This document shows, one piece after another, positions 1 to 64,000 of a stretch of DNA of 64,000 bases. How positions within the stretch are numbered: the first letter of the stretch is position 1; every line of letters starts with the position of its first letter. Origin of the DNA: Patescibacteria group bacterium (GTDB taxonomy: Bacteria > Patescibacteriota > Patescibacteriia > Patescibacteriales > JBAZCA01); contig JBAZUF010000005.1 in NCBI GenBank assembly GCA_041661505.1, positions 3,532 to 67,531 on the forward strand, read 5' to 3'. The notes under the pieces were generated by a model. The model was not told the origin of the DNA, did not search any database, and worked only from the letters and a program-made list of their open reading frames with translations. A program made the translations under genes and the position numbers.

Positions 1-397
1 GGTAATAGTAATCGGCTCCGGGATTTAAGCCGGACAAAAGGGCGCGATGGGCATTTTTTAGTTCCGGATTTTCGATTACGCCGTTTTTTAATTCCTGGTC
101 GTCTCCCCATTTTAAGGCGCATCTTACCGGCTTGTTGGCGCTCCAATTTATCACCGCTTCATCGGTTCCGGTCCGGACATAAGGCGCGCTTAATTCTATA
201 TCGCCAAAAAATTCCGGGAGGATTATCGGCTGGGGAGTTGGCGTCGGTTCTGGTTCTTCCGTCTCTTCATGTTCTTCTACCGTCAAAAATACGCTCGACT
301 CGCCCTGCGACTGGGCCGACAAAGCCACCTCGGCCGGTCCGGCCAATAAAACGGCCAGTAAAATTATAATTGCGATTTTGGCGGTTCTTCTTTGCAT
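1..397 (-). CDS. secreted protein, N-terminal part only (signal peptide, acidic/Pro linker, FN3- or purple-acid-phosphatase-N-like beta-sandwich); 3' end lies outside the window
   Basis: Absent from the ORF track because no stop lies in the window. The ATG at 397-395 sits 3 nt after the TAA of the upstream gene. My hand translation stays open to the window edge: MQRRTAKIAIIILLAVLLAGPAEVALSAQSQGESSVFLTVEEHEETEEPEPTPTPQPIILPEFFGDIELSAPYVRTGTDEAVINWSANKPVRCALKWGDDQELKNGVIENPELKNAHRALLSGLNPGADYYY. It has a hydrophobic signal region and an ..INW...KWG....L.GL.PG..Y.Y pattern typical of FN3-like domains. Confidence 0.6.
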   Translation of the reverse strand, partial: MQRRTAKIAIIILLAVLLAGPAEVALSAQSQGESSVFLTVEEHEETEEPEPTPTPQPIILPEFFGDIELSAPYVRTGTDEAVINWSANKPVRCALKWGDDQELKNGVIENPELKNAHRALLSGLNPGADYYY

Positions 398-400
398 ACT

Positions 401-1174
401 TTAATTTGTTGCCGCGGTAACAACTACTTTGGCGCTATAAGTTCCGGACGGCTGGAGAGTTTTTATCTCGGCCTTGAAATTAATTTTGGTATCTTCCCCG
501 GCTATATCGGTCATGCTGGTCTTATAGGCGATAGTCTCGGGAGTAAGCGACAGGTTATACCAGCAAGCGCCGTCGGTTATGGTTTGGCCGGCACTGCAGG
601 CCGAGGTATCGTTTTTAAACTTGGCCGCCTGGCTCAAAGCATTGTAGGGCGAATAGCCGAATTCATTTGAAAGGCCAACAACGCTCCAGGCATAATCAGG
701 CTTGTTATCTGCCGCCGGCGTATAGTTGGCAATTGAGGCGGTGGCCGAGTTCATCGCCGGATTGAGATTAGTCTTAACGGTAAGCGTGTAGCCGGAAGCC
801 GAGTCGGTTTTTACTTTCCAGGTTCCGCTGCCGGCCGCTGTTCCGCCGGTTAAACCGCCTAAAGACGGGCTCAAAGAGATGTCGGTGGAAACCGTGAGAG
901 ACAAATAAGTCTCATCCATCTGCCTATACCCGGCTTTGATATTAAATTGGGCGCTTTGCGATTCTCCGGTGCCGGCTTCCCCGACCGTATCCATAAGGCC
1001 GTAATTATCGGACGAGCTTTGGTCCAATCCGCCGGAATTTATTGAGTCTTTTTCCAGGCGGTAGTTGGAGCTGGACATGACAAAAGCATTGGCCTTAAAC
1101 GCAAAAAGTATTGGGGTGATTGCCAATACCGCGATTAATAAGCTGGTGCGCTTAACTCCTTTTTTTAATTTCAT
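401..1174 (-). CDS. secreted beta-rich surface protein, paralogue 1 (function unknown)
   Basis: Signal peptide MKLKKGVKRTSLLIAVLAITPILFAFKANA and an S/T/G-rich mature part. It shares motifs with the 2239..2886 product: SGTWKVKTDSASGYTLTVKT vs SGTFNVNTSDANGYTLSFKA, YAWSV..EFGY vs ESWSV..EFGF, and C-terminal PSGTYSAKVVVTAATN vs PSGTYNATIVGTASTQ. Confidence 0.8.
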   Translation of the reverse strand: MKLKKGVKRTSLLIAVLAITPILFAFKANAFVMSSSNYRLEKDSINSGGLDQSSSDNYGLMDTVGEAGTGESQSAQFNIKAGYRQMDETYLSLTVSTDISLSPSLGGLTGGTAAGSGTWKVKTDSASGYTLTVKTNLNPAMNSATASIANYTPAADNKPDYAWSVVGLSNEFGYSPYNALSQAAKFKNDTSACSAGQTITDGACWYNLSLTPETIAYKTSMTDIAGEDTKINFKAEIKTLQPSGTYSAKVVVTAATN

Positions 1175-1271
1175 AGATAATCACTTCCATTTCTAATTTT
1201 CTCTTTAAACTTTTTTTCCTCCTCGCTTCTAATGATTTTTCTGGCATTTTTTTACCCTTCTTCCCTCTTGC

Positions 1272-2228
1272 CTATTTTTTTCTTTTAAGCTCAAACCGGC
1301 TGGCAAACCACCAGATAACAAAGGCCAAAAACGCGATGGCTAAAAGGCCGGCGGCTATAACCTTAACCGGAATGACCCAGAAGCTAGTCTTTTGTTCGTC
1401 CACTAAATTTCCGTATCCGCGGTTTAAGCTTAAGACGGCGGTATATCTTCCAAAGGCCAAGCCCTTATCCCAGGAAATAACTTTTTCGCGGGTAAAGCCG
1501 GGCATAACGAACCAAGGCTGGATTTCGATGGCGTCGACCTTTTTTCCCAAAATGTTTTTTATCTCGATTTGAGCGTAAGGGTTTAGATGGACACTGCCTT
1601 TATTTTCGTAAACTACGGAAAAGTTAACCGGCGATTTCTGGTAGATGCTTTTCCCGGCCGTAAAAGATTTCAGGGCGCCTTCTTCTTTTACCGGGCCTTT
1701 AATGCGGACAAAAAACAAAGTAGCCAGGCGGGAAACTAGAGAAACGCTTCCCTGGGCTTCGTTCTTTGTTTCATCGGCACCCAGATTTTCCGGCTCAACC
1801 CGGAAGATCATAGCGCCGTAGCGGCCGCCCGGCTCCATGTCCGAAGGGACGCTGATTGTAACCGGAAGGGATGCCTTTTCCCCGTGGGCTAAAACGAATT
1901 CTTCTTTTTCCGGAACCAAAAGATCTTTAAGGCTATAGGGTCCGGCCTCATCTCCCAAAAGGCGGGTCGAATTTTGCGCGTCGCCGGTAAAGTCTTCCTT
2001 CTCAACGATGACTTTTAAAGCTTTTCCGCTTCGGTTGGTAACGTTTAGCGTCCGTATAGCCGTTTCGCCGGGGTCTAAAAACAATTCAACTTTTCCCGGC
2101 CCTAAAACAAAGTCGCCTTCAACCGGCATGTTTGCCAGCTGGGTGATTTCCATAGCCTGTACTCCCGCGACCGGACCGGACAAGAACACTGCTCCAAAGA
2201 TTGCGCCGACAATTAATTTTTTAATCAT
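1272..2228 (-). CDS. cell-surface protein with DUF916-like N-domain, DUF3324-like C-domain and C-terminal membrane anchor
   Basis: Signal peptide MIKKLIVGAIFGAVFLSGPVAGVQA. Motifs LFLDPGETAIRTLNVTNRSGKALKVIV and GGRYGAMIF, then a second Ig-like half (VNFSVVYENKGSVHLNPYAQIEIKN..FGRYTAVLSL). C-terminal TM VIAAGLLAIAFLAFVIWWF followed by a KRKK tail. This architecture matches my recollection of the DUF916/DUF3324 proteins of Firmicute WxL (csc) loci. I moved the start to ATG 2228 because the track start 2273 would overlap the upstream gene. Confidence 0.75.
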   Translation of the reverse strand: MIKKLIVGAIFGAVFLSGPVAGVQAMEITQLANMPVEGDFVLGPGKVELFLDPGETAIRTLNVTNRSGKALKVIVEKEDFTGDAQNSTRLLGDEAGPYSLKDLLVPEKEEFVLAHGEKASLPVTISVPSDMEPGGRYGAMIFRVEPENLGADETKNEAQGSVSLVSRLATLFFVRIKGPVKEEGALKSFTAGKSIYQKSPVNFSVVYENKGSVHLNPYAQIEIKNILGKKVDAIEIQPWFVMPGFTREKVISWDKGLAFGRYTAVLSLNRGYGNLVDEQKTSFWVIPVKVIAAGLLAIAFLAFVIWWFASRFELKRKK

Positions 2229-2238
2229 AATTTTTTTA

Positions 2239-2886
2239 TTACTGTGTGGAGGCAGTGCCGACAATCGTGGCATTATAGGTTCCTGAAGGGGCGGAAACGC
2301 TGTCGCCCTGCTCGGCCGCGACGCAAATTTCGGTATTTGATCCGGTCGGCGCGGTCGGGGTGCTTTTTGTAGCGACTCCGGCCACCGGAGTGGTTCCGTT
2401 AAACCCCATCCATTTCATGGTGCTGGAAAGCGTATCGGCTCCGGCGGTTCCGCAGGCTCCGGCCGCGCCCCAAGTTCCGGTATTAACGTCATCGCCGTAA
2501 GCGGTAAAGCCGAATTCATAAGCGGCCGCGCCCACGCTCCAGCTTTCCGGCGTCCCTTCAACTCCTTCGCCGTAGTCGGCAAAGCTGTCAACGCCGTTCC
2601 GCATAGCGGGAGTAGTTGAAGCCTTGAAGGAAAGCGTGTAGCCGTTAGCGTCCGAAGTGTTCACGTTAAAAGTTCCGCTGCCGACGGAAGAATCCTGGGA
2701 CAAGGTAACGTTCGGGGCCATAGTAATCGTCGCGTCCGGCGTTACGGCGATTTCCGACTCGACTACCAGGGTAACCGTCGTTGTTCCGATGGAGGAAGCG
2801 GCGCTGGTTATGCTTGGCTCAAGGCTCAAGTAGGAAGCGAGCGCCAGGGCGGTTAACCCAAAAAATGTTAGTAAAAATATTCTCAT
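2239..2886 (-). CDS. secreted beta-rich surface protein, paralogue 2 (function unknown)
   Basis: Paralogous to the 401..1174 product (motifs listed there). The signal peptide MRIFLLTFFGLTALALASY begins at ATG 2886. The track start 2931 adds 15 non-hydrophobic residues. Confidence 0.8.
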   Translation of the reverse strand: MRIFLLTFFGLTALALASYLSLEPSITSAASSIGTTTVTLVVESEIAVTPDATITMAPNVTLSQDSSVGSGTFNVNTSDANGYTLSFKASTTPAMRNGVDSFADYGEGVEGTPESWSVGAAAYEFGFTAYGDDVNTGTWGAAGACGTAGADTLSSTMKWMGFNGTTPVAGVATKSTPTAPTGSNTEICVAAEQGDSVSAPSGTYNATIVGTASTQ

Positions 2887-3097
2887 ATGCGTTTTGCATT
2901 TATCTTGCCGAAATCGATCGTATTCCGGCAAAACAGGTTAGTTAATTTTTCTCGACCTTTTTTCTAAAATTTAATATATAAATTATTTATTTTTTATCTT
3001 TTCAATTTTCCTCCGCGCGTCCAGTTTCTTCTTTGCATCCTTCCTTCATGCGTGCGTCCGGCATCTGCCGTCTTTGCCTTTCCGCCCTTTTGCCTAA

Positions 3098-4447
3098 TCA
3101 CTTCTTGGGCTCATCTTCAGCCACCGGAACCATCATGTACAAATAGCTGTCCCTTCCCGGCTCACCGCCAAAAACCGGCTTGATAATGCCTGACCGCCCG
3201 GAAGGGTCGGGCGATACTTCGACCGGATCGGAAAACATGGTGTCTACTTTTTGCTTTATCTCGTCCGCCTGCTCTTTGCTTTTATAGGGAACCACTACGG
3301 CGCCAGACTCCTCTTTTTTTTCTGATAATTTTTCCGGCGCCAGACTTTCTTTGAACTCAACCGGATTGATTAGTTCGAGAAAAGAAAGATAAATATTCTT
3401 TCCGCCGTTAAACGCCCAGCCGGCCAGGCGCCGATATTCGCTCCTGAAATAATCTCCGGCCTGGCAGGCTTCTTCTTCGATTTCATTTTCTTTGGCAATA
3501 AAAATTTCCGGATTCCAGAATGATTTTTTTTCGGCGAATATTTTTTCGCCGGCTACCGCTTGGCGGGCTTCTATTCCAACTGGCGGATTTTCCGGCTGGC
3601 CGAAGACTCCGTATTTAATAATTTTAGAAATTTTTATATAGGGGTAAAGGTAAGCCGGGGCCATGGCTTTTGCCAGATGGCCGGACAAAACCGGCGCCGA
3701 AGTGGCCAGGATGTAAGCCGCGTAAACCGCCAGAACGGACGCAAGGCTTAAGCGGCCGGCAAGGCTCTTAGGTAAAATTTTCAGTAAAACCGATTTTCTT
3801 TTTTTCCTGGCTTTAGACTTTACCGCCGCCTGCGCCTCCGCGCCGCCGGTTAAAATTTTTGAGGCGATCTTGTCCGACAAATCATCTAGATCAATCGCTC
3901 CGGCCGAAGCTTGTCCCGAGCCGCGAATTCCGGAAACTCCGGGCTGGTTTCCCGGAGCGCTGGCGATAGCGGACGGGACATTAAAACCAGGGGCCAATTC
4001 CCCGCCGATTCCGGCTTGAGGAAAAAGAGCTATGGCAGTTGATTTTAATACCCGGTCCTGGGAGTGGTTTTTTAAATATTCGCCAAACCATTCGCGGGTG
4101 GAAAAATAATTTCTACCGATCTTTTTAGCCTTCAGTTTTTTCCTTTGAACCAGGTTGGATAAATAAGCCAGGTTATAGGGGCCCTCTTTGGCAAACTGGC
4201 GCAAAGGCAGAAGCTCGCGGTTAATCGGTTCGACTTCCGCTTTCTCGGAAGGATCCATTCTTCCGTGCTTTTCCAGGTACTCGGAAAACCACTGGCGCGA
4301 AGAAAAATAATTCCGGCCAATCTTCTTGGCTTTGAGCTTCTTTCGCTGAACCAGGTTCGACAAATAGGCGAGCGTATAAGGCCCGTCTTTAGCGAAGCTT
4401 CTTAGGGGTAAAAGTTTTCGATTTTCGGACAATTGGCCGGCGTTCAT
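3098..4447 (-). CDS. single-pass membrane protein with two tandem N-terminal excisionase/MerR-type HTH domains
   Basis: Residues 10-61 and 77-128 are a near-identical duplication: LLPLR.FAK.GPY.LAYLSNLVQRKKLKAKKIGRNYFS.R.WF.EYL. This fits the ..A.....S...v..lv..GkL.a.KiGR.w.......eyl pattern of HTH_17-type domains. An Ala/Gly-rich linker, a KKRK stop-transfer, a TM helix (LSLASVLAVYAAYILATSAPVL) and a ~200-aa C-terminal domain follow. Confidence 0.7.
   Translation of the reverse strand: MNAGQLSENRKLLPLRSFAKDGPYTLAYLSNLVQRKKLKAKKIGRNYFSSRQWFSEYLEKHGRMDPSEKAEVEPINRELLPLRQFAKEGPYNLAYLSNLVQRKKLKAKKIGRNYFSTREWFGEYLKNHSQDRVLKSTAIALFPQAGIGGELAPGFNVPSAIASAPGNQPGVSGIRGSGQASAGAIDLDDLSDKIASKILTGGAEAQAAVKSKARKKRKSVLLKILPKSLAGRLSLASVLAVYAAYILATSAPVLSGHLAKAMAPAYLYPYIKISKIIKYGVFGQPENPPVGIEARQAVAGEKIFAEKKSFWNPEIFIAKENEIEEEACQAGDYFRSEYRRLAGWAFNGGKNIYLSFLELINPVEFKESLAPEKLSEKKEESGAVVVPYKSKEQADEIKQKVDTMFSDPVEVSPDPSGRSGIIKPVFGGEPGRDSYLYMMVPVAEDEPKK
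4064..4420 (-). repeat. intragenic tandem duplication (2 x ~156 nt, period 201 nt) encoding the two HTH domains
   Basis: The protein repeats R10-H61 and R77-H128 differ at only a few positions. The DNA copies are clearly related but carry many synonymous differences. Confidence 0.8.
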
Positions 4448-4527
4448 AATCTCTTATTTTGCTGGAGCTAAAATTAAAACCAAGACATAACCATAATCAA
4501 ACCATTCTATTACCATTTCATATCGGT

Positions 4528-4536
4528 ATTATACCA
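4528..4536 (-). promoter_or_regulatory. candidate extended -10 element (TGGTATAAT) for the twin-HTH gene
   Basis: The minus strand reads ..AAAAATATGGTATAATACCG.. about 80 nt upstream of ATG 4447 and downstream of the terminator at 4605-4644. I see no convincing -35. Confidence 0.35.
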
Positions 4537-4604
4537 TATTTTTATAAGCTCTAGAATATATTTTATGATTTATTTTTTATTCGCTCCCAGGCTTGTTTAA
4601 ATCT

Positions 4605-4644
4605 TTCCAAAACAAACAAAATCCCTTTAAACATAAGGGATTTT
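4605..4644 (-). terminator. rho-independent terminator downstream of the O-antigen-ligase-family gene
   Basis: Perfect 10-bp stem AAAATCCCTT / AAGGGATTTT (4618-4627 / 4635-4644) with a 7-nt loop. On the minus strand it is followed by TGTTTGTTTTGG. Confidence 0.6.
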
Positions 4645-4791
4645 ATTAACATTTTATTAAGAAGATTTTCTCCAGAGCGGCCAAAAAACAATAACCAGGA
4701 TTTGTATTAAGGCCGTATATTGAAAGTTATGCACAGTTATGCCCAGCTTATGAACACCATCTCACCAAAATCAAGAGCCAAACCTAAATAT

Positions 4792-6201
4792 TTATGCCTT
4801 TGTTTCAGGTAAACTTTCAGCGGCTGAAAGTTTAACCGCGAAGCCCAGGATAACCCAGGTAAAAAACATCCCAAAATGCAGGCTCCATAGCCAATGGTCA
4901 AATAGCGTTAATATTAAAAAGCAGGCAAGAATTGCCAGAATTGGTTTGGATTTTCCCCGCGCCAGGTAAAGTAGATATATCCCGATCGCAAGAGCGACAA
5001 CCAGGCCGATGAGGCCGATTTCCGCCCCTAAAAGTAAAAATGCATTATGGGCCGGCTGCCATTCGGCGCTTATGGCTAGGTCTTTACCCTTTGCCGCGCT
5101 TTTTTCGGCCGTTTTAAAGCTATAATTCACGTAATTGCCTATCCCGACTCCCAATACTGGATTATGGCGGATAATGCCCAGAGCCTCCTGATCTGAAGCC
5201 ATCCGCTCATCGCTAGACATAGCCTCCAGGCGGGTATTTCCTGCGGCCCTGGTTGCCACCAAATCCGGATATAGCCGGTAGAAGCAAAAAACCAGCACGC
5301 CCGAGACAAGTAAAATTTTAAGCAATTCCCTTTGGCGGACAAGATTCTTTGACAACACGGCTATTAACAGAAATCCGGCCAGGCCAATGCCAAAACCCAG
5401 CCAGGCGGCGCGGGAAAAGCTAAAAAACAGCCCGGAAATTATTACGAGGTATAGGGCGAGAAATATGTTTTTTAAGTACATGCCAGCTTTCTTTTCTGCG
5501 TTAGGATGATTGGCCATCCAATAGACGGCCAAAAGCCCCGCGATAGCCAGCGCTCCGCCTAAGATATTGGGGTGGTCCAGTCCGCCATAGGCTCTTAGCC
5601 AGCGCTCTGGCAGTTCCCCGGGAATATAAACTTCAATTACCGACGTACCGAGTTCTGAAGCGTTGTGCAGAGCCATTCCCAGCCATTTGCTCTGGAAGCT
5701 GGACTGGGTGACAAATTGCCACATTCCTAACCCGGCTTCAAAGGCTAACCCGGTTAAAAAGGCAGCCAAAAACTTCAGCTTATTGTAAGGGAAAAATGCC
5801 GTAACCCAAAATAAGGCCAAGCCTCCAAACAGCCAGGCTAATTTAAATAATGCCAGCCCCTTATCTTGGGCAGGAATAACCGACAAAGACGCGAATAAAA
5901 GAAGGCCGGCAATCAGGAATAAAAGAAGCTTGTTTATAACTGCCGGACGTTCATTTTTTTGAGTATCATTGCGTTTCAAAAAACCAACAACCGCAAGGAA
6001 TATGGCGAATAAAATTACTACTGCCAGGACTATATCAGAGGCATACAAAGACACAGTGCCGTATTCGGAATAACCCGTGCCGAGCACTCCCGATTTGATA
6101 ATATAGCGCGTCTGGAGAGGCAAAATAAGAAGAAAAAAATAAAAAGAAAAATTTAACCCTTTTTCAAGAAAAAAAACAATATTTTTTTTATTGTTAGCCA
6201 T
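4792..6201 (-). CDS. O-antigen ligase / O-antigen polymerase (Wzy_C) family membrane protein
   Basis: 469 aa, polytopic (about 12 hydrophobic helices). It has the family-typical ..FFSFSRAAWLGFGIGLAGFLL.. segment and a large external loop (SDERMASDQEALGIIRHNPVLGVGIGNY). Confidence 0.7.
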   Translation of the reverse strand: MANNKKNIVFFLEKGLNFSFYFFLLILPLQTRYIIKSGVLGTGYSEYGTVSLYASDIVLAVVILFAIFLAVVGFLKRNDTQKNERPAVINKLLLFLIAGLLLFASLSVIPAQDKGLALFKLAWLFGGLALFWVTAFFPYNKLKFLAAFLTGLAFEAGLGMWQFVTQSSFQSKWLGMALHNASELGTSVIEVYIPGELPERWLRAYGGLDHPNILGGALAIAGLLAVYWMANHPNAEKKAGMYLKNIFLALYLVIISGLFFSFSRAAWLGFGIGLAGFLLIAVLSKNLVRQRELLKILLVSGVLVFCFYRLYPDLVATRAAGNTRLEAMSSDERMASDQEALGIIRHNPVLGVGIGNYVNYSFKTAEKSAAKGKDLAISAEWQPAHNAFLLLGAEIGLIGLVVALAIGIYLLYLARGKSKPILAILACFLILTLFDHWLWSLHFGMFFTWVILGFAVKLSAAESLPETKA

Positions 6202-6230
6202 ATATTTAGTATTGTATTATCATCCTATTA

Positions 6231-7208
6231 TCAAATTCTATAGCCATTATTCAGCCTTTCAACCGTCCTTTTCCATTCCATCTGATAAATCCTCCGCCGG
6301 TCGTTAACGTGGAGCTTAATAAGGCTGTCGTTAGCCACCACTTCACTCCCCATATTGAGCTTCTCCCTAATTCCTAAAGGAAACATTTTTCTTTGTATTC
6401 CCCTTGAGAAGGGCTCTGCCCAAAACAGCATGCCCCCGATCAATTTTCCGATAACCATCCCGGCTAAACCAAGTTCGACTCTCCTTTCTTCGTGGAGCTC
6501 AATCGGCTGCCAATTGGGAATAGTTTTTTTTATCCAGCCGTTTGATTTTATTAATTTTAAATACGCGCCGCCCCTTTCGTAGAGCGGAACCAGTCCGGCC
6601 ATCCAGTAATAAAAATACATATCGTTTTCGATAAAATATTTATTTAAGTCCAGGCAATTTTCAGCGGCGAAAAAGCTTAAGCAAATTTTATCTTTTACGT
6701 CCTCTTTTTTCGGCCGGAGATTCAAGGCCATGGTAACGAGGTTTAATAAAAGCCGGGTAGTCCAAATCTTTCCCGGCCGGACGATTACAAAAAAATCTAT
6801 GTCGCCTTCCAGTTTAAGATTGTGGGATCCGATAATATTCCCCACCCCGGCCATCCTTATCCAGGGAACCAGCTTGAAAATCTTTATTACTTTTTTCGCT
6901 TTTTTTATTTTATCGCCGCTATGGCTAAACCGCCTAAGCCTTTCCTCAACTATCGCCTCCCGGCCGGATAGATAATAAAAGCCGTCCTTAAAATCCACGA
7001 TTTTCCTGCTGTTCAAAATTTTTGTACAATGTAAAATAGCCGATATACTGCTATAAGTCAAAAATTCGCTGCCTGCCCGCTCGGGCCAATAGAGATATTT
7101 TTTTATCTCCATTAAAGTCAAAGGGTGGTCGAATATGTCAAAAAAAGCAATCGTTTTTAAGATTGCTCCTTTTAACTCTTCCTGGATGGCTTTTTCGATT
7201 AGGTCCAT
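6231..7208 (-). CDS. hypothetical protein (possible minimal nucleotidyltransferase fold)
   Basis: 325-aa intact ORF. The only motif I recognise is GVGNIIGSHNLKLEGDIDFFVIV, which resembles the G[SG]-x(9-13)-DxD signature of pol-beta-type nucleotidyltransferases. The functional call is weak. Confidence 0.5.
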   Translation of the reverse strand: MDLIEKAIQEELKGAILKTIAFFDIFDHPLTLMEIKKYLYWPERAGSEFLTYSSISAILHCTKILNSRKIVDFKDGFYYLSGREAIVEERLRRFSHSGDKIKKAKKVIKIFKLVPWIRMAGVGNIIGSHNLKLEGDIDFFVIVRPGKIWTTRLLLNLVTMALNLRPKKEDVKDKICLSFFAAENCLDLNKYFIENDMYFYYWMAGLVPLYERGGAYLKLIKSNGWIKKTIPNWQPIELHEERRVELGLAGMVIGKLIGGMLFWAEPFSRGIQRKMFPLGIREKLNMGSEVVANDSLIKLHVNDRRRIYQMEWKRTVERLNNGYRI

Positions 7209-7305
7209 GGGTCTTATTTACGGCATAAGCTTATGCGTAATTTCCGGCTAAGTCAATACCCCCGGCTAAAATTAATCCCCGCCCGAACGCGTCTTGTTTC
7301 GCGCT

Positions 7306-8421
7306 TCATTCGTCCTTGGGTTTTTCAATCTGCACCACCTGGGCCCGGGGCTTGCCTTCGATTATTTTAGCCACGTCTTTATCGATTTTACCGAACTCGC
7401 GGTAGGCGCTGTTATAGTGGCTAACAGTTACCTTCATGCTGGCGCCGAGCTTTTTCATAAACTCCTCATAAGACAGGATATGGCGGGATAGCTTCTCAAC
7501 GTTGTGCCTTATCGTCTTGGCCGACTCTTCAATCTGCAAAGCCCGGAGCCCCTGCAATACAGTCTGCAAATAAGCCAGAAACGAGGTCGGCGATACTATT
7601 ATTACCTTCTTATCGCAAAACGCGTATTCGATCAAATCCCGGGTATTAATCTTGATCGCCCCGACTTTATTGACCAAAAGGTCGTAAAATATGGCTTCAG
7701 ACGGTATGAACATGAAAGCGAAGTCGAGCGTTTTCTCTCCCGGCTTTACGTACTTGGAGGTTTCGTCAATCCGGTCTTTTAAATCCTGCTTGAATAATTT
7801 TTCGAGCTTTTCCTTTTCTGCCGGATCACTGCAGTTTAATATTCGCTCGTAATTTTCCAAAGAAAATTTCGAATCAACCGGAATAATCTTATCGCCGACA
7901 AAAACTACCGCGTCAACAATCGACCCGTCTTTGAATTTATATTGCATTTCGTAGGAGTTGGGCGGAAGGACGTTTTTCAATGTTTCTTCCAGAAAATACT
8001 CGCCTAGCACTCCCCGCTGTTTCGGATTCTTTAGTATGTCCTGGAGGCTTTGCAATTGGGCGGAAAAATTAATTACCTGCTTATTGGTCTCATCAAGCTT
8101 GGTAAGCTTTTCCGTTACATCGGAAATCAGCTTGGCTGAATGATTGGCCATTGCCTGGGCGGTGCGCATGGTTTGGCCGAGCTGGTCCTGGGTGGAGCGG
8201 AATTGGGACTGGGTAACGCGGTGGGTTTCGGCGAGCTTGTCGTCCAAAGCCCGGCGCATATCCTTGTTCTGGTCGTTTAGCATGTTGAGGCGCTCCATCA
8301 TGGCAATCATCTTCTCGTCCATCAAACCGCCCGCCCTGTCTTTCTTTCTCATTAAAAGAAAAATTACTCCGATGATGCCGAAGCACAATAATGCCAGTAA
8401 TAAAATTATAATCCCCTCCAT
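7306..8421 (-). CDS. rmuC: DNA recombination protein RmuC
   Basis: N-terminal TM helix, a long coiled coil, then the RmuC core: QRGVLGEYFLEETL..., VDAVVF..IPVDSKF..., FAFMFIPSEAIF, VIIVSPTSFLAYL. I moved the start to ATG 8421 (MEGIIILLLALL) because the candidate promoter lies inside the longer track ORF. Confidence 0.85.
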   Translation of the reverse strand: MEGIIILLLALLCFGIIGVIFLLMRKKDRAGGLMDEKMIAMMERLNMLNDQNKDMRRALDDKLAETHRVTQSQFRSTQDQLGQTMRTAQAMANHSAKLISDVTEKLTKLDETNKQVINFSAQLQSLQDILKNPKQRGVLGEYFLEETLKNVLPPNSYEMQYKFKDGSIVDAVVFVGDKIIPVDSKFSLENYERILNCSDPAEKEKLEKLFKQDLKDRIDETSKYVKPGEKTLDFAFMFIPSEAIFYDLLVNKVGAIKINTRDLIEYAFCDKKVIIVSPTSFLAYLQTVLQGLRALQIEESAKTIRHNVEKLSRHILSYEEFMKKLGASMKVTVSHYNSAYREFGKIDKDVAKIIEGKPRAQVVQIEKPKDE

Positions 8422-8447
8422 AGAAAATAAGTAATAATAACAAAGGT

Positions 8448-8477
8448 ATAATATCACAACTTTCCCGCTCCGCACAA
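8448..8477 (-). promoter_or_regulatory. candidate sigma-70-type promoter for rmuC (TTGTGC-18-TATTAT)
   Basis: The minus strand reads TTGTGC (8477-8472), an 18-nt spacer, then TATTAT (8453-8448), about 27 nt upstream of ATG 8421. Confidence 0.35.
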
Positions 8478-8480
8478 CCC

Positions 8481-8509
8481 TTGCCAGGGGCGTTTTTTTA
8501 GGTTATAAT
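8481..8509 (+). promoter_or_regulatory. candidate sigma-70-type promoter for uvrA (TTGCCA-17-TATAAT)
   Basis: TTGCCA at 8481-8486, exactly 17 nt of spacer, and a consensus TATAAT at 8504-8509, 40 nt upstream of ATG 8549. Confidence 0.55.
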
Positions 8510-8548
8510 TACTTCTATTAGTTTTAGTTTACTATCAGCAAAATTTAC

Positions 8549-11410
8549 ATGAAAAACTCCATCACTATAAAAGGCGCGCGCGTCCATAATTTAAAAAACG
8601 TCTCGCTGGAAATTCCCCGCGATAAGCTAGTGGTCATAACCGGCCTTTCCGGCTCCGGCAAATCCTCTTTGGCTTTTGATACAATTTACGCCGAGGGCCA
8701 GCGCCGGTATGTTGAATCGCTTTCGGCTTACGCCCGGCAGTTTATTGGACTCATGGACAAACCGGACGTTGATCTGATTGAAGGGCTTTCGCCGGCTATT
8801 TCCATTGACCAAAAATCCGCCTCCTCCAATCCGCGTTCCACCGTCGGAACAGTAACGGAAATTTACGATTATCTCCGCTTGCTTTACGCCCGGATCGGCG
8901 ACCCCCATTGCCCCAAATGCGGAAATAAAATAAAGACCTATACGGTTGATGAAATCGTAGAAAATATTTTAAAAAACTATTCGGGCGAAGATGTTTATGT
9001 CCTGGCCCCGCTAATTAAAGACAAAAAGGGCGAACATAAAGGCATTCTCATTAACATTAAAAAAGCCGGATTCACCCGGATTAGGTATGACAAAGGCGTA
9101 ATCAGCCTGGAAGAGGCCGAAGATTTAAGCGTGGATAAAAATAAGCGCCATACGGTAGAAATAGTAATCGACCGGCTGGCGGTCGGCGCAGGAAAGGAAG
9201 ACCGGGCGCGCCTGGCTGAAGCGGTAGAAAAAGCCCTGGATCTAGCCAATGGACTGATAACTATCTATAAGGTAAAACAAGCTCCGGGCAATGGTTTGGC
9301 TGACAAGACTTATTCCCGGCTTTTCGCCTGCCCGGATTGCGGTTTAAGCCTTCCGGAGATTGAACCCCGGCTCTTTTCGTTTAATAACCCGCACGGCGCC
9401 TGCCCGGAATGCGGGGGTATCGGGACTAAGCTGGAAGTGGATCCTAGCCTTGTCCTAAACCAAAATTTAACTATTGCCCAGGGCGCCATCCGCCCCTGGT
9501 CGCATGGCACCGCCGGCTCCCAATCCTGGCTTTTGCGCATATTAGGCACTGTGGCTCTAAAAAACGGCTTTGACTTGAATACGCCGATAAAAAACCTTTC
9601 TCCCAAACAGCTCCATATCGTTTTGTACGGCACCGGCGAAAAAAACTATAATGTCGAATATCAGTCAGACCGCTTTTCCGGCCAGCTTACGACGGAATTC
9701 GAAGGCGTCATCCCAAACCTGGAGCGCCGCTACAAGCAAACCGAATCCGATTATATAAGAAAAGAAATTGAAGGCTATATGCGCGTCCTTCCCTGCCCCG
9801 CCTGCGAAGGCCGGCGCTTAAAACCCGAAGCTTTGGCCGTAAAAATCGACAGCCAATCGATCCACGAAGTTGCTTCTTTATCGATAGACGAGGTGTTCAA
9901 ATTTTTTGTACAGCTCGAAGCCGGGGATAAATTAACCGCCAAAAAGAGAAAAATTTCCAATCAGGTTGTCAAGGAAATAAAATCCCGCCTGCAGTTCCTC
10001 TTAAACGTCGGCCTTTCTTATCTTACTTTGAGCCGGGCGGCCAATACCTTGTCCGGCGGCGAGGCCCAAAGGATACGCCTCGCTACCCAAATCGGCTCCC
10101 AGCTGATGGGGGTTTTGTATATTCTAGACGAGCCGTCAATCGGACTGCACCAAAGGGATAATACCAAGTTAATAAGCACGCTTATGAACCTGCGCGATTT
10201 AGGCAATACTGTAATTGTTGTCGAGCATGACGAGCAAACTATCGAAGCGGCCGATTATGTCGTTGATGTCGGACCGGGCGCTGGAGAACACGGCGGGGAA
10301 ATCGTCGCCGCCGGCACCTTGAAGCAAATTATTAAATCTCCAAAATCCATAACCGGCCATTATCTTTCGGGAAAGAAATCTATTTCCGCGCCGAAAAATT
10401 ACCGGCCGGGAAACGGCCAATCGATAAAAATATTCGGCGCGTCGGAAAATAACTTAAAAAATCTCGACGTCGAAATTCCTTTGGGAAAATTTACCGCCAT
10501 TACCGGAGTTTCCGGCTCGGGAAAATCTACCTTAATGGACGACATATTGTCGCGCGCCCTGGCCCAAAAATTTTACCGGGCCAAAGAACAGCCCGGCAAG
10601 CACGACCGGATTGAAGGCACCAGCCAGATTAACAAAGTCATTAATATTGACCAATCGCCTATCGGCCGGACTCCCCGCTCCAACGCGGCCACCTATACCG
10701 GCGCTTTTACGCCGATACGCGAACTCTTTGCCGCCCTGCCGGAAGCCAAGCTCCGGGGTTATAAAGCCGGCAGGTTTTCTTTTAACGTCGTCGGCGGACG
10801 GTGCGAGGCCTGCTCGGGCGACGGTTTGGTTAAAATCGAAATGCAATTTCTTCCTGACATCTATATTGAATGCGAAGTCTGCCACGGCACCCGCTATAAT
10901 AAGGAGGCTTTGGAAGTCCATTACAAAGAAAAAAATATTTCTGAAATTCTCAACATGACGGTTGAAGAGGCCTCTTCTTTTTTTAAAAATATTCCGATTG
11001 TCCGGCAAAAACTGGAAACCTTGAACGAAGTCGGCTTAGGCTATATTAAGCTCGGCCAATCCGCCACTACTCTGTCCGGCGGCGAAGCCCAAAGAATCAA
11101 GCTGGCTAGCGAACTGTCCCGGCGCGACACCGGGAGTACTCTTTACATCCTGGACGAGCCGACCACCGGCTTGCATTTTGATGACATAAAAAGGCTTCTT
11201 TCCGTCCTGCAAAAATTAGTGGACAAGGGCAATACGGTTTTGATTATTGAGCATAATTTGGATGTTATTAAGTCCGTTGACTGGATTATCGACCTTGGCC
11301 CCGAAGGCGGCGACAAAGGCGGACAAATTATCGCCACCGGAACTCCAAGCCAGGTGGCCAAGGTTAAGAAATCCTATACCGGCCAGTATCTGGCCAAGAT
11401 TATAAAATGA
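8549..11410 (+). CDS. uvrA: excinuclease ABC subunit A
   Basis: 953 aa. Two ABC modules with Walker A ([20 protein letters not shown]), two LSGGEAQR signatures and Walker B (YILDEPS/T). Zn-finger cysteine pairs are present ([36 protein letters not shown]). Confidence 0.98.
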
Positions 11411-11455
11411 AAACTTATTTTTCCTTTAGATTAAGATTTTACGGCTAAAAGAAAC

Positions 11456-11492
11456 AAGGGCGGGATCTCGAATAGCAAGACCCTGCCCTTTT
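11456..11492 (+). terminator. rho-independent terminator after uvrA
   Basis: The stem 11456-11464 AAGGGCGGG pairs with 11482-11490 CCTGCCCTT (9 bp including one G-U). There is a small inner helix (TCT/AGA), and the sequence runs into TTTT (11489-11492). Confidence 0.5.
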
Positions 11493-11501
11493 ATAACACA
11501 A

Positions 11502-11996
11502 TTACCCGGCGGCCGCGAAGGCGCGAATCGCGCCCTTGGCCGTCTCCAGGAGGCTGGACGGCTTCACATCCAAGCTGTAGCCGATAACGCAAAGAGTGAT
11601 GGCCGCCGCCCAGTACACTTTGGTGGCACTCACTTCAGCGTTGCCGATGACAGTCTGGAGTACAAAAAATGCTACCAGACTCCCGGCGCCGACGATGGCG
11701 CTCACCGTCCTTGGGTCAGTGCCGAGCGAAACGGCCTCGTACTGCGCCGCATTTCCGACGTAGCAGAAAGCTGCGGCCAGGAGAAAAGGTACGATACAGC
11801 CGGCAAAATCATAATCAAATACCGGATTCACGAATTTGCCGAAAAAAAATTTCAGAGCCCAAAAGGTTCCCATCATGCCCAGCGTATCGCCCACCGGAAT
11901 TCCTTTGCGGGTCAAATAGCACATAACTATGCCCATTCCCGCGTAGGAAAGCGCCGAGGCGATGCTTAACCCCTTGCCGATTCCTATGATTTCCAC
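11502..11996 (-). CDS. small integral membrane protein, family not recognised
   Basis: 164 aa with 4-5 hydrophobic helices. The GTG start at 11996 is preceded by a strong SD (CCGGAGGGAGAGGAAAC-GTG). The sequence looks more GC-rich than its neighbours by eye. Confidence 0.7.
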   Translation of the reverse strand: MEIIGIGKGLSIASALSYAGMGIVMCYLTRKGIPVGDTLGMMGTFWALKFFFGKFVNPVFDYDFAGCIVPFLLAAAFCYVGNAAQYEAVSLGTDPRTVSAIVGAGSLVAFFVLQTVIGNAEVSATKVYWAAAITLCVIGYSLDVKPSSLLETAKGAIRAFAAAG

Positions 11997-12170
11997 GTTT
12001 CCTCTCCCTCCGGATCAAAGCTGGCATTGCACCAGCCAATAAAAAAACACGGCCATTTCCCTCCTGGCCACCTTGGCGGTTTTGTGTTTTTTTTCGGAAA
12101 GGACCTACCCGCTTCCAAAAAATTTAAAAGAGCGTTCCCTGGCCATACCAGCCCCTTTCTTTTGGCCAAA
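11997..12170 (-). promoter_or_regulatory. structured GC-rich 5' leader with an internal terminator-like hairpin + U7 (candidate attenuator or unclassified riboswitch)
   Basis: The minus strand reads ..UUUGGCCAAAAGAAAGGGGCUGGUAUGGCCAGGGAACGC..GGAAGCGGGUAGGUCCUUUCCGAAAAAAAACACAAAACCGCCAAGGUGGCCAGGAGGGAAAUGGCCGUGUUUUUUUAUUGGCUGGUGCAAUGCCAGCUUUGAUCCGGAGGGAGAGGAAACGUG. It contains two GGCCA..UGGCC hairpins, a GAAAGG/CCUUUC pairing, a U7 run (12047-12041) 45 nt before the start codon, and a GCUGG..CCAGC hairpin. Confidence 0.4.
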
Positions 12171-12321
12171 GGTTAGAAATTTGAGAATGAATCCCCCGGG
12201 ACACTGTGAAAATGAGTCTTTCTCATTCTTTTAGGATAATTGTAAGAAATTAAGAGCGCATTAAGCAGTATTTATTTTAATATTAGCTATTTATATTCCT
12301 CGCGAAATTACTCTAGAAAGT

Positions 12322-12349
12322 AAAAAAATAACCTCTCTTTTCAGGGAGG
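12322..12349 (-). terminator. candidate terminator after the phosphoesterase gene
   Basis: The minus strand reads GCCUCCCUGAAAAGAGAGGUUAUUUUUUUAC. The stem is CCUCCCU/AGAGAGG (6 of 7 pairs) with a GAAA loop, followed by a U-rich tail. Confidence 0.4.
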
Positions 12350-12378
12350 CTTATTCTAAAAAAACCAAGGGTATTATT

Positions 12379-12906
12379 TTAATTTTCTTTTAAGCTCTCG
12401 AGTAAAATTAACTCAATCTTCTCATCTTCTTCGCCCGCCTGCCCAGGCTCCGGCAGATTCCAAACGGCAAAAGTGGCTTTCTGGAACACTCCGCCCAAAG
12501 TGCCGGGATTTATAATCGTCACGCCTTTATCCTTTTCCAGCCAGGGCTTATGCGTGTGGCCGTAAAATACGTAATAAAGCATCGGATCAAGGGCCATAAC
12601 TTCTTTAACAAATTTAGGTTCATGGCAGAGTCCGGCTTTGATTTCCTCGAATTGCGCTAATCCATACCTCCCGAGATAATTGATATTATTATATTTTTTC
12701 GCTTCGCTTTCTTCGTAAATTTCCATATTGCCTCTTACAAGATAAATCGGGCCGTTAAAACTTTCCGCCAGCCTTCCTAGTGTTTCCGCGTTCGTAACGT
12801 CGCCCAGGCAAAGAAGCTTGCTAATTTTATTTTTTCCGCACCACTCTAAGCATTTGTCCAGATTAACCAGATTATCATGGATATCGGAAATAATCACTAT
12901 TTTCAT
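12379..12906 (-). CDS. YfcE/MJ0936-family metallophosphoesterase
   Basis: Contains MKIVIISDIHDN, LCLGDV, VRGNMEI and YGHTHKP, the canonical calcineurin-like phosphoesterase metal ligands. I place the start at ATG 12906; the track start 12936 overlaps the upstream gene. Confidence 0.85.
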   Translation of the reverse strand: MKIVIISDIHDNLVNLDKCLEWCGKNKISKLLCLGDVTNAETLGRLAESFNGPIYLVRGNMEIYEESEAKKYNNINYLGRYGLAQFEEIKAGLCHEPKFVKEVMALDPMLYYVFYGHTHKPWLEKDKGVTIINPGTLGGVFQKATFAVWNLPEPGQAGEEDEKIELILLESLKEN

Positions 12907-12922
12907 ATACATTGATGCCAGT

Positions 12923-14062
12923 TTATGTCCGGCCAAACATTAAAACCTCATATAAAATTCCGGCCGCGAACAAAATAAATACCAGGCTCAAAAAAATCAA
13001 CCCGGGCTTATGTTTGAAGAACGAAGTCCTTTTTTCTTTTTTCTCCATCTTGCGGAAAATTAAAATCAATGAAATACCGGTAAGCCCGCCGGAGATTGCT
13101 CCGGCAAAACTGATGACGTTAATAAAATTATTCAGCCCGGCCAAAAATAAGAGATACGGTAAAACTACGGCAAAAATAAACGCGAGGCCCGGGCGGACTT
13201 TGTAATCCCAGGTAAAAATTTCCTTAATGCACTGGGCGACGCCGAAAAAAGAAGTGGCAATTACTAAAAGCCCGAAGACCAGAGAGATTTGGATTATCTT
13301 GCCGTCTAAGATATTCCAGAGCCCGACCAGCCCGTCAGGCGTTGTCGCCTTCCCTGTTATTCCGGCCACCACCAAGGCGAAAAAGGTAATCATCGCTATG
13401 GAAATGAAAGTGCCCCAGGCCACGGCCGACTTCAATTGTTTTTTATCTTTTTTTACTATTTCCGCTACAATCGGAATCGCCCCGCCGCCGTCAAAGGCAA
13501 AAAGGATGGCGCCGTAAGGGAGAAGCGCGTATTTCCAGTCGATCGGGTTGTAATTAGTAAAATCAACATAACCGGCTCCGATTTTCGTAATTATAACTAT
13601 AATAACGAGTAAGGCCAGGGTAAATATCAATTCAAAGCGGGCAATAGCTTTAATCCCGAACAAAACCACGCCGGCCATAAAAACATACAGCGCGGTAGTA
13701 TAAAAAAGGAGGCTCCCGCCGAAAATTGGGTTAAAGAGTTCATGGGCAAAAATTCCGCCGACAATTATATAAGCTAAAACGGCGCCGTAATTCCCAATCA
13801 TCGAAGCAAAGAAGGCGAAATGTTTTCCCTTTTCACCGAGGTAAATTTTCGCGTAGCCCGGCGTGCGGTGATAGCCCGGCGTATCGGCGATTACCGAGGC
13901 ATATATCAAATGGATGTAATATTGCACCGTCCCGATAACGGCGATTAAAATAAGGCAGGGCCAGAGGCCGGCGCGCATAAATAAAAACGGCAGTCCGAAC
14001 ATGCCGACGCCGATGATATAACCGATTAATGCCGCCAGGGCAAACCAATAACGTTTTGTCAT
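12923..14062 (-). CDS. amino-acid permease-type transporter (HAAAP / Trp-Tyr permease-like)
   Basis: 379 aa with about 11 TM helices. The N-terminus ..LIGYIIGVGMFGLPFLFMRAGLWP.. resembles aromatic/hydroxy amino-acid permease family openings. Family assignment is from recollection only. Confidence 0.6.
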   Translation of the reverse strand: MTKRYWFALAALIGYIIGVGMFGLPFLFMRAGLWPCLILIAVIGTVQYYIHLIYASVIADTPGYHRTPGYAKIYLGEKGKHFAFFASMIGNYGAVLAYIIVGGIFAHELFNPIFGGSLLFYTTALYVFMAGVVLFGIKAIARFELIFTLALLVIIVIITKIGAGYVDFTNYNPIDWKYALLPYGAILFAFDGGGAIPIVAEIVKKDKKQLKSAVAWGTFISIAMITFFALVVAGITGKATTPDGLVGLWNILDGKIIQISLVFGLLVIATSFFGVAQCIKEIFTWDYKVRPGLAFIFAVVLPYLLFLAGLNNFINVISFAGAISGGLTGISLILIFRKMEKKEKRTSFFKHKPGLIFLSLVFILFAAGILYEVLMFGRT

Positions 14063-14074
14063 AACTTCACTTTT

Positions 14075-16036
14075 TCATCTTCCGCTTATTATCAACTGCC
14101 CCTCTTTAATAATATTTTCTTTATCCAGGCCGTCCTGGACTGACCAGCCGACAAACTTCTCCAATAACTTTTTCTTTTTCCCGCTTTCCATCAGTTCCGG
14201 CTGGCTCAATTTAGAGCTCATAGGCAAAAATTCAATTTGCAGTTTATCCGGCGCCCAGCCGATTGAAAGCGCTAACTCTTCCTGGGTGTCTTCGGAAAAG
14301 TACTGGTCAAAGACGAAATTGCCGAGCGAGTAAAAAATCGGCTTTCCTTTATAAATTTCCATTCCCTGCATTACGTGCGGATGGTGTCCGATTATTATAT
14401 CGGCGCCGGAATCGATTAGCGCCTGGCCGGTATTTTTTTGGCTGGAATTATTATTATGCTGGTATTCTGCTCCCCAATGGATGTTAACAATTACCAGATC
14501 AGTTTCTTTTTTCAATTTTTCCACGGCCTCCCGGGCTTTTTCCAGGCTGAAATTTTTATAAACCATGCTAAAGCCCGCCAGGCCGATCTTTTTCCCGCCC
14601 TTTTCCACGATTACGCTTGAGCAATCGCCAATTTGGGCGTCTTTACAGCCGGAAAAATCAAACCCGAGAGCTTTCAAATTTTCTCTCGTTTCCATTATAC
14701 CACGCTCCCCTTGATCGGAAAAATGATTGTTGGCTAAATTGAAAAAATTGAAATTGTATTTTTTCAAGCTCTTGATGAGATCCGGAGAAAAGGCGAAATC
14801 ATAACTATTGGCGGGCGGATAATGCGCGCCCAAATCGGTTACGGCTCCTTCCAAGTTGGCGGACACCAGGTCTTTTCCGCTAAAAATATTTTCTCCGCCT
14901 TCGTCCGGTTTTATGAGTTTTGCAAAAGGATAATCGGCGCCTTTGGATTTAATTTTTTCACCCACGTGCCGGTCAAGCATCAAATCGCCGAAAAATAGAA
15001 GCCTTAAACTTTCTTTAACGCCTTTCATACTGCCTTCATCCCCGCGTTCATTTTCTCTTCCGTCCGCATCGCTCGCCCCGCTCTCCCCTTTCCCGCCCGC
15101 CGCAAACACTCCGGTTACGTAGCTGGTCGCGTTTTTTATTTCCGGCTTGCCCGACAATAAAGCCGAATTAGAATTATTGAACAAATTAAAATTTATTGCG
15201 CCTTTTAATTCCGCGTATCTCGCGAGAGTATAAATCGACCCGGGCGAATCCAGTTTCAGGCTATAGATTTTTTCACAGTCGAGATTTTCCAAAGCCCCGA
15301 TGCTTTCCCGGTCGTTTTTCATTGCCGTTTCACTGTCGGCGTTATGGGTAAAATCTACGCTCGCGATAATAAGAATTTTTTTCTTTTTGGAAATTTCATA
15401 AAGCGCCCGGGCCAGGCTTTCGGCTTCCTCCTTTTTCAATCCCGGCCTTAAAACCAAGGGGAGAAATTTAGCCTTGGGGAAAACTTTTTTTATAAAAGCC
15501 GTTTCTCCGTAAATTGCGTGCTCCTTGTCAAAAATCCCTTCGTCCGGCACGGCGATCTTCTTCAAAGCCAATTCTTCTATAATTCCCTGGTCCGCTTCTA
15601 AGTCTCCATAAGGCGTCTTCCAGCTGGCTTCCGAGGTTATTATCCTTCCTTCGCCCGCCCCGAAATGATTGGGGCCCAAAAGCACGATTGTCTCGTATTC
15701 ATCGCCCGAGAAAGCCGAATAAAAATCCGCGATTAAATCCGCGGCTAAAAGATGGTGCGGAATAACCCCGCCGGCAATTTCTTTTTCTAAAAAATCTTTC
15801 TTTCGGTCCAGCCGGGAAAAGCTAAATGCCTGATCATAAAATTTTTTATCGCCAGGCTTTGATTCGTGCCAAACTTGATTCTTTTTTTGGGAAATGCCGG
15901 CCAGTAGTTTTGACCTTGCGCCCGCCACATCCGCGATAAAGCCAGCCGCTCCCGCGCCTAAAACTAAAATAAATAGGCCTGCAATAAAGAGGCCTATTAT
16001 TAAATATTTCTTCTTGTCAATTTCGGACGCTTCCAT
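14075..16036 (-). CDS. membrane-anchored fusion of a Memo/AmmeMemoRadiSam-B-like domain and a CapA (PGA_cap) metallophosphatase-like domain
   Basis: N-terminal TM (YLIIGLFIAGLFILVLGAGAAGFI). The Memo-like half has GGVIPHHLLAADLI..IVLLGPNHF..ASVDFTH. After a Gly/Glu/Asp linker, the CapA-like half has FFGDLMLDR, NLANNHFSDQGERG, VNIHWGAEY, GHHPHVMQG and FYSLGNFVFDQ. Confidence 0.75.
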   Translation of the reverse strand: MEASEIDKKKYLIIGLFIAGLFILVLGAGAAGFIADVAGARSKLLAGISQKKNQVWHESKPGDKKFYDQAFSFSRLDRKKDFLEKEIAGGVIPHHLLAADLIADFYSAFSGDEYETIVLLGPNHFGAGEGRIITSEASWKTPYGDLEADQGIIEELALKKIAVPDEGIFDKEHAIYGETAFIKKVFPKAKFLPLVLRPGLKKEEAESLARALYEISKKKKILIIASVDFTHNADSETAMKNDRESIGALENLDCEKIYSLKLDSPGSIYTLARYAELKGAINFNLFNNSNSALLSGKPEIKNATSYVTGVFAAGGKGESGASDADGRENERGDEGSMKGVKESLRLLFFGDLMLDRHVGEKIKSKGADYPFAKLIKPDEGGENIFSGKDLVSANLEGAVTDLGAHYPPANSYDFAFSPDLIKSLKKYNFNFFNLANNHFSDQGERGIMETRENLKALGFDFSGCKDAQIGDCSSVIVEKGGKKIGLAGFSMVYKNFSLEKAREAVEKLKKETDLVIVNIHWGAEYQHNNNSSQKNTGQALIDSGADIIIGHHPHVMQGMEIYKGKPIFYSLGNFVFDQYFSEDTQEELALSIGWAPDKLQIEFLPMSSKLSQPELMESGKKKKLLEKFVGWSVQDGLDKENIIKEGQLIISGR

Positions 16037-16066
16037 GTTTATGTGATTAATGAAGCTTCATGCGGC

Positions 16067-18616
16067 TTAATCTACTAAATCCTTGGTCCATTTGTCCGCG
16101 GCCGGCAATTTTTCCTTGCCGCCATAAACCTTGGCCTGCCACTCTTCGTCCGACAACCGGCTTTCCAGCTTGTCGGTAAATTCATAATGCGAAAAGGCCG
16201 TTCCCCGGGTCAGCCGGGCGCCATTGGCGTCTTTCACGGCAACATACATGATGTAGGGCTTGCCGGTGGCTTCATACAATATTTCTCCCAAGGGCGCATT
16301 GGTATGGATATCGGCAATGATTCCCGCCCGTTTTTCCCTTAAGGTAAGTTCCTGTCCCGGAAGCGGCGCGGTAACACTCTCGAAATAGTTCGAATTTACG
16401 GTTCTTAATTTTTCAAAATCATCGTCGCTGATTTTCCCATTAGCCAGTTCTTTGGCAACAATGCCGCGCAAGAACTCCGCCCCTTCGATATATGAATCAT
16501 AGCGTTCGGAGAATTCCGCCGGCATAAGATTCAGTTTTTTTAATCCGCCGCGGGTCATTTTCGATAAGGCCAAAATCCGGTTCCAAAAAACCAAATCCGG
16601 CTCTACATAGCCTTTTACCACCGGCGGCAATTCTTCCGGTCCGCCGGCGCCCATCTCGGCGTATGACTGCTTGGCATACAGCAAGGTGTCGTGCTTTAAT
16701 TCGGTAAACGATCCTAAAACCGCCCCTAAATTTTTTTTCATCCAGGGTTCGCCGGCCATAAAAGCCGGATAGCCGGCGCCGTAAGCCTCTAAAAGGGGTT
16801 TTAAGCAGTTTAACCAGCCCCAATAAATATTTTGGTTCCAGGTCTCATTGTCGAACTTGAAAAACTCATCTTTTAAGAGGCCGCTCGCTTTGGCGATAAT
16901 CTTATCCGACTCCCGGCCTTTTTCACGCTCGATTCTTTTCGGATCTTTTACCCATTCATCCAAATAGGTTTGGACCAGCTTATTTTCCGAAGCTAAAAGA
17001 TTGACGACCATCAAAGCCGTCGGCGTCGACGGCAATTTCTGGCCGGTTTCCGGATCCGGCGCCTCGTCTCCCTGGGTCAGGCGGTTAATAATATAAGCGT
17101 CCGGCGTAAATCTTTGGCCCATGAACCGGAACTGCATAGTGTCTTTTAAAAGCTCTTCTTTAGTTTTTTCATCGGACGCGCTCATCATAATCGCTTCAGA
17201 CAGGATCTTCGGCGCCGGCAGGTCTTTTTTCGCCTTTTCCTGGAATTTAGCTAACAGTCCGTCATCCTTTAATTGTTCAACCGTCATCTCCGCGCCATAA
17301 ACTCCTTTTATCGTTTGCGTATATTGATAAGGGGTTAAATCGTCCGCTTCGCCGACAAAAAAGGAAATGGCCGCGCTTATATCGCTCCAGAGCTTAGCTA
17401 TTTTTTCATCGCCGACTTTCAGATTATTAACTTGGCCGGTTATTATCAAAGCGTCGCGGGTCATATCGGCGCTCTTTATCGGAAAGCCCATCCGGCCGTA
17501 CCACATCATGGCAATAAAATAACTCTTTAAGACATCGTTTTTCGTATAGTGCGAGCGGGGTTTGAATTGGGAATAATCATTGGTAAATTCAGGCCGGTAC
17601 GGGGTGAATAGCGGCGAATCAGCAAGGCCTTTGGCTTCGTTTATTAAAGCCAATTCCTTCTGGGCAATATTATATATCTCCTCCGGTATTTCTACGCCGT
17701 CATAGGCTTTGCTGGCCAGTGTAAATTGGAAGTTCCCCTCGCTGTTCGCGATTTCTTTTTCGCTTACAGCTTCAAGGTATTTGGCAAAAGTCGGGAAATC
17801 TTTGGGGTTAATATCGGCATTGGCCGACTTACTGCCCTGATCTAAAACTACTAAAGGCGCCAGATAATAAGCGGTCAATCTTTTATAGGATTCCTTCAGC
17901 CGGGCGTCATCGGCGTTAGCATAGCCATTCAGTGAATCCAAAAAAAGGTTTCGGGTTATGGCCCTGATGGCCGGCTGGAATTTTTCTTCCTCAATTTTTT
18001 GAAAACTCCGGTCGATTAAGACGTGGTAAACGTGCAAGGCCAGGTCGCTGGAAACAAAAACCGAATTTTCCGGCTGTCTTTCGTACATGCTTGACGGCCC
18101 CTGGATATAATTGTAAGTATCGGTAAAATCATCTTGCGCCGGCTCTTCGCCGACGATATCGTTTTTCGCCAGGAAAAAATTATTCACTTCCAGGGCCGAG
18201 AGCTGTTCCTGGGTAAAATTTATTTTAGCGTTTTCTTTAAAGCTCTTGTAATTCTCCAATTCTTTCAGGCTGGCCTTTTCTTCCGGCACTTTCGGCGTTA
18301 CCAGCCCCTTAATTTCTTCGTATTCGGCAAAAACCGGCTTTCCCAGATCAAAAGAAAAAAGCTTCTCGCCGGCTTTTTCCCCGGTTATTGCGGCCGGCCC
18401 TTTTTTCATCCGGCTTTTCGCCAGCCCGAAACCGGCGGCAACTATTAAAATAGCCGCGGCAACTATAAGAATCTGCCATTTATGCCCTGAATTTTTTGGT
18501 GCCGGACTCGGAGCTGGGTTAAAAATTTCTTTAACCGCCGGCTTGGCCCGCGGCTTTTCTTTAGCTGGTCTTTTGATCATAAGAATTAAAAATGAAATTA
18601 AAATTTTTGAATCCAA
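16067..18616 (-). CDS. large membrane-anchored extracytoplasmic protein, DUF3160-like
   Basis: 849 aa with an N-terminal TM (WQILIVAAAILIVAAGFGLA). The segment ..YSQFKPRSHYTKNDVLKSYFIAMMWYGRMGF.. matches my recollection of the DUF3160 core. No catalytic motif recognised. Confidence 0.6.
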   Translation of the reverse strand: MDSKILISFLILMIKRPAKEKPRAKPAVKEIFNPAPSPAPKNSGHKWQILIVAAAILIVAAGFGLAKSRMKKGPAAITGEKAGEKLFSFDLGKPVFAEYEEIKGLVTPKVPEEKASLKELENYKSFKENAKINFTQEQLSALEVNNFFLAKNDIVGEEPAQDDFTDTYNYIQGPSSMYERQPENSVFVSSDLALHVYHVLIDRSFQKIEEEKFQPAIRAITRNLFLDSLNGYANADDARLKESYKRLTAYYLAPLVVLDQGSKSANADINPKDFPTFAKYLEAVSEKEIANSEGNFQFTLASKAYDGVEIPEEIYNIAQKELALINEAKGLADSPLFTPYRPEFTNDYSQFKPRSHYTKNDVLKSYFIAMMWYGRMGFPIKSADMTRDALIITGQVNNLKVGDEKIAKLWSDISAAISFFVGEADDLTPYQYTQTIKGVYGAEMTVEQLKDDGLLAKFQEKAKKDLPAPKILSEAIMMSASDEKTKEELLKDTMQFRFMGQRFTPDAYIINRLTQGDEAPDPETGQKLPSTPTALMVVNLLASENKLVQTYLDEWVKDPKRIEREKGRESDKIIAKASGLLKDEFFKFDNETWNQNIYWGWLNCLKPLLEAYGAGYPAFMAGEPWMKKNLGAVLGSFTELKHDTLLYAKQSYAEMGAGGPEELPPVVKGYVEPDLVFWNRILALSKMTRGGLKKLNLMPAEFSERYDSYIEGAEFLRGIVAKELANGKISDDDFEKLRTVNSNYFESVTAPLPGQELTLREKRAGIIADIHTNAPLGEILYEATGKPYIMYVAVKDANGARLTRGTAFSHYEFTDKLESRLSDEEWQAKVYGGKEKLPAADKWTKDLVD

Positions 18617-18626
18617 AACTCTTTCT

Positions 18627-19199
18627 CTAGCTCCGCCTGATTTTTATGTCATAATCAATCTGCTCGATTTTTCTTAAATTAGTTTTGGCCTGGTCGTATT
18701 TGGTGCGCAGGTAGCCGGTCATGTCAAATAATACCAGCTCGGCCATTATTTCATTAATTACTCCCTTAATTTTGTCCACTTCATCCATCTGCCCCCGGGA
18801 AGCCTTATTAATCGCCAGACGCACCATCTCGCCGGTAAGATCGCAAATCCCGCCCAGATAGCTTTCAGTATCGATTTTCACTTTGGCCACTTTATCGATT
18901 TTCTTTCCGGACATTACATAGAAAAACATTTTGGCTTCAACGTATTCCTCCATGCCCGCCTTAAAAGACCCTTCTTCGTAGAGCCGGCTATGCCCGAATT
19001 TTTTATCAAGATAGGCTAATTTTTCCTCGATTTCTTTTAAGGAAACTTCGGCGATCGATAAATCATTCCGGTGCAAAGAAAAAATGACTCTCTTTGAATC
19101 ATGCAAAACCTGGTTTGATAAGCTGATAATTTGCCTCCGCTCACCCTCATGCTTGTCATAATCAGCTTTCAGCTGTTTGATAAATTTTTTGTTTAACAT
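18627..19199 (-). CDS. translin-family protein (COG2178-type)
   Basis: 190 aa, all-helical. YLGGICDLTGEMVRLAI matches the translin/TRAX ..YL.G.ADLTGEL.R.. motif. The C-terminus LRTKYDQAKTNLRKIEQIDYDI parallels human translin LRKRYDGLKYDVKKVEEVVYDL. Confidence 0.6.
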   Translation of the reverse strand: MLNKKFIKQLKADYDKHEGERRQIISLSNQVLHDSKRVIFSLHRNDLSIAEVSLKEIEEKLAYLDKKFGHSRLYEEGSFKAGMEEYVEAKMFFYVMSGKKIDKVAKVKIDTESYLGGICDLTGEMVRLAINKASRGQMDEVDKIKGVINEIMAELVLFDMTGYLRTKYDQAKTNLRKIEQIDYDIKIRRS

Positions 19200-19295
19200 G
19201 TATTATTTTATCGCTAAATTAATCAATCCGCGTATTTTGTTTTTCAGACTTCCTTAAAAACCCCTAAGCAAACCGATTCTTGCGGGCCGGCCGGA

Positions 19296-21023
19296 CTATT
19301 CCGCTACCCGGAATACCTCTAGAACGCTGGTAGAGCCGCGCAAGGCCTTAATTAGTCCGTCCTGCGCCATAGTAAGATAACCCTTCTGGCGGGCGTATTC
19401 GCGCATGTCGTATTCGGAAATATTGCCGGATAAAATTATTTTTTCCAGTTCTCCGGACATGACGACAATCTCAAAAATCCCAAGCCGGCCTTTGTAGCCG
19501 ATTCCCTGGCATTTCTCGCAGCCTTTGCCGTGATGGAATTTTAGCTTAGCTCCGCCCGAGGACAGATCGATGTCTTTCCTATATTCTTCTTTGATATTGG
19601 AAAGCACCTCAACTACCCGGGCTAAAATTTTCGGCTCCAGCTTTTCCTCCTCTTTGCAGTTTTCGCAAATTTTCCTTACCAGCCGCTGGCCCATCATAGC
19701 GTTAACCGCCGGAGCCAGCAAAAAAGGCTTAACGCCTAAAGACAAGAACCGCGGAATGGCTCCGGCCGCGTCGTTGGTATGAATGGTAGAAAGGACCAGG
19801 TGCCCGGTAAGGGCCGCCTGGATGGCCGTATCGGCCGTCTCCAAATCGCGGATTTCTCCAACCATAATAACGTCCGGGTCTTGCCGTACGATTGAGCGCA
19901 AAGCCTTGGCAAAAGTATAGATATCAGAAACCTGGGACTGGTTAATCCCCTCCAGCTGATATTCGATCGGATCCTCGACAGTTATGATTTTTACTTCCGG
20001 CTGGTTCAGCTTTTTCAAAGCCGCGTAAAGGGTCGTCGTTTTGCCCGAACCGGTCGGGCCGGTGGTAACAACCATCCCGTTCGGCCGTTCAATTTGCCTT
20101 TTTAACCGCTCGAAAGCGTCGCCTTCCAAACCCAGCTGCTCGAAGTCCAGACTGATCGAGGAAAATTGTAATATTCTCATTACCACGCTTTCGCCGTAGG
20201 AGGTGGGCAAGAATGAAGCACGGATATCCAACCGGTCGTTTTCCATAAAAATGGACATCCGGCCGTCTTGCGGTTTATTGGCAATATTGATTTTCACTCC
20301 GGTTAAAAGCTTTAAGCGGGAAATCACTTTTGGCCATTCTTCCTCCCTTAAAACCGCCGCGTCGTGCAAAACTCCATCCACCCGGAAGCGGACTTTGATG
20401 TCTTTGGCTTCCCTTTCGACGTGGATATCCGAGGCATTTAACTGGATGGCTGAAGCGATCAGTATGGTGATAATTTCCGTGGTGTTGGATGAATTTATTT
20501 TTTCTTCCAAAGCCTTAAAGCTGGAAAATTGGTCCTGGTATTTAACTAGATCCGCTTGGGTAATTTCTACGCCCTTGATTATCTTTTTTACTTTGGGCAG
20601 CATCCGGTAAGCCTCCAAAAGATAGTCAAAACTGTGGTCCGACACTATATAAATCCGCGTATCGGTAAAATATTCCTTGGCCAATTCTTCTTTTAATACC
20701 AATACCGCGTCCGTCGTTTCGACCGCCGCGATCCGGATATTTTTTCCGTCGTAAAAAAAGCACGAAGCCCGAAGTTCGCGGGCGCGGGCCTCGGGGACGA
20801 GCTTTAAGGCTTCCTGGGAAATCGGCGCTCCGATTAAGCTTATATAAGGCAGTCCAAGCGCGGTGGCCTTGTTATTAACCCCCCGCTCAATCTCCTTAAG
20901 CTTCATTTCTTCCTGCTTTTCCTTTAGCTTTGAGCCGGCGCTTTCATCGCCGATTTTCCTGCCGCCGCCTTTTCCCGAAGCATCCATTAAATCTTCAATT
21001 GAAGTGAGTGAGTCTTTATCCAT
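19296..21023 (-). CDS. pilB: type IV pilus / type II secretion assembly ATPase (PilB/GspE family)
   Basis: N-terminal T2SSE_N-like domain, Walker A GPTGSGKTTTLYA, Asp box ITVEDPIEY, Walker B IMVGEIRD, His box LVLSTIHTND, and the tetracysteine motif CENC...CEKCQG. Confidence 0.92.
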   Translation of the reverse strand: MDKDSLTSIEDLMDASGKGGGRKIGDESAGSKLKEKQEEMKLKEIERGVNNKATALGLPYISLIGAPISQEALKLVPEARARELRASCFFYDGKNIRIAAVETTDAVLVLKEELAKEYFTDTRIYIVSDHSFDYLLEAYRMLPKVKKIIKGVEITQADLVKYQDQFSSFKALEEKINSSNTTEIITILIASAIQLNASDIHVEREAKDIKVRFRVDGVLHDAAVLREEEWPKVISRLKLLTGVKINIANKPQDGRMSIFMENDRLDIRASFLPTSYGESVVMRILQFSSISLDFEQLGLEGDAFERLKRQIERPNGMVVTTGPTGSGKTTTLYAALKKLNQPEVKIITVEDPIEYQLEGINQSQVSDIYTFAKALRSIVRQDPDVIMVGEIRDLETADTAIQAALTGHLVLSTIHTNDAAGAIPRFLSLGVKPFLLAPAVNAMMGQRLVRKICENCKEEEKLEPKILARVVEVLSNIKEEYRKDIDLSSGGAKLKFHHGKGCEKCQGIGYKGRLGIFEIVVMSGELEKIILSGNISEYDMREYARQKGYLTMAQDGLIKALRGSTSVLEVFRVAE

Positions 21024-21059
21024 AATTACTTGATAATTTTTATAATTGCTCTTTTGCCA

Positions 21060-22286
21060 TTATACCAGAATTTTCAGCAAAAAAGTAGATATTTTTTTCA
21101 AAACCCAAGCCAGTCCTAAAAATACAATCAGGTAGAAAACAGCCGCCAGCCAGGCCGGTAAATATCTATAAAAAAGGTCATAGCGGCTGGCGAGCGGCCA
21201 GTGCAGAAGATAAACTTCATAAGAATACAGGCCGAACAAAGAAAGCAAATTGAATTCAACTCTTATATAAGAAAAAAGAAGGACGATAGCCAGCACGACA
21301 ATTATGCTAACGAGCTGTTCTTTGTCCGGACTTTGGCCCACGCCGGAATTAAGGGCAAAATAGCCGATAAATATTACCAAAACGGCAATTATTAAATAAT
21401 ATATGGCCGGACCGATTTTTTCTTCTAATTTCAAAACGCCGGGTTTTCCCGCCCAAGCTGATAATTTTTCCAGCCCGAAAAGACGCGAGAATCGGAATCG
21501 GCCCAGCCCGGGCGCCCCGTAAGCCAGCCAGCCGAAAAAAATTCCTGCTGGAAAAGCAATTATGTGAATCTCGTACAGATGCCTTACCTCGCTCATCCAA
21601 ACAGGGTTTTCGCGCAGGATAAAATAAGCGGCCAGATAAATTATGATGGCCGACAGCCAGGGCCTTTTTTTTGATAAAACCCAGGGAAAAATTAAATAGT
21701 AGAATAAAATTAAAGTAAAATACCAAAGGGGCGAATTCAAATCCTCAAATACGTCGGCGCGCGGGAAAAATCCGGCCGCGGCCTTAAAGATATACTGCCA
21801 AGAGTAAGTGATTTTTAATATTAAAAAGTCTAAGATAAAGTACAGCGCTAATATTATCCATAAAGGCATAAATAACTTCGGCAGGCGCCGGCGGTAGAAT
21901 TTCCAAATCGCCAATCCGTCCCGCTCTTTTTTTATCGCCCCGCCTTGCCCGTCCAAAGCGGCTAAACCTTTTGCCTCTTTTAATTCGTTAGAATCCTTTT
22001 TTAAGGCGCTTTGGGTGAGGCCGAAGCCGGATAAAAATAAAAACAGATCTACCCCGACTCCGGCAAGGATTGAAAGCGGAAACAGGAAGCGGTGATCGGC
22101 AATCAAAAAATAGCCGAAATGGGAAAAAATTATAGTTAAAATCGCTAAGCCTTTAAGCTCTTGGGTGAGTGATTTAGGAAGGAAGCGGGTGGATTTTTTC
22201 ATCCGGGCGGAAACTAAAACAGCCGCCAAAAAAATAGCGGCAAAGATCCAGGTAGCCTGAACCGGATTATTTATCGAAATAGCCAT
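21060..22286 (-). CDS. acyltransferase family 3 (OafA-like) membrane protein
   Basis: 408 aa with 10 or more TM helices. The opening ..LKGLAILTIIFSHFGYF.. (conserved His) and the overall topology are typical of acyltransferase_3. Confidence 0.7.
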   Translation of the reverse strand: MAISINNPVQATWIFAAIFLAAVLVSARMKKSTRFLPKSLTQELKGLAILTIIFSHFGYFLIADHRFLFPLSILAGVGVDLFLFLSGFGLTQSALKKDSNELKEAKGLAALDGQGGAIKKERDGLAIWKFYRRRLPKLFMPLWIILALYFILDFLILKITYSWQYIFKAAAGFFPRADVFEDLNSPLWYFTLILFYYLIFPWVLSKKRPWLSAIIIYLAAYFILRENPVWMSEVRHLYEIHIIAFPAGIFFGWLAYGAPGLGRFRFSRLFGLEKLSAWAGKPGVLKLEEKIGPAIYYLIIAVLVIFIGYFALNSGVGQSPDKEQLVSIIVVLAIVLLFSYIRVEFNLLSLFGLYSYEVYLLHWPLASRYDLFYRYLPAWLAAVFYLIVFLGLAWVLKKISTFLLKILV

Positions 22287-23022
22287 AAATTATCTTCGCC
22301 CAGATCGCGTACCCTTCGGCTGAAGGATGGAATAAGTCCGGCGAGTAATGGGCGCCATTCGTTTTGAATTGGGCCGCGGTCGGAGAATATAAATCAATGT
22401 ATTGGGCTTTGTAAGTTTCGGCCAAAGCCTTGATAACCGAGTTAAACTTTTTGGTTTGCCAATCAATATATAAATTGTATGGCGGCATCATCAAGCTCGG
22501 GGCGCCGATAAAGGGAATGCTGACCAGGTAAATTTTAGCATCAGTTTCTTCGGTAAGGCGCTTTAATATCGCCCCGTAGCTATTTTTGAATTCAGCCAGG
22601 GAAACTTTGCCATGCACGTCGTTAACGCCGGCCAGGATTGTAATGATATCCGGGTTATCAGCTATGGCCGCCGAAACTAATTTATCTTTTAAATCACCGA
22701 CTTTGGCACCGGGGATTGAATGATCTTTCAAGGTTACCTTTTTGCCGTCCTGCGCCATTTTCCCGGCTATGAGATAAGGAAAGGATTCCTCGTAATTTAA
22801 AACCCCGACTCCGGCAGTCAAGCTGTCGCCCAAGGCGGCGTACACTATATTTTTTTGAAAATCCATATCAGCGCCGATTAGAAAGGTTTGGTTTTTATCA
22901 GGTGATTTCAGGTTTGCCTTGCTGATTTCCTGGTAGATGCGGGCATGAAAATAATATAAATAAATTCCAGCCGCAAGAATGGCCAATAAACTAGCCAGTA
23001 AGTACTTCTTTTTCATACCCAT
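22267..23022 (-). CDS. SGNH/GDSL-family hydrolase (lipase/esterase/acylhydrolase)
   Basis: Block I AALGDSLTAGVG, block III LAGVNDV and block V DLFHPSAEGY. N-terminal signal anchor. The start is at 23022 or 23016; the track start 23061 adds a non-homologous extension that ends 13 nt short of the tRNA. Confidence 0.85.
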   Translation of the reverse strand: MGMKKKYLLASLLAILAAGIYLYYFHARIYQEISKANLKSPDKNQTFLIGADMDFQKNIVYAALGDSLTAGVGVLNYEESFPYLIAGKMAQDGKKVTLKDHSIPGAKVGDLKDKLVSAAIADNPDIITILAGVNDVHGKVSLAEFKNSYGAILKRLTEETDAKIYLVSIPFIGAPSLMMPPYNLYIDWQTKKFNSVIKALAETYKAQYIDLYSPTAAQFKTNGAHYSPDLFHPSAEGYAIWAKIIYGYFDK

Positions 23023-23073
23023 GATTAAACAAAAATTTCGCCAAAGTGCGCCAGAGCGCACATGTCCATCAAT

Positions 23074-23146
23074 GTCGGGGTGCCGGGAATTGAACCCGGA
23101 TTACACGAACCCGAATCGTGCGTAATACCGTTATACCACACCCCGA
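23074..23146 (-). tRNA. tRNA-Pro (anticodon CGG)
   Basis: The minus strand reads TCGGGGTG TGGTATAACGGTATTACG CACGA-TTCGGGT-TCGTG TAATC CGGGTTCAATTCCCGG CACCCCGA(C). It has a 7-bp acceptor stem, D arm, 5-bp anticodon stem with loop UUCGGGU (anticodon CGG), and a T arm with GGTTCAATTCC. CCA is not encoded. Confidence 0.9.
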
Positions 23147-23237
23147 TATAAAATAAGGCAGGCCGGAAATTTGCCTACTCATATATTTAAGCACGCGAAA
23201 GCCAAGCTGGCAAGGCTAGCTTCTCCCGCCCCCCCCA

Positions 23238-23275
23238 AAGAAAAAAGCCCTTATCGCTTGAAGTGCGGTAAGGGC
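23238..23275 (-). terminator. rho-independent terminator after the sigma-XRE gene
   Basis: The minus strand reads GCCCTTACCGC-ACTTCAA-GCGATAAGGGC (7 bp + 1 mismatch + 3 bp) followed by TTTTTTCTTT. Confidence 0.65.
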
Positions 23276-23322
23276 CGGTGTTTTAATTAATGGTGTTATA
23301 TCTCCTTTGTCTTTCGGCGTGA

Positions 23323-24477
23323 TCAATAATAACTCACGCCGGCCAGTTCGTAAAAATCGCTCTTGGCTTCGCGTGTCAGTCGGAACACTTTAGCTAGACG
23401 CCTCACAGTGTTCGGGGGAGGAACTCGTTTTTCTAGCTCAGCCCTATAGACGCAAAACCGGGTGCATTCGGCCCGCTTGGCCAGTTCGAGTTGCGACCAG
23501 CCTTTTTCGAGGCGGAGCTCTTTTAGTCTTCGGCCGAAAGTCATAGGTTGCGCCGAGCGGGGGGTGGTGTTGCCGTTTTGAGGAGACGTGGGGGGAAGGA
23601 TGATGAGCAGAGGAGAAATCTGCGGGGACGTTTTTACCGGCTTGCCATTCTGAAAACTAGAGGCGATTTTTTTCGCCTCACCCACTGACGCTACGTATTT
23701 ACCTAAGTAATCTTTATTGCAAGCGTCAGGCAAGTCTTCGGGTTTCATTTGTTGGCGTAGATATTTCCTCGCACGAAGGACTGCCTTAGTGTGGATCAGC
23801 GAGATCATGGATTCGGAATAGCCAAGAACAACGCCAATTTCCTTCATGGTCAGTTCTTCGTAATAGTAAAGAGTAAGTACGGTTTGCTCTTTTTCCGGGA
23901 GTCGGCCAATGGCCTCGGTAAGATGATAAGCAATCTCTTTCCTAAAAACCGCGTTAAAATGCTCCTCCTCTCCAACCGCAAGCATATATATTTCGCGATT
24001 TCCCCGGATTACTTCACTGATATTTTCCGGGAGGAAAGAGATCCCCTTAATTTCATCCATCAGCTTGAAAAAATCCTCCTCGCTGATCTGGAGTTCCTCT
24101 GCAATCTCCTCCTCCGTGGGGTCGCGCCCAAACCTTTGTTCCAAGGAAGCGCATGCTCTTTCCAGCATGCCGCTTTTTCTTCTAAGCGAGCGGGGCACCC
24201 AATCCATAGCGCGGATTTCGTCGAGCATCGCCCCCCGGATCCGGATTTTAGCGTAAAAGTTAAAAGGAACGCCCTCGCTGGAATCATATTTATTGAGAGC
24301 GTCCATGAGCCCCAGCACTCCAGCGCTAATAAGGTCGCCGACCGAGATGTGGTCAGGCAGTCGGGAGATGAGCCGCAGGGCGATGAATTTCACCATGTCA
24401 GCGTGTTTCAGCATCATCTCGTTCCGTTCGTTAAGATTTGAATACATTCTTTCTTTACCGTTGCCATTACCGTCCAT
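23323..24477 (-). CDS. group-3 (FliA/WhiG/sigma-28-type) RNA polymerase sigma factor fused to a C-terminal XRE-family HTH domain
   Basis: Residues ~20-245 form the sigma part. Region 2 is DLISAGVLGLMDALNKYD..FYAKIRIRGAMLDEIR, region 3 follows, and region 4 is LPEKEQTVLTLYYYEELTMKEIGVVLGYSESMISLIHTKAVLRARKYL. A ~60-aa Pro/Ser-rich linker leads to FGRRLKELRLEKGWSQLELAKRAECTRFCVYRAELEKRVPPPNTVRRLAKVF, an XRE/Cro-type HTH. There is a strong SD (GAAAGGAGGTGGCGC-ATG) and the gene has its own terminator. Confidence 0.8.
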   Translation of the reverse strand: MDGNGNGKERMYSNLNERNEMMLKHADMVKFIALRLISRLPDHISVGDLISAGVLGLMDALNKYDSSEGVPFNFYAKIRIRGAMLDEIRAMDWVPRSLRRKSGMLERACASLEQRFGRDPTEEEIAEELQISEEDFFKLMDEIKGISFLPENISEVIRGNREIYMLAVGEEEHFNAVFRKEIAYHLTEAIGRLPEKEQTVLTLYYYEELTMKEIGVVLGYSESMISLIHTKAVLRARKYLRQQMKPEDLPDACNKDYLGKYVASVGEAKKIASSFQNGKPVKTSPQISPLLIILPPTSPQNGNTTPRSAQPMTFGRRLKELRLEKGWSQLELAKRAECTRFCVYRAELEKRVPPPNTVRRLAKVFRLTREAKSDFYELAGVSYY

Positions 24478-24611
24478 GCGCCACCTCCTTTCCGAAGGCC
24501 TGATATTGCGTTAGCGGAAAATTCTTCCGTGATTTTTAAAAGATCGTATATAAAAAATTTCCAAAGAATGGAAATTTGATGCCCTTATAAAAAGCGCCCG
24601 CGCGTGCCAGA

Positions 24612-25010
24612 CTATCTTCTATCAATTGCCTCATTCACCAGCCGGTCAGCTTCCTTATTCTTTTCTCTTGGCACATGCGTAAACTTAACCTTTTTAAAGC
24701 CCAAAGTCAAGTTGTTGATTTTCAAAAATAGCGGCGCCAAATCGGAGTTTTTTACTTTATATTCGCGTTTTATTTGCTTTACTACGAGTTCAGAATCAAG
24801 ATAAAAATCCAGTTCTTCTGCCTTGCAGGTCTTAGCTTTTTCCAAAGCGGCGATTACTGCTTTGTATTCCGCCTGATTATTAGTCGCTTCGCCGATATAT
24901 TCGGACACGGTGAACACCACCTTAGCATCTTCATCATAAGCGATCGCCCCAATCCCCGCCGGCCCCGGATTCCCCCTTGCCCCTCCGTCGGTAAATATTT
25001 TTAGCTTCAT
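24612..25010 (-). CDS. rnhA: ribonuclease HI
   Basis: Contains MKLKIFTDGGARGNPGPAGIG..NNQAEYKAVIAALE..LDSELVVKQI..HVPREKNKEADRLVNEA, with the DEDD catalytic residues in the canonical RNase H context. I prefer the start at 25010. The track start 25031 lies inside the outer arm of hairpin element A. Confidence 0.9.
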   Translation of the reverse strand: MKLKIFTDGGARGNPGPAGIGAIAYDEDAKVVFTVSEYIGEATNNQAEYKAVIAALEKAKTCKAEELDFYLDSELVVKQIKREYKVKNSDLAPLFLKINNLTLGFKKVKFTHVPREKNKEADRLVNEAIDRR

Positions 25011-25022
25011 AATTTTATATTG

Positions 25023-25210
25023 TTTTGTCATTTTATTTATGTGCGAGCCATTGAGAAAATTTAGTATTATTTTTTGTACAATTGAGGCAATAAATTTTCA
25101 CTGTTTGATCCGCCCCGTGTCAACGGGGCGGAGAGTTTGAAAATTTGTCCGTAAATTGTGCAAAAAATCTAAATTTTTTCGCAGGCGAGTGAATAAATAA
25201 AATGACAAAA
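25023..25210. repeat. long imperfect palindrome / hairpin element A (188 nt) with conserved apical core
   Basis: The outer arms 25023-25040 TTTTGTCATTTTATTTAT and 25193-25210 ATAAATAAAATGACAAAA are perfectly complementary (18 bp). Inner pairings include ATTTTTTGTACAATT/AATTGTGCAAAAAAT and AAATTTTC/GAAAATTT. The apex is CTGTTTGAT-CCGCCCCG-TGTCAA-CGGGGCGG-AGAGTT (25101-25137). Confidence 0.85.
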
Positions 25211-25243
25211 TTTTTCAGCGACGAGCAATCAAATTTCTTTAAT

Positions 25244-26983
25244 TCATTTAACCTTAATATCAATAATCTTTAACTGCACATCCCTCCGTCCGTTATACTC
25301 ATTAATCTCCGGGTAATAAACCATGTCAATTTTATCCCCGATCTTTAAAGCCTTCCACTGTTCGGACTGCCCGAAACCGATAGCGTAAATCAGGCTAGAC
25401 TCTTCACTTTTCACTCTTAATTTTATATGCTGATTTTGCGCCCCCATGCGCATGATGTCCATAACCAATATCTTTTTCGAAACAAACTTCGGCTTCTCGT
25501 TTCCGGCCCCGAAAGGCGCGAATTTTTCCAGCTCCAAAATCAAATTTTCGCTTATTTCTGACAGGTCTAATTCTATGTCAATTTTTACTTTCGGCTTTAA
25601 TACCAATTTTCCCAGCTCCCGTCCGGCAATTTCTTGGATTTTTTTCATAAAACCGTTTAAATTCTTTTCTTCCAGGCTGAATCCGCAGGCGGCCGGATGC
25701 CCGCCGTACTTGTACAAAAATTTTGAACACTCCTCCAGCGCTTTTATTAAATTAAATTCTTCAATGCTCCGGCCCGAACCCTTAAATTCTCCATTTGAAC
25801 CGACAGTAATTACCAGGGCCGGCAGATAAAATTTCTCCGCTACCCGCCCGGCAATAAGCCCTACGACGCCTTCGTTCCAAGCTTTTTTTTCCAAACCTTT
25901 ATCAGTAACAGCGATTATTATTTTATTGTCTTTGCATTTTGGGTCGTCTTCAAGCATTTTTACGATCTCTTCAGATATCTTTTCCGTTATCATCTGGCGC
26001 TCAAAGTTTCTTTGGTTTAGGGCCTGGGCCAGTTCCTTCGCCCGGCTCCGGTCGCGGGTGATTAAAAGCTCGTAAGCCGTATTAGCGTGATCAAGCCGGC
26101 CGGCGGCGTTAAGCCTCGGTCCGAGCTGGAACCCGATATTCCAGGAATCGAGCTTTTTCCCGTTATTTAACTGGGAAACTTCAATCAATTCACGCAGGCC
26201 GATGCGTTTGGTTTTATTCAATATTTCCAGGCCTTTTTTAACTAAAATCCGGTTCTCATCCCTTAATGGCACCATGTCGGCAACAGTCCCGACCGCCACC
26301 AAGTCCAAAATCCTGTCTTCTAATTTCTTTTTGTCATCACCCGAAAGCTTAGACCGGCGGGTTATGGCCGTAGCAAATTTAAAAGCCACCCCGACGCCGG
26401 CTAAAAATCTAAAGGGATATTTTTCGCCGGGGAGGTTGGGATTAATAACCAAACATTTTGGCCAGTCTTTCTTTTCTTCGGGCGCCGAATGGTGGTCGGT
26501 GATAATTATTTCCAGCCCGAGGCTTTTCGCGAACTCGGCTTCAGGCGCGTTTCTAATTCCGGTATCAACGGTAATAATCAATTTGACGCCCTTGTCTTTA
26601 GCTTCTTCCAGCGCGTTCATATTCATGCCGTAGCCTTCGGTTGTCCGAAAAGGGATGTAAACGCCGACGTCCGCTTTCAGCGTCTTCAGGGTTTCGACCA
26701 TAACTACCGAAGCGGTTACCCCGTCCGCGTCATAATCCCCGTAAACCAATATCTTATTTTTTTTCTTTACATGATTAATTACCGAATCTACCGCCGCGGC
26801 CATATCCTTAAAATCATCGGGGTCGTGCGCGTCCTCGTAAGTCCCTTTTAAAAACCGCTCTATATCTTTCTTGTCCCGAAACCCCCGGTTAATGAGCAAT
26901 TGCAAAATAACCCGATTGTATTCGGGATATTTTTTTAGAATTTTATCAGAAACTTTTGGCGCAATCTGCCAATCCTTTGTCAT
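25244..26983 (-). CDS. recJ: single-stranded-DNA-specific exonuclease RecJ
   Basis: DHH motifs (YGDYDADGVT, TVDTG, ITDHH), DHHA1 (GGHPAACG) and a C-terminal OB-like region. I chose the start at ATG 26983 (MTKDWQIAPK..ILQLLINRG). The track start 27106 adds 41 residues without RecJ similarity, so the start is uncertain. Confidence 0.9.
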   Translation of the reverse strand: MTKDWQIAPKVSDKILKKYPEYNRVILQLLINRGFRDKKDIERFLKGTYEDAHDPDDFKDMAAAVDSVINHVKKKNKILVYGDYDADGVTASVVMVETLKTLKADVGVYIPFRTTEGYGMNMNALEEAKDKGVKLIITVDTGIRNAPEAEFAKSLGLEIIITDHHSAPEEKKDWPKCLVINPNLPGEKYPFRFLAGVGVAFKFATAITRRSKLSGDDKKKLEDRILDLVAVGTVADMVPLRDENRILVKKGLEILNKTKRIGLRELIEVSQLNNGKKLDSWNIGFQLGPRLNAAGRLDHANTAYELLITRDRSRAKELAQALNQRNFERQMITEKISEEIVKMLEDDPKCKDNKIIIAVTDKGLEKKAWNEGVVGLIAGRVAEKFYLPALVITVGSNGEFKGSGRSIEEFNLIKALEECSKFLYKYGGHPAACGFSLEEKNLNGFMKKIQEIAGRELGKLVLKPKVKIDIELDLSEISENLILELEKFAPFGAGNEKPKFVSKKILVMDIMRMGAQNQHIKLRVKSEESSLIYAIGFGQSEQWKALKIGDKIDMVYYPEINEYNGRRDVQLKIIDIKVK

Positions 26984-27178
26984 ATTCCTGCCTTTTATCC
27001 GTTTTTTATCTACTTCCAGATTAACACATTTTGGGCCTACATCAAAGCCATCCCAAAAGTCCATATTACCATTGAGATAATCACCATAACGCTGATGATA
27101 ATCCACATTACCCTTACGAATTTCTTCTGTTTAGCCATAAGAATAAGTTTTTAAATTTTAACCCGCGGACAATAAAAA

Positions 27179-29110
27179 TTATCTCTTTAAAATTTTAATA
27201 AAAGTGTCGGACGGTATTTCGACGCTTCCCTTGCCATGCTCCATCATCTTCTTCTTTCCCTTCTTCTGTTTTTCGAGGAGTTTCCGTTTGCGGGTCACGT
27301 CTCCGCCATATAATTTGGCCGTTACGTCCTTGCGCATAGCTGATAATCTTTCGGCGGCGATGACTTTTCCGCCGACGGCCGCCTGTAATTTAATCATGAA
27401 CATCTGCCGCGGCAATGTTTCTTTTAAAGTTTCTACCACTTCCTTGCCCCGATGAAAAGCTTCGTCCCGATAAACGATCATGGATAAAGACTCTACCGGT
27501 TCTTCAGCGACCAGGATATCCATTTTCACCACTTCGGCTCCCCGGTAGCCTAAAAATTCATAATTTACCGAAGCGTAGCCCGAGCTGACACTTTTTATTT
27601 TATCATAAAAATCAGTTAAGATCGTCGCCATCGGCGCTTCGTAATGCAAAATCGCGCGGGTAACGTCAATAAATTCGGTATTTTTGTAAATGCCGTGCTT
27701 TTCCTGGATTAAGTTCATGGCCGCGCCCATGTAATCTTTGGGGATAATTACGTCCAAGGCCACCCACGGCTCTTCGATTTTTTCAATCTGCGACGGGTCC
27801 GGCAGTTCGTGCGGGCTATGGATTATCAATGCTCCTTCCGCGTCCACGTGCTTAAGCCGGTTAGCGTCCAGCGATTTGGTTGATTTTAAAAATACTTTGT
27901 AGGCGACGCTTGGGGTGGTTACTACGATATCTAAATTATATTCCCGGCTTAACCTTTCCTGAAATATCTCTAAATGCAGTAAGCCCAAAAATCCGCACCT
28001 AAAGCCAAAGCCTAAAGCGTCCGAATGCTCGGGCTCGTAGGACAAAGCCGCGTCATTTAATTTCAATTTTTCCATAGCTTCGCGGAGTTGTTGGTATTCG
28101 TTTCCTTCTTGGGGAAAAATTCCGGCAAAAACCATGGGCTTAACTTCTTTATAGCCTTTTAGCGGTTCCACATTTACCTTGTCCCCTGTCCCGCCTTGAG
28201 CGTTAATATTGGTAACGGTATCACCAACCCGGCACTCATTTACGTTTTTAAAGCCAGTGGCGATATAACCGATTTCCCCCGCCTTTAATTCGCCGGTTGA
28301 TTTATAATCCGGCTTAAATATTCCTACGTCAACGGCTTCGCTCCTAGCCTTGGTGGCAATCAAGTAAATCTTTTCCCCTTTTTTTATTTTGCCTTCCATC
28401 ACCCGGACAAAGGCGAGCACTCCCCGGTATTCGTCATAAGTTGAATCAAAAATCAAAGCCCGCAAGGGTTTGCCGCTTGGACCATCACTTCCCGCTCCTT
28501 CAGTTTTAACGTTTGGCTGGCTAGCCGCATTCTTTTCGCCATCTATGACTTTGGCAAAAGTAGGCGCCGGCACCCGATCCACCACGGCCTGCAAAATTTC
28601 CGCCACACCTTCGCCGGTTTTTCCCGAAGCGCTGATAATCTCCTCTTCTTTACAACCGATCAGGCTCATAATTTCGTGCTTGGTTTTTAGCGCGTTCGCC
28701 GCCGGCAAATCAATTTTATTTACCACCGGAATAATTTCCAGCCCTTCTTCCAAAGCCAAATACAAATTAGCCAGAGTCTGGGCCTGGATGCCTTGCGTCG
28801 AGTCCACTAAAAGGATTGCGCCTTCCACCGCGGCCAAAGAGCGCGACACTTCGTAGGTAAAATCCACGTGTCCGGGGGTATCGATGAGATTTAATAAATA
28901 TTCTTTTCCGTCTTGAGCTTTGAAGTTCATGGACACGGGCTGGAGTTTAATAGTAATTCCCCGCTCGCGCTCCAAATCCATCCGGTCCAAAAATTGCTCT
29001 TTCATTTTTCTCTTTTCAATCGTCCCGGTAATCTCCAGCATCCGGTCAGCCAGGGTTGATTTGCCGTGGTCAATGTGCGCGATGATGCAGTAATTTCTGA
29101 TGTTTTTCAT
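27179..29110 (-). CDS. lepA: translation elongation factor 4 (LepA)
   Basis: G-domain motifs AHIDHGKST, DTPGH and NKID. The LepA-specific C-terminal region is YEPEHS.ALGFGFRCGFLGLLHLEI..., ending ..GKGSVEIP..FIKILK. It carries a ~30-aa insertion (KNAASQPNVKTEGAGSDGPSG) after the G domain. Confidence 0.97.
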   Translation of the reverse strand: MKNIRNYCIIAHIDHGKSTLADRMLEITGTIEKRKMKEQFLDRMDLERERGITIKLQPVSMNFKAQDGKEYLLNLIDTPGHVDFTYEVSRSLAAVEGAILLVDSTQGIQAQTLANLYLALEEGLEIIPVVNKIDLPAANALKTKHEIMSLIGCKEEEIISASGKTGEGVAEILQAVVDRVPAPTFAKVIDGEKNAASQPNVKTEGAGSDGPSGKPLRALIFDSTYDEYRGVLAFVRVMEGKIKKGEKIYLIATKARSEAVDVGIFKPDYKSTGELKAGEIGYIATGFKNVNECRVGDTVTNINAQGGTGDKVNVEPLKGYKEVKPMVFAGIFPQEGNEYQQLREAMEKLKLNDAALSYEPEHSDALGFGFRCGFLGLLHLEIFQERLSREYNLDIVVTTPSVAYKVFLKSTKSLDANRLKHVDAEGALIIHSPHELPDPSQIEKIEEPWVALDVIIPKDYMGAAMNLIQEKHGIYKNTEFIDVTRAILHYEAPMATILTDFYDKIKSVSSGYASVNYEFLGYRGAEVVKMDILVAEEPVESLSMIVYRDEAFHRGKEVVETLKETLPRQMFMIKLQAAVGGKVIAAERLSAMRKDVTAKLYGGDVTRKRKLLEKQKKGKKKMMEHGKGSVEIPSDTFIKILKR

Positions 29111-29136
29111 TAAAATATAGGTCTAGCCGAATTATT

Positions 29137-29958
29137 CTACTTAATTCCCAAAACATCCTGCATTGAATAGAGTCCGGGTTTTTGACTGACAATCCATATT
29201 GCCGCCCGGATGGCGCCGCGGGCAAAAGTATCCCGGCTCGCGGCCCGATGGGTTATTTCAATCCGTTCGCCAAGACCGCCGAACAATACGGTATGATCGC
29301 CGGCTATATCTCCGGCCCGGATTGCCTGGATGCCGATTTCTTTTTTAGGGCGTTCGCCAATCAGACCGTGTCGTTCATATTTGCCAACTGCATTTAAATC
29401 GCGGCCCAATGCCTGGGCTACAACTTCGGCCAATTTCATCGCCGTTCCTGACGGCGCGTCTTTTTTAAACCGGTGATGGGCTTCTATAATTTCCACATCA
29501 TAATCATCGCCTAACAGTTTAGCGGCTTCGGCCGCCAGTTTAAACATGACATTTACGCCAAGGCTCATGTTCGGCGCTAGAACCACCGGAATTTTCTTTG
29601 CTAACTCACCCGCCTTTTCCAGTTGTTCCCTGGTAAAACCGGTTGAACCGATTACTATGGGTTTACCGGCTTGGCTTGCCGCTTCCAGATGCTTTATCGA
29701 ACTCTCGGCATTGGTAAAATCAATAATCACATCGCATTCAGCCAAAACATCTTTTACGCTAGGGGCCGTTTTTATTCCAGTCAAAGCTCCGCCGATAATT
29801 TCCGATAAATCTTTTTTTGTTTTGGCATGGCCGGGCGATTCAAAACCGGCCGAAAGCGAAACGCCTTCAGTCTCACCGATTAGCTGGGCAATCCGGGATC
29901 CCATCCGTCCTCCGATACCGGCAACGGCAACTTTTATATTGTCTTTTTTGTTTGGCAT
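29137..29958 (-). CDS. dapB: 4-hydroxy-tetrahydrodipicolinate reductase
   Basis: Contains VAVAGIGGRMG (NAD(P) binding), DFT, the DapB signature EAHHRFKKDAPSGTA, and RAGDIAGDHTVLF. Confidence 0.95.
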   Translation of the reverse strand: MPNKKDNIKVAVAGIGGRMGSRIAQLIGETEGVSLSAGFESPGHAKTKKDLSEIIGGALTGIKTAPSVKDVLAECDVIIDFTNAESSIKHLEAASQAGKPIVIGSTGFTREQLEKAGELAKKIPVVLAPNMSLGVNVMFKLAAEAAKLLGDDYDVEIIEAHHRFKKDAPSGTAMKLAEVVAQALGRDLNAVGKYERHGLIGERPKKEIGIQAIRAGDIAGDHTVLFGGLGERIEITHRAASRDTFARGAIRAAIWIVSQKPGLYSMQDVLGIK

Positions 29959-30001
29959 AATTTATCTGGCATCCATCCGATGCCTTTACCTGCTTATAGA
30001 T

Positions 30002-30916
30002 TTAAATCAACCCGTAATCCTTCAGCGCATCTTCCAGCCTTTTCCGGTTAACTTCGGACATTTGAACGAGGGGCAAGCGCAGTTCATCCGACGCTATCTT
30101 TCCCATCATCGCCAAAGCCGCTTTGACCGGCGCCGGATTGGTTTCATAAAATAGCGCGTTGCATAAAGGCATTAATTTATAAAACATCTTCCTGGCCTCT
30201 TCAATTTTTCCGTCAAAATAAGTTTGGCAAAGCGCCGCCATGTCGCGCGGCGCGGCGTTGGATACGACCGATATTACCCCCTGCCCGCCGATACAAAGCA
30301 TGGGGTAGGTTAAATAATCTTCTCCTGACACAACAATGAATTCTTCCGGGCATTGGCTTATAATGTCGGCCGCCTGTTTTAAATTACCCGAAGCCTCTTT
30401 AATGCCGATTATATTGGGAAGCTCTGACAGCCGAACGACGGTCGCCGGCTCCATATTGATCCCGGTCCGGCCCTGAATGTTATAAAGAAATATGGGAATA
30501 TCAACGGTTTCCGCCACTTTTTTAAAATGCTGATGCAGCCCTTCCTGGGTCGGCTTGTTATAGTAAGGGCAAATTAAGAGGGCGGCGTCAGCTCCGTCGG
30601 CTTTGGCTTTTTCGGTCAAGCGAATCGCCTCGGCCGTATCATTAGAGCCGGTGCCGGCAATTACCGGTATCCGTCCTTTTACCTGTTCAACGGTTAGGGC
30701 AATTACCCTGTTATGCTCTTCGTGGGTTAAGGTAGCCGATTCGCCGGTAGTGCCGCAGGGAATAATCGCCTTGGTTCCGTTTACAATCTGGAATTCAATC
30801 AACTGCCGTAATTTTTCCTCGTCAATAGATCCGTTATTAAACGGAGTGATAATGGCAACCATTGCTCCGCGCAATTTTCTCCTTAATTCGGAATAAGATG
30901 GCTCTGGGCCTGGCAT
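30002..30916 (-). CDS. dapA: 4-hydroxy-tetrahydrodipicolinate synthase
   Basis: Contains GAMVAIITPF, GTTGES.TLT..EH and YNIQGRTG, plus the Schiff-base Lys context IIGIKEASG. Confidence 0.95.
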   Translation of the reverse strand: MPGPEPSYSELRRKLRGAMVAIITPFNNGSIDEEKLRQLIEFQIVNGTKAIIPCGTTGESATLTHEEHNRVIALTVEQVKGRIPVIAGTGSNDTAEAIRLTEKAKADGADAALLICPYYNKPTQEGLHQHFKKVAETVDIPIFLYNIQGRTGINMEPATVVRLSELPNIIGIKEASGNLKQAADIISQCPEEFIVVSGEDYLTYPMLCIGGQGVISVVSNAAPRDMAALCQTYFDGKIEEARKMFYKLMPLCNALFYETNPAPVKAALAMMGKIASDELRLPLVQMSEVNRKRLEDALKDYGLI

Positions 30917-31159
30917 AAATTTATTTGCCGCAAGTTAGAGGGCGTATTTAAATTTAAATGATGTATCCAATTATATTTTTAACATAAAGACTGTTAAATA
31001 TCAAGTAAAATTCCGGCGGAAAGCCGAAGATTGATTTTATTTCAATATAACGATATATTGTAAACATCATTCAATCATCAATGTCCGTTTTTATTTAACC
31101 CTGAACATCATGCCGGTTCTATTGATAATTGTTAATTTCTAATTGCAAATTGATTCATT

Positions 31160-32491
31160 ATGCCAATGTCAAAAGATTTTAAAGAGCGGGCTTTTCCCTT
31201 ATTGCCGAAGATATTGAAAGATTTCCGGCCAAAGCTCTACGGAAAAAATTCGGCCGGATTAGACGCCGCCCTTTCTCCGGGATTCCATTTGTATGACGAA
31301 AAAGGCATCCGCGAACGGATCGCATTAATGAAAAAGCTTTTCTTCACCGAGCACCCGGGAATGGAATTTTTCGCGGTCAAAGCCAATTCCAATAATGCCA
31401 TTTTGAAAATCATGCTTGACGAAGGATTTGGAGTAGACTGCTCTTCCCCGACTGAAATTATCCGGGCCCAGGCGCTCGGGTTTCCAAAGGAATTAATCAT
31501 GTGCACCGGAAATAATACTAATCCGGAATTCTACGAAGCTTTCATGGACGCGGGGTGCATACTAAATTTAGACGACATAGGCTATATCGACAAACTGCCT
31601 TACATGCCCGAACGGATTTGTTTTCGCTATAATCCGGGACCGAGAAAAACCAAAGGCAGCACCGAATTTATTGGCGATCCTGTCAATCAAAAATACGGAG
31701 TGCGGTTTGATCAAATTGCTGAAGCTTACCAAAGAGCCAAGGCTAAAGGCGCAAAAATTTTCGGATTACATACCATGTTTGCTTCAAATTGCCTGGATGC
31801 TGAAGCTCTCGGGGAAATCGCGGGCATGCAGCTGGAAATTGCCGAGGAATTACAGAAAAAATTGGGAATAAAATTCGAGTTCGTCAATATCGGCGGCGGC
31901 ATCGGCATCGAATACCGGCCGGATGAAAAACCGCTGGATGTAGAATTGGTGGCCCGAATGACCAACAAGGCGTTTTCCGCTTTTAAAGCCAAGCACGGTT
32001 ACGCGCCCAAGCTTTATATGGAAGCGGGACGATTCGTAACCGGGCCTTTTGGTATTTTAGCCGGCCGGGCAATTAATAGGATGAATAAATACAAAAATTT
32101 TGTCGGCGTGGATTTTTGCGACGCCGCTGACATTTTACGGGCCGGCATATACCCGGCTTATCACGAGGTAAGCGTCTTAACGCCTGAAGGCAAGGAAAAA
32201 ACCGAAGGGGAAAAAGAAACTGTTTCCATCGTCGGTCCGCTTTGTGAAAATATCCACATGATTTCCGACAGATTACTGCCGAAAGTCGAAGAGGGCGATA
32301 TTATCGTAATCCACGACACCGGCGCCCATGGAATCGGCATGGGTATGAACTATAACGGCTGGGCTAAAAGCCAGGAATTAATGCTCCATTCCGATAATTC
32401 AGTGTCGCGCGTAAGCCGGGCCGAAACTATAGGCGATTTGTTGGTTAAAGAGCTGGATATGAAAGGCCAGGAATTGACCGTTAAATATTAA
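31160..32491 (+). CDS. lysA: diaminopimelate decarboxylase (fold-type III PLP decarboxylase)
   Basis: Contains FFAVKANSN (PLP Lys), HTMFASN, NIGGGIGIEY, GPLCENIHM and HDTGAHG..MNYNG. The DAP-pathway context (dapA, dapB, aminotransferase) supports lysA over ornithine/arginine decarboxylase. Confidence 0.8.
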   Translation: MPMSKDFKERAFPLLPKILKDFRPKLYGKNSAGLDAALSPGFHLYDEKGIRERIALMKKLFFTEHPGMEFFAVKANSNNAILKIMLDEGFGVDCSSPTEIIRAQALGFPKELIMCTGNNTNPEFYEAFMDAGCILNLDDIGYIDKLPYMPERICFRYNPGPRKTKGSTEFIGDPVNQKYGVRFDQIAEAYQRAKAKGAKIFGLHTMFASNCLDAEALGEIAGMQLEIAEELQKKLGIKFEFVNIGGGIGIEYRPDEKPLDVELVARMTNKAFSAFKAKHGYAPKLYMEAGRFVTGPFGILAGRAINRMNKYKNFVGVDFCDAADILRAGIYPAYHEVSVLTPEGKEKTEGEKETVSIVGPLCENIHMISDRLLPKVEEGDIIVIHDTGAHGIGMGMNYNGWAKSQELMLHSDNSVSRVSRAETIGDLLVKELDMKGQELTVKY

Positions 32492-32502
32492 AAATCCATA
32501 CT

Positions 32503-33726
32503 ATGCTAAATTCATGGCTGCCTAAAGGCGGGGAAAATATCTTCCAAAAGGTTAAGCGCGAAAGAGCCGAAGCCGAAGCGGCAGGCATTAAGCTATGGCC
32601 TTTGTCTTTTGGCCAGCCGACTGGTCCAGCTTTGCTTGCCGCCAGGAAAAAGGCGGCCGAAGCCGTCATGTCGGAAGACGAGTCCTTGCATGAATACCAG
32701 GACAACGGCTCGCCCGGCGTTGGCGATTTTGCCCGGCGTTTTATCGCCGCCCATTTCGATAAAGAAACGGCTAAAAGGATTACAGGCCAAGCCAATTTTG
32801 ATTTTCTTCCGACCCCCGGAACTAAATCCATGCTGGGCCTTGTTCCGATGGCCTGCGGATTTATCCGGGACAAGAAAACCCGGCAGGCTATCAACCCGGA
32901 ATTACAGGTAGCAACTATGACCGAGCCCGGCTACCCTACGCCGGCGGTTTGGTGCGACTATCTGGGAGCTAAAAATTATTCTTTAAAAACCACGCCGGAA
33001 AATCAATTCATTTTTTCTTTAGACGGCATCCAGCCCGGCACGAAGTTAATCATGGCCAATTATCCCCATAATCCGACCGGACAGGTAGCCGACAAAAACT
33101 TTTGGCGCTCGCTTTGCGCTTATTGCGCCGAACATGGCATCAGGCTGTTTAACGACGCGGCTTATGCCATTCTTACATTCACTGACGCGGCCGCCACCCT
33201 AGCGGAAATAGCGATAGAGTTCCCCGAACTGTCCTGGGCCGAGGCTTATTCTTCTTCCAAAGTAATCGCCAACGGAACCGGCTGGCGCATTGGAGCCATT
33301 ACCGGCTCTAAAGATTTTATTGAAGACATCCGAACCATTAAAGGCAATACTGACTCGGGATTTTTCGCGCCGGCAGCGGCCGGGGTGCTTTCTTGCATGG
33401 AAGAAGATATGCCAGCCATAACAGCCAACCGGGATACTTATGCCCGCCGGCTGGAACTTTTATGCGGTTTGTTAACCGAACGCGGGATGAAACTGGCGGT
33501 AAGGCCCAAAGCCACTTTTTTTACCACCTGGCTTGCTCCTAAAACCGCTTTTGGCCGGAAAATCGGGAACGCCGGAGAATTCAATAAACTGATGATCGAA
33601 AATACCGGCATTGTCGGTATCCCCTTTGAACCTTATCTCCGCTACACGGTCACCAATCCGATCGAAAAAAAAGAATGGACCGAGGCCATAAAAAAAGCTT
33701 TTGATCAGGCCAAAGTTTCTTACTAG
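32503..33726 (+). CDS. class I/II PLP aminotransferase, probable LL-diaminopimelate aminotransferase (DapL-like)
   Basis: Contains NYPHNPTG, FNDAAY and SSSKVIANGTGWRIGA (PLP Lys). It begins 12 nt after lysA, next to dapA/dapB. The DapL assignment is contextual only. Confidence 0.6.
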   Translation: MLNSWLPKGGENIFQKVKRERAEAEAAGIKLWPLSFGQPTGPALLAARKKAAEAVMSEDESLHEYQDNGSPGVGDFARRFIAAHFDKETAKRITGQANFDFLPTPGTKSMLGLVPMACGFIRDKKTRQAINPELQVATMTEPGYPTPAVWCDYLGAKNYSLKTTPENQFIFSLDGIQPGTKLIMANYPHNPTGQVADKNFWRSLCAYCAEHGIRLFNDAAYAILTFTDAAATLAEIAIEFPELSWAEAYSSSKVIANGTGWRIGAITGSKDFIEDIRTIKGNTDSGFFAPAAAGVLSCMEEDMPAITANRDTYARRLELLCGLLTERGMKLAVRPKATFFTTWLAPKTAFGRKIGNAGEFNKLMIENTGIVGIPFEPYLRYTVTNPIEKKEWTEAIKKAFDQAKVSY

Positions 33727-33756
33727 CACAAATAAAACTGCCACCGGCTTCTCAAT

Positions 33757-33791
33757 TAAAAAAACTGCTCGATCATGCGAGTGGTTTTTTT
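33757..33791. terminator. terminator between the convergent aminotransferase and murJ genes (better formed on the + strand)
   Basis: ACTGCTCG-ATCATG-CGAGTGGT (8 bp, two G-U on the + strand) is flanked by A7 (33758-33764) and T6-7 (33785-33791). Confidence 0.55.
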
Positions 33792-33830
33792 AATAATATT
33801 GAAAATTGTCAATTGGTAATTACGGATTGA

Positions 33831-35528
33831 TTAAATCCCCCGCGCTTCGCTTGAATCGTCGGTTTCCACCTTGCCCCAGTTAACCCGGCGCCGGAATGAA
33901 TTCCAAAAAGAAAAAAATTCTTCGCTTCTTAAAATATAACATAAAATTAAAAACGCGATTATCCCGCCTAAGCCGGCCACCGCGCCCTGGATCAAGACGC
34001 CTAAAAAAGTGCTCATGCTGATATACGGCCAGACTAGAGATTTAACCGCCTGAATGCTCGCGCCGGAACCGGCGGCGGCCAATGAGAGCTTCGCGGTTGA
34101 TATGAAGATTCTTTTTCCATCCAGGCTTCCTACCTCCATCCTTAATAAAATCCAGAGAAGAATAAAATTAATGATGCTGGAAATGGAAAAGGCCAAAGCC
34201 AGCCCGGCAACGCCCAAAGGCAGGCAGGCCGAGACCCCGCCAAAGGGGCTTAATAGCACTTTGCAAATTATTATTTTCGGCAGCCAAAGAGACAAGCCGA
34301 TATTAATAAACACGGAAAAAAGTCCGATATAAAACGGCGTCCGGCTGTCGTGGCGCGCGTAAAACACCCGGATTAAAAGCGGAATCAGCGCCTGGGCCCA
34401 TAAACCAATGGTAAAGAAGGCCAGCGTATCAATAGTCATGATCGTATCTTCCCAATCAAAATGCCCGGAGCCTAAAATTACGCGGACAATTTGCGCGCGC
34501 AGGGCTAAAAGCAAGACGGTTGAAGGGATAATAAAAAACAAAATTTGCCTAAGCGCTGAAGAAAAGCTGGCCTTTAATTTTTCCCGGTCAAAGGCGTTTA
34601 GGGCCAGGGTCGGAAAAGCGGCGACCGCGTAAGAGATGCCGAAAATTCCAATAGGAAAAGACTGCAAATTATTAGCCAGGTTGAATACCGAAAGCGAGCC
34701 GCTTTTTAAGGTTGAGGCGATTATGGTCAAAACGACTAAATTTATCTGGGCAATCGCCAAAGACATGGTTCTTGGGCCCATCATGCGGATAATTTTTTTA
34801 AACCCCGCGTCCTTCCAGTCGAGCAGACGCTGATAACGATAACCCAGGTTAAAGACCGACGGCAGCTGGACCAGCATATGCATAAGCGCCCCCAAAACTA
34901 CGCCTATAGCCAGGCCGTAAACTCCGAATCGCGGAGTCAAAAATAACGCGCCTAAAATAATTCCGACATTGTAAAAAATCGGCGCCAGCGAATATACGAA
35001 GAAGCGCTTGAACGATTGGAGAATCCCGCCCAAGACGCTGGAGATCCCTAAAAAAAGCGGGGACAAGAACATAATTTGGGTCAAGCCGACGGTAAGCTTT
35101 AATTTTTCCTGGCTAAATCCGGGGGTAATAACTTTCATGATCCAAGGCGCGGCGATTATTCCTATCGCCGTTAAAGCCAGCAAGCTTAATACAATAAAAT
35201 TTAAAATATTATTGGAAAGCTCCCAGGCCTCCTTGTATTTTTTATACCGGTCATTTTCTTCTTTGGCTTTCTTTTTTATAAGTCCGGTGAAGACAGGGAT
35301 GAATCCGGCTGACAGTGCGCCTAAAACAAGCAGGTTAAATATCAGGTCGGGAATCCGAAAGGCGGCATAGTAAATATCCAGGGTATCGCCGGCGCCGAAT
35401 TCTCCGGCCAAAATCCGGTCGCGGAAAATTCCCAAAAGCCGGCTTACCAAAGAAAAAAAAGCGACCAGGGCGGCGGCCATGGCGATTGAATCTATTTTTC
35501 CGTTAATAATTTTTTGGATGCGCCTCAT
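33831..35528 (-). CDS. murJ: lipid II flippase MurJ (MviN)
   Basis: 565 aa with about 14 TM helices. The N-terminus ..SRLLGIFRDRILAGEFGAG..LDIYYAAFRIPDLIFNLLV.GALSAGFIPVF is the canonical MurJ opening. Confidence 0.9.
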   Translation of the reverse strand: MRRIQKIINGKIDSIAMAAALVAFFSLVSRLLGIFRDRILAGEFGAGDTLDIYYAAFRIPDLIFNLLVLGALSAGFIPVFTGLIKKKAKEENDRYKKYKEAWELSNNILNFIVLSLLALTAIGIIAAPWIMKVITPGFSQEKLKLTVGLTQIMFLSPLFLGISSVLGGILQSFKRFFVYSLAPIFYNVGIILGALFLTPRFGVYGLAIGVVLGALMHMLVQLPSVFNLGYRYQRLLDWKDAGFKKIIRMMGPRTMSLAIAQINLVVLTIIASTLKSGSLSVFNLANNLQSFPIGIFGISYAVAAFPTLALNAFDREKLKASFSSALRQILFFIIPSTVLLLALRAQIVRVILGSGHFDWEDTIMTIDTLAFFTIGLWAQALIPLLIRVFYARHDSRTPFYIGLFSVFINIGLSLWLPKIIICKVLLSPFGGVSACLPLGVAGLALAFSISSIINFILLWILLRMEVGSLDGKRIFISTAKLSLAAAGSGASIQAVKSLVWPYISMSTFLGVLIQGAVAGLGGIIAFLILCYILRSEEFFSFWNSFRRRVNWGKVETDDSSEARGI

Positions 35529-35611
35529 GGAATAATGCTATAAAACCGGCAAATTTAAAATGGCCGGATTTTTCACCTCGCTTTATTTAGCCGGCCGCCT
35601 GGGTTTAGGCC

Positions 35612-36844
35612 TTATACTCTATTATTATATACGAGATTGGAAAAAATATCATCCATTTTCGAGGCAATTATATCCCAATCATATTTTTCTCTGACCAATT
35701 TTTTACCGTTTGCGGCCAGCTTTTGCTTTAAAGTTTCATCATTTAAGATCCTAACCAGGCTTTCCTTAATGCTTTGAGGATCGCCAGGACGGCAAAAAAC
35801 TCCGGTTTCGCCGTCTTTTAAGAAATCCACTATTCCTCCGACCGGAGTGGCGACGACCGGCAAACCGGCGGCCATAGCCTCCAAAAATACATTTCCCAGC
35901 CCTTCTGTGAGCGAAGGCCTGATGAAAATATCGCTTATCCAGAGATATTTCGGCACTTCATCATTAGGGACCTTGCCGATAAAAATTACTTTGTTTTCTA
36001 ATCCGGATTCGCGCACCATCGATTTTAAGATCTTTTCCAGTTCGCCGGTTCCGATGATTAACAGTTTAAAGCTAGAGTTTTCCCCGGCCTCCGAATCCGC
36101 TAACAATTTGATTCCCCTGATCAAGTCCTCCAAGCCGTTTTTTTTAACCAGCCGGGATACGGTGGTTATAATTTTTTCATCTTTCAATATTCCCAGCGAG
36201 GCTTTCAGATTATATATAATTTCCAATTCTTCTGAAAGGGGCGGCGGATTTTTCCTTTCGAATTTATTAATATCTACCCCATTCGGGACGATTTTTATAT
36301 CGCATCCCGCGCCGCTGTTTTTTGCCCGCTTCCCCAGGTCGTTGGATATCGCTGTTATAGAGTCTGCCTTTTTAATTACTAGCCGGTGAAAAGGCTGTAC
36401 AAAAATTTTGAACAGTGTATCGCTTCCCAAAGAGTAGCGCCTTAAGTGCTCTTCAGAATCCCCTTCCTGCATATTTAGAAGCATTATCTTTTTGGGAAAA
36501 ATCAGCTTAAAAAAAGAAGCGGTAATTCCGCCCTGGCTAGCCATAACCGCCCAAATGATTTCGTAGCTATTTTTGCGGTTTAGTCTTACTGCTTTGATAA
36601 GTCCTAAAAAAGGCAGAAGAAATTTATCGAACCGATTGCCAAAACCTACCCGGAAAACGCTAACATTTTCTATCCTTTCCCGGCGCCGGCATTTTCTATC
36701 CAGCCGGGAGGTTATGAGGTCAAACCCATACTTAGGCTGGCCGTTTTTAACTTTAGCCGCGAGATGATTAGTAATTTCCCTTACCGCTAATTCCGCCCCT
36801 CCAATAAACGGCAAATAGGCAGTGGAAAAAATTAATATTCTCAT
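35612..36844 (-). CDS. glycosyltransferase family 4 (GT-B)
   Basis: N-terminus MRILIFSTAY.P.IGGAE. The C-terminal half has EGLGNVFLEAMAAGLPVVATPVGG, the E-x7-E region typical of GT4. Confidence 0.85.
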   Translation of the reverse strand: MRILIFSTAYLPFIGGAELAVREITNHLAAKVKNGQPKYGFDLITSRLDRKCRRRERIENVSVFRVGFGNRFDKFLLPFLGLIKAVRLNRKNSYEIIWAVMASQGGITASFFKLIFPKKIMLLNMQEGDSEEHLRRYSLGSDTLFKIFVQPFHRLVIKKADSITAISNDLGKRAKNSGAGCDIKIVPNGVDINKFERKNPPPLSEELEIIYNLKASLGILKDEKIITTVSRLVKKNGLEDLIRGIKLLADSEAGENSSFKLLIIGTGELEKILKSMVRESGLENKVIFIGKVPNDEVPKYLWISDIFIRPSLTEGLGNVFLEAMAAGLPVVATPVGGIVDFLKDGETGVFCRPGDPQSIKESLVRILNDETLKQKLAANGKKLVREKYDWDIIASKMDDIFSNLVYNNRV

Positions 36845-36847
36845 GGT

Positions 36848-37786
36848 TTATTTTTTTACTATCGGCTTAAAATATTCGATAGTCTTTATGAGGCCTTGTT
36901 CTAAAGCGACTTTGGGCTCCCAGCCGAGCTCTTTTTTTGCGAGGCTGATGTCGGGTTGCCTTTGCTTCGGGTCGTCTTCGGGCAATTCCTTGTAGATGAT
37001 TTTGCTTTTTCCGCCTGTTAATCTTATAACTTCTTCCGCCAGCTTTTTTATTGAAAATTCGCCAGGATTACCGATATTTACCGGCCCAATCAAACCTTTT
37101 TTGTTATTCATCATCTTGATTATTCCGTCAATTAAATCGTCCACGTACTGGAAAGAACGGGTTTGAGAGCCATCGCCATAAACCGTCAAATCTTCACCGC
37201 GCAAAGCCTGGACAATAAAATTGGAAACTACCCGCCCGTCATTCGGGTGCATATTCGGCCCGTAAGTGTTAAAAATCCTTACGACCCGAATATCCAGCTT
37301 GTGCTGGCGCCAGTAATCGAAAAACAAAGTTTCGGCGCAGCGCTTGCCTTCATCGTAGCAGGAGCGGGGCCCGACCGGGTTGACGTTCCCCCAATAGGCT
37401 TCGGTTTGGGGGTGGACAATCGGATCGCCGTAAACTTCCGAGGTTGAGGCCTGAAGGATCTTCGCGGAGAGCCTTTTAGCCAGGCCGAGCATATTAATTG
37501 AGCCGTGGACTGACGTCTTGGTTGTTTGGACGGGATCGAGCTGGTATTGGACCGGCGAAGCCGGGCAGGCCAGATTATAGATTTCGTCCACCTCCAGGTA
37601 CAAGGGAAAAGTAATGTCATGCCTTACCAGCTCAAAATATTTATTATCCATTAAGTCGGCAATATTTTCCTTGCAGCCGGTATAAAAATTATCAACGCAG
37701 ATTACTTCATTCCCGTCTTGAAGCAGCCGGCGGCATAAATGCGAACCGATAAACCCTGCTCCTCCAGTGACTAAAATGCGTTTCAT
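36848..37786 (-). CDS. uxs: UDP-glucuronate decarboxylase (UDP-xylose synthase)
   Basis: Contains [40 protein letters not shown] (YxxxK), [19 protein letters not shown] and [11 protein letters not shown]. These are strongly UXS-like blocks. Confidence 0.88.
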
Positions 37787-37837
37787 AATGCTTAACTTTA
37801 TAACTTCAACTCTGCCACAGGCAGATTTTTTATTTAT

Positions 37838-38737
37838 CTAAATCCCCATCTCTTTCTTATAAATCTCCAGCCACTCGGGCAAATCCATAGTCGGTTCCCA
37901 TCCCAAAAGTTTTTTAGCTTTAGTGTTGGAGCATAAATTTCTAACCGGTTCTATCCTTTCCGGGAGATTGATTGTCGGGCCCCCGAACATCTTGGCAATG
38001 TCATTTACGTTATACTCTGTGCTTTGTCCGGTGTTCATGGCTTGCCCGTCGCAGATATCGCTTTCGGCAGCCAGCAAGTTGCCTCTGACTATGTCTTTAA
38101 CATAAGTATAAGTTCTGAAGTGCGTTCCGTCGCCGGCGACGGTCATCGCTTCCCCCTTCTGACGCTGCTGGCCGAAAATACTAATCACGGAAGCGTAAGC
38201 CCCTTCAGTAGCCATGCGCGGACCGTATACGTTAAAATACCTCAAACATACTGTCGGCAATTTATACACAAAGCTAAACAAACGGCAATATTCTTCACCG
38301 ATCCATTTTTGGAGCGCGTAAGGCGATATGGGGATAGCCGGCATATCTTCGGTTAAAGGCATTTTTTCCTGGTCTCCGTATATGGAAGACGAAGATGCGT
38401 AAACCACCTTTTTCACTCCCGCCTGCCTAGCCGCCTCCAAGACGTTAACCACGGCATTGACGTTGTAATCATGGTATTTTAGCGGCTCTTCAATTGATGG
38501 CTGAACTCTCGCTAACGCCGCTTCATGAAAAACATAATCGACTCCATGAAACAGAGGTTTTATTTTCTCATAATCCCTTAAATCCAATTCGAAAAACTCG
38601 GCTTTGGAATTAATATTCTCTTTTTTGCCGGTAGCCAAATTATCAACTACAATTACCTCGTCCCCCCGATCGATTAAAGCGTCGACTAAGTTAGATCCGA
38701 TAAATCCGGCGCCGCCGGTAACTAAACATTTTGCCAT
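37838..38737 (-). CDS. NAD-dependent nucleotide-sugar epimerase/dehydratase (extended SDR)
   Basis: Contains [29 protein letters not shown] and YALQK (YxxxK). Substrate not assignable from sequence. Confidence 0.8.
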   Translation of the reverse strand: MAKCLVTGGAGFIGSNLVDALIDRGDEVIVVDNLATGKKENINSKAEFFELDLRDYEKIKPLFHGVDYVFHEAALARVQPSIEEPLKYHDYNVNAVVNVLEAARQAGVKKVVYASSSSIYGDQEKMPLTEDMPAIPISPYALQKWIGEEYCRLFSFVYKLPTVCLRYFNVYGPRMATEGAYASVISIFGQQRQKGEAMTVAGDGTHFRTYTYVKDIVRGNLLAAESDICDGQAMNTGQSTEYNVNDIAKMFGGPTINLPERIEPVRNLCSNTKAKKLLGWEPTMDLPEWLEIYKKEMGI

Positions 38738-38772
38738 ATTATTAATCTTAATTATGCAGTTTTTATGTCCGC

Positions 38773-39699
38773 TTATTTCTTATTTACCGCGTCTTCTCCG
38801 TATACTCCTTTTACCAAGTCTAAATCTTTGCAGGTTTTGATAAGTAAATCCAAATTTTTTTCTTCCAGGCTTTTAATAACTTCCATCCCAAGCGGATCGC
38901 CCACCATCTTAGAGTACATTTCCCGGAAAGCGGCAAAATCTTTAATAAAGCAGTGGCCGCCGGCTCCGCGTCCGGCTTTATGGACCGGCACCATATGCAC
39001 GTCGTTATAAGCCAGTCCCGGCCGGGCTTCACCGCCTGATTCCCCGCTTTTATGGATTGGATTCAAATGGTTAGAACCGATGCGCGGATCCGCCGCCATC
39101 GCGTCCCTTACCGCTTCCCAGCGGCAACCCAGCTTTTCGGCTAAATCGTAAAGCAGGTTGATATAAATCACCTTAAAATAAAACCAGCAATTGCCTCCGT
39201 ACTTTATAAGCTCGGCTTCTTTGGCCGTGCAAACCAACTCGTAAGGGGCTTTAGGCAGGACGGCCAAAGCTTCTTTGGCTTTTTCTGTATATTCGTCATT
39301 TTGGACCGGCGAACCGATAATATTCCTGAACGGATGGGCGGCGTCGTAGGCGGCCGTGGACTCGGTTAAAAATTCCGGCGAATGAAAAATGAACTTGCCC
39401 GGATTTTCTTCCTGGATAGATTCGGTCGTCCCGGGTAAAAGGGTAGATTTTATCACTACCGACTTCCCTTCACCCGCCAGCTTAACCACACTCCTTAAGA
39501 TACTTGAATCAAAGCCTTGGGGCGTAGTCGGGGTCGGGACGGCAATGAAAACGATATCGCAATCTTTGATCTTTTCCTTGTTTTGGACATAAGGTTCTTC
39601 CATAGCGTAGCGCACGACTTGAAAACCGCGCTTTTCAAAATCATCGGCATAATTCTTGCCGATCCACCCTTGTCCGATAAATCCGATTAGTTTTCCCAT
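38773..39699 (-). CDS. UDP-glucose/GDP-mannose dehydrogenase family protein, short form
   Basis: N-terminal Rossmann IGFIGQGWIGKN and IAVPTPT. The Cys-containing block GRGAGGHCFIKD resembles the catalytic GG.C..KD motif. At 308 aa it is about 100 aa shorter than typical UGDH as I recall them. Confidence 0.65.
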   Translation of the reverse strand: MGKLIGFIGQGWIGKNYADDFEKRGFQVVRYAMEEPYVQNKEKIKDCDIVFIAVPTPTTPQGFDSSILRSVVKLAGEGKSVVIKSTLLPGTTESIQEENPGKFIFHSPEFLTESTAAYDAAHPFRNIIGSPVQNDEYTEKAKEALAVLPKAPYELVCTAKEAELIKYGGNCWFYFKVIYINLLYDLAEKLGCRWEAVRDAMAADPRIGSNHLNPIHKSGESGGEARPGLAYNDVHMVPVHKAGRGAGGHCFIKDFAAFREMYSKMVGDPLGMEVIKSLEEKNLDLLIKTCKDLDLVKGVYGEDAVNKK

Positions 39700-39719
39700 A
39701 TTTTTACTTTGTTAAATAA

Positions 39720-39884
39720 GCTTGGACAATATATGCGATTCCATTATGATTTTTAGCGCAAATTATCCGTTAAAAATAGCCGCTGTTTGACCCGCCCTTC
39801 AGGGCGGGGAGTTCGGCTATTTTAGGATAATTTGCGCGTGACAAAGGCAAAAATCATCCATGGATGAGCGTATATTGTCCAAGC
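39720..39884. repeat. long imperfect palindrome / hairpin element B (165 nt) with conserved apical core
   Basis: Pairings: GCTTGGACAATATA/TATATTGTCCAAGC (14 bp), GCGCAAATTATCC/GGATAATTTGCGC and AAAATAGCCG/CGGCTATTTT. The apex is CTGTTTGAC-CCGCCC-TTCA-GGGCGG-GGAGTT (39783-39813). Confidence 0.85.
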
Positions 39885-39931
39885 TGATAAAATTGCAATT
39901 TTAAACACTATACCTTATTATTAAATAAAGT

Positions 39932-41131
39932 ATGGCAAAAGTCAAAAAATCCGCCTCCCCGGCGGGTAAAATCCTCTACCTTATTACCCAATCCGAGCTG
40001 GGCGGCGCGCAAAGCTATATTTTTGATTTGGCTAAAAACCTTAAGGAAGAGTACGAAATTAGCGTGGCTTTTGGCCTGTCCCGCAATCGGCGGGGCGAGC
40101 CGGGCGAGGCTGGGGAGCTGGCTAAAGCCTTAAAAAGCGAAGAAATTAGCGCTTTTTTCCTACCCCATCTTAAGCGCCGTATTTGCCCTCGAAATGACCT
40201 TTGGGCCTACTTTGAAATCAAGGCTTTAATCAAAAAATTAGAGCCGGATATAATCCATTTGAATAGCTCTAAGATCTCCATTCTTGGCTCTTTAGCGGCA
40301 AGGGCAGTAAAATCCAAAAAGACCCAGATAATCTATACTGCCCACGGCTGGGTCTTTAACGAGCCTATGTCGGGGATTAAAAAAGCCTTTTACAAATGGG
40401 CGGAAAAATTTACGGCCCGTTATAAAGATAAAATAATCTGCGTTTCCGAATTCGACCGGCAAGCCGCGCTAAAGGAAGAAATCGCTCCAGCGGAAAAGCT
40501 AGTCACTATCCATAACGGCATCGGCGAAATTAATTTCTTAACTAAAGAAGATGCCCGCCAAAAATTAAATCTTCCGCCAGACAGCTTGGTAATCGGCTCC
40601 ATCGGTAATTTATATAAGACTAAAGGCTTTGAATATTTTATTGAAGCGGCCGCGAGTCTATTAAAAAGCCAGCTCTCCGGCCAAACCAAAGCCCAGGCTG
40701 GACAGACTGCGCGTTCTCCGCTCGCCTTTATCATCATCGGCGAAGGCGGAGAAAGAAAAAATCTTGAGGCTTTGATAAATAAACATCATCTGGAAAAACA
40801 GTTTATTCTGGCTGGCCGCATTTCGGACGCCTCGCGCCTTTTAAAAGCTTTTGATGTTTATGTTTCTTCTTCAGTTAAAGAAGGCTTGTCTTACACCTTG
40901 ATCGAAGCAGTTCAGGCAGGACTGCCTATAGTCGCTACCGAGGTCGGCGGCAATCCGGAGGTTTTAGCCGGTTATAGCGCTGACCTTGTTGAACCCGGCG
41001 ATTCTCAAGCCCTCGCCGAAAAAATCAGCCGCCATCTTGGGCGTCCTTTTCCAATAAAAAAAATACCCCAAGGTTTTACTCTTCGGGAAATGCTTGAGAA
41101 GACAAAAAAAATCTACGCTTCATCCTTTTAA
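39932..41131 (+). CDS. glycosyltransferase family 4 (GT-B)
   Basis: Contains ILYLITQSELGGAQ, HLNSSK and SVKEGLSYTLIEAVQAGLPIVATEVGGNPE. Confidence 0.85.
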   Translation: MAKVKKSASPAGKILYLITQSELGGAQSYIFDLAKNLKEEYEISVAFGLSRNRRGEPGEAGELAKALKSEEISAFFLPHLKRRICPRNDLWAYFEIKALIKKLEPDIIHLNSSKISILGSLAARAVKSKKTQIIYTAHGWVFNEPMSGIKKAFYKWAEKFTARYKDKIICVSEFDRQAALKEEIAPAEKLVTIHNGIGEINFLTKEDARQKLNLPPDSLVIGSIGNLYKTKGFEYFIEAAASLLKSQLSGQTKAQAGQTARSPLAFIIIGEGGERKNLEALINKHHLEKQFILAGRISDASRLLKAFDVYVSSSVKEGLSYTLIEAVQAGLPIVATEVGGNPEVLAGYSADLVEPGDSQALAEKISRHLGRPFPIKKIPQGFTLREMLEKTKKIYASSF

Positions 41132-42346
41132 ATACTTTTTTCCTTTGAGCTTGTCAGGAAAATACTCCTGCTCTTCTTTGTAATCGAATTTAGGCGAATA
41201 TTTATAGTCTTTGCCGTACCCCAAGTCTTTCATCAGTTTAGTCGGGGCGTTTCGGATATGCAAAGGCGTAGGCAGGTTGCCATGCTCATGCACGTCGCTA
41301 GTAGCCTGGCCATAAGCAATATAGAGTTCGTTCGATTTCTTGCACTTAGCCAGGTAAACCACTACCTGCGCTAGAACCACGCCGCATTCCGGCATGCCGA
41401 TAAAATGGCAAGCCTGGTAAGCCGCTACCGCTTGTTCTAAAGCCCGGGAATTGGCGAGGCCAATGTCTTCCGAAGCGAAACGCACCAGGCGCCGGGCGAT
41501 ATACAAGGGATCTTCTCCGCCTTCCAGCATCCGCGCGAGATAATACAATCCAGCATCCGCGTCTGATCCGCGCAGGGACTTATGGAGAGCCGAAATAATA
41601 TTATAGTGCTCTTCCCCGTCTTTGTCGTAAAGAAGATGGGATTTTTGAAAAGCTTCTTCAATTTCTTTTTCGCAAATTTCGTTAGTGATATTGCTCGCGT
41701 ATTCCAAAACATTTAATGCCGTACGCGCGTCGCCGTTCGACATCTTGGCGATCATTTTAATATTATCATCGCTTATTTTTATCTTTTTTGCTCCCAGCCC
41801 GCGTTCAGTATCAGCCAAGGCCCGCTTAATAATTACTTCCAGTTCAGATTCACTTAATTGCTCTAAAACAAAAACCCGGCATCTTGATAATAACGCCGGT
41901 CTGACTTCAAAACTCGGGTTTTCAGTTGTAGTGCCGATAAAGACGATCGTGCCATTTTCCACGTGGGGTAAAAGCGCGTCCTGTTGGGCTTTATTCCAGC
42001 GGTGAATTTCGTCGATAAACAGGATGGTTTTTTTGTCGTATAGCAAATTCTCCCGGGCCCGGTCGATAATCTTTCTTAAGTCCCTCACGCCGCTCGTTAC
42101 GGCCGAAAACTGGATAAATTCGGCTTTTAAATATCCGGCAATCAGACGGGCTAAAGTCGTTTTTCCCGAACCCGGCGGCCCCCACAAAATCATGGACGGC
42201 ACCTCGCCGGCTTCAATGGCGCGCCGAAGCATAGCTTCCTTGCCGGCCACTTTGACCTGTCCCACCATTTCTTCCAAATCGACCGGCCGCATCCGGTCGG
42301 CTAAGGGTGAAATATTCGTACGATTTGTTTCTTTTCTCGTTTCCAT
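41120..42346 (-). CDS. rarA: replication-associated recombination protein A (RarA/MgsA AAA+ ATPase)
   Basis: Contains LADRMRP..L.EMVGQ, Walker A GPPGSGKTTLA, Walker B LFIDEIHR.NK.QQD.LLP.VE.G, GATTENPSFEV-type block FIGTTTENPSFEV, and the MgsA_C blocks YD..GEEHYN.ISA..KS.RGSD.DA..YYLARM and PLHIRNAPTKLMK.LGYGK.Y.Y. Confidence 0.95.
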   Translation of the reverse strand: METRKETNRTNISPLADRMRPVDLEEMVGQVKVAGKEAMLRRAIEAGEVPSMILWGPPGSGKTTLARLIAGYLKAEFIQFSAVTSGVRDLRKIIDRARENLLYDKKTILFIDEIHRWNKAQQDALLPHVENGTIVFIGTTTENPSFEVRPALLSRCRVFVLEQLSESELEVIIKRALADTERGLGAKKIKISDDNIKMIAKMSNGDARTALNVLEYASNITNEICEKEIEEAFQKSHLLYDKDGEEHYNIISALHKSLRGSDADAGLYYLARMLEGGEDPLYIARRLVRFASEDIGLANSRALEQAVAAYQACHFIGMPECGVVLAQVVVYLAKCKKSNELYIAYGQATSDVHEHGNLPTPLHIRNAPTKLMKDLGYGKDYKYSPKFDYKEEQEYFPDKLKGKKYLKG

Positions 42347-42388
42347 GCCCCCATAGTAGCAAAATTCAAATTTAAATTCAATTAGGAA

Positions 42389-42967
42389 TTATTCAAGCTT
42401 CAGCCTGCAAGACCCGCCCTTGACGTCGATGCCGCACAAAGGCATATAGGGAGAGGCGAGAAGCATGCATATTTTTTGACCTGTACTCCCCTCGCATACA
42501 CCCTTTTTCTTGACTGAAAATATTTTGACGCATTTATTTTTGCCGTCAGTATCATAGATGAAGAATTCATTATTGTTTTTCGATATTTTTTTGCCGACTC
42601 GCAGAGTTGTCAAAACATACGCATTGCCGGTACAGTTATTTGTTTCATAATTCAAAGCTATCTCTGGCGCGCTTGCAATATGCGCGCTAGCGCAATCAAA
42701 ACTGTTAAGCATTCTTATAAAACCATCTTTATCAAAGTAGATCATGCCCTCGCAGGTGCTTTTTTCCGGCAAACTTAAATAAGTGCCCAACCGAAGAGAT
42801 AAGTCGTTACTATAAACGCCGATAGACTGATAAGGATGGACTCCATCATATTGCGATTGATCAGCCCTTGCCCCCTTCCAAACTCTTTGTTGCACTAATA
42901 AACCGCCAGCAAGAATTAGTAATATTATTAAGAAAAAAAATTTAAGATTAAAATTTTTTTTGAGCAT
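42389..42967 (-). CDS. hypothetical secreted/anchored Cys-rich protein
   Basis: 192 aa with the N-terminal hydrophobic anchor FFFLIILLILAGGLLV and 8 cysteines in the mature part. No family recognised. The gene looks AT-rich by eye. Confidence 0.6.
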   Translation of the reverse strand: MLKKNFNLKFFFLIILLILAGGLLVQQRVWKGARADQSQYDGVHPYQSIGVYSNDLSLRLGTYLSLPEKSTCEGMIYFDKDGFIRMLNSFDCASAHIASAPEIALNYETNNCTGNAYVLTTLRVGKKISKNNNEFFIYDTDGKNKCVKIFSVKKKGVCEGSTGQKICMLLASPYMPLCGIDVKGGSCRLKLE

Positions 42968-43028
42968 AATTTAACGCTTATATTAATTAATATTTAAACC
43001 CATTAAATTCTTATGAGTAATTAGCTTC

Positions 43029-43706
43029 TTAATTTCGCCTCCTATTAAATTCATTAAGAATATAATCCGCGTCAGCGGGTTCGAATTCGGGCCAGTTCTT
43101 TTTTAAAAACAGTATCTCGGAATTAGCGCCTTCCCAAAGCAGAAACCCGGAAACTTTTTCTACGCCTGAAGTACGGACAACTATATCCGGATCCGGGAGC
43201 TCTCCATTATACAAATATTTCTTTATTATCCCTTCGTGCACCTGGTCTTCCAAAACATTGTTTTTAATCATTTTTTTTATAGCGTCAACCAGCTCTGCCC
43301 GGCCGCCGTAATTTAGGCAAATGTTGATAGTCCCGGCTTTGCCGTCTTTAGTCTTGTCGGCCGCAACTTGCACCGCTTGCGGTAAATCTCCGGGCAGTTC
43401 GCCGACCCGCCCGCTAAAGATAAGGCGATATTCCTTTTCCACCGCCTGCTCGGCTTCTTTTTCTATGGCCTGCCGCAAAATTTTCATCAGACAATTTACC
43501 TCTTCGGCCGGACGGTCCCAGCTCTCGGCGGAAAAAGCGAAAAACGAAAGCGCCTTTACTCCCCGCGAAAAAAACCATTGGGAAGACAAGCCCATTTTTT
43601 CATAGCATTTGATATGCCCTTCCTGGTATGGCAAATTCCGTTCGGCCGCCCAGCGCCGGTTTCCGTCCATGATTATTCCGATATGGTTGGGGATATTTTT
43701 TTCCAT
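43029..43706 (-). CDS. uppS: isoprenyl transferase (undecaprenyl diphosphate synthase)
   Basis: Contains HIGIIMDGNRRWA, FAFS.ESW.RP..EV, RTSG..VSGFLLWE and E..F....WP.F. Confidence 0.93.
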   Translation of the reverse strand: MEKNIPNHIGIIMDGNRRWAAERNLPYQEGHIKCYEKMGLSSQWFFSRGVKALSFFAFSAESWDRPAEEVNCLMKILRQAIEKEAEQAVEKEYRLIFSGRVGELPGDLPQAVQVAADKTKDGKAGTINICLNYGGRAELVDAIKKMIKNNVLEDQVHEGIIKKYLYNGELPDPDIVVRTSGVEKVSGFLLWEGANSEILFLKKNWPEFEPADADYILNEFNRRRN

Positions 43707-43759
43707 ATATGCCAGCTGGCGATTAGCGGCCAGCCTCGCTGATTTTTAATGCCCGTCTT

Positions 43760-44035
43760 TTAGGCCGCCCTTGAAACTTTTAATAACTTTATCTTCTCGC
43801 CGGCTCCGCTTATAATCTTGACGTTTACGGCTAAAAATTCTTTTCTTAAATATTTCACCAGTGCTTCGTTTGCCCGGCCTTTTACCGGCTGGGCGGCCAC
43901 GTCAATCTTTATTGTTTTTCCTTCTTCGCCTTCCAAAACTTCGCGGACCGCGGTTTTCCCGGCTCCGGTTCTCACTTTTACCCTTAAGTATACTTCTCCT
44001 TTTTCCTTAAATTGTTTCTTAAATGGCTCTAGCAT
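43760..44035 (-). CDS. DUF167 (YggU) family protein
   Basis: 91 aa. L.V.V...A....V........I.V.A.P..G.AN.ALVK.L is the typical DUF167 pattern. Confidence 0.8.
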   Translation of the reverse strand: MLEPFKKQFKEKGEVYLRVKVRTGAGKTAVREVLEGEEGKTIKIDVAAQPVKGRANEALVKYLRKEFLAVNVKIISGAGEKIKLLKVSRAA

Positions 44036-44736
44036 TATTTTATTCCGATATAGGCAATCATCGCTTTTAAAGGCTTCGCTTTTTCGCGGCGAAAAGAAAA
44101 ATATTTACTATCCAGGCAATGGGTGCATTTGCCGCTTATCCTGATATTCTTTTCCGGAACGCCCGCGGTTTTTAGCTGGGTTTTTAAAACTGCCGGCATG
44201 TCTAAAAAATATTTGCCGCCGCGCCTTATAACCCCGCTGCCGTAATGTTTAAATTCTTCCATTAAATCTTCCTTAATTTCAAAGTGGCAATTTTTCAGAT
44301 GCGGTCCGACAAAGAAATATAAATCCTTTTCCCGGGAGCCGAATTCTTCCTTTATCCTTTTTACGGCTTCTTTGCCGATTCCCCTGGCGAGGCCGCGCCA
44401 GCCTGCATGGACGATGCCGGCCGCTTTCTTTTCCGGATCAAAGATAAAAATTGCCATGCAGTCCGCTATGGTAACGCTTAATATTGCCTTATCGCGGGTC
44501 AACAGCCCGTCAACATTATCAATCATACGGCCGCCTTCCAATACTGATACCCGGCTGATATTTATTCCGTGGGTATTTTCCGCCGAGATTACCCGGGAAT
44601 TTTCAATTTGGCGGAGCCTGAAAAAATTCTCCCGGTTTAAAATATTTTCTTCCGGCTCCTGATCCTTAAAAAGCTTCATTGACCCGTCTTTTTTCTCCGA
44701 GACGCCCCAAATTATATTTGAAAAATTAAAAAGCAT
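44035..44736 (-). CDS. pgeF: laccase-domain / purine nucleoside phosphorylase YfiH-PgeF family protein
   Basis: Contains TADCMAIF.FD (here TIADCMAIFIFD), AG.VHAGWRG and C.HC....FFS.RR (here CTHCLDSKYFSFRRE). Its start overlaps the yggU-like stop by 1 nt. Confidence 0.85.
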   Translation of the reverse strand: MLFNFSNIIWGVSEKKDGSMKLFKDQEPEENILNRENFFRLRQIENSRVISAENTHGINISRVSVLEGGRMIDNVDGLLTRDKAILSVTIADCMAIFIFDPEKKAAGIVHAGWRGLARGIGKEAVKRIKEEFGSREKDLYFFVGPHLKNCHFEIKEDLMEEFKHYGSGVIRRGGKYFLDMPAVLKTQLKTAGVPEKNIRISGKCTHCLDSKYFSFRREKAKPLKAMIAYIGIK

Positions 44737-44745
44737 AGTCGCTGG

Positions 44746-46092
44746 CTACTCTTCTTTGAAAACAATGGCGTTGGGGACATTCCGGCCCGGTCCGACAATG
44801 TATTCATCATTATACCATAAGGCAGTAGAACCGCCTCCGTCAAGGTTTAAGGCGTATTCCAGGCCAAGAGACTGCATCACCTCGGCGGCTTCCGGAAAGG
44901 TGGAATTATAGACGACTGCCAGATAAATTTTATTTTCTTTATAACCCAGAGCGTTATGGACCGAACGCTGGGTCAGCTGCTTTTTGTCCAGCTCCCATTC
45001 AATTAGATAATTCATGTAGTCCTGAATCATCCTCGGCTTGTTGCCGATGGCCGCCTGCAATTTTACTCCGTAGTTTTTTTCGAAGCCAGCGACGCTCCCA
45101 AATTCCCGGCTGTCTTTAAAATAATAGAATTTGTTGTTCTGGTCAAAGACGAACATCGGCCCGGTCGTCCAGTATTTCAGCTGGTCCTCGTTAATCATGA
45201 CTCCGAGCCGCGTATTGAAAGTCGGGTAAAAAGTGGAATTATATCCGCATCCGCCGGAATCGCAAAAGTATGATCCGTTTATTCCGGCAAAGGCGCTGGA
45301 CGAGAGCGCGTATTTAGCCAATGATTTTACCGGGCAATTGGTTTTGCAGTTGGCTTCGTTGGCCGTATCAGTAATTATTTTTAATTTAGGATTGGTTAAA
45401 TCTATGGTAATAAGGTCCAGCGTAAATATCTTACTGCCAGCCGTCACTTTTTTATGCTCGTATTGGCTGTAATTATTTATCGATTCAGCTGTGCCCGGCT
45501 TGTGGATCTTCGCCAAATTTTCACTGGTTATTCCCAAAGAAAGCTCGCGCATAATCCGGAAAGCGTCTGTCGGCCGGCCTAAATAATATTTTTTCAGATC
45601 TGTCGGGTTGATATACCAGGCCTCTCCATTTCCTTCTACTTGAAGTAAAATTTTTCCCGCAAGGCTCTGGGTTAGCTGGCGGTCATAACTTTTTGCCGGA
45701 TCGTTTGTTTGCGCCGAAGCTGGCGCAGAGGCTAATGGCTCGACCGGGCTTGCACTTACAGCCGTTTTGGGAGTCGAGGTAGCCGCTTCTTTTACTCCGG
45801 CCACCTTCTTTTCTCCGGGTATGAAAATATTTTTATCCCTTTCCGAAGGTTCAATTTTCGCCAGGCGTTCATTGGTTATTCCCAAAGAAAGCTCGCGCAT
45901 AATCCGGAAGGCGTCTGTCGGCCGGCCTAAATAATATCTGTTATTGTTGCATGGATTTACGTACCAGGCTTCCCCGTTTTTCTCCACGTTCAAAAGAATC
46001 CGTCCGGACAATTCTTTTCCCAGCGGCCCCGCGTTTAATTTAAGCGGGAGTATCAAAAGCGCCGCGGATAAAAATAACCAAAAGCATTTCAT
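44746..46092 (-). CDS. secreted protein with two N-terminal ~50-aa repeats and a C-terminal phosphodiester glycosidase (DUF2233/NAGPA-like) domain
   Basis: Signal peptide present. The repeats are GRILLNVEKNGEAWYVNP...YYLGRPTDAFRIMRELSLGITNERLAKI and GKILLQVEGNGEAWYINP...YYLGRPTDAFRIMRELSLGITSENLAKI. The C-terminal ..ALNLDGGGSTALWY.. is typical of DUF2233. Confidence 0.75.
   Translation of the reverse strand: MKCFWLFLSAALLILPLKLNAGPLGKELSGRILLNVEKNGEAWYVNPCNNNRYYLGRPTDAFRIMRELSLGITNERLAKIEPSERDKNIFIPGEKKVAGVKEAATSTPKTAVSASPVEPLASAPASAQTNDPAKSYDRQLTQSLAGKILLQVEGNGEAWYINPTDLKKYYLGRPTDAFRIMRELSLGITSENLAKIHKPGTAESINNYSQYEHKKVTAGSKIFTLDLITIDLTNPKLKIITDTANEANCKTNCPVKSLAKYALSSSAFAGINGSYFCDSGGCGYNSTFYPTFNTRLGVMINEDQLKYWTTGPMFVFDQNNKFYYFKDSREFGSVAGFEKNYGVKLQAAIGNKPRMIQDYMNYLIEWELDKKQLTQRSVHNALGYKENKIYLAVVYNSTFPEAAEVMQSLGLEYALNLDGGGSTALWYNDEYIVGPGRNVPNAIVFKEE
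45526..45937 (-). repeat. intragenic direct repeat: two 64-nt copies (45526-45589 and 45874-45937), 63/64 identical, period 348 nt
   Basis: GGTTATTCCCAAAGAAAGCTCGCGCATAATCCGGAA[A/G]GCGTCTGTCGGCCGGCCTAAATAATAT occurs twice. The flanking parts of the two protein repeats are much more diverged at the DNA level. Confidence 0.9.
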
Positions 46093-46096
46093 AATT

Positions 46097-46885
46097 CTAT
46101 CGCACTTTATAATTCAAATTAATTTCAATTATAATTTCCTGGGTGCCGGACGGTACTGACGGTGCGGAAACTTCGCCGCCGCCCATTCCGCCTTTCCCAT
46201 AATCCTGACTGGCATACTGGCTTGTGTTAGGCGCCTGTATGATATTTTCCCACCAGCCGATTACCTTGCCCAGCCTTACTCCGGCCGCTTCCGCGATACT
46301 GCCAGCCTTGGCGCGGGCATCCGCAATAGCTATAATCCTGGCTTCCTGCTTCAAATCCTCCAGCCTTGAAGAGTCAAAACTTATCCCGGCTACCTGATTT
46401 GCTCCGGCTTTGGAAGCTTCGGAAATTGCTTTGGAAACCTGATCCGATCCGGATTTGAAATTTTTCACCTTAATTACTAACTGCTGGTTAGCACTATAGC
46501 CGGTAACCGTCGAAATGCCGTTGACTGTATCATACTGGGGATTTAATGAATAATTCTGGGTCTGGATATCTTCGGCTTTGACGCCGGCTTTCTTGACGGC
46601 TTCAATAATCTTATTAATTGATCCGTTCAGCTGATTTAAAGCGTCTTCGGCCTTTTTTACCTTATCAACCTGGACGCCCAAAGTAATATTCGCGATGTCC
46701 GGCTGGTAGTAAACTTTCCCTTGGCCGATCACCGCTACCTGGTTTTGGTCCGGATTCGTAATATAGTCGCGTAAAATCGATACAACCACGATTGCGCCCA
46801 CCACCAATACCCCTAAAAGGACTAGGGGGCGTTTTGATTTTAACCAGCTTTCGCTTGATGAGTTAAGCATAAATTTTTGGCGCAT
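46097..46885 (-). CDS. SIMPL-domain (DUF541) protein, membrane-anchored
   Basis: 262 aa with an N-terminal TM. The alternating beta/alpha pattern and motifs (..ANITLGVQV....A.DA........I..A.K.AGV...DIQT..YSL.P.Y..) are typical of the SIMPL / 26-kDa periplasmic immunogenic protein family. Confidence 0.7.
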   Translation of the reverse strand: MRQKFMLNSSSESWLKSKRPLVLLGVLVVGAIVVVSILRDYITNPDQNQVAVIGQGKVYYQPDIANITLGVQVDKVKKAEDALNQLNGSINKIIEAVKKAGVKAEDIQTQNYSLNPQYDTVNGISTVTGYSANQQLVIKVKNFKSGSDQVSKAISEASKAGANQVAGISFDSSRLEDLKQEARIIAIADARAKAGSIAEAAGVRLGKVIGWWENIIQAPNTSQYASQDYGKGGMGGGEVSAPSVPSGTQEIIIEINLNYKVR

Positions 46886-46929
46886 CAGATTATGCCCAAT
46901 GCGCGATGAAGAATAAATTCGTATCTAAA

Positions 46930-46967
46930 TCATATAAAAATAGCCCGCACTTGGCAAGGCTATTTTT
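46930..46967 (-). terminator. candidate terminator after the cupin gene
   Basis: AAAATAGCC / GGCTATTTT is a perfect 9-bp stem (46937-46945 / 46958-46966) with a 12-nt loop and a U-rich 3' flank on the minus strand. Confidence 0.5.
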
Positions 46968-47050
46968 AAGCGCTTTCTTATATCAAATTTTTTCAAACCA
47001 ATCTTCAGGGCCGTTTTCTTCGCCTCCACCTCTTAATCCTGCCGCTATTT

Positions 47051-47452
47051 TTATTCGTACTCTGTCGTTTTGCCGTCGAAATGCTCGTCGTCAGCCATAG
47101 CTTCTCCTTTTGTCACGTGCATCACCTTATCGCGGTGCTCGGGAGGAGAATAAACCGTATAAAGCTTCATTGGCTTATCGTTTGAGGTATTTAAAATATT
47201 ATGCTTTACTCCGGCCGGAACGACAATCGCCGAACCGTCTTCAATCGGGTATTCGGCGTCGTTTAAAATTGCTTTGCCAATACCGGATTCGACCCGTAAA
47301 AATTGATCAAGATGATGGACTTCTTCGCCGATATCCTGGCCTGGATCCAAGCTCATCAATACCAGCTGGGAATTTTTCGCGGTATAGAGTACTTGGCGAA
47401 AATTCTCATTTTTTAAAGTTAGTTTCTCGATGTTGGAAACATAGCCTTTCAT
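47051..47452 (-). CDS. cupin-domain protein
   Basis: 133 aa. G.E...H.H...Q....V..G ... VVPAGV.HN matches the two-motif cupin signature. Confidence 0.75.
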   Translation of the reverse strand: MKGYVSNIEKLTLKNENFRQVLYTAKNSQLVLMSLDPGQDIGEEVHHLDQFLRVESGIGKAILNDAEYPIEDGSAIVVPAGVKHNILNTSNDKPMKLYTVYSPPEHRDKVMHVTKGEAMADDEHFDGKTTEYE

Positions 47453-47511
47453 AAATTTTTGCTTTAAGTAAGATTTAAATATTAAACCAAATTAATTTTG
47501 CCATCTCTTTA

Positions 47512-47697
47512 TTAATAATTCATTAAGGTTATTATATCAAAGCTTTTGTTTGTTCCACAGCTCGTAAAACCGGAGGAGTGACGCGAAAAAAACCGCCAGC
47601 GGTAAGGCTTTAAGTAGCTGCCGATATCGCGGATAAGCTGCCAGTTTGAGTAGCTTAACAGCTTTTCAGAATCAATTTTCTCCCCTTTCATTTCCAT
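47512..47697 (-). pseudogene. remnant of the 5' end of an ABC exporter (MsbA/ABC_membrane-type) gene
   Basis: The ORF opens ..KLLSYSNWQLIRDIGSYLKPYRWRFF.., the stereotyped N-terminus of type-I ABC exporters. It then degenerates and stops after 61 codons. A +1 frame continues FFASLLRFYELW before a stop. No TMD or NBD follows. Confidence 0.45.
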
Positions 47698-47717
47698 GGC
47701 TTATTGATATTTATTTT

Positions 47718-48611
47718 TTAGTTTGCCGTTGCCGCCCCAGATTTCTTATTAATTCCTAATAAAATTACCCCGGCGCACATTGGAATGATTGATAATAACT
47801 GAAAACCGGTAGGAGCATCATGAAGAATCAGCCAGACGAAAAACAGGGTCAGAAGAGGCGAAGTGCTGGATAAGGCCGTTGCTTTAGTTACGCTAATACG
47901 GTGGATTCCTTCAATCCATAAAATCTTTGAAAAGCCGAGAAGAATAAACCCATTTAACAATAAATAAAATATGACGCTCTTTATGCCGGATGAATAAAAA
48001 TTGGAGTTAAAAAAAACGGCTAAAGTTAAAATAATAGGAAAACTAACCATAGCCCGGATAAAAAGAATTGATTGGCTGCTAACGCTCTTCCTGGCTCTCT
48101 GCTGGAAAAAATTCCCTAGCGGCGCTATAAAGGCGGCGATTAAAACCAGAAAATCACCGATTTGCGGCTTATGAAAATTTGGATATAAAACAATCAAGGC
48201 TCCAGCCAAAACCAAGAAAGCGCCGAAAATATGCGTCCTGGGAATATAATGCTTGTGCCATAAATGGAAAAAAACAAAACTAAAAAATACTTCAGTCAAA
48301 GCGATAATGGCCGCGTTGCCTGGAGTAGTGTAGCGGAGGCCGAAATAATAAAAAAGATAATAAACCACCCCCAAGATTATTGAGGCCCATAAGATATCGC
48401 CGAACGCTTCCCGTCTTTTTAATTCCGGCCATCTCCTTTTAAGAGTTAAAGCCAAAGCGAAAAAAACCGCGGAGAAGAAAGTACTAATACCTAACGACAC
48501 CAGCGGAGGAATTGCTCTTAAGGATAACGCGGTGATGATAGGAAAAAAACTCCAGAGCATGGTGCCGGACAATATTGACGCTTCCCCTTGTCTTTCTTTA
48601 CTGATAGCCAT
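47718..48611 (-). CDS. EamA/DMT-family transporter
   Basis: 297 aa with 10 TM helices arranged as two 5-TM EamA repeats. Confidence 0.8.
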   Translation of the reverse strand: MAISKERQGEASILSGTMLWSFFPIITALSLRAIPPLVSLGISTFFSAVFFALALTLKRRWPELKRREAFGDILWASIILGVVYYLFYYFGLRYTTPGNAAIIALTEVFFSFVFFHLWHKHYIPRTHIFGAFLVLAGALIVLYPNFHKPQIGDFLVLIAAFIAPLGNFFQQRARKSVSSQSILFIRAMVSFPIILTLAVFFNSNFYSSGIKSVIFYLLLNGFILLGFSKILWIEGIHRISVTKATALSSTSPLLTLFFVWLILHDAPTGFQLLSIIPMCAGVILLGINKKSGAATAN

Positions 48612-48649
48612 ATCTATTATTATATTTCAATATTATAACTAAAACATTA

Positions 48650-48689
48650 AAAAAGCCAACAATAAAAATACGCCCATGCCGGGGCGTAT
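48650..48689 (-). terminator. rho-independent terminator after the ABC-2 permease gene
   Basis: The minus strand reads ATACGCCC-CGGCAT-GGGCGTAT (8 bp) followed by TTTTATTGTTGGCTTTTTT. Confidence 0.6.
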
Positions 48690-48720
48690 GATTTTAGCCT
48701 TACTGGCTTTATTTAAATTT

Positions 48721-49467
48721 TTAGACCTGAATCTTAGAAAAGAAATAACTGCCTAAGAGAAGAAAAAACATAGTTACTAGCGACAATACGGTTAAATCTA
48801 AAGCCAGGCTGAAATGCGAAGTGCCGATTAAAAAGCCGCGCAGGGCGTCGATGCCGTAAGTTAAGGGATCAAGCTTAGCGACAATATCAATGGCTTTAGG
48901 CAGGCCTTGCAAGGGAAACAGGGCGCCGGACAAGAAGAATAAAGGCATAACCAGGAAGTTAATAATCAGCTGGAAGCCCTGCATGTCTTCCAGAAACGAC
49001 GCGATAGCCGTTCCCAGGGCAGTAAAAAGTAAAGCCACGAGCGCCATAACAAGTATTGCCATAGGCACCAAGCTCCAGCTAACCGGCCGGAAGCCAGCCA
49101 GCATGGAAATTAAAAACACTATAATCCCCTGAATAGTTGCCACTGTGGCTCCGCCTAAAGTCCGTCCGATCATAATATTGACCCGCGGCATAGGCGCGAC
49201 TAAAGTTTCTTTTAAAAAACCAAACTGCCGGTCCCAGATAATTTCCATTCCGGAAAAAATCGAAGTGAAAATTATCGACATGCCGATAATTCCGGGCGCT
49301 AAAAATTCAATATAGTTCCCGGCTCCGGCCTTTTGAAATACCGCCCCAAAGCCATAGCCCAAAGCCAAAAGAAAAAGCAGAGGCTGGGCTAAGGAGCCGA
49401 TAATCCGCGACTTTGACCGCGTATATCTTTTAATTTGGCGTAACCAGAGTATGTATATTTTTTTCAT
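48721..49467 (-). CDS. ABC-2-type exporter permease
   Basis: 248 aa with 6 TM helices. The opening ..WLRQIKRYTRSKSRIIGSLAQPLLFLL.. is typical of ABC-2 permeases, and the gene sits downstream of a DrrA-like ATPase. Confidence 0.85.
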   Translation of the reverse strand: MKKIYILWLRQIKRYTRSKSRIIGSLAQPLLFLLALGYGFGAVFQKAGAGNYIEFLAPGIIGMSIIFTSIFSGMEIIWDRQFGFLKETLVAPMPRVNIMIGRTLGGATVATIQGIIVFLISMLAGFRPVSWSLVPMAILVMALVALLFTALGTAIASFLEDMQGFQLIINFLVMPLFFLSGALFPLQGLPKAIDIVAKLDPLTYGIDALRGFLIGTSHFSLALDLTVLSLVTMFFLLLGSYFFSKIQV

Positions 49468-49487
49468 ATCTAATATTTATCTAAGTA

Positions 49488-49619
49488 AATCCAATATCTT
49501 CTGAAGGGGTTCTTTTGGCTAAAATTGCTTGGTTCGCCCGGGGCGAAATTTTGGCCAAAAGCAGAGTAAAAATTTTCGCTGGAAAAATTTTTATGTCCCT
49601 GAAGAAGATATTGGATTTC
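49488..49619. repeat. intercistronic long hairpin element C (132 nt), structurally similar to A/B/D but lacking their core motif
   Basis: Pairings: AAATCCAATATCTTCT (49488-49503) with AGAAGATATTGGATTT (49604-49619), 16 bp perfect, and CTTTTGGCTAAAATT with AATTTTGGCCAAAAG. The apex is TTCGCCCGGGGCGAA. The right arm carries an extra AAAAATTTT..AAAAATTTTT branch. Confidence 0.7.
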
Positions 49620-49620
49620 C

Positions 49621-50412
49621 TTATCGCTTTCTCGTCCACATGCGCCTCCCCATCCTCAATTTATCCATAGAGGTGCTTTCTTCTTCGCGGATTATTTTCC
49701 CGGTCAAAGCTAAAAATGCCTCTTCCAAAGATTCGGTCTTGGTTTGTTTCTTTAAATCATCAGCCGTTCCAGTGGCGATAATTTTCCCGTGGTCGATAAT
49801 CGCGATCCGCTCCGCCATCTTTTCCGCTTCTTCCATGTAGTGGGTAGTAAAAAACACGGTGGTTTTCTCTTTTTTATTCAGTTCTTTCAGATAGTTCCAC
49901 ATGTGATTCCGGGTTTGCGGATCCAGGCCTAAGGTCGGCTCGTCTAAAAATATAATTTTCGGGTGGTGCAGAAGCCCGCGGGCGATTTCCAGGCGCCTTT
50001 TCATTCCGCCGGAGAACTCCTTAACAAAACTGTTGCGCCGATCGTCCAGTTCTACGAATTTCAAAAGCTCGTCAATTTTTTTCCGCCTTTCAATCTTCGG
50101 CACGTCGTAAAGAATTCCGTGGAATTCAAGATTTTCAAAAGCCGTCAGCTCGTCGTCCAGGCTTGGGTCCTGAAAAATAATACCAATATTCCTTCGGACA
50201 TTACTTGAGTCCTTGGCCACGTTAAATCCCGCCACATCCATTTCCCCTTTAGTGGGATTTAAAAGCGTCGTAAGCATCTTGATGGTCGTTGATTTGCCGG
50301 CGCCGTTCGGGCCTAAAAAGGCGAACACTTCCCCCTCTTTGACTGAAAAGGAAATATTATCGACAGCCGTAAAATCGTCAAATTTTTTGGTTAAATTTTC
50401 TACTTTTATCAT
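49621..50412 (-). CDS. ABC transporter ATP-binding protein (DrrA/ABC-2 type)
   Basis: Walker A GPNGAGKST, Q-loop, signature FSGGMKRRLEIA, Walker B IIFLDEPT and H-loop TTHYMEE. Confidence 0.93.
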   Translation of the reverse strand: MIKVENLTKKFDDFTAVDNISFSVKEGEVFAFLGPNGAGKSTTIKMLTTLLNPTKGEMDVAGFNVAKDSSNVRRNIGIIFQDPSLDDELTAFENLEFHGILYDVPKIERRKKIDELLKFVELDDRRNSFVKEFSGGMKRRLEIARGLLHHPKIIFLDEPTLGLDPQTRNHMWNYLKELNKKEKTTVFFTTHYMEEAEKMAERIAIIDHGKIIATGTADDLKKQTKTESLEEAFLALTGKIIREEESTSMDKLRMGRRMWTRKR

Positions 50413-50605
50413 AATATTAGTGTATAAAAAAACACCCTGAAACCGGATTGAATAATCCTATTATAACTTATACGCATAATAATGCAAAAGCTTTAAGCTG
50501 CCATTAAGGCAAGCGGCTCTTAACTTGAACTTAACATCATTGTAAGAAAATGGTATTAACAGCATCTATATAATAAACCCAGCATTAACTTATTAATTAA
50601 TCACT

Positions 50606-51019
50606 ATGAACAACAAAATTTTAATTTCCGCGGTTATTATCGTGATAATTATTGTTGGCGGGCTGGCCTATATCTATAGCCAGCCGACAAATGACGCCGC
50701 GAATAACCCGCCCTCTAATTCGACGGATAACACCGGTGGAAATGTCCAAAAAGTAACAGTGTCAGGAACTGACTTTAGATTCTCGCCCAGTGAAATCAGG
50801 GTTAAGAACGGCCAGCAGGTAAAGATAACCTTTACCAACAACGGACAATTTCCGCACGACTGGAAAGTTGATGAGTTCAGCGCAGTTACCCCGACGGCCC
50901 AGCCGGGAGAAACAACGGAAGTAACTTTCACGCCTAACCAAACCGGAACCTTCCAGTATTATTGCGCCGTTCCCGGCCATAAAGATAGGGGCATGGTCGG
51001 AAATTTTATAGTAGAATAA
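50606..51019 (+). CDS. membrane-anchored cupredoxin (plastocyanin/azurin-like type-1 copper protein)
   Basis: N-terminal TM helix. Type-1 Cu ligand pattern: His in FPHDW, then YYCAVPGHKDRGMVGNF (Cys-x4-His-x4-Met). Confidence 0.8.
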   Translation: MNNKILISAVIIVIIIVGGLAYIYSQPTNDAANNPPSNSTDNTGGNVQKVTVSGTDFRFSPSEIRVKNGQQVKITFTNNGQFPHDWKVDEFSAVTPTAQPGETTEVTFTPNQTGTFQYYCAVPGHKDRGMVGNFIVE

Positions 51020-51559
51020 TTATTTAGCCGGATTATCTTGCGTTGGCGCGGGGTTGCCCTGGACTTCGACTGAGCCTGTTGCCGCGTTTTCCGGGCGGAT
51101 TTGCACTAGCTGGGCGATAATACTGCCGTCCGAGTTGGCGGTTCCCGTAATCATCACATTTTTTCCGACGGCCATGTCATCTTTAGTGCCGTCAACTGAT
51201 TTGGAAACCGTAGTAGTGTCGGAATAATAGATTGTTTTTGATCCCGTAGCGTTGGATGACCCATTTGCACCGCTGTTCGCGTTTCCGCCATTGCCGCCTA
51301 ACTGGATAGTAATACTCTTATCATCTTTTTTTATAATCTCGCCGGCCACAAATCCGCCGCTATTTCTCATAATCCGGTTGGCGCCGCCAGTCCCCGAGCC
51401 AGAACCGGCGCCTTGGCCAAACGTGGCAAAACCGCCGCCATTCCTTTGAAAATTGGCAAACGGGCTTTTACTGGCCTGGTATTTCATTCCGCCGTAAAAA
51501 CCTGCACCGGCAAACACTATTGCCGCGACAATAGTGATAATAATTGATTTTTTGTCCAT
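51020..51559 (-). CDS. Gly/Asn/Ser-rich membrane-anchored protein, unknown function
   Basis: I place the start at ATG 51559 (MDKKSIIITIVAAIVFAGAGFYGG). The track start 51661 runs into hairpin element D and adds a non-hydrophobic extension. It has low-complexity G/N/S stretches and a small beta-rich C-terminal domain. Confidence 0.65.
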   Translation of the reverse strand: MDKKSIIITIVAAIVFAGAGFYGGMKYQASKSPFANFQRNGGGFATFGQGAGSGSGTGGANRIMRNSGGFVAGEIIKKDDKSITIQLGGNGGNANSGANGSSNATGSKTIYYSDTTTVSKSVDGTKDDMAVGKNVMITGTANSDGSIIAQLVQIRPENAATGSVEVQGNPAPTQDNPAK

Positions 51560-51568
51560 AGAATTTAT

Positions 51569-51746
51569 ATTTCTAATTATATTATGAGTGAAGCATTGAA
51601 AAATTATGGTTTGTAACGGCGTAAAAATTTTGCTACAAAATTTTACTGTTTGACCCCGCATTTGCGGGGGAGTTTAAAATTTTGTTAAAAATTTTTGCGC
51701 TGTTTCCTTAATTTTTCACCTGCAAACGAATAATATAATTAGAAAT
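51569..51746. repeat. long imperfect palindrome / hairpin element D (178 nt) with conserved apical core
   Basis: Pairings: ATTTCTAATTATATTAT (51569-51585) with ATAATATAATTAGAAAT (51730-51746), 17 bp perfect, plus TTGAAAAATTATGG/CCTTAATTTTTCAC-type pairing and GGCGTAAAAATTTT/AAAATTTTTGCGC. The apex is CTGTTTGAC-CCCGC-ATTT-GCGGG-GGAGTT (51646-51674). Confidence 0.85.
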
Positions 51747-51771
51747 TTAGCTTAACATATTAATTACACTC

Positions 51772-52998
51772 TTACTCATATCTCAAGGCCTCAATCGGAT
51801 TCAGTTTGGCGGCGCGCCGGGCCGGATAATAGCCGAAAATAATCCCGATGGCAGCCGAAACGCCGAAAGCCAAAAGAACGGAAGACAGAGAAATCGACGT
51901 GGCGATGCTCGCGAATTTAGAAACGATCGCGGCTAAAAGCCAGCCTAAAATAATCCCAAAAGCCCCGCCGATAAAAGTAAGCATAATAGCTTCGGCTAAA
52001 AATTGATTGGAAATATCGTTCCTTTTGGCGCCAATGGCTTTGCGCAGTCCTATTTCCCGGGTTCGCTCGGTAACGTTAGTAAGCATCATGTTCATAATGC
52101 CGATTCCGCCCACAATCAAGGAAATTCCGGCAATAGCGGCTAAAAGCATAGTAAAAGTTCCGGTTACCGAGGATGCCGTTGCCACGATGTCGGCCTGGTT
52201 TAAAATCTGGAAATCAGCATTAGCCGCGTTAGATATTTTATGGCGCTGGAGCAAGAGATCATTAACCTGATTTTGCACTGCGGTTAAACCGGACTGATCC
52301 TGGGATTGGATATAAATTGTACTAATGTACTCGCTTCCGGATAAATAGCCTTTGGCGGTCGTTAATGGCACAAAAATCATGTCGTCCTGCGAACCGAACC
52401 CTGATCCGCCCTTGGACTTAGAAACGCCGATAACTTTAAAATTAACTTGTTTAATGGCAACAGTTTTGCCAAGGGCGTCAGCTCCGGTGCCGAATAAGTC
52501 GTCTCTCGCTGTCGGTCCTAAAATCGCCACTTTGCTATTAGACCTTAAGTCAGTTTCGGTAAAAAATTGTCCCTGGTCTATCTCGAGATTCCTGACCGCC
52601 GGATATTCAGCTACAGTGCCCACCACCTGGGTATTGGTGTTAGTGCCCTTGGCGGTTATCTGATAGCGGCCAGTCACTTCCGGCTCAACGGCTTTGACGC
52701 CGGTAACTTCAGTCTTGATGGCCTCCGCGTCTTCGGTAGTTAGGGTAGTGGCCGAACCCCGGCCGGCCGATACCCCGCCGCCGCCGACAGAACGCTGGAA
52801 GCCCGGCATAACGATTAAAAGATTGGAGCCGATGGATTCTATGCTGGCTTCAATCGATTTCTGGGCCCCCTGGCCGATCGCGACCATGGCGATTACCGAA
52901 CCAATGCCGATAATTATCCCTAAAATCGTTAAGCCTGACCGGGCTTTGTTGGCGCGGATAGCGAAAAATGTCTCCTGGAATAAATCATTTACTAGCAT
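51772..52998 (-). CDS. MacB/FtsX-family ABC transporter permease
   Basis: 408 aa. TM1, a large extracytoplasmic MacB_PCD domain, then a C-terminal FtsX 3-TM bundle (..ERTREIGLRKAIGA...I..QFL.EA..). Confidence 0.9.
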   Translation of the reverse strand: MLVNDLFQETFFAIRANKARSGLTILGIIIGIGSVIAMVAIGQGAQKSIEASIESIGSNLLIVMPGFQRSVGGGGVSAGRGSATTLTTEDAEAIKTEVTGVKAVEPEVTGRYQITAKGTNTNTQVVGTVAEYPAVRNLEIDQGQFFTETDLRSNSKVAILGPTARDDLFGTGADALGKTVAIKQVNFKVIGVSKSKGGSGFGSQDDMIFVPLTTAKGYLSGSEYISTIYIQSQDQSGLTAVQNQVNDLLLQRHKISNAANADFQILNQADIVATASSVTGTFTMLLAAIAGISLIVGGIGIMNMMLTNVTERTREIGLRKAIGAKRNDISNQFLAEAIMLTFIGGAFGIILGWLLAAIVSKFASIATSISLSSVLLAFGVSAAIGIIFGYYPARRAAKLNPIEALRYE

Positions 52999-53003
52999 AA
53001 TTC

Positions 53004-53696
53004 CTATTGGGCGTTATGAGATTTTTTATCTTCGACGATCACTCCGTCCCGGATGGAAATTATCCGGTTGGCGTGCGCCGCCACTTCCCGCTCATGGGTA
53101 ATTAAAATAATAGTGTGGCCTTCCCTTTCATTTAGTTCCCGGAAAGTTTTTAATACTATTTCGCCGGTCTTGGTGTCAAGATTTCCGGTCGGCTCATCGG
53201 CTAAAATTATGGATGGGTTATTGACTAGCGCTCGGGCAATGGCTACCCTTTGCATTTGCCCGCCGGATAACTGGTTGGTTAAATGCGACCAGCGGTTTTC
53301 TTCGAGGCCGGCCGAAAGCAAAGCCTTTTTTGCCATCTCTTCCCTTTTATCGCCGGGCACTTCGGCGTAGACTAATGGCAGTATGACGTTCCGCAGAACG
53401 GTTGATCGCGCGAGCAAATTAAACGCTTGGAAAACAAAGCCGATTTTATTTTTCCTAATCTCCGCCAGTTCCTCGTCAGTGAGTTTTGATACATCCTGGC
53501 CTTCTAAAAGATATTGGCCGTTGGTTGGGGTATCCAAAGCGCCGATAATATGCATGATTGTGGATTTTCCCGAACCCGAAGGGCCGGTAATGGCAATGAA
53601 TTCACCTTTGTCAATCTTAAACGACACATCTTTTAATACGTGCGTCTCCACATCGCCGGTATTGTATATTTTATTGATTTTTACGCATTCCAGCAT
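53004..53696 (-). CDS. ABC transporter ATP-binding protein (MacB/LolD-type)
   Basis: Contains GPSGSGKST, FVFQ.FNL, LSGGQMQRVAIARAL, ILADEPTGNLD and ITHE. Confidence 0.95.
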   Translation of the reverse strand: MLECVKINKIYNTGDVETHVLKDVSFKIDKGEFIAITGPSGSGKSTIMHIIGALDTPTNGQYLLEGQDVSKLTDEELAEIRKNKIGFVFQAFNLLARSTVLRNVILPLVYAEVPGDKREEMAKKALLSAGLEENRWSHLTNQLSGGQMQRVAIARALVNNPSIILADEPTGNLDTKTGEIVLKTFRELNEREGHTIILITHEREVAAHANRIISIRDGVIVEDKKSHNAQ

Positions 53697-53706
53697 ATTA
53701 GATCTA

Positions 53707-55725
53707 TTATCTCGTCATCCGAACATTGCTGCCGCCTCCGCCCAATATTCCGAATCCGCTCTGCTGGCCGGAAGTGGTAGTTTTAGCCGCCGTACCGGTA
53801 ATAGTTTTGGTAATAATTAAATCCCCTTCCGAAAGCCCTTCGGTAATTTCCGTATTAGCATCATTCGATAAGCCGGCCTGAACGTATTTTATTTCCGGCG
53901 TGTCGCTTGTTGTAATTCCACTGCTCCCGGAAACTTCTGTCGCACCTTTTAAAATTTCCACGTAGCTTAATCCGTTCGTGTCGGTTTTAATTGCCGTGTT
54001 CGGCACTAATAAAGCGTCCAATTTTTGGTCAGTGGTTATGGAGGCCGAAACGCTCATCTCCGGCTTGATCCGCGCGTCCTGGGTATCCAGGGCAATTTGG
54101 ACTGAATAATTAACCACTCCCGAAGTTACGGTCCCCACCCCGTCAACTTCCACTACGCTTCCGGTAATCTCCAGCCCGTCGATGGCATTAAAGGTTAAGG
54201 TAGCTTTTTGGCCAGTCTTAACTTTGGCCGCATCCACCTCGTTTAATGAAACTGTGGCCATTTGCTTATTGGTCACTATAGTCACTAAAGGGGTGGATTG
54301 GGATAACGAGGACAGGTCGCCCGGGTTTTGGTAAACCTTGGCCACCACGCCGTCAATCGGCGAAGTAATCGTCGCTTCTTTTAAATTTTCCAAAGCCGTT
54401 TGATAGCCGTTTCGCGCCTGGGTAATCTGGATTTTATAGCTCGCGATATCTACCGGCCGGGGAGCGGCCATTTTTAAATCATACGAAGCCTTTTGGCTTT
54501 CGTAAGAAAGTTTTTTGGTAGCGACGTCCGCCTGGGCAGACTGGATATTTTTGGCATTGTCTGACTGGGCCTGGGTTAAATTGCTCTTGGCCGTATCCAA
54601 AGCGGTTTTAGCGCTACCAACGCTTCCAGACTGGGAAATATCGGAAGATGTCTGGCTTAATTTGGCCGAGGCAATACTTTGCAAGGCTGTCTGGGCGGCG
54701 GAAATATTGGATGTAGCGGAGCTCTCCTGCGAAGTGACGGAAGTTTTTAGACTGGTAAGCGTCGCTTCCGGCAGATCGGCGGAAATTACCGAATTTATTA
54801 AAACCGTATAAACGTCCTGATCCATTTTTCTGGCATTTTGCAAAACCGCCGTAGAATCGGATAAAAGCGCTTCAATCTGGCTGTCTGTCCAATTGTTGGC
54901 GTTAACATTATAATCGGCTTGAAATTTATTGAAAGAATTGCGGGCGGCCTCGTAAGAATTCTGGGCAGTAACCAAGGTTTGGGGATTTACCGCTCCGAGC
55001 GAATTTTTATAGGTATTGGAAATATTGTTATAATCATTCATCCCAAGAATGCCGTCCATCAGAACTAAAGATGAACGAACCGCGGAATAAACGGAATTAA
55101 TCGTGGTTTTCGCGTCGACATAAGCATTATCCAAGTCAGAGTTCTTTGATACGCCGGTTATGCCTTGAGTGGCGACGGCATTATCATAATCCGCCTGCGC
55201 TTTAGTTAGGCTCGACTGGGTTTTGGCTAAATTTTGGTCAGCCGTAGTTTTCGCATTAGCTAAATTAGTTTGCGATTGGTCATAAGACAGTTTGGCCGAC
55301 TGGACGGATTTTAGGGCTACGGCCGCGTCCTGCGAAGTCGGCCCGGCCATTTTAAGATTATAGCTCGCCACCGCGGAATCGTAGGAGGCTTTGGCGTCTT
55401 TTAACGACTTCTGCAAGTCCTTGGAATCCAGCGTAGCCAAGACATCGCCAGTCTTAACGTTTTGGCCGGCTTTGACGTTGACAGTAAGAATTTTCGCGGA
55501 AATCTGGGGCTTTAAATCAAGCTGGTTAGTGGCCGTCACCTGGCCAGTGCCGGAAACCGAAGTTATTATCGCGCCCTTTTCCACTTTGCCGATAACATAA
55601 GCCGGCGGGGCGGCTGACGATTTATTGGAACCGAAATAATAATATCCTCCGCCGCCTATTACTATAACGATTATGGCCGTGATAATTTTATGCTGTTTTA
55701 TAATTGCCGGAATTTTGATTTTCAT
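53707..55725 (-). CDS. HlyD/MacA-family periplasmic adaptor (membrane fusion protein) with an unusually long alpha-helical hairpin
   Basis: N-terminal TM. Lipoyl half-motifs are ..ISAKILTVNVKAGQNVKTGDVLATLD and, near the end of the hairpin, ITSPIDGVVAKV. A beta-barrel and membrane-proximal domain follow. Between the lipoyl halves lie ~350 aa of S/T/A/Q/N-rich coiled coil bracketed by ASYNLKMAGP and ASYDLKMAAP. Confidence 0.85.
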   Translation of the reverse strand: MKIKIPAIIKQHKIITAIIVIVIGGGGYYYFGSNKSSAAPPAYVIGKVEKGAIITSVSGTGQVTATNQLDLKPQISAKILTVNVKAGQNVKTGDVLATLDSKDLQKSLKDAKASYDSAVASYNLKMAGPTSQDAAVALKSVQSAKLSYDQSQTNLANAKTTADQNLAKTQSSLTKAQADYDNAVATQGITGVSKNSDLDNAYVDAKTTINSVYSAVRSSLVLMDGILGMNDYNNISNTYKNSLGAVNPQTLVTAQNSYEAARNSFNKFQADYNVNANNWTDSQIEALLSDSTAVLQNARKMDQDVYTVLINSVISADLPEATLTSLKTSVTSQESSATSNISAAQTALQSIASAKLSQTSSDISQSGSVGSAKTALDTAKSNLTQAQSDNAKNIQSAQADVATKKLSYESQKASYDLKMAAPRPVDIASYKIQITQARNGYQTALENLKEATITSPIDGVVAKVYQNPGDLSSLSQSTPLVTIVTNKQMATVSLNEVDAAKVKTGQKATLTFNAIDGLEITGSVVEVDGVGTVTSGVVNYSVQIALDTQDARIKPEMSVSASITTDQKLDALLVPNTAIKTDTNGLSYVEILKGATEVSGSSGITTSDTPEIKYVQAGLSNDANTEITEGLSEGDLIITKTITGTAAKTTTSGQQSGFGILGGGGSNVRMTR

Positions 55726-55875
55726 CTTTTTTAATTTCTATTAATGATTATTCACGTTATGCGTAATCCATTATTTTTCCATTAAAGCCTCTGGTTCGGT
55801 ATAATAACAATAACTTTCTTGGGAAAGAAAGCTATTGTCAAAATTTTAATTGTTAATTCTTTTTTCATATTAATC

Positions 55876-56373
55876 CTACTGGTTGGCCGCCTGGTTTTGC
55901 CCCATTATCCCATTGCCGCCCATTGGCCCAAAACCCATCATTCCCGCGTGTCCTTCGCCGCGCAGTTCTCCGTTTCCCAATCCCAAAGATTCAAGTTTGT
56001 CATGGGCTTGTTTCATTAAATTGTAGGCGTCAACGTAAGTCTGGAAGTTGCCTTGGTTAATTTTTTTGGCAATCGGGCTATTAGCGCCAACAGCCGCTAC
56101 CCAGGCATTATAATCATTCGCCGCCAAGGCCTTATCTATGGCGTCGCGCTTAGCCTGCGCTTGCGCCTTATTGGCGTCCATCTTGGCTTTTAAATCGGCT
56201 TTTTCCTGATCGGTTAAATTGTTCCAATTATTTTTCCCGTGCATCATCTGGCCGATCTTTTTTACGCCGTTTGATACCGGGTTATCGGTTCCGGCGGCGT
56301 AAACCGGAAGGGCGGACAAAACGGCCAAGCTCAAAAGAGCTAAAGAAGAGATTGCGATATATGGTTTTTTCAT
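55876..56373 (-). CDS. secreted helical protein with Met/Gly-rich C-terminus, unknown function
   Basis: I place the start at ATG 56373 (MKKPYIAISSLALLSLAVLSALPVYA signal peptide). It has a helical Lys/Ala/Asp-rich core and the C-terminus GEGHAGMMGFGPMGGNGIMGQNQ. It is the last gene of the ECF sigma operon. Confidence 0.7.
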   Translation of the reverse strand: MKKPYIAISSLALLSLAVLSALPVYAAGTDNPVSNGVKKIGQMMHGKNNWNNLTDQEKADLKAKMDANKAQAQAKRDAIDKALAANDYNAWVAAVGANSPIAKKINQGNFQTYVDAYNLMKQAHDKLESLGLGNGELRGEGHAGMMGFGPMGGNGIMGQNQAANQ

Positions 56374-56383
56374 GGTGTGGTTG

Positions 56384-56417
56384 CCCCTCCTTTGGTGCTG
56401 GCTCTCCAAAGGAGGGG
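56384..56417 (-). promoter_or_regulatory. perfect 12-bp hairpin sequestering an SD-like AAGGAGGGG just upstream of the 56373 start codon
   Basis: 56384-56395 CCCCTCCTTTGG and 56406-56417 CCAAAGGAGGGG are exact reverse complements with a 10-nt loop. On the mRNA this reads 5'-CCCCUCCUUUGG-AGAGCCAGCA-CCAAAGGAGGGG-CAACCACACC-AUG. No U-tract follows. Confidence 0.6.
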
Positions 56418-56486
56418 ATAAATTAATTGTTAATAGAGATCTAGCTAGAGGGGGCTCCCTTGCAGTTAAATACGCAGGACCGAAGA

Positions 56487-57296
56487 TTATTCTTCAAATC
56501 TCTCATCCAGCTCCCTAAAGCCCTCCATCCCCCGCGGTCCCGGCGGCATCAGCATCCCTTCCTTGGGAAATCCCCGGAAAATTCCCCTTCCTGAATTCAA
56601 AGGAAGGATTTCGATGGCCTTGAATTCCTCGCCGGAAATTTCTTCTCCAATAACGCGGATCGGGCGGCCGATCATTATTTCAACCCCCCAGTCATTTTTT
56701 GCCCCTTGGGTGAATAGCCGCCATTCCTTTCTTCTTATATCAATTACATCGTACACATCGGCCTTCTCTTCGCCTAAGACTAGTCCAATCAGCCGGCCGT
56801 CTTCGGGATGGGACCAAAAACCCAGATGGGGATTTATTACTCCGCCATAAAATCCGTAAGGAGTGTTCTGGCTGATAAGGTCGTCCATCTCTTCTGCGAG
56901 TCCAAACTTGTGGAATGCCGCTCCCAATCCGGCGGACAGGATGACCGCTCCTCCGATTATAACCAAAACCGGGTAACGGTAGCCTTTTTTTGTTCTTTTG
57001 AAGTCATAAAAAACCAAAAAAGTCAGGCTGATTAAAAGCGCGAGCCAAAAAACCGGCAGGGCGATAAATAAATATTGGAGCGGCCAGCGGCCCAGCCTCT
57101 GGTAAACCCCCCATTCCGAAAACTGGGAGAAAAAAATCATGAGGGAAAAAGAAAACGCCCCGACCAAAAGCAAAGCCAGCCCGGCTATCCAGATTGCCAG
57201 TTCGCGAAAAACAAAATGCCACCGCGGTATCGGCGATATTTTTTTATCCTTGATCGAGTCAAGGAGCTCTTTGTCAAAATTATTGTTTTCTAGCAT
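56487..57296 (-). CDS. 4-TM membrane protein co-transcribed with the ECF sigma factor (possible anti-sigma / sensor)
   Basis: 269 aa with four hydrophobic helices in the first 130 aa, then a soluble ~140-aa domain. It starts 40 nt downstream of the sigma gene. No HxxxCxxC zinc anti-sigma motif, so the anti-sigma role rests on position only. Confidence 0.6.
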   Translation of the reverse strand: MLENNNFDKELLDSIKDKKISPIPRWHFVFRELAIWIAGLALLLVGAFSFSLMIFFSQFSEWGVYQRLGRWPLQYLFIALPVFWLALLISLTFLVFYDFKRTKKGYRYPVLVIIGGAVILSAGLGAAFHKFGLAEEMDDLISQNTPYGFYGGVINPHLGFWSHPEDGRLIGLVLGEEKADVYDVIDIRRKEWRLFTQGAKNDWGVEIMIGRPIRVIGEEISGEEFKAIEILPLNSGRGIFRGFPKEGMLMPPGPRGMEGFRELDERFEE

Positions 57297-57335
57297 ACGC
57301 TTTGGCGTTAATAAATATCTTTTTTGAGCTATATT

Positions 57336-57920
57336 TCATAATTTAATATCCTGCCTCAATAATTCTTTTTTAAATTCCAATTTTGCCTTATTTAAAAGCG
57401 ACCCGACGGTTCCGATTGGTTTTTTCAAAATATCGGAGATTTCAGCGTAGCTTTTTTCCTCCAAAAATTTTAAAACCAGCGCCACGCGGTATTTTTCGTT
57501 TAGGCCATCCAGTATTTTTTCAATATTGTCTTTTATAATCTTATTGTCCATATCTTTCTTCAAGTCAAATTCAGAAACCAGCCTTTGCGCGATTTCATCC
57601 GAAAGCGGGTAAGAATAGCCTTCGGCCCGGGCTTTCAATTTTCGATGGCTGGAAATTACCTGGTTTCTTGCGATCATATAAATCCAGGACGAAAATTTTA
57701 AATCGGCGTCAAAGCCATTTAGATTCAAGTAAACTTTAAAAAAAATGTCCTGGAGCAGATCCTCGGCGTCCTCATCCGGCACATTGGTTATACGCTTGAT
57801 AAAATTAAAAATTTTCAGCTTGTATCTTTGAATGAGGTATAAAAAATTCTCCTGGTTTTCTAAGGACCGGATTACCAGCTCTTCGTCAGTTAACTTGCCA
57901 GCTTGTTCTAAATCCAGCAT
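57336..57920 (-). CDS. ECF-type sigma-70 family RNA polymerase sigma factor
   Basis: Region 2 is FLYLIQRYKLKIFNFIKR...AEDLLQDIFFKVY...F..WIYMIARN. Region 4 is EKYRVALVLKFLEEKSYAEISDILKKPIGTVGSLLNKAK. I prefer the start at ATG 57920 over the track start 58007. Confidence 0.88.
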   Translation of the reverse strand: MLDLEQAGKLTDEELVIRSLENQENFLYLIQRYKLKIFNFIKRITNVPDEDAEDLLQDIFFKVYLNLNGFDADLKFSSWIYMIARNQVISSHRKLKARAEGYSYPLSDEIAQRLVSEFDLKKDMDNKIIKDNIEKILDGLNEKYRVALVLKFLEEKSYAEISDILKKPIGTVGSLLNKAKLEFKKELLRQDIKL

Positions 57921-58040
57921 AAGCTCTTTATAATATAATACGGATGGCCAGGCTATTTTCTTCAATCTAGCGCCTTGCGGGCTATTTGGCAATCTAGTCT
58001 TTCCCAAGCGCTTATATTACATAGAGGGCTTGGCTTGACT

Positions 58041-58062
58041 ATAAAAGCCGCCTATAGGCGGC
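58041..58062 (-). terminator. rho-independent terminator after the ZIP transporter gene
   Basis: GCCGCC-TATA-GGCGGC (perfect 6 bp, 58047-58062) is followed on the minus strand by TTTTAT. Confidence 0.55.
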
Positions 58063-58088
58063 CGGAAAACACTGCCACGTTAAAATTT

Positions 58089-58814
58089 TTAAGCCGCCCG
58101 GCTGACCAGATAGACAAAAGCCACTCCCAGCACCGTCAGAACTATCAATTTCGGCGAGCTCTTGTTCGAATGGGCTTCGGGAAGGATGTCGCTCGCCCCT
58201 ATATATAGCAGAAACCCGGCGAAAAACCCTAAATACAATACGAGAAAATGAGAGGAAAAACTAATAACTAAAGTCGTAGCCGCGCCCAAAATCGGCGCCA
58301 AAGCGTCTAAAAGCAAAAACCATTTGGCTTTTCTTTCGCTATTTTTATTGGCGAGCATCAAGGTAACGGTGTTCATGCCGTCGGTAAAATCATGGGAGAT
58401 TACGGCGATGGCGACCAGAACTCCAACGGCCGGATTAACCTGAAATCCTAACCCAATACCGAGCCCATCCATAAAGCTATGCCCGGCCAAAGCCAAGGCG
58501 CTTAAAACCCCGACGTGGGGATGCTTATGGCAGGCATAGCAGTCTTCCTGGGCGTGGTGGATAAGAATGGTTTTTTCCAAAATATGAAAAACCAAAAACC
58601 CGATAACGAGCGCCGTCATCACCTCAAAGGAATCAAAATTATTAATCCTCACCTGGTCGATAATTTCAGGGAAAATATCAAAACTAACTACGCCCATCAA
58701 TACCCCGGCGGAAAAAGCCATGATGTAGTGGAGCTTGTCCTTGAATTTCACGGCAAAGAGGCCGCCGGCTAGCGTCGAAAAAAAAGTCGCGAGTGAAAAT
58801 AAGACTACTGGCAT
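58089..58814 (-). CDS. ZIP-family divalent metal (zinc) transporter
   Basis: 241 aa with 8 TM helices. There is a His-rich loop (HHAQEDCYACHKHPHVG), and HSFMDGLGIG / ISHDFTDG match the ZIP/ZupT metal-site helices. Confidence 0.85.
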   Translation of the reverse strand: MPVVLFSLATFFSTLAGGLFAVKFKDKLHYIMAFSAGVLMGVVSFDIFPEIIDQVRINNFDSFEVMTALVIGFLVFHILEKTILIHHAQEDCYACHKHPHVGVLSALALAGHSFMDGLGIGLGFQVNPAVGVLVAIAVISHDFTDGMNTVTLMLANKNSERKAKWFLLLDALAPILGAATTLVISFSSHFLVLYLGFFAGFLLYIGASDILPEAHSNKSSPKLIVLTVLGVAFVYLVSRAA

Positions 58815-59479
58815 GAAGCTGGTTTTCTTGAATAATCAAAATCCTTGGCAAAAAAATACTTGGCCAGGGCGTAAATGCTGTAAGTTATAAACGGGGCGGC
58901 AAAGACATCAATAGAATAATGGACGTGGGCTAAAAGTACGCTGGTTCCTAAAATAAAAGAAATTGCGATGAAAGTATAGCGCCAAATTTTTTCCGGCCAG
59001 AAAACGAGCGCCATTAAGAGAGGCATGCCTGTGTGGCCGGAAAAGAAAAAATCATTGGTATTGTTATAAAGCAAATTGAATAAGCCAAAGCCGAAGCTCT
59101 GGTTGTCTAAGGCTAAAGCGTCTGGCGAATAGCCCAGATGCGTCAAACTGATAAAGAACGACCGGGTGACTAGAAAAATCGAAAAGGCTTTGATGCCGAA
59201 GCAAAAATACTTAGGCTTATAAAAAAACAGGAAGATGCCTATGAAAGTGGCGGCCAGCGCGCCCTGGATGATAAAAAAATCAACGTCAACGGTCGGCAGG
59301 TTATTTAATAATACGTCGCTTACCGCTACGCCGTTAATTCCGCTTACATAAGTATCCGCTGTCTTTTGGACTACTAAAGCGACTAAAAGATAGCCCAAGC
59401 TCGAAATTACGGCTGGCAGGTTCTCCCGGGTCCAAAAGCTTTTGCTATTCGCGTGGAATTCTTTAAAAATTTTTCTCAT
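58805..59479 (-). CDS. PAP2-superfamily membrane protein (PAP2_C / sphingomyelin-synthase-like)
   Basis: 6 TM helices. FFSGHTG (C2 motif) and HYSIDV (C3 motif HxxxD) sit in the expected spacing. It overlaps the ZIP gene start by 10 nt. Confidence 0.7.
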   Translation of the reverse strand: MRKIFKEFHANSKSFWTRENLPAVISSLGYLLVALVVQKTADTYVSGINGVAVSDVLLNNLPTVDVDFFIIQGALAATFIGIFLFFYKPKYFCFGIKAFSIFLVTRSFFISLTHLGYSPDALALDNQSFGFGLFNLLYNNTNDFFFSGHTGMPLLMALVFWPEKIWRYTFIAISFILGTSVLLAHVHYSIDVFAAPFITYSIYALAKYFFAKDFDYSRKPASCQ

Positions 59480-59524
59480 TTTTTTGGCTCTAAATCCGCC
59501 GCGGATCCTTTGGCGCCAAGCCGG

Positions 59525-59992
59525 TTATTTTATGTCCGAAAAATCTTTCAGCTCGTTCCATCTTTTTTCCATCTTTACCGCGTCTTTATCATCCATGAAT
59601 TTTCCGTATTGCGAGTGCGTCCTCTCAATCCTCTTTTTATACCGGATTGGGCACCAGAAGCGTTCAGTCCTGGCGCCGATTTCGTACGCGTATCGGACCA
59701 GGTTATTGAAATAACCGCAGTAATAGCAATTCATTTTCTGCAGCCAGTTCAAATAGGGCCAAAGCTGGCGGTCATGAATGAAATAGTCTTCGCTTTTTAC
59801 TAAAGGAATGCCGTAGATCCGAAAGCAAAACTGCTGGTAGATTTCCAGGCAGATGTGGAAAAAAGCTATTGGTACGATCATGCCGTAAATCACCGGCATT
59901 GAAATAAGGTAGCCCCAATTTACCCTGGAAAAAAGCACGCTTTTCGGCCTGGGCAAAAATCTTCCAAAATTTTCCAATGCGTTAGGCAGCAT
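59525..59992 (-). CDS. hypothetical membrane-associated protein
   Basis: 155-aa intact ORF with one or two hydrophobic helices and a Cys/aromatic-rich stretch (CYYCGYF...FWCPIRY). No family recognised. Confidence 0.55.
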   Translation of the reverse strand: MLPNALENFGRFLPRPKSVLFSRVNWGYLISMPVIYGMIVPIAFFHICLEIYQQFCFRIYGIPLVKSEDYFIHDRQLWPYLNWLQKMNCYYCGYFNNLVRYAYEIGARTERFWCPIRYKKRIERTHSQYGKFMDDKDAVKMEKRWNELKDFSDIK

Positions 59993-60054
59993 ATTCTTAA
60001 TCCTTAAATTTAACTATGTTTATTATTACATAAACAAGTTAAATCGTCCATTAA

Positions 60055-60088
60055 GAAAAATTGCCCCTGTAAATTGGGGCGGTTTTTT
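60055..60088. terminator. candidate terminator hairpin between pyrC and the upstream-region gene
   Basis: GCCCC-TGTAAATT-GGGGC (extendable by two G-U pairs on the + strand) is flanked by A5 on the left and T6 on the right. It lies downstream of the pyrC stop (60134) on the minus strand. Confidence 0.4.
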
Positions 60089-60133
60089 CCTGTCTCGCCA
60101 TCCGGCGATAAATAATAAATAACCGGGTCGGGA

Positions 60134-61171
60134 TTAAGCAGTTCTCCACTTAAAAGTTTCCCCGCCCCGGAACACCTTAACGTTCCCAACCATCTCCGGC
60201 GCTGCCCAGTCCTCTTTTATTAATTCCAGACTGCCGGTATTTAAAGGCATCCCGTAAAACTCCGCCCCAAATCTCGAAACAAAGTCTTCCAGTTTTTCCA
60301 GTTTCCCTTCTTTTTCAAAAATTTCCGCCAGTCCGGGTAATGCTACGGGCGCGGTAAAAATTCCCGCCGGCGGGTTATCGCTTTGTTTTTTTTCAATCGG
60401 GTGCGGGGCTGAATCCGAGCCGAAGAAGAATTTCGAATTGCCGCTCGTCATCGCCTCAATTACAGCCTTGCAATCGTCGTCAGTCTTAGCCACCGGCATA
60501 CAGTATTTAAAAGCGTCAATTATCTTCCCTTCTTTATTAATGACATCATCATAAATTACCACCGCGTGATGATAAGTTAAGCCGGCCGCTACGTTCGGCC
60601 CGGCCGCTTTCACGGCCTCAATCAGTTCTCTGGTAGATGCATGTTCAACGACGATTTTTAACCTGGGAAATTCGGAAATTATTTTTTTTAAAAACGGAAT
60701 AGCCCTATATTCGCGCTCCAAAAACGGTACGGGATCGCCATTTTCTTCGGCCGCCAACTCTACATGCATGCTAAAAACCATGCCCAGTTCTTCCGCCCGT
60801 TTAATAACCGGGTAATAATCTTTAAGTTCATGATAAGATATTCCGTAAGCTGAACCGGTTGAAGTTTGCCCCGGAATTAACTTCAAAATTTTTGCCCCGG
60901 CGGCAAACGCTTCTTCTAGTATTCCGGGTGTGGTTTTTTTTATGAGCATTACGGTCATAATCGGTTCGAACCCAGGCCCAGCCGCCCGCACGATTTCATT
61001 CCGGTATTTTACAACGTCTTCCGCCGCAACGATCGGCTCGGGTAAATTTCCCATGGCTACTGCCCTAGCGAAAACACCTTTTAAAGACGGCAAAACCACC
61101 TTTTCCATTTCCTCTCCCCTTCTCAAATGCTCATGAAAATCATCCGGTTTTCTTATTGTAATCTTGTCCAT
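60134..61171 (-). CDS. pyrC: dihydroorotase, class II (E. coli type)
   Basis: IRKPDDFHEHLRRGEEM..V.P...G.FARAVAMGNLPEP aligns with E. coli PyrC IRRPDDWHLHLRDGDML. Later blocks are LKLIPG, FSMHVE, VVEHAST and FFFGSDSAPH. Confidence 0.93.
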   Translation of the reverse strand: MDKITIRKPDDFHEHLRRGEEMEKVVLPSLKGVFARAVAMGNLPEPIVAAEDVVKYRNEIVRAAGPGFEPIMTVMLIKKTTPGILEEAFAAGAKILKLIPGQTSTGSAYGISYHELKDYYPVIKRAEELGMVFSMHVELAAEENGDPVPFLEREYRAIPFLKKIISEFPRLKIVVEHASTRELIEAVKAAGPNVAAGLTYHHAVVIYDDVINKEGKIIDAFKYCMPVAKTDDDCKAVIEAMTSGNSKFFFGSDSAPHPIEKKQSDNPPAGIFTAPVALPGLAEIFEKEGKLEKLEDFVSRFGAEFYGMPLNTGSLELIKEDWAAPEMVGNVKVFRGGETFKWRTA

Positions 61172-61225
61172 AAAACGTTAATCCTTAATTAGTCTAACTA
61201 CAGCCAAGACTGTCCGAATTTACGA

Positions 61226-62023
61226 CTATCGATATTTATTTATCTCATCCCTTAACTTCTTCGCTTCTTCTTTCGGGTTGTCGGAAAAAATTATCGCCCG
61301 CGAAGAATTGATTATGAGGCCCTTCTTTTCCGAATTCAGTCCGTATTTTATCCATTCATCAATACTTCCTCCCTGGGGCCCAAAACCCGGCGACAAAAAA
61401 GTCATATCCCCGGCAATCTGCCTTCCCTTTTTCATTTCTTCCGGATAAGTAACGCCCATTACCATCATGCAGTTCTCATTCTCATTCCAGTCGTTAACCA
61501 CATTCTCGGCCACGATTTGCCACAAGGGCTTGCCGTCAAAAACCAGGTCTTGAAATTCTCCGGCTCCTGGGTTGGAGGTCCGGACTAAGATAACGCAGAC
61601 CTTGTCTTTGCGATTAAGGATTGGCTGAAGCGACTCTTTACCCATATACGGACTGACCGTCAGGGCGTCGGCGCCCAGCCAGTCGTAAGTCGCTTTTAAA
61701 TAGCCTTTATTGGTATTGCCGATATCGCCGCGCTTACAGTCCACGATTATAAAAACATCCGGATATTTTTCCCGCGCGTAATCAATGGTCATTTTCAATT
61801 CCCTTAATCCCTGATCGCCCCGCTCTTCGTAAAAAGCATTATTTGGTTTAAAAACCGCCGCGTATTCATGGGTTTCGTCCATGATATATTTATTAAATTC
61901 AAACTGGGGATTTTCTTTTCTTTTAAATTTCTCCGGCAATTTATCAAAATCCGGATCCAAGCCGACTGATAAAAGCGAATTCGCCTTGTCCATTCTTTTA
62001 TTCAATTTGTCTATGATATTCAT
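61226..62023 (-). CDS. pyrF: orotidine 5'-phosphate decarboxylase (type 2)
   Basis: Contains LSVGLDPD, FKPN.AFYE, DCKRGDIGNT and SPGFGPQGG. Confidence 0.9.
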   Translation of the reverse strand: MNIIDKLNKRMDKANSLLSVGLDPDFDKLPEKFKRKENPQFEFNKYIMDETHEYAAVFKPNNAFYEERGDQGLRELKMTIDYAREKYPDVFIIVDCKRGDIGNTNKGYLKATYDWLGADALTVSPYMGKESLQPILNRKDKVCVILVRTSNPGAGEFQDLVFDGKPLWQIVAENVVNDWNENENCMMVMGVTYPEEMKKGRQIAGDMTFLSPGFGPQGGSIDEWIKYGLNSEKKGLIINSSRAIIFSDNPKEEAKKLRDEINKYR

Positions 62024-62073
62024 ACTGAAATTTTAGTTTATAATTTTCTAATATCCCGATATATTCAGGCTCA

Positions 62074-62658
62074 TTATGCTGGTTTATTAATCTCACCTGC
62101 ATCCAGCGCCTCAAAAATTTTTTCCACGAGTTTAGCCGGATCTTCTTCGATAACAATTTTCACTTGGCTGGGTTTTTCGGTGGTTTTCGTAAAATTTATT
62201 AAGTATTCGTCTACCACTCCGCCCGAACCTTTTAAAAATCCGATTACATTTCCTGCTTCGCCGTCGTCATACAAAATTGTAAATTCGTTCATAGTTCCGG
62301 TCCGGCCGGAAATAAAAATACCGGCGTCGCAAGTCCGGCAACTAATCATGTTTCTTCCCTTTTGGCCCATGCCGGTAAGAACAAGAATATACGGCTCTAC
62401 CGGATTTTTGTATTTGTCAACATGCTCATCCAGGCTAATGGCCGGAGAAAACCCGATATTCATTCCGCCTTCTTCGGCCGCTCCCATCGCCGCCTCATAA
62501 GGCAGGCCGCGGGTCGCTCCGGAAATTAGAATCCCGCCTCTTTTAGCAATTTCCTCGCCGATTTTCCTCGCTAACGGCTTTAACTCTTCCACATTAGATC
62601 CGGCCGCCGATCCAAAAACGCCGATTTTAAATTTTTTTGAAAAATTTTCGGTACTCAT
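62074..62658 (-). CDS. TIGR00725 / LOG-like (SLOG superfamily) Rossmann-fold protein
   Basis: KIGVFGSA...A..IGEEIAKRGGILISGATRGLPYEAAMGAAEEGG..IGFSP....TG.G..GRN.I....D.GIFISGRTGTMNEF matches the family pattern GG..G.M.A...GA...GG..IG..P...GG.GT..E. Confidence 0.7.
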   Translation of the reverse strand: MSTENFSKKFKIGVFGSAAGSNVEELKPLARKIGEEIAKRGGILISGATRGLPYEAAMGAAEEGGMNIGFSPAISLDEHVDKYKNPVEPYILVLTGMGQKGRNMISCRTCDAGIFISGRTGTMNEFTILYDDGEAGNVIGFLKGSGGVVDEYLINFTKTTEKPSQVKIVIEEDPAKLVEKIFEALDAGEINKPA

Positions 62659-62667
62659 AATTTATAC

Positions 62668-63297
62668 TTATTGTTTTATTCCCTTCCTTTCTAAATATTC
62701 TTTCCCGTGCCCGACTTCAGTTGAAATTGGCACTCCCTGCTTACACATATGGCATTCATCCTCATTACAAGCCTGAATTTTTATTGCCTTAAGCGGAAGA
62801 TATTTTGTTCCGAAAAATTCATCAGTTACCTCGTCGGGATTCCGATTGACCATGGAACAAACTGCGACAACATCTCCTCCGGCTTCTTGGATGGCTTTTA
62901 CAGTTTTTAAAGCCGAGAGGCCGGTCGTTGTCCAATCTTCCACCACCAAAACTTTTTTTCCTTTTACGAACTTATCATAACCGCGGGTGAACCTTTGGCT
63001 TTTATCCGGCATCTTTTCAGTATAAACGCCGTATATTACTTTGCCTTTCAATTTTGAAAGATGATAAGCCGTCCATTGAGAAAGAATAATTGCCCCTAAA
63101 GCCGGGCCGACTACCGTATCAATGTCCAGGTCTTTAGTTTTCTCCGCCATCATCATCCCTACTTCTGAAGTTAACTCGGCATAAGGGTAAAGGCCATCCT
63201 TATTAAGGTAAGTATCGGAATGCTGGCCATTGGTAAAAACAAAATGGCCCTTCAAAATCGCATTCGCTTCTTTTAGAATGTCAAAAATGTCTCGCAT
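62668..63297 (-). CDS. pyrE: orotate phosphoribosyltransferase (PRTase type I)
   Basis: GHFVFTNGQHSDTYLNK is the OPRT-type opening, and VLVVEDWTTTGLS is the PRPP-binding motif. The pyr operon context agrees. Confidence 0.8.
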   Translation of the reverse strand: MRDIFDILKEANAILKGHFVFTNGQHSDTYLNKDGLYPYAELTSEVGMMMAEKTKDLDIDTVVGPALGAIILSQWTAYHLSKLKGKVIYGVYTEKMPDKSQRFTRGYDKFVKGKKVLVVEDWTTTGLSALKTVKAIQEAGGDVVAVCSMVNRNPDEVTDEFFGTKYLPLKAIKIQACNEDECHMCKQGVPISTEVGHGKEYLERKGIKQ

Positions 63298-63301
63298 AAT
63301 T

Positions 63302-64000
63302 TTAATTCAATTTATTTTTTATAACCTTTCCCAATTTTTTCACCTCTTTCTTAACTTCTTTAATATGTTTTTCTGTTGGCAAACGTTCCGGCAAGACTCC
63401 GCCGATATCTTTAATAGTCTGTCTAACTTTCCCTCCGACCATAAAATGAGCTTGAGTGGCCTCGCGCTCGCCTTCAATTTTATCCTTGTTTATTTTCTCA
63501 TCAGTTTGAGTAATGCGGAACAAATTAGCCGCCAATTCGGTTGATCCCGCACGGTCTAATAATTCGCCTTTTTTTATTCCCTTCTTTTGTTCTATTTCCG
63601 AAAGCGGCATGCCATATAATCCTTTGTAGCCCGCGTCATTAAATGTGCCAAAGCGGCTGACTCCGGCTTTTTTAGCGGTTTTAAACAACCTCTTGTTTGA
63701 GTCAGCTACCTCATTCCTGATAAACAATCTCTTTTCATTATCCGGCAATTGCTCAAAAATTTCCTGTTTCCGGGTTTGCAGGGCAAAGTAGGTTTGCGCC
63801 ATGGCGATTTGAGGTTTATTAGAATCACCATTCTGGGCTATCAAGTAGCAAGCATACCGGTCTAACTTGTAATCCACAACCCTTCTTACCGAATCTAAGC
63901 CAATTTTTACCATTTTGGTAGCCTTAACGAAATGGAGATCAACATCTTGACCGCTCTCAATGCAAGCCCGCGCGGCTTTGCCGATCACATCTTCAAAATT
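63302..64000 (-). CDS. dinD: DNA-damage-inducible protein D (DinD) homologue, 5' end outside the window
   Basis: ..HFVKATKMVKIGLDSVRRVVDYKLDRYACYLIAQNGDSNKPQIAMAQTYFALQTRKQE.. parallels E. coli DinD ..HFREVTKMVELGSGSKREVKDYMLTRYACYLIAQNGDPRKEEIAFAQSYFAIQTRKQE. The reading frame stays open upstream of the track ATG (63988) to the window edge (..NFEDVIGKAARA..). Confidence 0.85.
   Translation of the reverse strand, partial: NFEDVIGKAARACIESGQDVDLHFVKATKMVKIGLDSVRRVVDYKLDRYACYLIAQNGDSNKPQIAMAQTYFALQTRKQEIFEQLPDNEKRLFIRNEVADSNKRLFKTAKKAGVSRFGTFNDAGYKGLYGMPLSEIEQKKGIKKGELLDRAGSTELAANLFRITQTDEKINKDKIEGEREATQAHFMVGGKVRQTIKDIGGVLPERLPTEKHIKEVKKEVKKLGKVIKNKLN

Follow-up and report, generated by a model that had tools for sequence, protein, structure and literature searches.

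The stretch of DNA analysed here (the window) comprises 64,000 nucleotides of a contig from a Patescibacteria group bacterium and carries on its reverse strand a sigma-28/linker/XRE fusion gene (23323..24477, (-)) of 384 codons. In agreement with the original prediction, this is one uninterrupted open reading frame (ORF), with an ATG start, no internal stop and a TGA stop codon at 23323-23325. The expected expression signals and neighbour were also confirmed: a Shine-Dalgarno sequence (SD), AGGAGG (24484-24489, (-)), lies 6 nt 5' of the ATG, an intrinsic terminator belonging to the gene (23237..23275, (-)) consists of a hairpin at 23247-23275, whose 11-bp stem is G+C-rich, and of UUUUUUCUUU after it, and the sigma gene is followed, here as in all related loci, by tRNA-Pro(CGG) (23074-23145, (-)). 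Within the 134 bp preceding the gene lies a perfect palindrome, AAATTTCCA-N5-TGGAAATTT (24555..24577, no strand assigned), which is a candidate operator and overlaps a weak sigma-70-like -35/spacer; it occurs as a single copy in the window, and the only other loci that have it, L009 and L010, belong to the same species. As predicted, no flagellar or chemotaxis Pfam families were found among the about 60 window ORFs, and there was no FlgM-like Pfam family in the window.

The N-terminal part of the encoded protein is a genuine sigma factor of group 3 and belongs to the FliA/WhiG (sigma-28) family. The core (aa 22-240; 23758..24414, (-)) matches positions 2 to 223/224 of the NCBIfam profile TIGR02479 (FliA_WhiG) with 227.9 bits (cut-off 189.6), and the protein scores 218.6 against PRK06986 (FliA; cut-off 201). 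Sigma region 2 (Sigma70_r2, aa 23-93; 24199-24411, (-)), region 3 (Sigma70_r3, aa 103-142; 24052-24171, (-)) and region 4 (Sigma70_r4, aa 189-236; 23758-23922, (-)) all exceed their Pfam gathering scores, region 1.1 is absent, and AlphaFold2 folded sigma-2 and sigma-4 at pLDDT 85-95. Comparison of the core with the solved sigma-28 structures 6PMI, 1RP3 and 6PFV gave E-values of 1e-40 to 1e-50, the WhiG-RsiG structures 6PFV and 6PFJ being the top PDB sequence matches of the window protein.

The core is followed by a linker of ~60 aa (aa 251-311; 23545..23727, (-)), which is rich in Pro, Ser and Thr in its second half, holds the short hydrophobic stretch PLLIILPP and is predicted to be disordered (pLDDT <50 over aa 256-313). 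The C-terminal XRE (Cro/C1-type) helix-turn-helix (HTH) module (aa 312-384; 23326..23544, (-)) opens with an in-frame ATG (M312), and its last residues are FYELAGVSYY. It was recognised by Pfam HTH_31 (PF13560; aa 314-370, 44.0 bits, cut-off 27) and HTH_3 (PF01381; aa 318-368, 32.8 bits, cut-off 23), such that the predicted combination of complete sigma regions 2-4 of the FliA/WhiG group with a C-terminal XRE HTH is upheld by Pfam and NCBIfam scores above cut-off. Modelled by itself, the module adopts a lambda-repressor-like fold of five helices (pLDDT 89, pTM 0.76), whose Foldseek neighbours in the PDB (among them C.BclI, DdrO, ImmR, SinR, C.AhdI, P22 c2 and 434 Cro; TM-scores 0.6-0.73, normalised to the query) are all DNA-binding regulators. 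An invariant Cys and the C-terminal FYxLAGVxYY go beyond a generic XRE. The AlphaFold2 model of the full protein (pTM 0.31) gave no confident domain arrangement and counts neither for nor against docking, with only three fused sequences in an alignment that left out the small XRE proteins, which MAFFT had placed on the sigma part.

Several lines of evidence identify the sigma-XRE gene as foreign to its host genome. In tetranucleotide composition its region stands out most (rank 1-2 of 210 windows, z about 3), no other gene of 100 aa or more fits the codon usage as poorly (z -1.95), and the sigma-XRE gene is the only one of the 61 window genes with a full AGGAGG, with 53 of the 61 lacking any SD-like 4-mer; phylogeny (see below) points the same way. 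The expected compositional anomaly thus stands for tetranucleotides and codon usage and fails for GC content, as the supposed excess over the neighbouring genes (0.502 vs a gene mean of 0.458, z 1.25) is no outlier. Similarly, of the suggested horizontal or phage origin only the foreign nature of the gene is retained: the best phage matches are 39% identical and confined to the sigma part, and phage and plasmid records all cover less than 80% of the window protein. The idea of a self-contained islet next to a tRNA was abandoned. The gene order rnhA - sigma - tRNA-Pro - pilB is syntenic across related Patescibacteria (housekeeping proteins 60-88% identical), with tRNA-Pro following the sigma gene in L001-L004 too, which speaks against an insertion beside the tRNA in this genome, and the absence of a nearby integrase and of tRNA-derived att-like direct repeats argues against a tRNA-associated island or prophage remnant.

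The fusion is not an artefact, because the same frame recurs identically in three independent assemblies (L009, L010 and L011; with the window, four assemblies of the species) and because a 49%-identical orthologue, P0006, present in three samples, is likewise fused. The state of the XRE partner differs among relatives, being fused in the window and L001, encoded by a separate ORF in L006 and absent from L004. In L006 the sigma factor and XRE are two ORFs with an ATGA stop/start overlap, and a 2-bp indel at about 23545-23556, directly 5' of the XRE ATG, separates the fused window form from the split form, leaving the XRE ATG in frame as M312. In P0006 the internal XRE start is lost (GTC), which leaves the fused form as its sole product. 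The suspicion that an assembly error had joined what are two genes in orthologues is therefore borne out only in that the L006 orthologue consists of two ORFs and that of L004 lacks the XRE; the fused, split and absent states represent natural variation rather than an assembly error in the window. The linker is conserved with P0006 in neither length nor sequence. Homologues of the XRE module were found in L006, P0006 and P0142, where it is joined to an unrelated N-terminal region; P0142 was the sole close full-length match in exhaustive HMMER searches. In GTDB genomes and JGI metagenomes, scanned by pattern, no sigma + XRE combination turned up outside the clade, and a profile word-index search, which returned generic 69-aa XREs only, missed P0001 and P0006 themselves and was hence uninformative.

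The core of regions 2-4 was acquired horizontally by this non-flagellated Patescibacteria lineage from flagellated Desulfobacterota of the Syntrophobacteraceae type. The window core shares 69-72% protein identity with P0003, the fliA product of L007, which sits in a fliN-fliOPQR-flhBA-flhF-flhG-fliA cluster and whose protein cluster is named Syntrophobacter sp., and fliA of L095, a locus whose FlhA is closest to Syntrophobacteraceae, agrees with the L001 core in 93.2% of nucleotides over 691 bp. Bootstrap support was 100% for both (L001, L095) and (window, L006, L007) and 0% for (L001, L004). In the sister genomes, the core only (about 690 bp) was overwritten again after speciation by different donor fliA alleles: synonymous divergence (dS) between core and donor is 0.22 for L001-L095 and 0.57 for L004-L093, and between L001 and L004 it is 1.37 for the sigma cores vs 0.77-1.3 for the flanking LepA, RecJ, PilB, RNase H and Translin. 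Identity drops sharply outside the core. The short N-terminus, SD leader and XRE module stayed resident, with L001 and L004 (the latter itself a mosaic) having in common their own N-terminus (LRxRRPxEVAE) and upstream DNA, and with AAGGAGG being kept in all four Patescibacteria loci and missing upstream of the donor fliA genes. An exchanged core within a resident N-terminus, SD and XRE is the mark that homologous replacement leaves in a gene domesticated beforehand. Taken jointly, the identity of the sigma factor, the fusion, the donor and the recurrent replacement are established with high confidence.

Both halves are under purifying selection within Patescibacteria, with dN/dS between the window and L006 of 0.14 for sigma and 0.29 for XRE (range for the XRE module 0.2-0.29), and no lineage has a broken ORF although synonymous divergence is saturated. 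Values between donors are lower (0.04-0.06, against 0.14-0.29 in Patescibacteria). The window protein keeps 84 of 93 highly conserved columns, including the arginines that contact the -10 element (R39, R89, R99 and R100, equivalent to R34, R84, R94 and R95 of E. coli FliA; bioRxiv 10.1101/2020.01.02.893370). In the region 4.2 recognition helix, an alignment of FliA sequences revealed the substitutions R224M and Q227L (23797..23808, (-)): the affected columns hold Arg in 116 and Gln in 115 of 117 aligned sequences, and the window protein is the only one without both of these otherwise invariant residues. P0006, also fused, retains them. Met224 aligns to R220 of E. coli FliA, one of only two -35 contacts in that protein (bioRxiv 10.1101/2020.01.02.893370), the other contact, K208, being kept in the window protein as K212. 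In E. coli FliA, K208A-R220A lowers transcription (bioRxiv 10.1101/2020.01.02.893370) and R220W reduces flagellar transcription (PMC5072838), and the interaction of sigma-28 with the -35 element is intrinsically weak (bioRxiv 10.1101/2020.01.02.893370; PMC5072838).

Target promoters were sought with sigma-28 patterns (TAAA-N15-GCCGATAA, TAAA-N14-16-GCCGATA and relaxed forms), which gave no intergenic match in the window and related loci, all matches in the window and fetched loci being intragenic or on the wrong strand. An excess of GCCGATAA-like words (176 vs 89 expected) is strand-biased and probably reflects codon usage. The L001 pilB gene has a sigma-70 extended -10. The regions upstream of the gene in the window, L001 and L004 did not align between sub-clades and held no conserved operator, and there was no second copy of the palindrome, such that a regulon is not visible in the roughly 100 kb examined. 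Literature searches found no description of sigma-28/XRE fusions and nothing relevant on Patescibacteria with FliA.

As a whole, these data may best be explained by a borrowed, recurrently replaced sigma-28 core with a tethered XRE module as anchor or gate, a tentative reading to which we give slightly less than an even chance. The sigma half would bind the Patescibacterial core RNA polymerase and read a sigma-28-type -10 element, with the tethered HTH binding an operator upstream of the -35 or close to it, so that the holoenzyme would be anchored, and hence restricted, to promoters that carry such an operator. Activation by lambda cI and C-proteins works through sigma region 4 (e.g. PDB 1RIO), and the tether could be a hard-wired version of such a contact between an XRE of the lambda cI, P22 c2 or C-protein type and sigma region 4. 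Off the polymerase, the protein may sit on its operators and repress; one of these is probably the palindrome that precedes its own gene. Dependence on the anchor is likely strongest in the window protein, because its region 4.2 lacks two otherwise invariant residues, Arg and Gln. This loss, the weakness of sigma-28/-35 contacts, the confident XRE fold with DNA-binding regulators as neighbours, the disordered linker and the unique perfect palindrome upstream of the gene all support anchoring; the failure to find a sigma-28-type promoter or a second palindrome, upstream regions unconserved between sub-clades and the retention of both residues in the fused P0006 count against it. Sigma function in the clade also cannot depend on the tether, since XRE is absent from L004 and a separate ORF in L006. 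The anchoring mechanism taken by itself is possible, though doubtful.

An alternative, in which XRE is the ordinary autorepressor of a two-gene operon and the 2-bp indel fused the frames with little mechanistic consequence, is unlikely but agrees with the position of the indel directly 5' of a retained XRE ATG, the unconserved, disordered linker, the palindrome upstream of the operon and the occurrence of all three states among close relatives. It sits less easily with a fusion kept in two lineages only 47-58% identical, in one of which (P0006) the fused form alone is made, or with purifying selection on both parts. Improbable, and somewhat more so, is an anti-sigma role for the XRE module, built in or as a partner, in which it binds sigma-2 or sigma-4 and keeps sigma-28 inactive until released by a signal; without a flagellar export apparatus, the recipient could not dispose of FlgM, and inhibition would have passed to XRE. 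The lack of confident docking in the AlphaFold2 model speaks against this, albeit as a weak test given three fused sequences in the alignment, as do the fold and neighbours of the module, typical of DNA-binding regulators, the retention of sigma in L004 without any XRE and the presence of the same module on an unrelated N-terminal region in P0142. Conversely, the fusion of two interacting, translationally coupled products would fit Rosetta-stone logic, the stop/start overlap in L006 implies co-expressed partners, no FlgM-like family is found in the window, the flexible linker would permit fold-back, and the invariant Cys and C-terminal motif exceed what a generic XRE has.

Least probable of all, and very much so, is a non-functional passenger, a resident fliA fragment repeatedly converted during uptake of neighbour DNA and not used as a sigma factor. 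Intact ORFs in all lineages despite saturated synonymous divergence, dN/dS well below 1, conservation of the strong SD and terminator and the retention of most highly conserved columns, -10-contact arginines included, all contradict this, even though recurrent core replacement, dN/dS above that between donors, the changed invariant positions and the target promoters not found in the window and related loci would be expected of such a passenger.

We return to the borrowed sigma-28 core with its tethered XRE anchor, which, if true, would reveal a new route to promoter specificity, namely a group-3 sigma factor to which a second DNA-reading head is tethered, and would make sigma-XRE a natural covalent version of the contact between activator and sigma-4, for which the fused, split and absent series provides ready-made natural controls. 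To our knowledge, the hosts or partners of most Patescibacteria are not known. The 93% nucleotide-identical Syntrophobacteraceae fliA core, independently replaced in sister genomes, is a testable lead to physical association and to ongoing DNA uptake and recombination from a partner, and borrowed cores of this kind may point to the partners of uncultured Patescibacteria. It also follows that 'FliA' calls in non-flagellated metagenome-assembled genomes are not necessarily contamination. In the most far-reaching joint reading, which we consider rather unlikely to hold in full, the sigma core is continually overwritten, through homologous recombination, by fliA DNA taken up from the Syntrophobacteraceae that these cells live on or beside, its sequence being a running record of hosts or partners, and sigma-XRE represents a new one-polypeptide class of sigma plus activator that makes a FlgM-less sigma-28 usable without flagella.

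Among known systems, the FliA proteins of Syntrophobacter and other Syntrophobacteraceae (P0003 in L007, P0081 in L095) belong to the same family as the window protein and share its region 2-4 architecture and -10-contact arginines. Unlike them, the window protein has a different N-terminus, a gene with a strong SD, about 135 extra C-terminal residues with XRE, no flagellar genes in its window and no region 4.2 Arg and Gln. Streptomyces WhiG and Chlamydia sigma-28 are likewise FliA/WhiG-family sigma factors outside flagellar regulation, although these are vertically inherited and unfused, with no XRE attached, and are under separate partners (RsiG with c-di-GMP). The appended module shares its five-helix fold with lambda cI, P22 c2, C.AhdI and C.BclI, and XRE-type activators (lambda cI, P22 c2 and C-proteins) bind adjoining the -35 and work through sigma-4. 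Their contact is non-covalent and made with sigma-70, whereas in the window protein the partner is sigma-4 of a sigma-28 and the link to the HTH is covalent, with an operator that is a candidate only. If the XRE module inhibits sigma, it would fill the regulatory niche of the anti-sigma-28 factor FlgM, to which it has no similarity in sequence or fold, FlgM being disordered and secreted and the XRE module a folded HTH. Membership of the ECF sigma factors (group 4) was rejected based on the presence of region 3 and on best models from group-3 FliA/WhiG. ECF41, ECF42 and others carry a C-terminal regulatory extension after region 4 (Casas-Pastor et al. 2021, PMC7826278). These extensions are sensor domains of the SnoaL-like, TPR or Cys-rich kind, which make contact with the core of the sigma factor. 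The window sigma factor resembles ECF41 and ECF42 in having an extra domain after region 4, as a 'one-component' sigma factor, and differs from the group-4 ECFs in belonging to group 3 and in having as its extension a second DNA-binding HTH, held by a disordered tether.

The sigma-XRE gene (24477 to 23323, minus strand; 384 codons, ATG start) is the sole long open reading frame (ORF) of its interval, and, as originally predicted, sigma regions and an XRE helix-turn-helix (HTH) share it without interruption, both parts scoring above Pfam gathering thresholds: Sigma70_r2 (aa 23–93), Sigma70_r3 (aa 103–142) and Sigma70_r4 (aa 189–236), then HTH_31 (aa 314–370; 44 bits vs a cut-off of 27) and HTH_3 (aa 318–368; 32.8 bits vs 23). 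The NCBIfam FliA/WhiG subfamily model scores 227.9 bits over aa 22–240 (cut-off 189.6), and the sigma part aligns with sigma-28 proteins of known structure (E. coli 6PMI, Aquifex 1RP3 and WhiG 6PFV) at E-values of 1e-40 to 1e-50. Model score and architecture place the sigma half in the FliA/WhiG family, of which it misses two functional hallmarks, namely a flagellar regulon or flagellar promoters in view and the conserved arginine contacting the -35 element; the C-terminal half is an XRE HTH family member. The flanking signals are as first described, with AGGAGG placed 6 nt 5′ of the start codon, a strong terminator (minus strand; 11-bp G+C-rich hairpin, then UUUUUUCUUU) and, beyond it, tRNA-Pro(CGG) at 23074–23145. 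The predicted lack of flagellar and chemotaxis genes was borne out by a Pfam scan (0 of ~60 ORFs in the window).

The fusion is not an artefact. A protein differing from the window protein by one residue (P0001) occurs in the same frame in three further independent assemblies of the species (L009, L010 and L011), and a 363-aa orthologue (P0006), only 49% identical and found in three samples, has the same sigma–linker–XRE layout, with an XRE module clearly homologous to that of the window protein and ending in FFQLAGVDYYK. Orthologues encoding two genes had been named as evidence against the fusion, and here the record is divided: P0006 is fused, while in the closest relative (L006, equal to L013; sigma 75% identical) a 2-bp indel just 5′ of the XRE ATG sets sigma and XRE in different frames, as separate ORFs sharing an ATGA in which the sigma stop and the XRE start overlap (L006 850–870). 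This split form is known from a single 1.3-kb contig, in which sequencing error is possible. In the syntenic locus L004, the sigma protein P0110 stops after region 4, and a search between its gene and the tRNA found no XRE remnant. The same rare module also ends a 473-aa protein (P0142; L097 5001–6422) after a Pro-rich linker, with the terminus FYEAAGVSYY; the N-terminal 390 aa of this protein had no Pfam match, and its gene is oriented divergently to an hrcA-grpE-HSP20-dnaK cluster. A profile search with four XRE modules missed P0001 and P0006, which hold query sequences verbatim, so that the absence of further members from that search is unreliable.

Composition and context give different answers on the origin of the locus. 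The higher GC content put forward as a mark of foreign origin does not make the gene an outlier (0.502 vs a mean over genes of 0.458; z 1.25); the locus nonetheless stands out by other measures, being the strongest tetranucleotide outlier of the window (rank 1–2 of 210, z about 3), with a codon-usage fit worse than that of any other gene of 100 aa or more. Shine-Dalgarno (SD) sequences are scarce, with 53 of all 61 predicted genes lacking an SD-like 4-mer in the upstream 20 nt and A/T-rich tracts preceding start codons; AGGAGG is found at the sigma-XRE gene only. Two ORFs with the highest GC content of the window (11502–11996 and 2239–2931, both minus strand; 0.56, z about 2.9) have no Pfam match and may be further foreign genes, the former starting at GTG behind a GGAGG-type SD. 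The lowest GC content (0.379) belongs to another alternative sigma factor, this one of ECF type (57336–58007, minus strand; 223 aa, Sigma70_r2 and Sigma70_r4_2). This Patescibacteria genome also encodes a cupredoxin/plastocyanin-like protein (50606–51019, plus strand) and a laccase-like Cu-oxidase_4 protein (PF02578; 44035–44736, minus strand).

The suggestion of a self-contained islet of phage origin was not upheld. The gene order LepA–RecJ–RNase H–sigma–tRNA-Pro–PilB–Translin is kept in loci of related Patescibacteria (L001–L004), whose proteins flanking sigma are 60–88% identical to their window counterparts, and we found no integrase and no att-like repeats at the locus, and no relative of the fusion among phages or plasmids; the gene therefore did not enter this genome by recent insertion. 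The truly variable segment lies on the 3′ side, beside the tRNA: an SGNH/GDSL hydrolase and an Acyl_transf_3 acyltransferase (21060–23061, minus strand), between tRNA-Pro and pilB, are missing from the syntenic loci L001–L004, with no att repeats found. The Translin-family protein (PF01997, 91.8 bits; 18627–19199, minus strand) lies directly downstream of the PilB-like ATPase, a position likewise kept in L001–L004.

The sigma core has close relatives among flagellar genes. Nearly all of the 120 best database matches to the window protein are FliA proteins of about 280 aa with 55–75% identity, and the named organisms among them are Syntrophobacteraceae. The nearest unfused relative with gene context (P0003 of L007; 69–72% identical over the core) lies in a canonical fliN-fliOPQR-flhB-flhA-flhF-flhG-fliA cluster, and its protein cluster includes a Syntrophobacter sp. 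protein. GC content is about 46% in recipient contigs, which bear their depositors' own Patescibacteria label, vs 55–58% in donor contigs. The core of L001, the other fused form, shares 93.2% DNA identity over 691 bp with fliA of L095 (a contig with a flagellar cluster and an FlhA nearest to Syntrophobacteraceae) and only 76% with its syntenic counterpart in the sister genome L004. In L004, the core matches another donor-type fliA, that of L093, at 86% identity and is a mosaic (10058–10743): its 5′ part is 91–95% identical to L095-type fliA and its 3′ part reaches 98% identity to the L093 type, which suggests either repeated recombination or a donor that was itself recombinant. Synonymous divergence (dS) of the core is 0.22 for L001–L095, 0.57 for L004–L093 and 1.37 for L001–L004, with 0.77–1.3 for the L001–L004 flanking genes (LepA, RecJ, PilB, RNase H and Translin), which dates the core replacement to after the two sister genomes diverged. 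Neighbour-joining bootstraps over 226 codons agreed, at 100% for (L001, L095), 100% for (window, L006, L007) and 0% for (L001, L004).

Identity falls sharply outside gene nt 64–754; the N-terminus LRxRRPxEVAE and the upstream DNA are private to L001 and L004, and an AAGGAGG leader is common to all four Patescibacterial loci and absent from donor fliA genes. Chimeric assembly is an unlikely cause of these junctions, since they recur in three samples and the L001 branch has an excess of non-synonymous changes (17, with 15 synonymous, vs 6 with 5 for the donor branch). The simplest reading is a resident, domesticated sigma gene in which incoming donor fliA DNA has replaced the homologous core on more than one occasion, the core of the window/L006 lineage being an older version or from an unsampled donor. 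Repeated overwriting by Syntrophobacteraceae fliA alleles is a well-supported and unusual evolutionary behaviour, and offers a testable clue to which organisms are the partners of these uncultured bacteria.

Within Patescibacteria, the sigma core has a dN/dS of 0.14 between the window and L006, and the XRE module one of 0.29 (0.2 between the window and L001), vs about 0.04–0.06 between donors; both parts are thus constrained, less tightly than in flagellated donors. The window protein retains 84 of the 93 columns conserved at 95% or more in donors, including the arginines whose E. coli counterparts touch the -10 element in the sigma-28 complex. Two substitutions in the recognition helix of region 4.2, R224M and Q227L, are found in this protein alone, at columns with Arg in 116 and Gln in 115 of 117 sequences; P0006 retains both residues. 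Met224 aligns with E. coli R220, one of just two residues touching the -35 element; activity is reduced when K208A and R220A are combined (bioRxiv 10.1101/2020.01.02.893370), and R220W lowers flagellar transcription in vivo (PMC5072838).

In an AlphaFold2 model of the full protein, sigma-2 and sigma-4 have pLDDT values of 85–95, the XRE domain 73–88 and aa 256–313 values below 50. The pTM of 0.31 gives no confident inter-domain packing, but with just three fused sequences behind the XRE part the model is a weak test of this. Both fused linkers, otherwise unconserved, contain a hydrophobic stretch between prolines (PLLIILPP at window 23590–23625, aa 285–296; APVLVLVP in P0006), which may be a short linear motif. 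Modelled alone, the XRE module forms five helices (pLDDT 89, pTM 0.76), and its best structural matches are the DNA-binding regulators C.BclI, DdrO, ImmR, SinR, C.AhdI, P22 c2 and 434 Cro. A perfect palindrome, AAATTTCCA-N5-TGGAAATTT, occurs as a single copy in the window, 78–100 bp upstream of the sigma start codon, and is a candidate autoregulatory operator, nothing more. No TAAA-N15-GCCGATAA-like sites were found in intergenic regions of the window or related loci, and the conserved neighbour pilB has a sigma-70 extended -10 in L001.

We prefer a model in which the XRE HTH would act as a tethered DNA anchor, steering sigma-28 holoenzyme to operator-bearing promoters and, when polymerase is absent, repressing those same promoters. 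Lambda cI, P22 c2 and the C-proteins are XRE-type activators that contact sigma region 4, and the tether would be a covalent version of this contact. The model fits because the module has a DNA-binding fold, the linker is flexible, sigma-28 contacts the -35 element weakly and the window protein has lost its -35-contact arginine. The split (L006) and XRE-less (L004) forms argue that a tether is not essential across the clade, and three other readings remain alongside the anchor model. With the 2-bp indel separating the fused and split forms, the sigma factor may merely have been concatenated with an autorepressor of its operon; the XRE domain may be an anti-sigma or autoinhibitory module standing in for FlgM; or the sigma factor may be a non-functional passenger, to be weighed against the constraint on both parts.

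Our literature search found no description of a sigma-28/XRE fusion or of FliA in Patescibacteria. C-terminal extensions of sigma factors are known from ECF sigmas, where they occur as sensor domains on group-4 sigmas (PMC7826278).

Follow-up and report, generated by a model that had tools for sequence, protein, structure and literature searches.

The stretch of DNA analysed here (the window; 64,000 nt of a metagenome-assembled Patescibacteria, or CPR, genome) carries three long hairpins, A, B and D, which are solitary, lie 10-14 kb apart among housekeeping genes and each occupy the space next to a start codon (Table 1). The foot of A is 12 nt from the homolog-supported start of rnhA (25010), B lies 16-20 nt from the start codon at 39699 and D 6-9 nt from that of the DUF5666-like gene, while A and D end 33 nt and 22 nt, respectively, from the stop codon of the gene upstream. 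The mechanically called starts of the ORFs at 25244-27106 (recJ) and 24612-25031 (rnhA) are probably too long: RecJ homologs span only 93% of the 620-aa ORF, rnhA homologs, at 134-136 aa, begin close to the second ATG (25010), and the longer rnhA start at 25031 falls inside hairpin A. Beside B, the glycosyltransferase gene (39932-41131; P0241) is labeled "partial" in its NCBI record on a 5.3-kb contig, which may mean that some assemblies break near this hairpin.

Table 1. Coordinates of the hairpins, their apices and the inserted segment in the window.
Feature	Position	Strand	Description
Element A	25023..25210	+	188-nt rod hairpin at the recJ/rnhA junction; recJ stop 25244
A apex	25101..25137	+	CTGTTTGA-T-CCGCCCCG-TGTCAA-CGGGGCGG-A-GAGTT; pattern match
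Element B	39716..39888	+	173-nt rod in the divergent spacer between a UGDH-like gene (-) and a glycosyltransferase gene (+)
B apex	39783..39813	+	CTGTTTGA-C-CCGCCC-TTCA-GGGCGG-G-GAGTT; pattern match
Element D	51566..51749	+	184-nt rod between a macB-like permease gene (stop 51772-51774) and a DUF5666-like gene (start 51559)
D apex	51646..51674	+	CTGTTTGA-C-CCCGC-ATTT-GCGGG-G-GAGTT; pattern match
Hairpin C	49482..49623		142-nt inserted hairpin without the CUGUUUGA/GAGUU core
Extra segment at the recJ/rnhA junction	25011..25243		233 nt, absent in four relatives

Folded as RNA, each of the three forms a single long imperfect hairpin, with a minimum free energy (MFE) of -86.6 kcal/mol for A (+ strand; z -12.6), -88.3 kcal/mol for B (z -10.9) and -71.8 kcal/mol for D (z -9.4), and in each case 0 of 200 shuffles was equally stable. 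Their arms rank with the longest inverted repeats of the window in a repeat search, and covariance model R1 scores A at 72.1 bits (E 1.9e-14), B at 76.6 bits and D at 66.5 bits. When 20 intergenic regions were folded, only A, B, D and a fourth hairpin, C, came out as a single long hairpin (z -8.5 to -11.4), and these four are the most structured intergenic regions of the window. The other outlier of that scan, 59993-60133 (z -7.4 there and -4.1 with 200 shuffles), is a set of ordinary short hairpins. An earlier note on this DNA had described three long intergenic palindromes and quoted their sequences, and these are confirmed by the sequence itself, by the repeat ranking and by fold z scores of -9 to -13.

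The apex CUGUUUGA-N-[GC stem-loop]-N'-GAGUU is common to all three hairpins and in each lies on the + strand. The pattern CTGTTTGAYCC-N(8-24)-GGRGAGTT has three matches in the window, all on the + strand, compared with 0.00 expected from shuffles, and the looser TGTTTGA...GAGTT likewise has three, compared with 0.13 expected, which bears out the claim that A, B and D have a common apex in the same orientation. The apex strands of 8 and 5 nt had also been predicted to form an asymmetric internal loop, and they are so placed in every MFE structure. In the resulting rod, a hairpin of 140-200 nt, the invariant loop 5'-CUGUUUGA/GAGUU-3' sits on a helix of ~10 bp, with a covarying closing pair and a GC-rich apical hairpin above it, and below the apical ~10 bp there follow further conserved small loops, spaced by helices of free sequence. 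The arms had been said to differ completely between the copies, which holds for their sequence, as in BLAST an arm of A, B or D matches only its own opposite arm and none of those of the other copies, but not for their architecture: A and D have helices of 2-3 bp flanked by GA/AG (internal-loop modules) that are common to copies from other phyla, and B has the C-GUUA/A loop of the family, which is also found in copies from other phyla. Resemblances to K-turn, hammerhead, loop E and SRP domain IV were rejected, as strand order or bulge position does not fit. The idea that the arms are copies of other window sequence, as in hairpin-RNA targeting, was rejected, since BLAST gave no such match.

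The sites were compared with those on syntenic contigs from Patescibacteria (CPR) relatives, whose proteins are 73-83% identical to those of the window. The recJ and rnhA genes overlap in two relatives (L138 and L139) and are 10 nt apart in a third (L134), and in a fourth (L136) the gap is 59 nt and holds a palindrome unrelated to A. The L136 palindrome (11747-11805) consists of tandem heptamers (AACTCAT x3 ... ATGAGTT x5) within the recJ-rnhA spacer. The segment that is extra in the window genome corresponds to rod A, flanked by ~12 nt towards rnhA and ~33 nt towards recJ. The site of B is represented in L263 by a 69-nt spacer, both flanks of which align to the window, without a rod or any hairpin; at the site of C, the ABC ATPase and permease genes of L140 (permease 83% identical) are 16 nt apart and no hairpin lies between them. 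At the site of D, L140-L142 have an ORF of 65-71 aa between macB and the DUF5666-like gene and no rod, and the window genome has lost this ORF and carries D in its place. The small ORF is hydrophobic and conserved (L140:11250-11470; L141 and L142:11232-11447). A covariance-model search of ~140 kb of the relatives' syntenic DNA gave no family copy.

As A, B, C and D are absent where the same genes of the relatives abut or overlap, the four hairpins are lineage-specific insertions, placed in very short intergenic spacers of a Patescibacteria genome. Judged from these site comparisons, A, B and D were inserted only after the window genome split from its close relatives, hence they behave like a mobile repeat rather than a conserved gene-control structure, and the conservation at orthologous sites on which the earlier note had made its reading depend is not found for any of the four. 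A 4-nt sequence is present at each junction and a single time in the empty site for A (ATTA), B (AGCT) and C (ATAA), which suggests 4-bp target duplications, although these are not secure at the ~80% identity of the relatives that provide the empty sites. The inserted DNA of A and B is not derived from flanking sequence; the empty sites are unrelated to the arms, and an origin of the arms as inverted duplications of the target site was rejected.

Hairpin C differs from the other three. It folds with z -7.4, lies directly after the stop codon of the ABC ATPase gene and has a GC apical stem with a 7-nt 5' bulge (GCTTGGT) and no GAGTT, and it gives no match to covariance model R1. Its tentative inclusion in the family by the earlier note is therefore not upheld, and C may be a degenerate relative or represent a second hairpin family. 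Weak covariance-model matches at 46897-47005 of the window and in L141 were set aside as ordinary hairpins or terminators. A domain search of window ORFs found, in those scanned, no transposase, as had already been remarked from the sequence, and no reverse transcriptase or integrase domain. Two further features of the window may be mentioned. The minus-strand gene at 18627-19199 belongs to the Translin family (PF01997) and is conserved in relatives; proteins of this family bind single-stranded nucleic acids and are better known from eukaryotes and archaea. The intergenic region 4448-4791 (344 nt) folds at -78.6 kcal/mol on the - strand and at -55.3 kcal/mol on the + strand (z -2.4); a search of it against Rfam gave no match, and it may hold an unannotated RNA or leader.

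Outside the window, the exact apex pattern occurs at at least 120 loci in GTDB species genomes and at least 120 loci in JGI metagenomes, whereas by our arithmetic chance would give only a few hundred in the whole 596-Gb collection. Among the matches listed, 94 GTDB loci are recognised by covariance model R1 with E<0.01, and of the 125 metagenome matches listed, 85 lie at the tip of a hairpin whose two arms form at least 25 pairs with each other. Further copies, the lack of which the earlier note had named as evidence against a family, are thus very numerous among the GTDB and JGI matches listed. Hosts among these matches include Bacteroidota, Ignavibacteria, Calditrichota (Calditrichaceae), Patescibacteria, Desulfobacterota, Thermodesulfobacteriota, uncultured Gammaproteobacteria and Nitrospirota (Nitrospiraceae), with many in the Bacteroidota (Flavobacterium, Maribellus, Prolixibacteraceae, Cyclobacteriaceae, Sphingobacterium, Niabella and Odoribacter) and many in the Patescibacteria (Parcubacteria, Saccharibacteria, Peribacteria, Moranbacteria and Kazan), and the same 13 loop nucleotides are found from CPR to Bacteroidota and Proteobacteria. 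No BLAST match to the element was found in plasmids, and a viral origin was rejected, as 0 of 12 IMG/VR pattern matches were confirmed by the covariance model.

In some hosts the copies are recent. Copies that are near-identical over the whole element number at least eight in Flavobacterium undicola and at least five in two Maribellus species, while a copy from a related Flavobacterium differs from these by many compensatory changes. The window copies had been set apart from recently transposed, identical MITE copies in the earlier note, a distinction that fails for the family as a whole. Five of the eight F. undicola copies (L003, L015, L048, L068 and L088) have an extra module of ~30 nt, ACTCGAGCCGAAGGCGAACAGAGCGAAGCTA, in the 3' arm, which includes the mini-hairpin sequence GCGAAGC and suggests that rods are built modularly.

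Rfam 15 yields, at the gathering threshold, one tRNA for the window and tRNAs only for 18 loci that carry the element, and in E-value mode A and L103 give generic miRNA-hairpin or noise matches far below threshold; the remark that no described RNA family could be recognised agrees with this. Literature searches, including searches for the literal motif strings, returned no description of the element, which is a previously uncatalogued, strand-specific hairpin family found across many bacterial phyla.

Covariation was assessed on an alignment of 67 sequences, covering the apical stem and the helix of ~10 bp that adjoins the core. These helices are paired in 83% of cases, compared with 54% when partners are shuffled and 43-56% when partners are slid, and changes on both sides were counted in 390 cells compared with 145 in shuffles, which sustains the earlier proposal that the copies form a true family in which the apex is conserved and the arms are self-complementary and covary. 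As the pair that closes the loop, 33 sequences have C-G and 32 have U-A, and covariance-model matches that were not chosen by pattern add G-C and A-U, so that all four Watson-Crick forms occur; CUGUUUGA and GAGUU never change, also in these non-pattern matches. Since the aligned sequences were selected as hairpins and by motif, the CC/GG and loop invariance of the pattern-chosen set is partly imposed, whereas the Y-R covariation and the non-pattern matches are not.

The rod structure is also under strand-specific constraint. The motif strand is the more stable one in 140 of 165 non-redundant copies among the matches listed (Wilcoxon p=2.5e-19), with a mean of -71.7 vs -65.0 kcal/mol for the other strand, and has 954 G-U pairs in these copies vs 599. 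Part of this asymmetry is due to the conserved U-G pair and loop of the core, which contributes one pair per copy, and without the core U-G the counts are still 789 vs 599. For A, the RNA of the + strand folds at -86.6 and that of the - strand at -65.3 kcal/mol, a difference of 21 kcal/mol that shrinks to 5.6 kcal/mol when the strands are folded as DNA. The motif strand of A, B and D is the + strand, which is antisense to the flanking minus-strand genes.

Orientation to the flanking genes is random among the matches listed (33 co-directional, 31 anti, 21 convergent and 17 divergent), and the replication-strand bias expected of lagging-strand ssDNA elements is lacking (GC skew 27 vs 30). Clustering of the ORFs within 3-4 kb of first 74 and then 173 copies listed revealed no linked enzyme, as only generic two-component and ABC families recur, and no transposase or related IS family recurs within 4 kb of the 173 copies; no protein gene travels with the element. 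The Bacteroidota -7 motif TAnnTTTG was found once upstream vs twice in the control, matches in a sigma-70 promoter scan are at chance level, and a scan for intrinsic terminators found none at A, B and D, where the apex stem is followed by GAGUU and not by a U tract. A T-run (at least 4 within the 12 nt 3' of the rod) is present in 32 of 72 copies (44%) vs 8 of 72 on the other strand, which is only suggestive.

Copies from Bacteroidota, Ignavibacteria and Calditrichota, and some from CPR and Gammaproteobacteria, have a second hairpin after the rod, which is not present in A, B and D. In these copies the rod has GGCC...AGCC at its base, next comes the linker TTGAYTTTTTTG, and the second hairpin has a T-rich 5' arm, an A-rich 3' arm and a loop, RTCAAG, that is complementary to the linker CTTGAY. 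Linker and loop covary (T/A, C/G and A/T; for example L103:960-1010, L074, L115, L101, L032, L070 and L067). As a simple pseudoknot, this pairing is sterically incompatible with the hairpin stem, and it may reflect an alternative fold or a repeat at the DNA level. IS200/IS605-type ends were considered for the TTGAY linker and second hairpin of the Bacteroidota-type copies and rejected; the geometry is only partly alike, and the repeat unit ends right after the hairpin.

The best explanation, held with confidence a little above even, is that A, B and D represent a widespread interspersed mobile element that is non-autonomous and defined by its structure. This reading is based on the insertion polymorphism, the near-identical bursts, the intergenic scatter in random orientation, the absence of a linked gene, the strand-specific covarying rod and the apex that is invariant across phyla. 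The element would spread via a single-stranded intermediate, either RNA or ssDNA, and the apex would probably be the site at which it is recognised by a trans-acting enzyme whose gene lies at another place in the genome. Loop types, the T-run 3' of the rod and possible duplications of the target favor the RNA form, while the lack of promoters and the antisense placement in the window, where no room for a promoter is left, favor ssDNA. The window copies would be passengers that are tolerated and that are transcribed in antisense as part of the recJ-rnhA and macB operons, and effects on neighboring genes, such as an mRNA hairpin upstream of a start codon or the loss of a stop/start overlap, would be side effects and not a selected function. 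No transposase, reverse transcriptase or HUH partner was found in the window ORFs scanned or recurring beside the copies listed, so that mobility is here inferred from presence/absence and copy patterns only, and the partner enzyme is putative.

Against the mobile-element reading, the termini differ between A, B and D, unlike those of known transposase-driven MITEs. Moreover, the arms of A, B and D have diverged almost completely and yet are near-perfectly paired, with the apex intact, which calls for in-place selection or arm-to-arm conversion and suggests that a purely selfish passenger model leaves the upkeep of pairing and apex in each resident copy unexplained. It is tentatively proposed, as a possibility that we judge more doubtful than not, that the family represents a new class of structure-defined mobile element: a putative widespread protein would recognise a single-stranded rod by its CUGUUUGA/GAGUU loop alone, the rod being either RNA that is reverse-transcribed or ssDNA on which an enzyme, of the HUH type or another, would act, the machinery would move among CPR, Bacteroidota and Desulfobacterota, and pairing would be kept by selection or arm-to-arm conversion. 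In kind the element is an interspersed palindromic repeat, and the probability that a new mechanism underlies it is substantial.

Several features of the family would also suit multicopy structured ncRNA genes, whose motif-strand rod would act as a protein-binding scaffold or sponge RNA and whose copies would arise by duplication or horizontal transfer. These are the strong covariation, the strand-specific use of G-U pairs, the invariant loops of a non-Watson-Crick type (tandem GA next to U-G), the terminator-like look of the T-run found 3' of many rods, the second conserved hairpin of many copies, with its loop covarying with the linker, and the apex, which is intact in all three highly diverged window copies. 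Thus, of what is looked for in an independent ncRNA gene, covariation is present and a 3' T-run is seen in 44% of copies (n=72), but promoter enrichment was not found with either motif. Window rods, being 6-20 nt from start codons on the opposite strand, lack the space for a promoter; insertion polymorphism and bursts of near-identical copies typify repeats and not sRNA genes, and Rfam 15 contains no match, so that we regard ncRNA genes as rather improbable. The proposal of the earlier note, namely that the hairpins are cis-acting intercistronic or 5'-UTR RNA structures that regulate the stability, processing or translation of the mRNA of the downstream minus-strand genes, appears very unlikely. 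It draws on the position of the window copies, which stop 6-20 nt short of a start codon on its upstream side and almost certainly share a transcript with the operon genes, and on the mRNA-sense strand of A, which still folds (-65.3 kcal/mol; z -9.3). However, the constrained strand is antisense to these genes, the structures are missing at every orthologous site examined, and over the family (165 copies listed) orientation to the neighbors is random, with 33 co-directional vs 31 anti, and the neighboring gene families are unrelated. Neither the site conservation nor the orientation of a cis-regulatory leader is thus observed, nor, at A, B and D, the short GC stem with U tract of an intrinsic terminator.

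An ordinary DDE-transposase MITE, moved via terminal inverted repeats by a related IS elsewhere in the genome and with an apex that is conserved incidentally, would account for the palindromic shape, the intergenic location, the multicopy bursts and the possible 4-bp flanking duplications at A, B and C. The wholly different termini of the window copies around an invariant center are, however, the reverse of what TIR-driven families show, a strand-specific fold with G-U bias is unexpected if the substrate is double-stranded DNA, neither a related IS nor a transposase was found beside any of the 173 copies listed, and the same 13 loop nucleotides extend from CPR to Proteobacteria, which together make this account improbable. 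That the hairpins are independent local palindromes, formed for example by template switching, with a short motif shared by chance, would fit the arm sequences, which are unique to each copy, but is refuted by the family-wide data and has a negligible probability: the motif occurs three times in the window vs 0.00 expected, there are hundreds of copies of the same architecture elsewhere, and the inserted DNA does not come from flanking sequence.

Among known repeats, REP/REPIN elements, with their RAYT (TnpA-REP, HUH Y1), are most alike in how the element works, as both are chromosomal, intergenic and non-autonomous, lack a linked gene, have a strand-specific single-strand structure in which a short GC-rich hairpin is flanked by conserved single-stranded nucleotides, and are presumed to be acted on by an enzyme in trans. 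REPs, however, have 20-40 nt with a GTAG or CGTC tag, whereas the rod has 140-200 nt, an apical hairpin flanked by CUGUUUGA/GAGUU and no GTAG/CGTC; REPINs combine conserved arms with a variable loop, whereas the rod has an invariant apex and free arms of 60-80 nt, and, unlike REP/REPIN, the rod family keeps the same 13 loop nucleotides across many phyla. No RAYT, the cognate Y1 transposase whose gene is usually flanked by REPs, was found in the window ORFs scanned or beside the 173 copies listed. ERIC/IRU, Correia/NEMIS, RUP and YPAL resemble the rods as imperfect palindromes of 100-190 nt at intergenic or intercistronic sites that are co-transcribed, can fold in the mRNA and show filled/empty polymorphism. 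They are, in contrast, restricted to a genus or family and conserved in sequence over their whole length, above all at the termini, and compensatory arm divergence is not known for them, whereas the rod family crosses phyla, shows such divergence and is conserved in structure and central motif. The motif is presumably unrelated to the 127-bp enterobacterial ERIC consensus, and the host here is one of the Patescibacteria. Without a GTAG tag, conserved termini or genus restriction, the element thus fails the defining tests of REP/REPIN and ERIC/Correia, and it likewise departs from TIR MITEs, which have conserved terminal inverted repeats, while the termini of A, B and D are dissimilar and conservation is central.

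Structure-defined substrates offer further parallels. In integron attC sites, as in the rods, a strand-specific fold and not the sequence defines the substrate, with unpaired or extrahelical bases as recognition features; attC sites, however, have a conserved base (R''/R', L''/L') and a variable apex and form cassette arrays beside an integrase gene, whereas rods have a variable base and a conserved apex and are solitary, and no integrase was found in the window ORFs scanned. The ssoA-type single-strand origins of rolling-circle plasmids are long (130-200 nt), orientation-specific imperfect hairpins of variable sequence with small conserved motifs, and are read in single-stranded form. They are like the rods in length, in orientation-specific imperfect folding and in having small conserved motifs, but are plasmid-borne and single-copy with the motifs RSB and CS-6, whereas rods are chromosomal and multicopy and have no plasmid matches. 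The TIGR units of Tas systems, also known from CPR bacteria, have variable palindromic stems and short conserved motifs, form tandem arrays beside a Nop-domain tas gene and have large loops with 8-12-nt spacers flanked by boxes C/D (PMC12045711). Hairpin units with variable palindromic stems and short motifs are thus common to both, but rods are solitary and almost fully helical, with only small internal loops. Because each copy stands alone and the scan of window ORFs revealed no gene with a Nop domain, a TIGR-Tas array was rejected.

If undescribed, the family would be among the most widely distributed structured non-coding elements that are missing from RNA-family catalogs, and it would imply a putative trans-acting recognition machinery as well as a horizontal route between phyla. 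Insertion at operon junctions of streamlined genomes is likely to affect mRNA folding and translational coupling, and metagenome assemblies may be fragmented by contig breaks at the rod palindromes. As Flavobacterium undicola and Maribellus are cultured and carry recent bursts, the mechanism is open to experiment.

Follow-up and report, generated by a model that had tools for sequence, protein, structure and literature searches.

The 165-nt imperfect palindrome at 39720-39884 (+), here called element B, lies between divergently transcribed genes in a 64-kb stretch of Patescibacteria DNA (the window), and we put the probability that it is a copy of a non-autonomous palindromic MITE-type transposable element at roughly 60%. 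The family to which B belongs has a conserved, strand-specific structured core, demonstrated by covariation and strand asymmetry, and occurs in at least two bacterial phyla; some relatives have empty sites, and two subfamilies carry target duplications. Our inferences concern the type of transposase, whether the element is transcribed and the role of the core.

Direct reading of the sequence bore out the span first proposed for B, its terminal helix (GCTTGGACAATATA / TATATTGTCCAAGC), its apex CTGTTTGAC-CCGCCC-TTCA-GGGCGG-GGAGTT at 39783-39813 and its spacing of 20 nt to the minus-strand ATG at 39699 and 47 nt to the plus-strand ATG at 39932. The palindrome itself runs approximately 2-4 nt further at the ends (arms 39716-39744 / 39860-39888), possibly from 39716/39718 to 39886/39888. 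Folded as RNA, the + strand, which is the motif strand, forms one long hairpin with a minimum free energy of -85.6 kcal/mol, compared with -40.5 +/- 4.1 for 200 dinucleotide shuffles (z -10.9; 0/200 as low); the - strand folds at -81.5 kcal/mol. The hairpin has the following parts.

39737-39739 (+), basal internal loop GAU, opposite UGA at 39865-39867, giving tandem G.A plus U.U
39773-39782 (+), 5' side of the 10-bp apex-carrying helix, pairing with 39814-39823, with compensatory changes
39783-39790 (+), 5' half of the apical internal loop, CUGUUUGA, fixed by the search pattern, yet kept in copies found only by the covariance model
39791-39808 (+), inner GC-rich hairpin C-CCGCCC-UUCA-GGGCGG-G, whose closing Y-R pair covaries in the family
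39809-39813 (+), 3' half of the apical loop, GAGUU
39814-39823 (+), 3' side of the 10-bp apex-carrying helix, partner of 39773-39782
39865-39867 (+), UGA, partner strand of the basal loop in the tandem G.A

At the apex, G39789/A39790 opposite A39810/G39809 are candidate tandem sheared G.A pairs on the predicted pairing.

The original prediction had placed B in a family of long hairpins, and B is a genuine member: its apex recurs exactly in element A (at 25101) and slightly varied in element D (at 51647), on the + strand in both.

25023-25210 (+), element A, with the same apex as B and different arms, between RecJ and RNase H
51566-51749 (+), element D, a further copy, flanked by a MacB-like permease gene and a small ORF

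A covariance model of the apex +/-30 nt, built from 74 dissimilar copies, scored B at 60.4, A at 58.3 and D at 51.3 bits in the window (E values of 1e-12 to 2.5e-10), and the next match in the window beyond these three reached only E 0.44. Loops equivalent to the basal loop of B are found in A (25045-46/25187-88) and D (51586-87/51728-29); each of the three elements has a tandem G.A loop approximately 17-22 nt from its ends and a second tandem G.A beside the inner hairpin. All three copies are antisense to the surrounding genes, and therefore the strand with the conserved structure is probably not the strand present in these mRNAs. Their arms have no close relatives among approximately 120 sampled loci, which marks A, B and D as old copies; D has an identical copy on metagenome contig L055. 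A small conserved peptide was rejected, because A, B and D share neither the length nor the frame of their mini-ORFs.

Inverted-repeat detection returned A, B, D and hairpin C (49482-49623) among the longest palindromes of the window. Hairpin C is a long imperfect palindrome between two ABC-transporter genes, with 27-nt arms that are 89% complementary. It is not a member of the family: the apex motif is absent, and no covariance-model match at E<=10 covers it. It probably represents a different palindromic repeat family. The mechanically assigned ORF starts near 25008-25031 and 51560-51661 are probably too far upstream, the ORFs running into elements A and D. From its sequence, RNase H most likely starts at ATG 25010 (ATGAAGCTAAAAATATTTACC, as in relatives) and not at 25031, and ORF 51020-51661 most likely starts near 51562. 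At gathering threshold, Rfam 15 matches a single tRNA gene at 23075-23145 (-) and nothing else in the 64 kb, and it has no match in 20 family loci.

Scanning metagenome and viral contigs with the pattern CTGTTTGAYCCS-N(4-24)-SGGRGAGTT gave at least 120 loci in metagenome contigs with a GC content of 28-61%, and a perfect inner hairpin, differing in sequence from copy to copy, was present in more than 100 of approximately 125 pattern matches. Viral contigs yielded 13 pattern matches, none with the hairpin, and these are chance matches. With the covariance model, we found 107 matches in 100 metagenome loci and 13 more in 31 further loci; approximately 15 pattern-only loci that the model left unconfirmed are chance matches, and some of the copies that it found deviate from the pattern, for instance in being closed by a G-C or G-U pair or in carrying a UUGUUUGA loop. 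The hallmark of the family is its apex (outer stem / CUGUUUGA / GC hairpin / GAGUU / outer stem). Elements are 165-400 nt in size and have no conserved ORF, as read from the mini-ORFs of A, B and D. Permissive Rfam 15 scans of B and the copies at L074 and L052 gave best E values of 0.7-2, to unrelated families; a distant BLAST search of a plasmid collection returned only 36-nt chance matches inside Klebsiella genes; and we found no description of the family in the literature on CPR/Patescibacteria long hairpins, kink-turns, MITEs and REP/REPIN. The GT4 and RecJ proteins of the window have their best relatives in named Patescibacteria; those at approximately 53-58% identity include Falkowbacteria. 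The family is not confined to Patescibacteria, because the GC-rich locus L139 encodes two proteins that fall into clusters with Desulfatitalea tepidiphila proteins at >=90% identity.

The family structure was set by hand and checked by pair counts, as RNAalifold on a MAFFT alignment mis-paired the apex owing to gap placement. Compensatory changes occur at 10/10 pairs of the apex-carrying helix, for which the covariation score was 0.57-0.61, compared with 0.18 for shuffled partners and 0.23-0.26 when partners were slid by one column. The closing pair of the inner hairpin is UA in 43 copies, CG in 36, GC in 2, GU in 2 and UG in 1. The motif strand gives the better fold in 75/90 elements, with a mean advantage of 6 kcal/mol, and G-U pairs make up 8.1% on the motif strand versus 5.1% on the opposite strand. 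Arm mismatches, counted on the motif strand using a strand-symmetric alignment score and leaving out the apex, are similarly uneven: G.A/A.G occurs 267 times versus 80 for its mirror T.C/C.T (p = 1e-24 for the G.A excess), G.T 155 times versus 103 for A.C, G.G 63 times versus 16 for C.C, and tandem 5'-GA/5'-GA 45 times versus once for the mirror tandem TC/TC. Under stricter de-duplication (48 elements), the counts were 193 versus 64 for G.A and 39 versus 1 for tandem GA.

The likeliest reading of the core strand is that it works as a protein-bound RNA, perhaps as a module for folding, processing or insulation. Single-stranded DNA hairpins also tolerate tandem G.A and G.T, however, and the RNA reading of the core therefore stays unproven. 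More specifically, the conserved core might be a new cross-phylum structured RNA module carried on mobile palindromes and recognised by a conserved protein, a proposal that we regard as tentative and rather unlikely. Such a module, made up of tandem G.A loops, a GC hairpin and, in certain subfamilies, a downstream hairpin able to form a pseudoknot, would act, for instance, in transcript insulation or processing, in control of the element's transposase or in an RNA-dependent step of mobilization; if real, it would explain why the tip is kept from Patescibacteria to Desulfobacterota while the rest drifts.

Some subfamilies, although not the copies in the window, carry a second hairpin module. 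Directly 3' of many copies, it reads CUUGAU-U-run-NNACUUUUUU-(G)UAUCAAG(A)-AAAAAAGUNN, with examples at L052 1740-1800 (-), L081 ~3060-3110, L116, L125, L137 and L141; it has no Rfam match. An H-type pseudoknot is possible, and the loop of the hairpin can often pair with the upstream CUUGAU. The module lies downstream of the apex in 13/78 elements and upstream in 1/78, with the hairpin NNACUUUUUU-loop-AAAAAAGUNN situated 61-77 nt 3' of the apex in 12/13 downstream cases. In the window, a small hairpin, TAACTTTCTTGGGAAAGAAAGCTA, at 55811-55834 between two minus-strand ORFs resembles the second-module stem ACUUUYUU/AARAAAGU. Copies on the same contig mostly share a strand (11 contigs versus 3). 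The motif strand falls on the C-rich side, with negative GC skew, in 39/58 loci, and most coding runs opposite to it in 33/57; both biases are mild, and a linkage to replication or gene strand was rejected on these grounds.

As judged by comparing loci, the family behaves as dispersed mobile DNA with no gene-family association. The gap between RecJ and RNase H, 212 nt here, is 0 (overlap), 10 and 59 nt in the relatives L165, L166 and L167, whose RecJ proteins are 82%, 74% and 73% identical; aligned in this way, element A reads as an insertion that these relatives lack. In a young subfamily, copies at unrelated loci are 90-96% identical over approximately 165-170 nt, with homology stopping at the element ends; its termini are CAGGACTTACGCG...CGCGTAAGTCCTG, and its target duplications measure 6-7 bp (TTACATA, TAATTAA, TAAATAA and CTTTAA). 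A GC-rich subfamily of approximately 400 nt, found at L139 (contig Ga0209270_1000057), L093, L094, L143, L145 and L156, has a 19-nt terminal repeat, CAGCGATTCTAACTGAATG, and duplications of approximately 9 bp (GGCCAGCGY, GCCATTT.. and ACATCC..GA). Young-subfamily termini read CAG...CTG, with duplications of 7 or 9 bp, and the candidate termini for the family are CAGGACTTACGCG, CAGCGATTCTAACTGAATG and CAGCTTGGACAAT. For B, the target duplication is ambiguous, being AAGCT (which overlaps the palindromic HindIII-like terminus), ATAA or none, and A and D have no recognisable one. Large internal loops blur the limits of the palindromes, which defeats automatic detection of target duplications.

In one subfamily, the central 97 nt (apex plus inner arms) are 100% identical yet inverted relative to the outer arms, with L078 (2374-2470), L097 and L099 in one orientation and L064 (8322-8418) and L098 (1707-1803) in the other. 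Evidently this inner palindrome can invert, and the presumed route is recombination or template switching between the arms.

The 30 window ORFs that we scanned against Pfam have ordinary chromosomal functions and include no transposase; no transposase family is among the 25 Pfam families listed for 130 neighbouring ORFs, and no Y1_Tnp is among the proteins scanned in either set. The loci contain no widely spaced terminal-repeat pairs, and neither the window nor the sampled loci yielded an autonomous parent element. Together, the 130 neighbouring ORFs represent 182 Pfam families, none enriched; examples are DnaE, RecN, ParA and DUF72, and within the window the copies adjoin RecJ/RNase H, UGDH/GT4 and MacB. 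Orientation relative to flanking genes is mixed, with all four gene-orientation classes represented, and copy number and position differ between close relatives.

The site of B itself consists of four flanking segments.

38773-39699 (-), UDP-glucose/GDP-mannose dehydrogenase-like (UGDH-like) gene, Pfam PF03721 and PF00984, first gene of a sugar-nucleotide operon
39700-39719, left-hand remainder of the ancestral intergenic DNA, separating B from the minus-strand ATG
39885-39931, ancestral control region to the right of B, kept in all relatives aligned (L161-L163, L002 and L003)
39932-41131 (+), GT4-family glycosyltransferase gene, Pfam PF00534 and PF13439

B takes up 165 of the 232 nt (71%) that separate the divergent genes, as had been reported. 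The accompanying statement that it occupies nearly the whole promoter region is correct as a measure of length and is otherwise misleading, as B splits an ancestral region of approximately 67 nt (232 = 165 + 67) and leaves the promoter block intact. The original prediction also implied a control element belonging to this gene pair, for which it named conservation in relatives with the same pair as a test, and here it failed: B is absent from all of them (L161-L163, L002 and L003). The relatives L161, L162 and L163 keep the divergent pair and the downstream genes with gaps of only 63-89 nt. No element is present in the gap of L162 (63 nt; GT4 60% identical) or L163 (69 nt; 61%), and L161, the closest relative (GT4 70% identical), has, in an 89-nt gap, only a 17-nt palindrome, GGGCTTGATCCAAGCCC, at the position of B (L161 525-545). 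This palindrome matches the outermost bases of B, GCTTG...CAAGC (the termini of B being GCTTGG...CCAAGC), and may be the remnant, deletion or excision scar of a B-like element. Approximately 38 kb of sequence from the closest relatives contains no family member by the covariance model. In the more distant relatives L002 and L003, the UGDH/GT4 gap holds unrelated hairpins, which are of CCCACA type (L003 9868-9950, L002 9740-9806), and in L167 a hairpin of GTTATGA repeats lies between RecJ and RNase H (4247-4305). Intergenic hairpin insertions thus appear to recur in these relatives.

The block conserved among the relatives lies wholly to the right of B, comprising 39885-39931 plus the first GT4 codons. 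A consensus scan found a promoter-like TTGCAA-17-TATTAT directed towards GT4 at 39893-39921 (+), and a promoter-like TTGACT-17-AATAAT at 39945-39917 (-), the -10 of which lies in 39885-39931; we take these hexamers as putative promoters of the two genes. The first GT4 codons (AAAGTCAAAAAA; 39940-39950) are invariant at the DNA level in L161-L163, L002 and L003, the protein identities being only 46-70%, and they overlap TTGACT, a -35-like hexamer of the other strand, suggesting that a promoter lies within the start of the GT4 coding sequence. One option in the original prediction, that B is part of a 5' UTR, is plausible for one of the two genes: the conserved promoter-like block, with hexamers facing both ways, is entirely on the GT4 side, which would place B in the minus-strand operon's leader. 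If the hexamers are promoters, the GT4 leader would be untouched and the minus-strand operon would gain a leader of approximately 170 nt containing B in the non-motif orientation. The arms of B also contain mirrored, inward-facing promoter-like hexamers, TGGACA-16-TATGAT (+) and TGGACA-17-GATGAT (-), which are consensus matches only. As no equivalent pair is apparent on reading the arms of A and D, we give them little weight. Any regulatory effect of B on the two genes is probably incidental.

Among the alternatives, B could be a dedicated cis-regulator of the UGDH-like/GT4 pair, whether as a 5'-UTR riboregulator, a cruciform or an operator in the divergent promoter. Its share of the intergenic region, its end 20 nt from the minus-strand start codon, its probable inclusion in the minus-strand leader and the mirrored hexamers in its arms are what would be expected of such a regulator; its absence from relatives with the same gene pair, the unrelated genes that adjoin its sister copies, the location of the conserved promoter block outside B and the lack of an apparent hexamer pair in A and D make this quite improbable. 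A riboswitch-like leader of a gene family was likewise rejected, since copies have no constant position or orientation and their neighbours fall into 182 Pfam families. At the other extreme, hairpins are frequent in intergenic regions of Patescibacteria, with unrelated ones at the same sites in L002, L003 and L167, and B might be a chance palindrome or an ordinary intrinsic terminator. This is scarcely credible given a fold z score of -10.9 and approximately 100 homologous copies elsewhere, the latter already refuting it; moreover, no U-tract follows B or its apex, and between divergent gene starts a terminator has no role.

Two further readings concern the family as a whole. A multi-copy structured non-coding RNA gene of approximately 170-200 nt, trans-acting or self-contained and spread by duplication or horizontal transfer with mobility secondary, would account for the strongly strand-specific non-canonical and wobble pairs, the covariation, the polar placement of the second module, the strand sharing within contigs and the apex kept across phyla. 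We nevertheless consider it unlikely, because copies have no conserved promoter or terminator beside them and no Rfam family match, are oriented independently of neighbouring genes, vary in number and position among close relatives, and bear target duplications and terminal repeats, which are marks of transposition. Alternatively, the family could be REP/REPIN-like and moved as single-stranded DNA by a Y1 (HUH) transposase that recognises the apical GC hairpin and its flanks. A short GC hairpin flanked on one strand by conserved bases, strand-specific folding, a whole-length hairpin as in REPINs, and the same-strand and mild C-rich-strand biases all fit this model; target duplications of 6-9 bp do not fit HUH transposition, the GTAG/CGTC tag is absent (the GC-hairpin flanks being UGUUUGA and GAGUU), no RAYT/TnpA gene occurs in the window or among the 130 neighbours, and the arms are unconserved within a genome, leaving it very unlikely. 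Several narrower candidates for the apex were also rejected. As a promoter, its TTGAC would be the -35, but the inner hairpin, which would form the spacer, ranges in length between 12 and 30 nt; hammerhead and hairpin ribozymes, SRP domain IV, a parS half-site, an IHF site, ssoA CS-6 (TAGCG) and the type I-E CRISPR repeat fit at no more than a few bases.

In the transposable-element reading that we favour, the element would move as DNA through a transposase encoded elsewhere. B would have inserted in this lineage into a divergent control region of approximately 67 nt, with the intact promoter block and GT4 to its right and the UGDH-like operon's start codon to its left; it is most likely transcribed in the lengthened 5' leader of that minus-strand operon, in the non-motif orientation, and any effect on the two genes would be a by-product of insertion. 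The core, in which a basal helix and a tandem G.A/U.U loop are followed by covarying helices, the apical loop CUGUUUGA/GAGUU with another tandem G.A, and a GC hairpin, is present on one strand only and keeps the family recognisable. The near-perfect complementarity of the arms in old copies could reflect selection for structure or template-switch 'quasipalindrome correction'.

For annotation, the long intergenic hairpins seen here in Patescibacteria are better not taken for locus-specific regulators. At least this family is mobile DNA, able to separate a promoter from its gene and to push neighbouring genes apart, as between RecJ and RNase H (0 to 212 nt). Among bacterial MITE-like repeats, it is unusual in conserving its centre and not its ends, in having a structure on one strand and in occurring in very different hosts. 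If the core is a protein-bound RNA, it would represent a widespread class without an Rfam match; if D. tepidiphila carries the GC-rich subfamily, the core could be tested experimentally in a named species.

Compared with known systems, the B family most resembles palindromic MITEs, for which we took ERIC/IRU of enterobacteria, Correia/NEMIS of Neisseria, RUP of pneumococcus and Nezha of cyanobacteria as the comparison set. Like these, its members are small (150-400 bp), non-coding, intergenic and dispersed, have no transposase of their own, have terminal inverted repeats and, in young copies, target duplications, form long hairpins when transcribed, and can land in promoters, leaders and operon junctions. 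Specifically, elements of 165-400 nt without a conserved ORF carry terminal inverted repeats (shown above for B and for the subfamilies with CAGGACTTACGCG and CAGCGATTCTAACTGAATG) at dispersed unrelated loci, with empty sites in relatives for A and B; two other subfamilies show clear target duplications, of 6-7 bp and ~9 bp, the one of B is ambiguous, and no autonomous element with the same termini was seen among the 30 window and 130 neighbouring ORFs. The likeness is one of features; no sequence similarity was noted. Conservation of the centre with termini and arms that vary between subfamilies is the reverse of the classic MITE pattern and counts against this assignment; the core, with its tandem G.A, is also tied strongly to one strand, the hosts include at least Patescibacteria and a Desulfatitalea-like deltaproteobacterium, and its duplications are of 6-9 bp, not the TA of Correia. 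ISAs1-family insertion sequences have ends of CAGGG and duplications of 8-10 bp (ISfinder family table). The subfamily termini of the B family similarly begin with CAGG, CAGC or CAGGG next to 7- or 9-bp duplications; no ISAs1-type transposase or full-length element was found, and this link is a lead from family traits. With REP/REPIN and RAYT, the B family shares extragenic palindromes, a short GC hairpin with conserved flanks, a whole-unit hairpin and long genomic persistence, and it differs in having target duplications, no GTAG/CGTC tag, no RAYT seen and dissimilar arms within a genome. As in kink-turns and box C/D motifs, which are bound by the L7Ae family, GAU opposite UGA gives a G.A, A.G, U.U core near the base and at the apex; by inspection, however, the 3-nt bulge is missing or misplaced, the basal loop being a symmetric 3x3 and the apex having its extra CUG at the far end, so that the canonical order of stem, bulge and tandem G.A/A.G is not found. 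Finally, integron attC sites combine conserved R''/R' base boxes with a variable tip in cassette arrays, whereas the B family has a conserved tip, and its copies in the window lie 2-15 kb apart among housekeeping genes.
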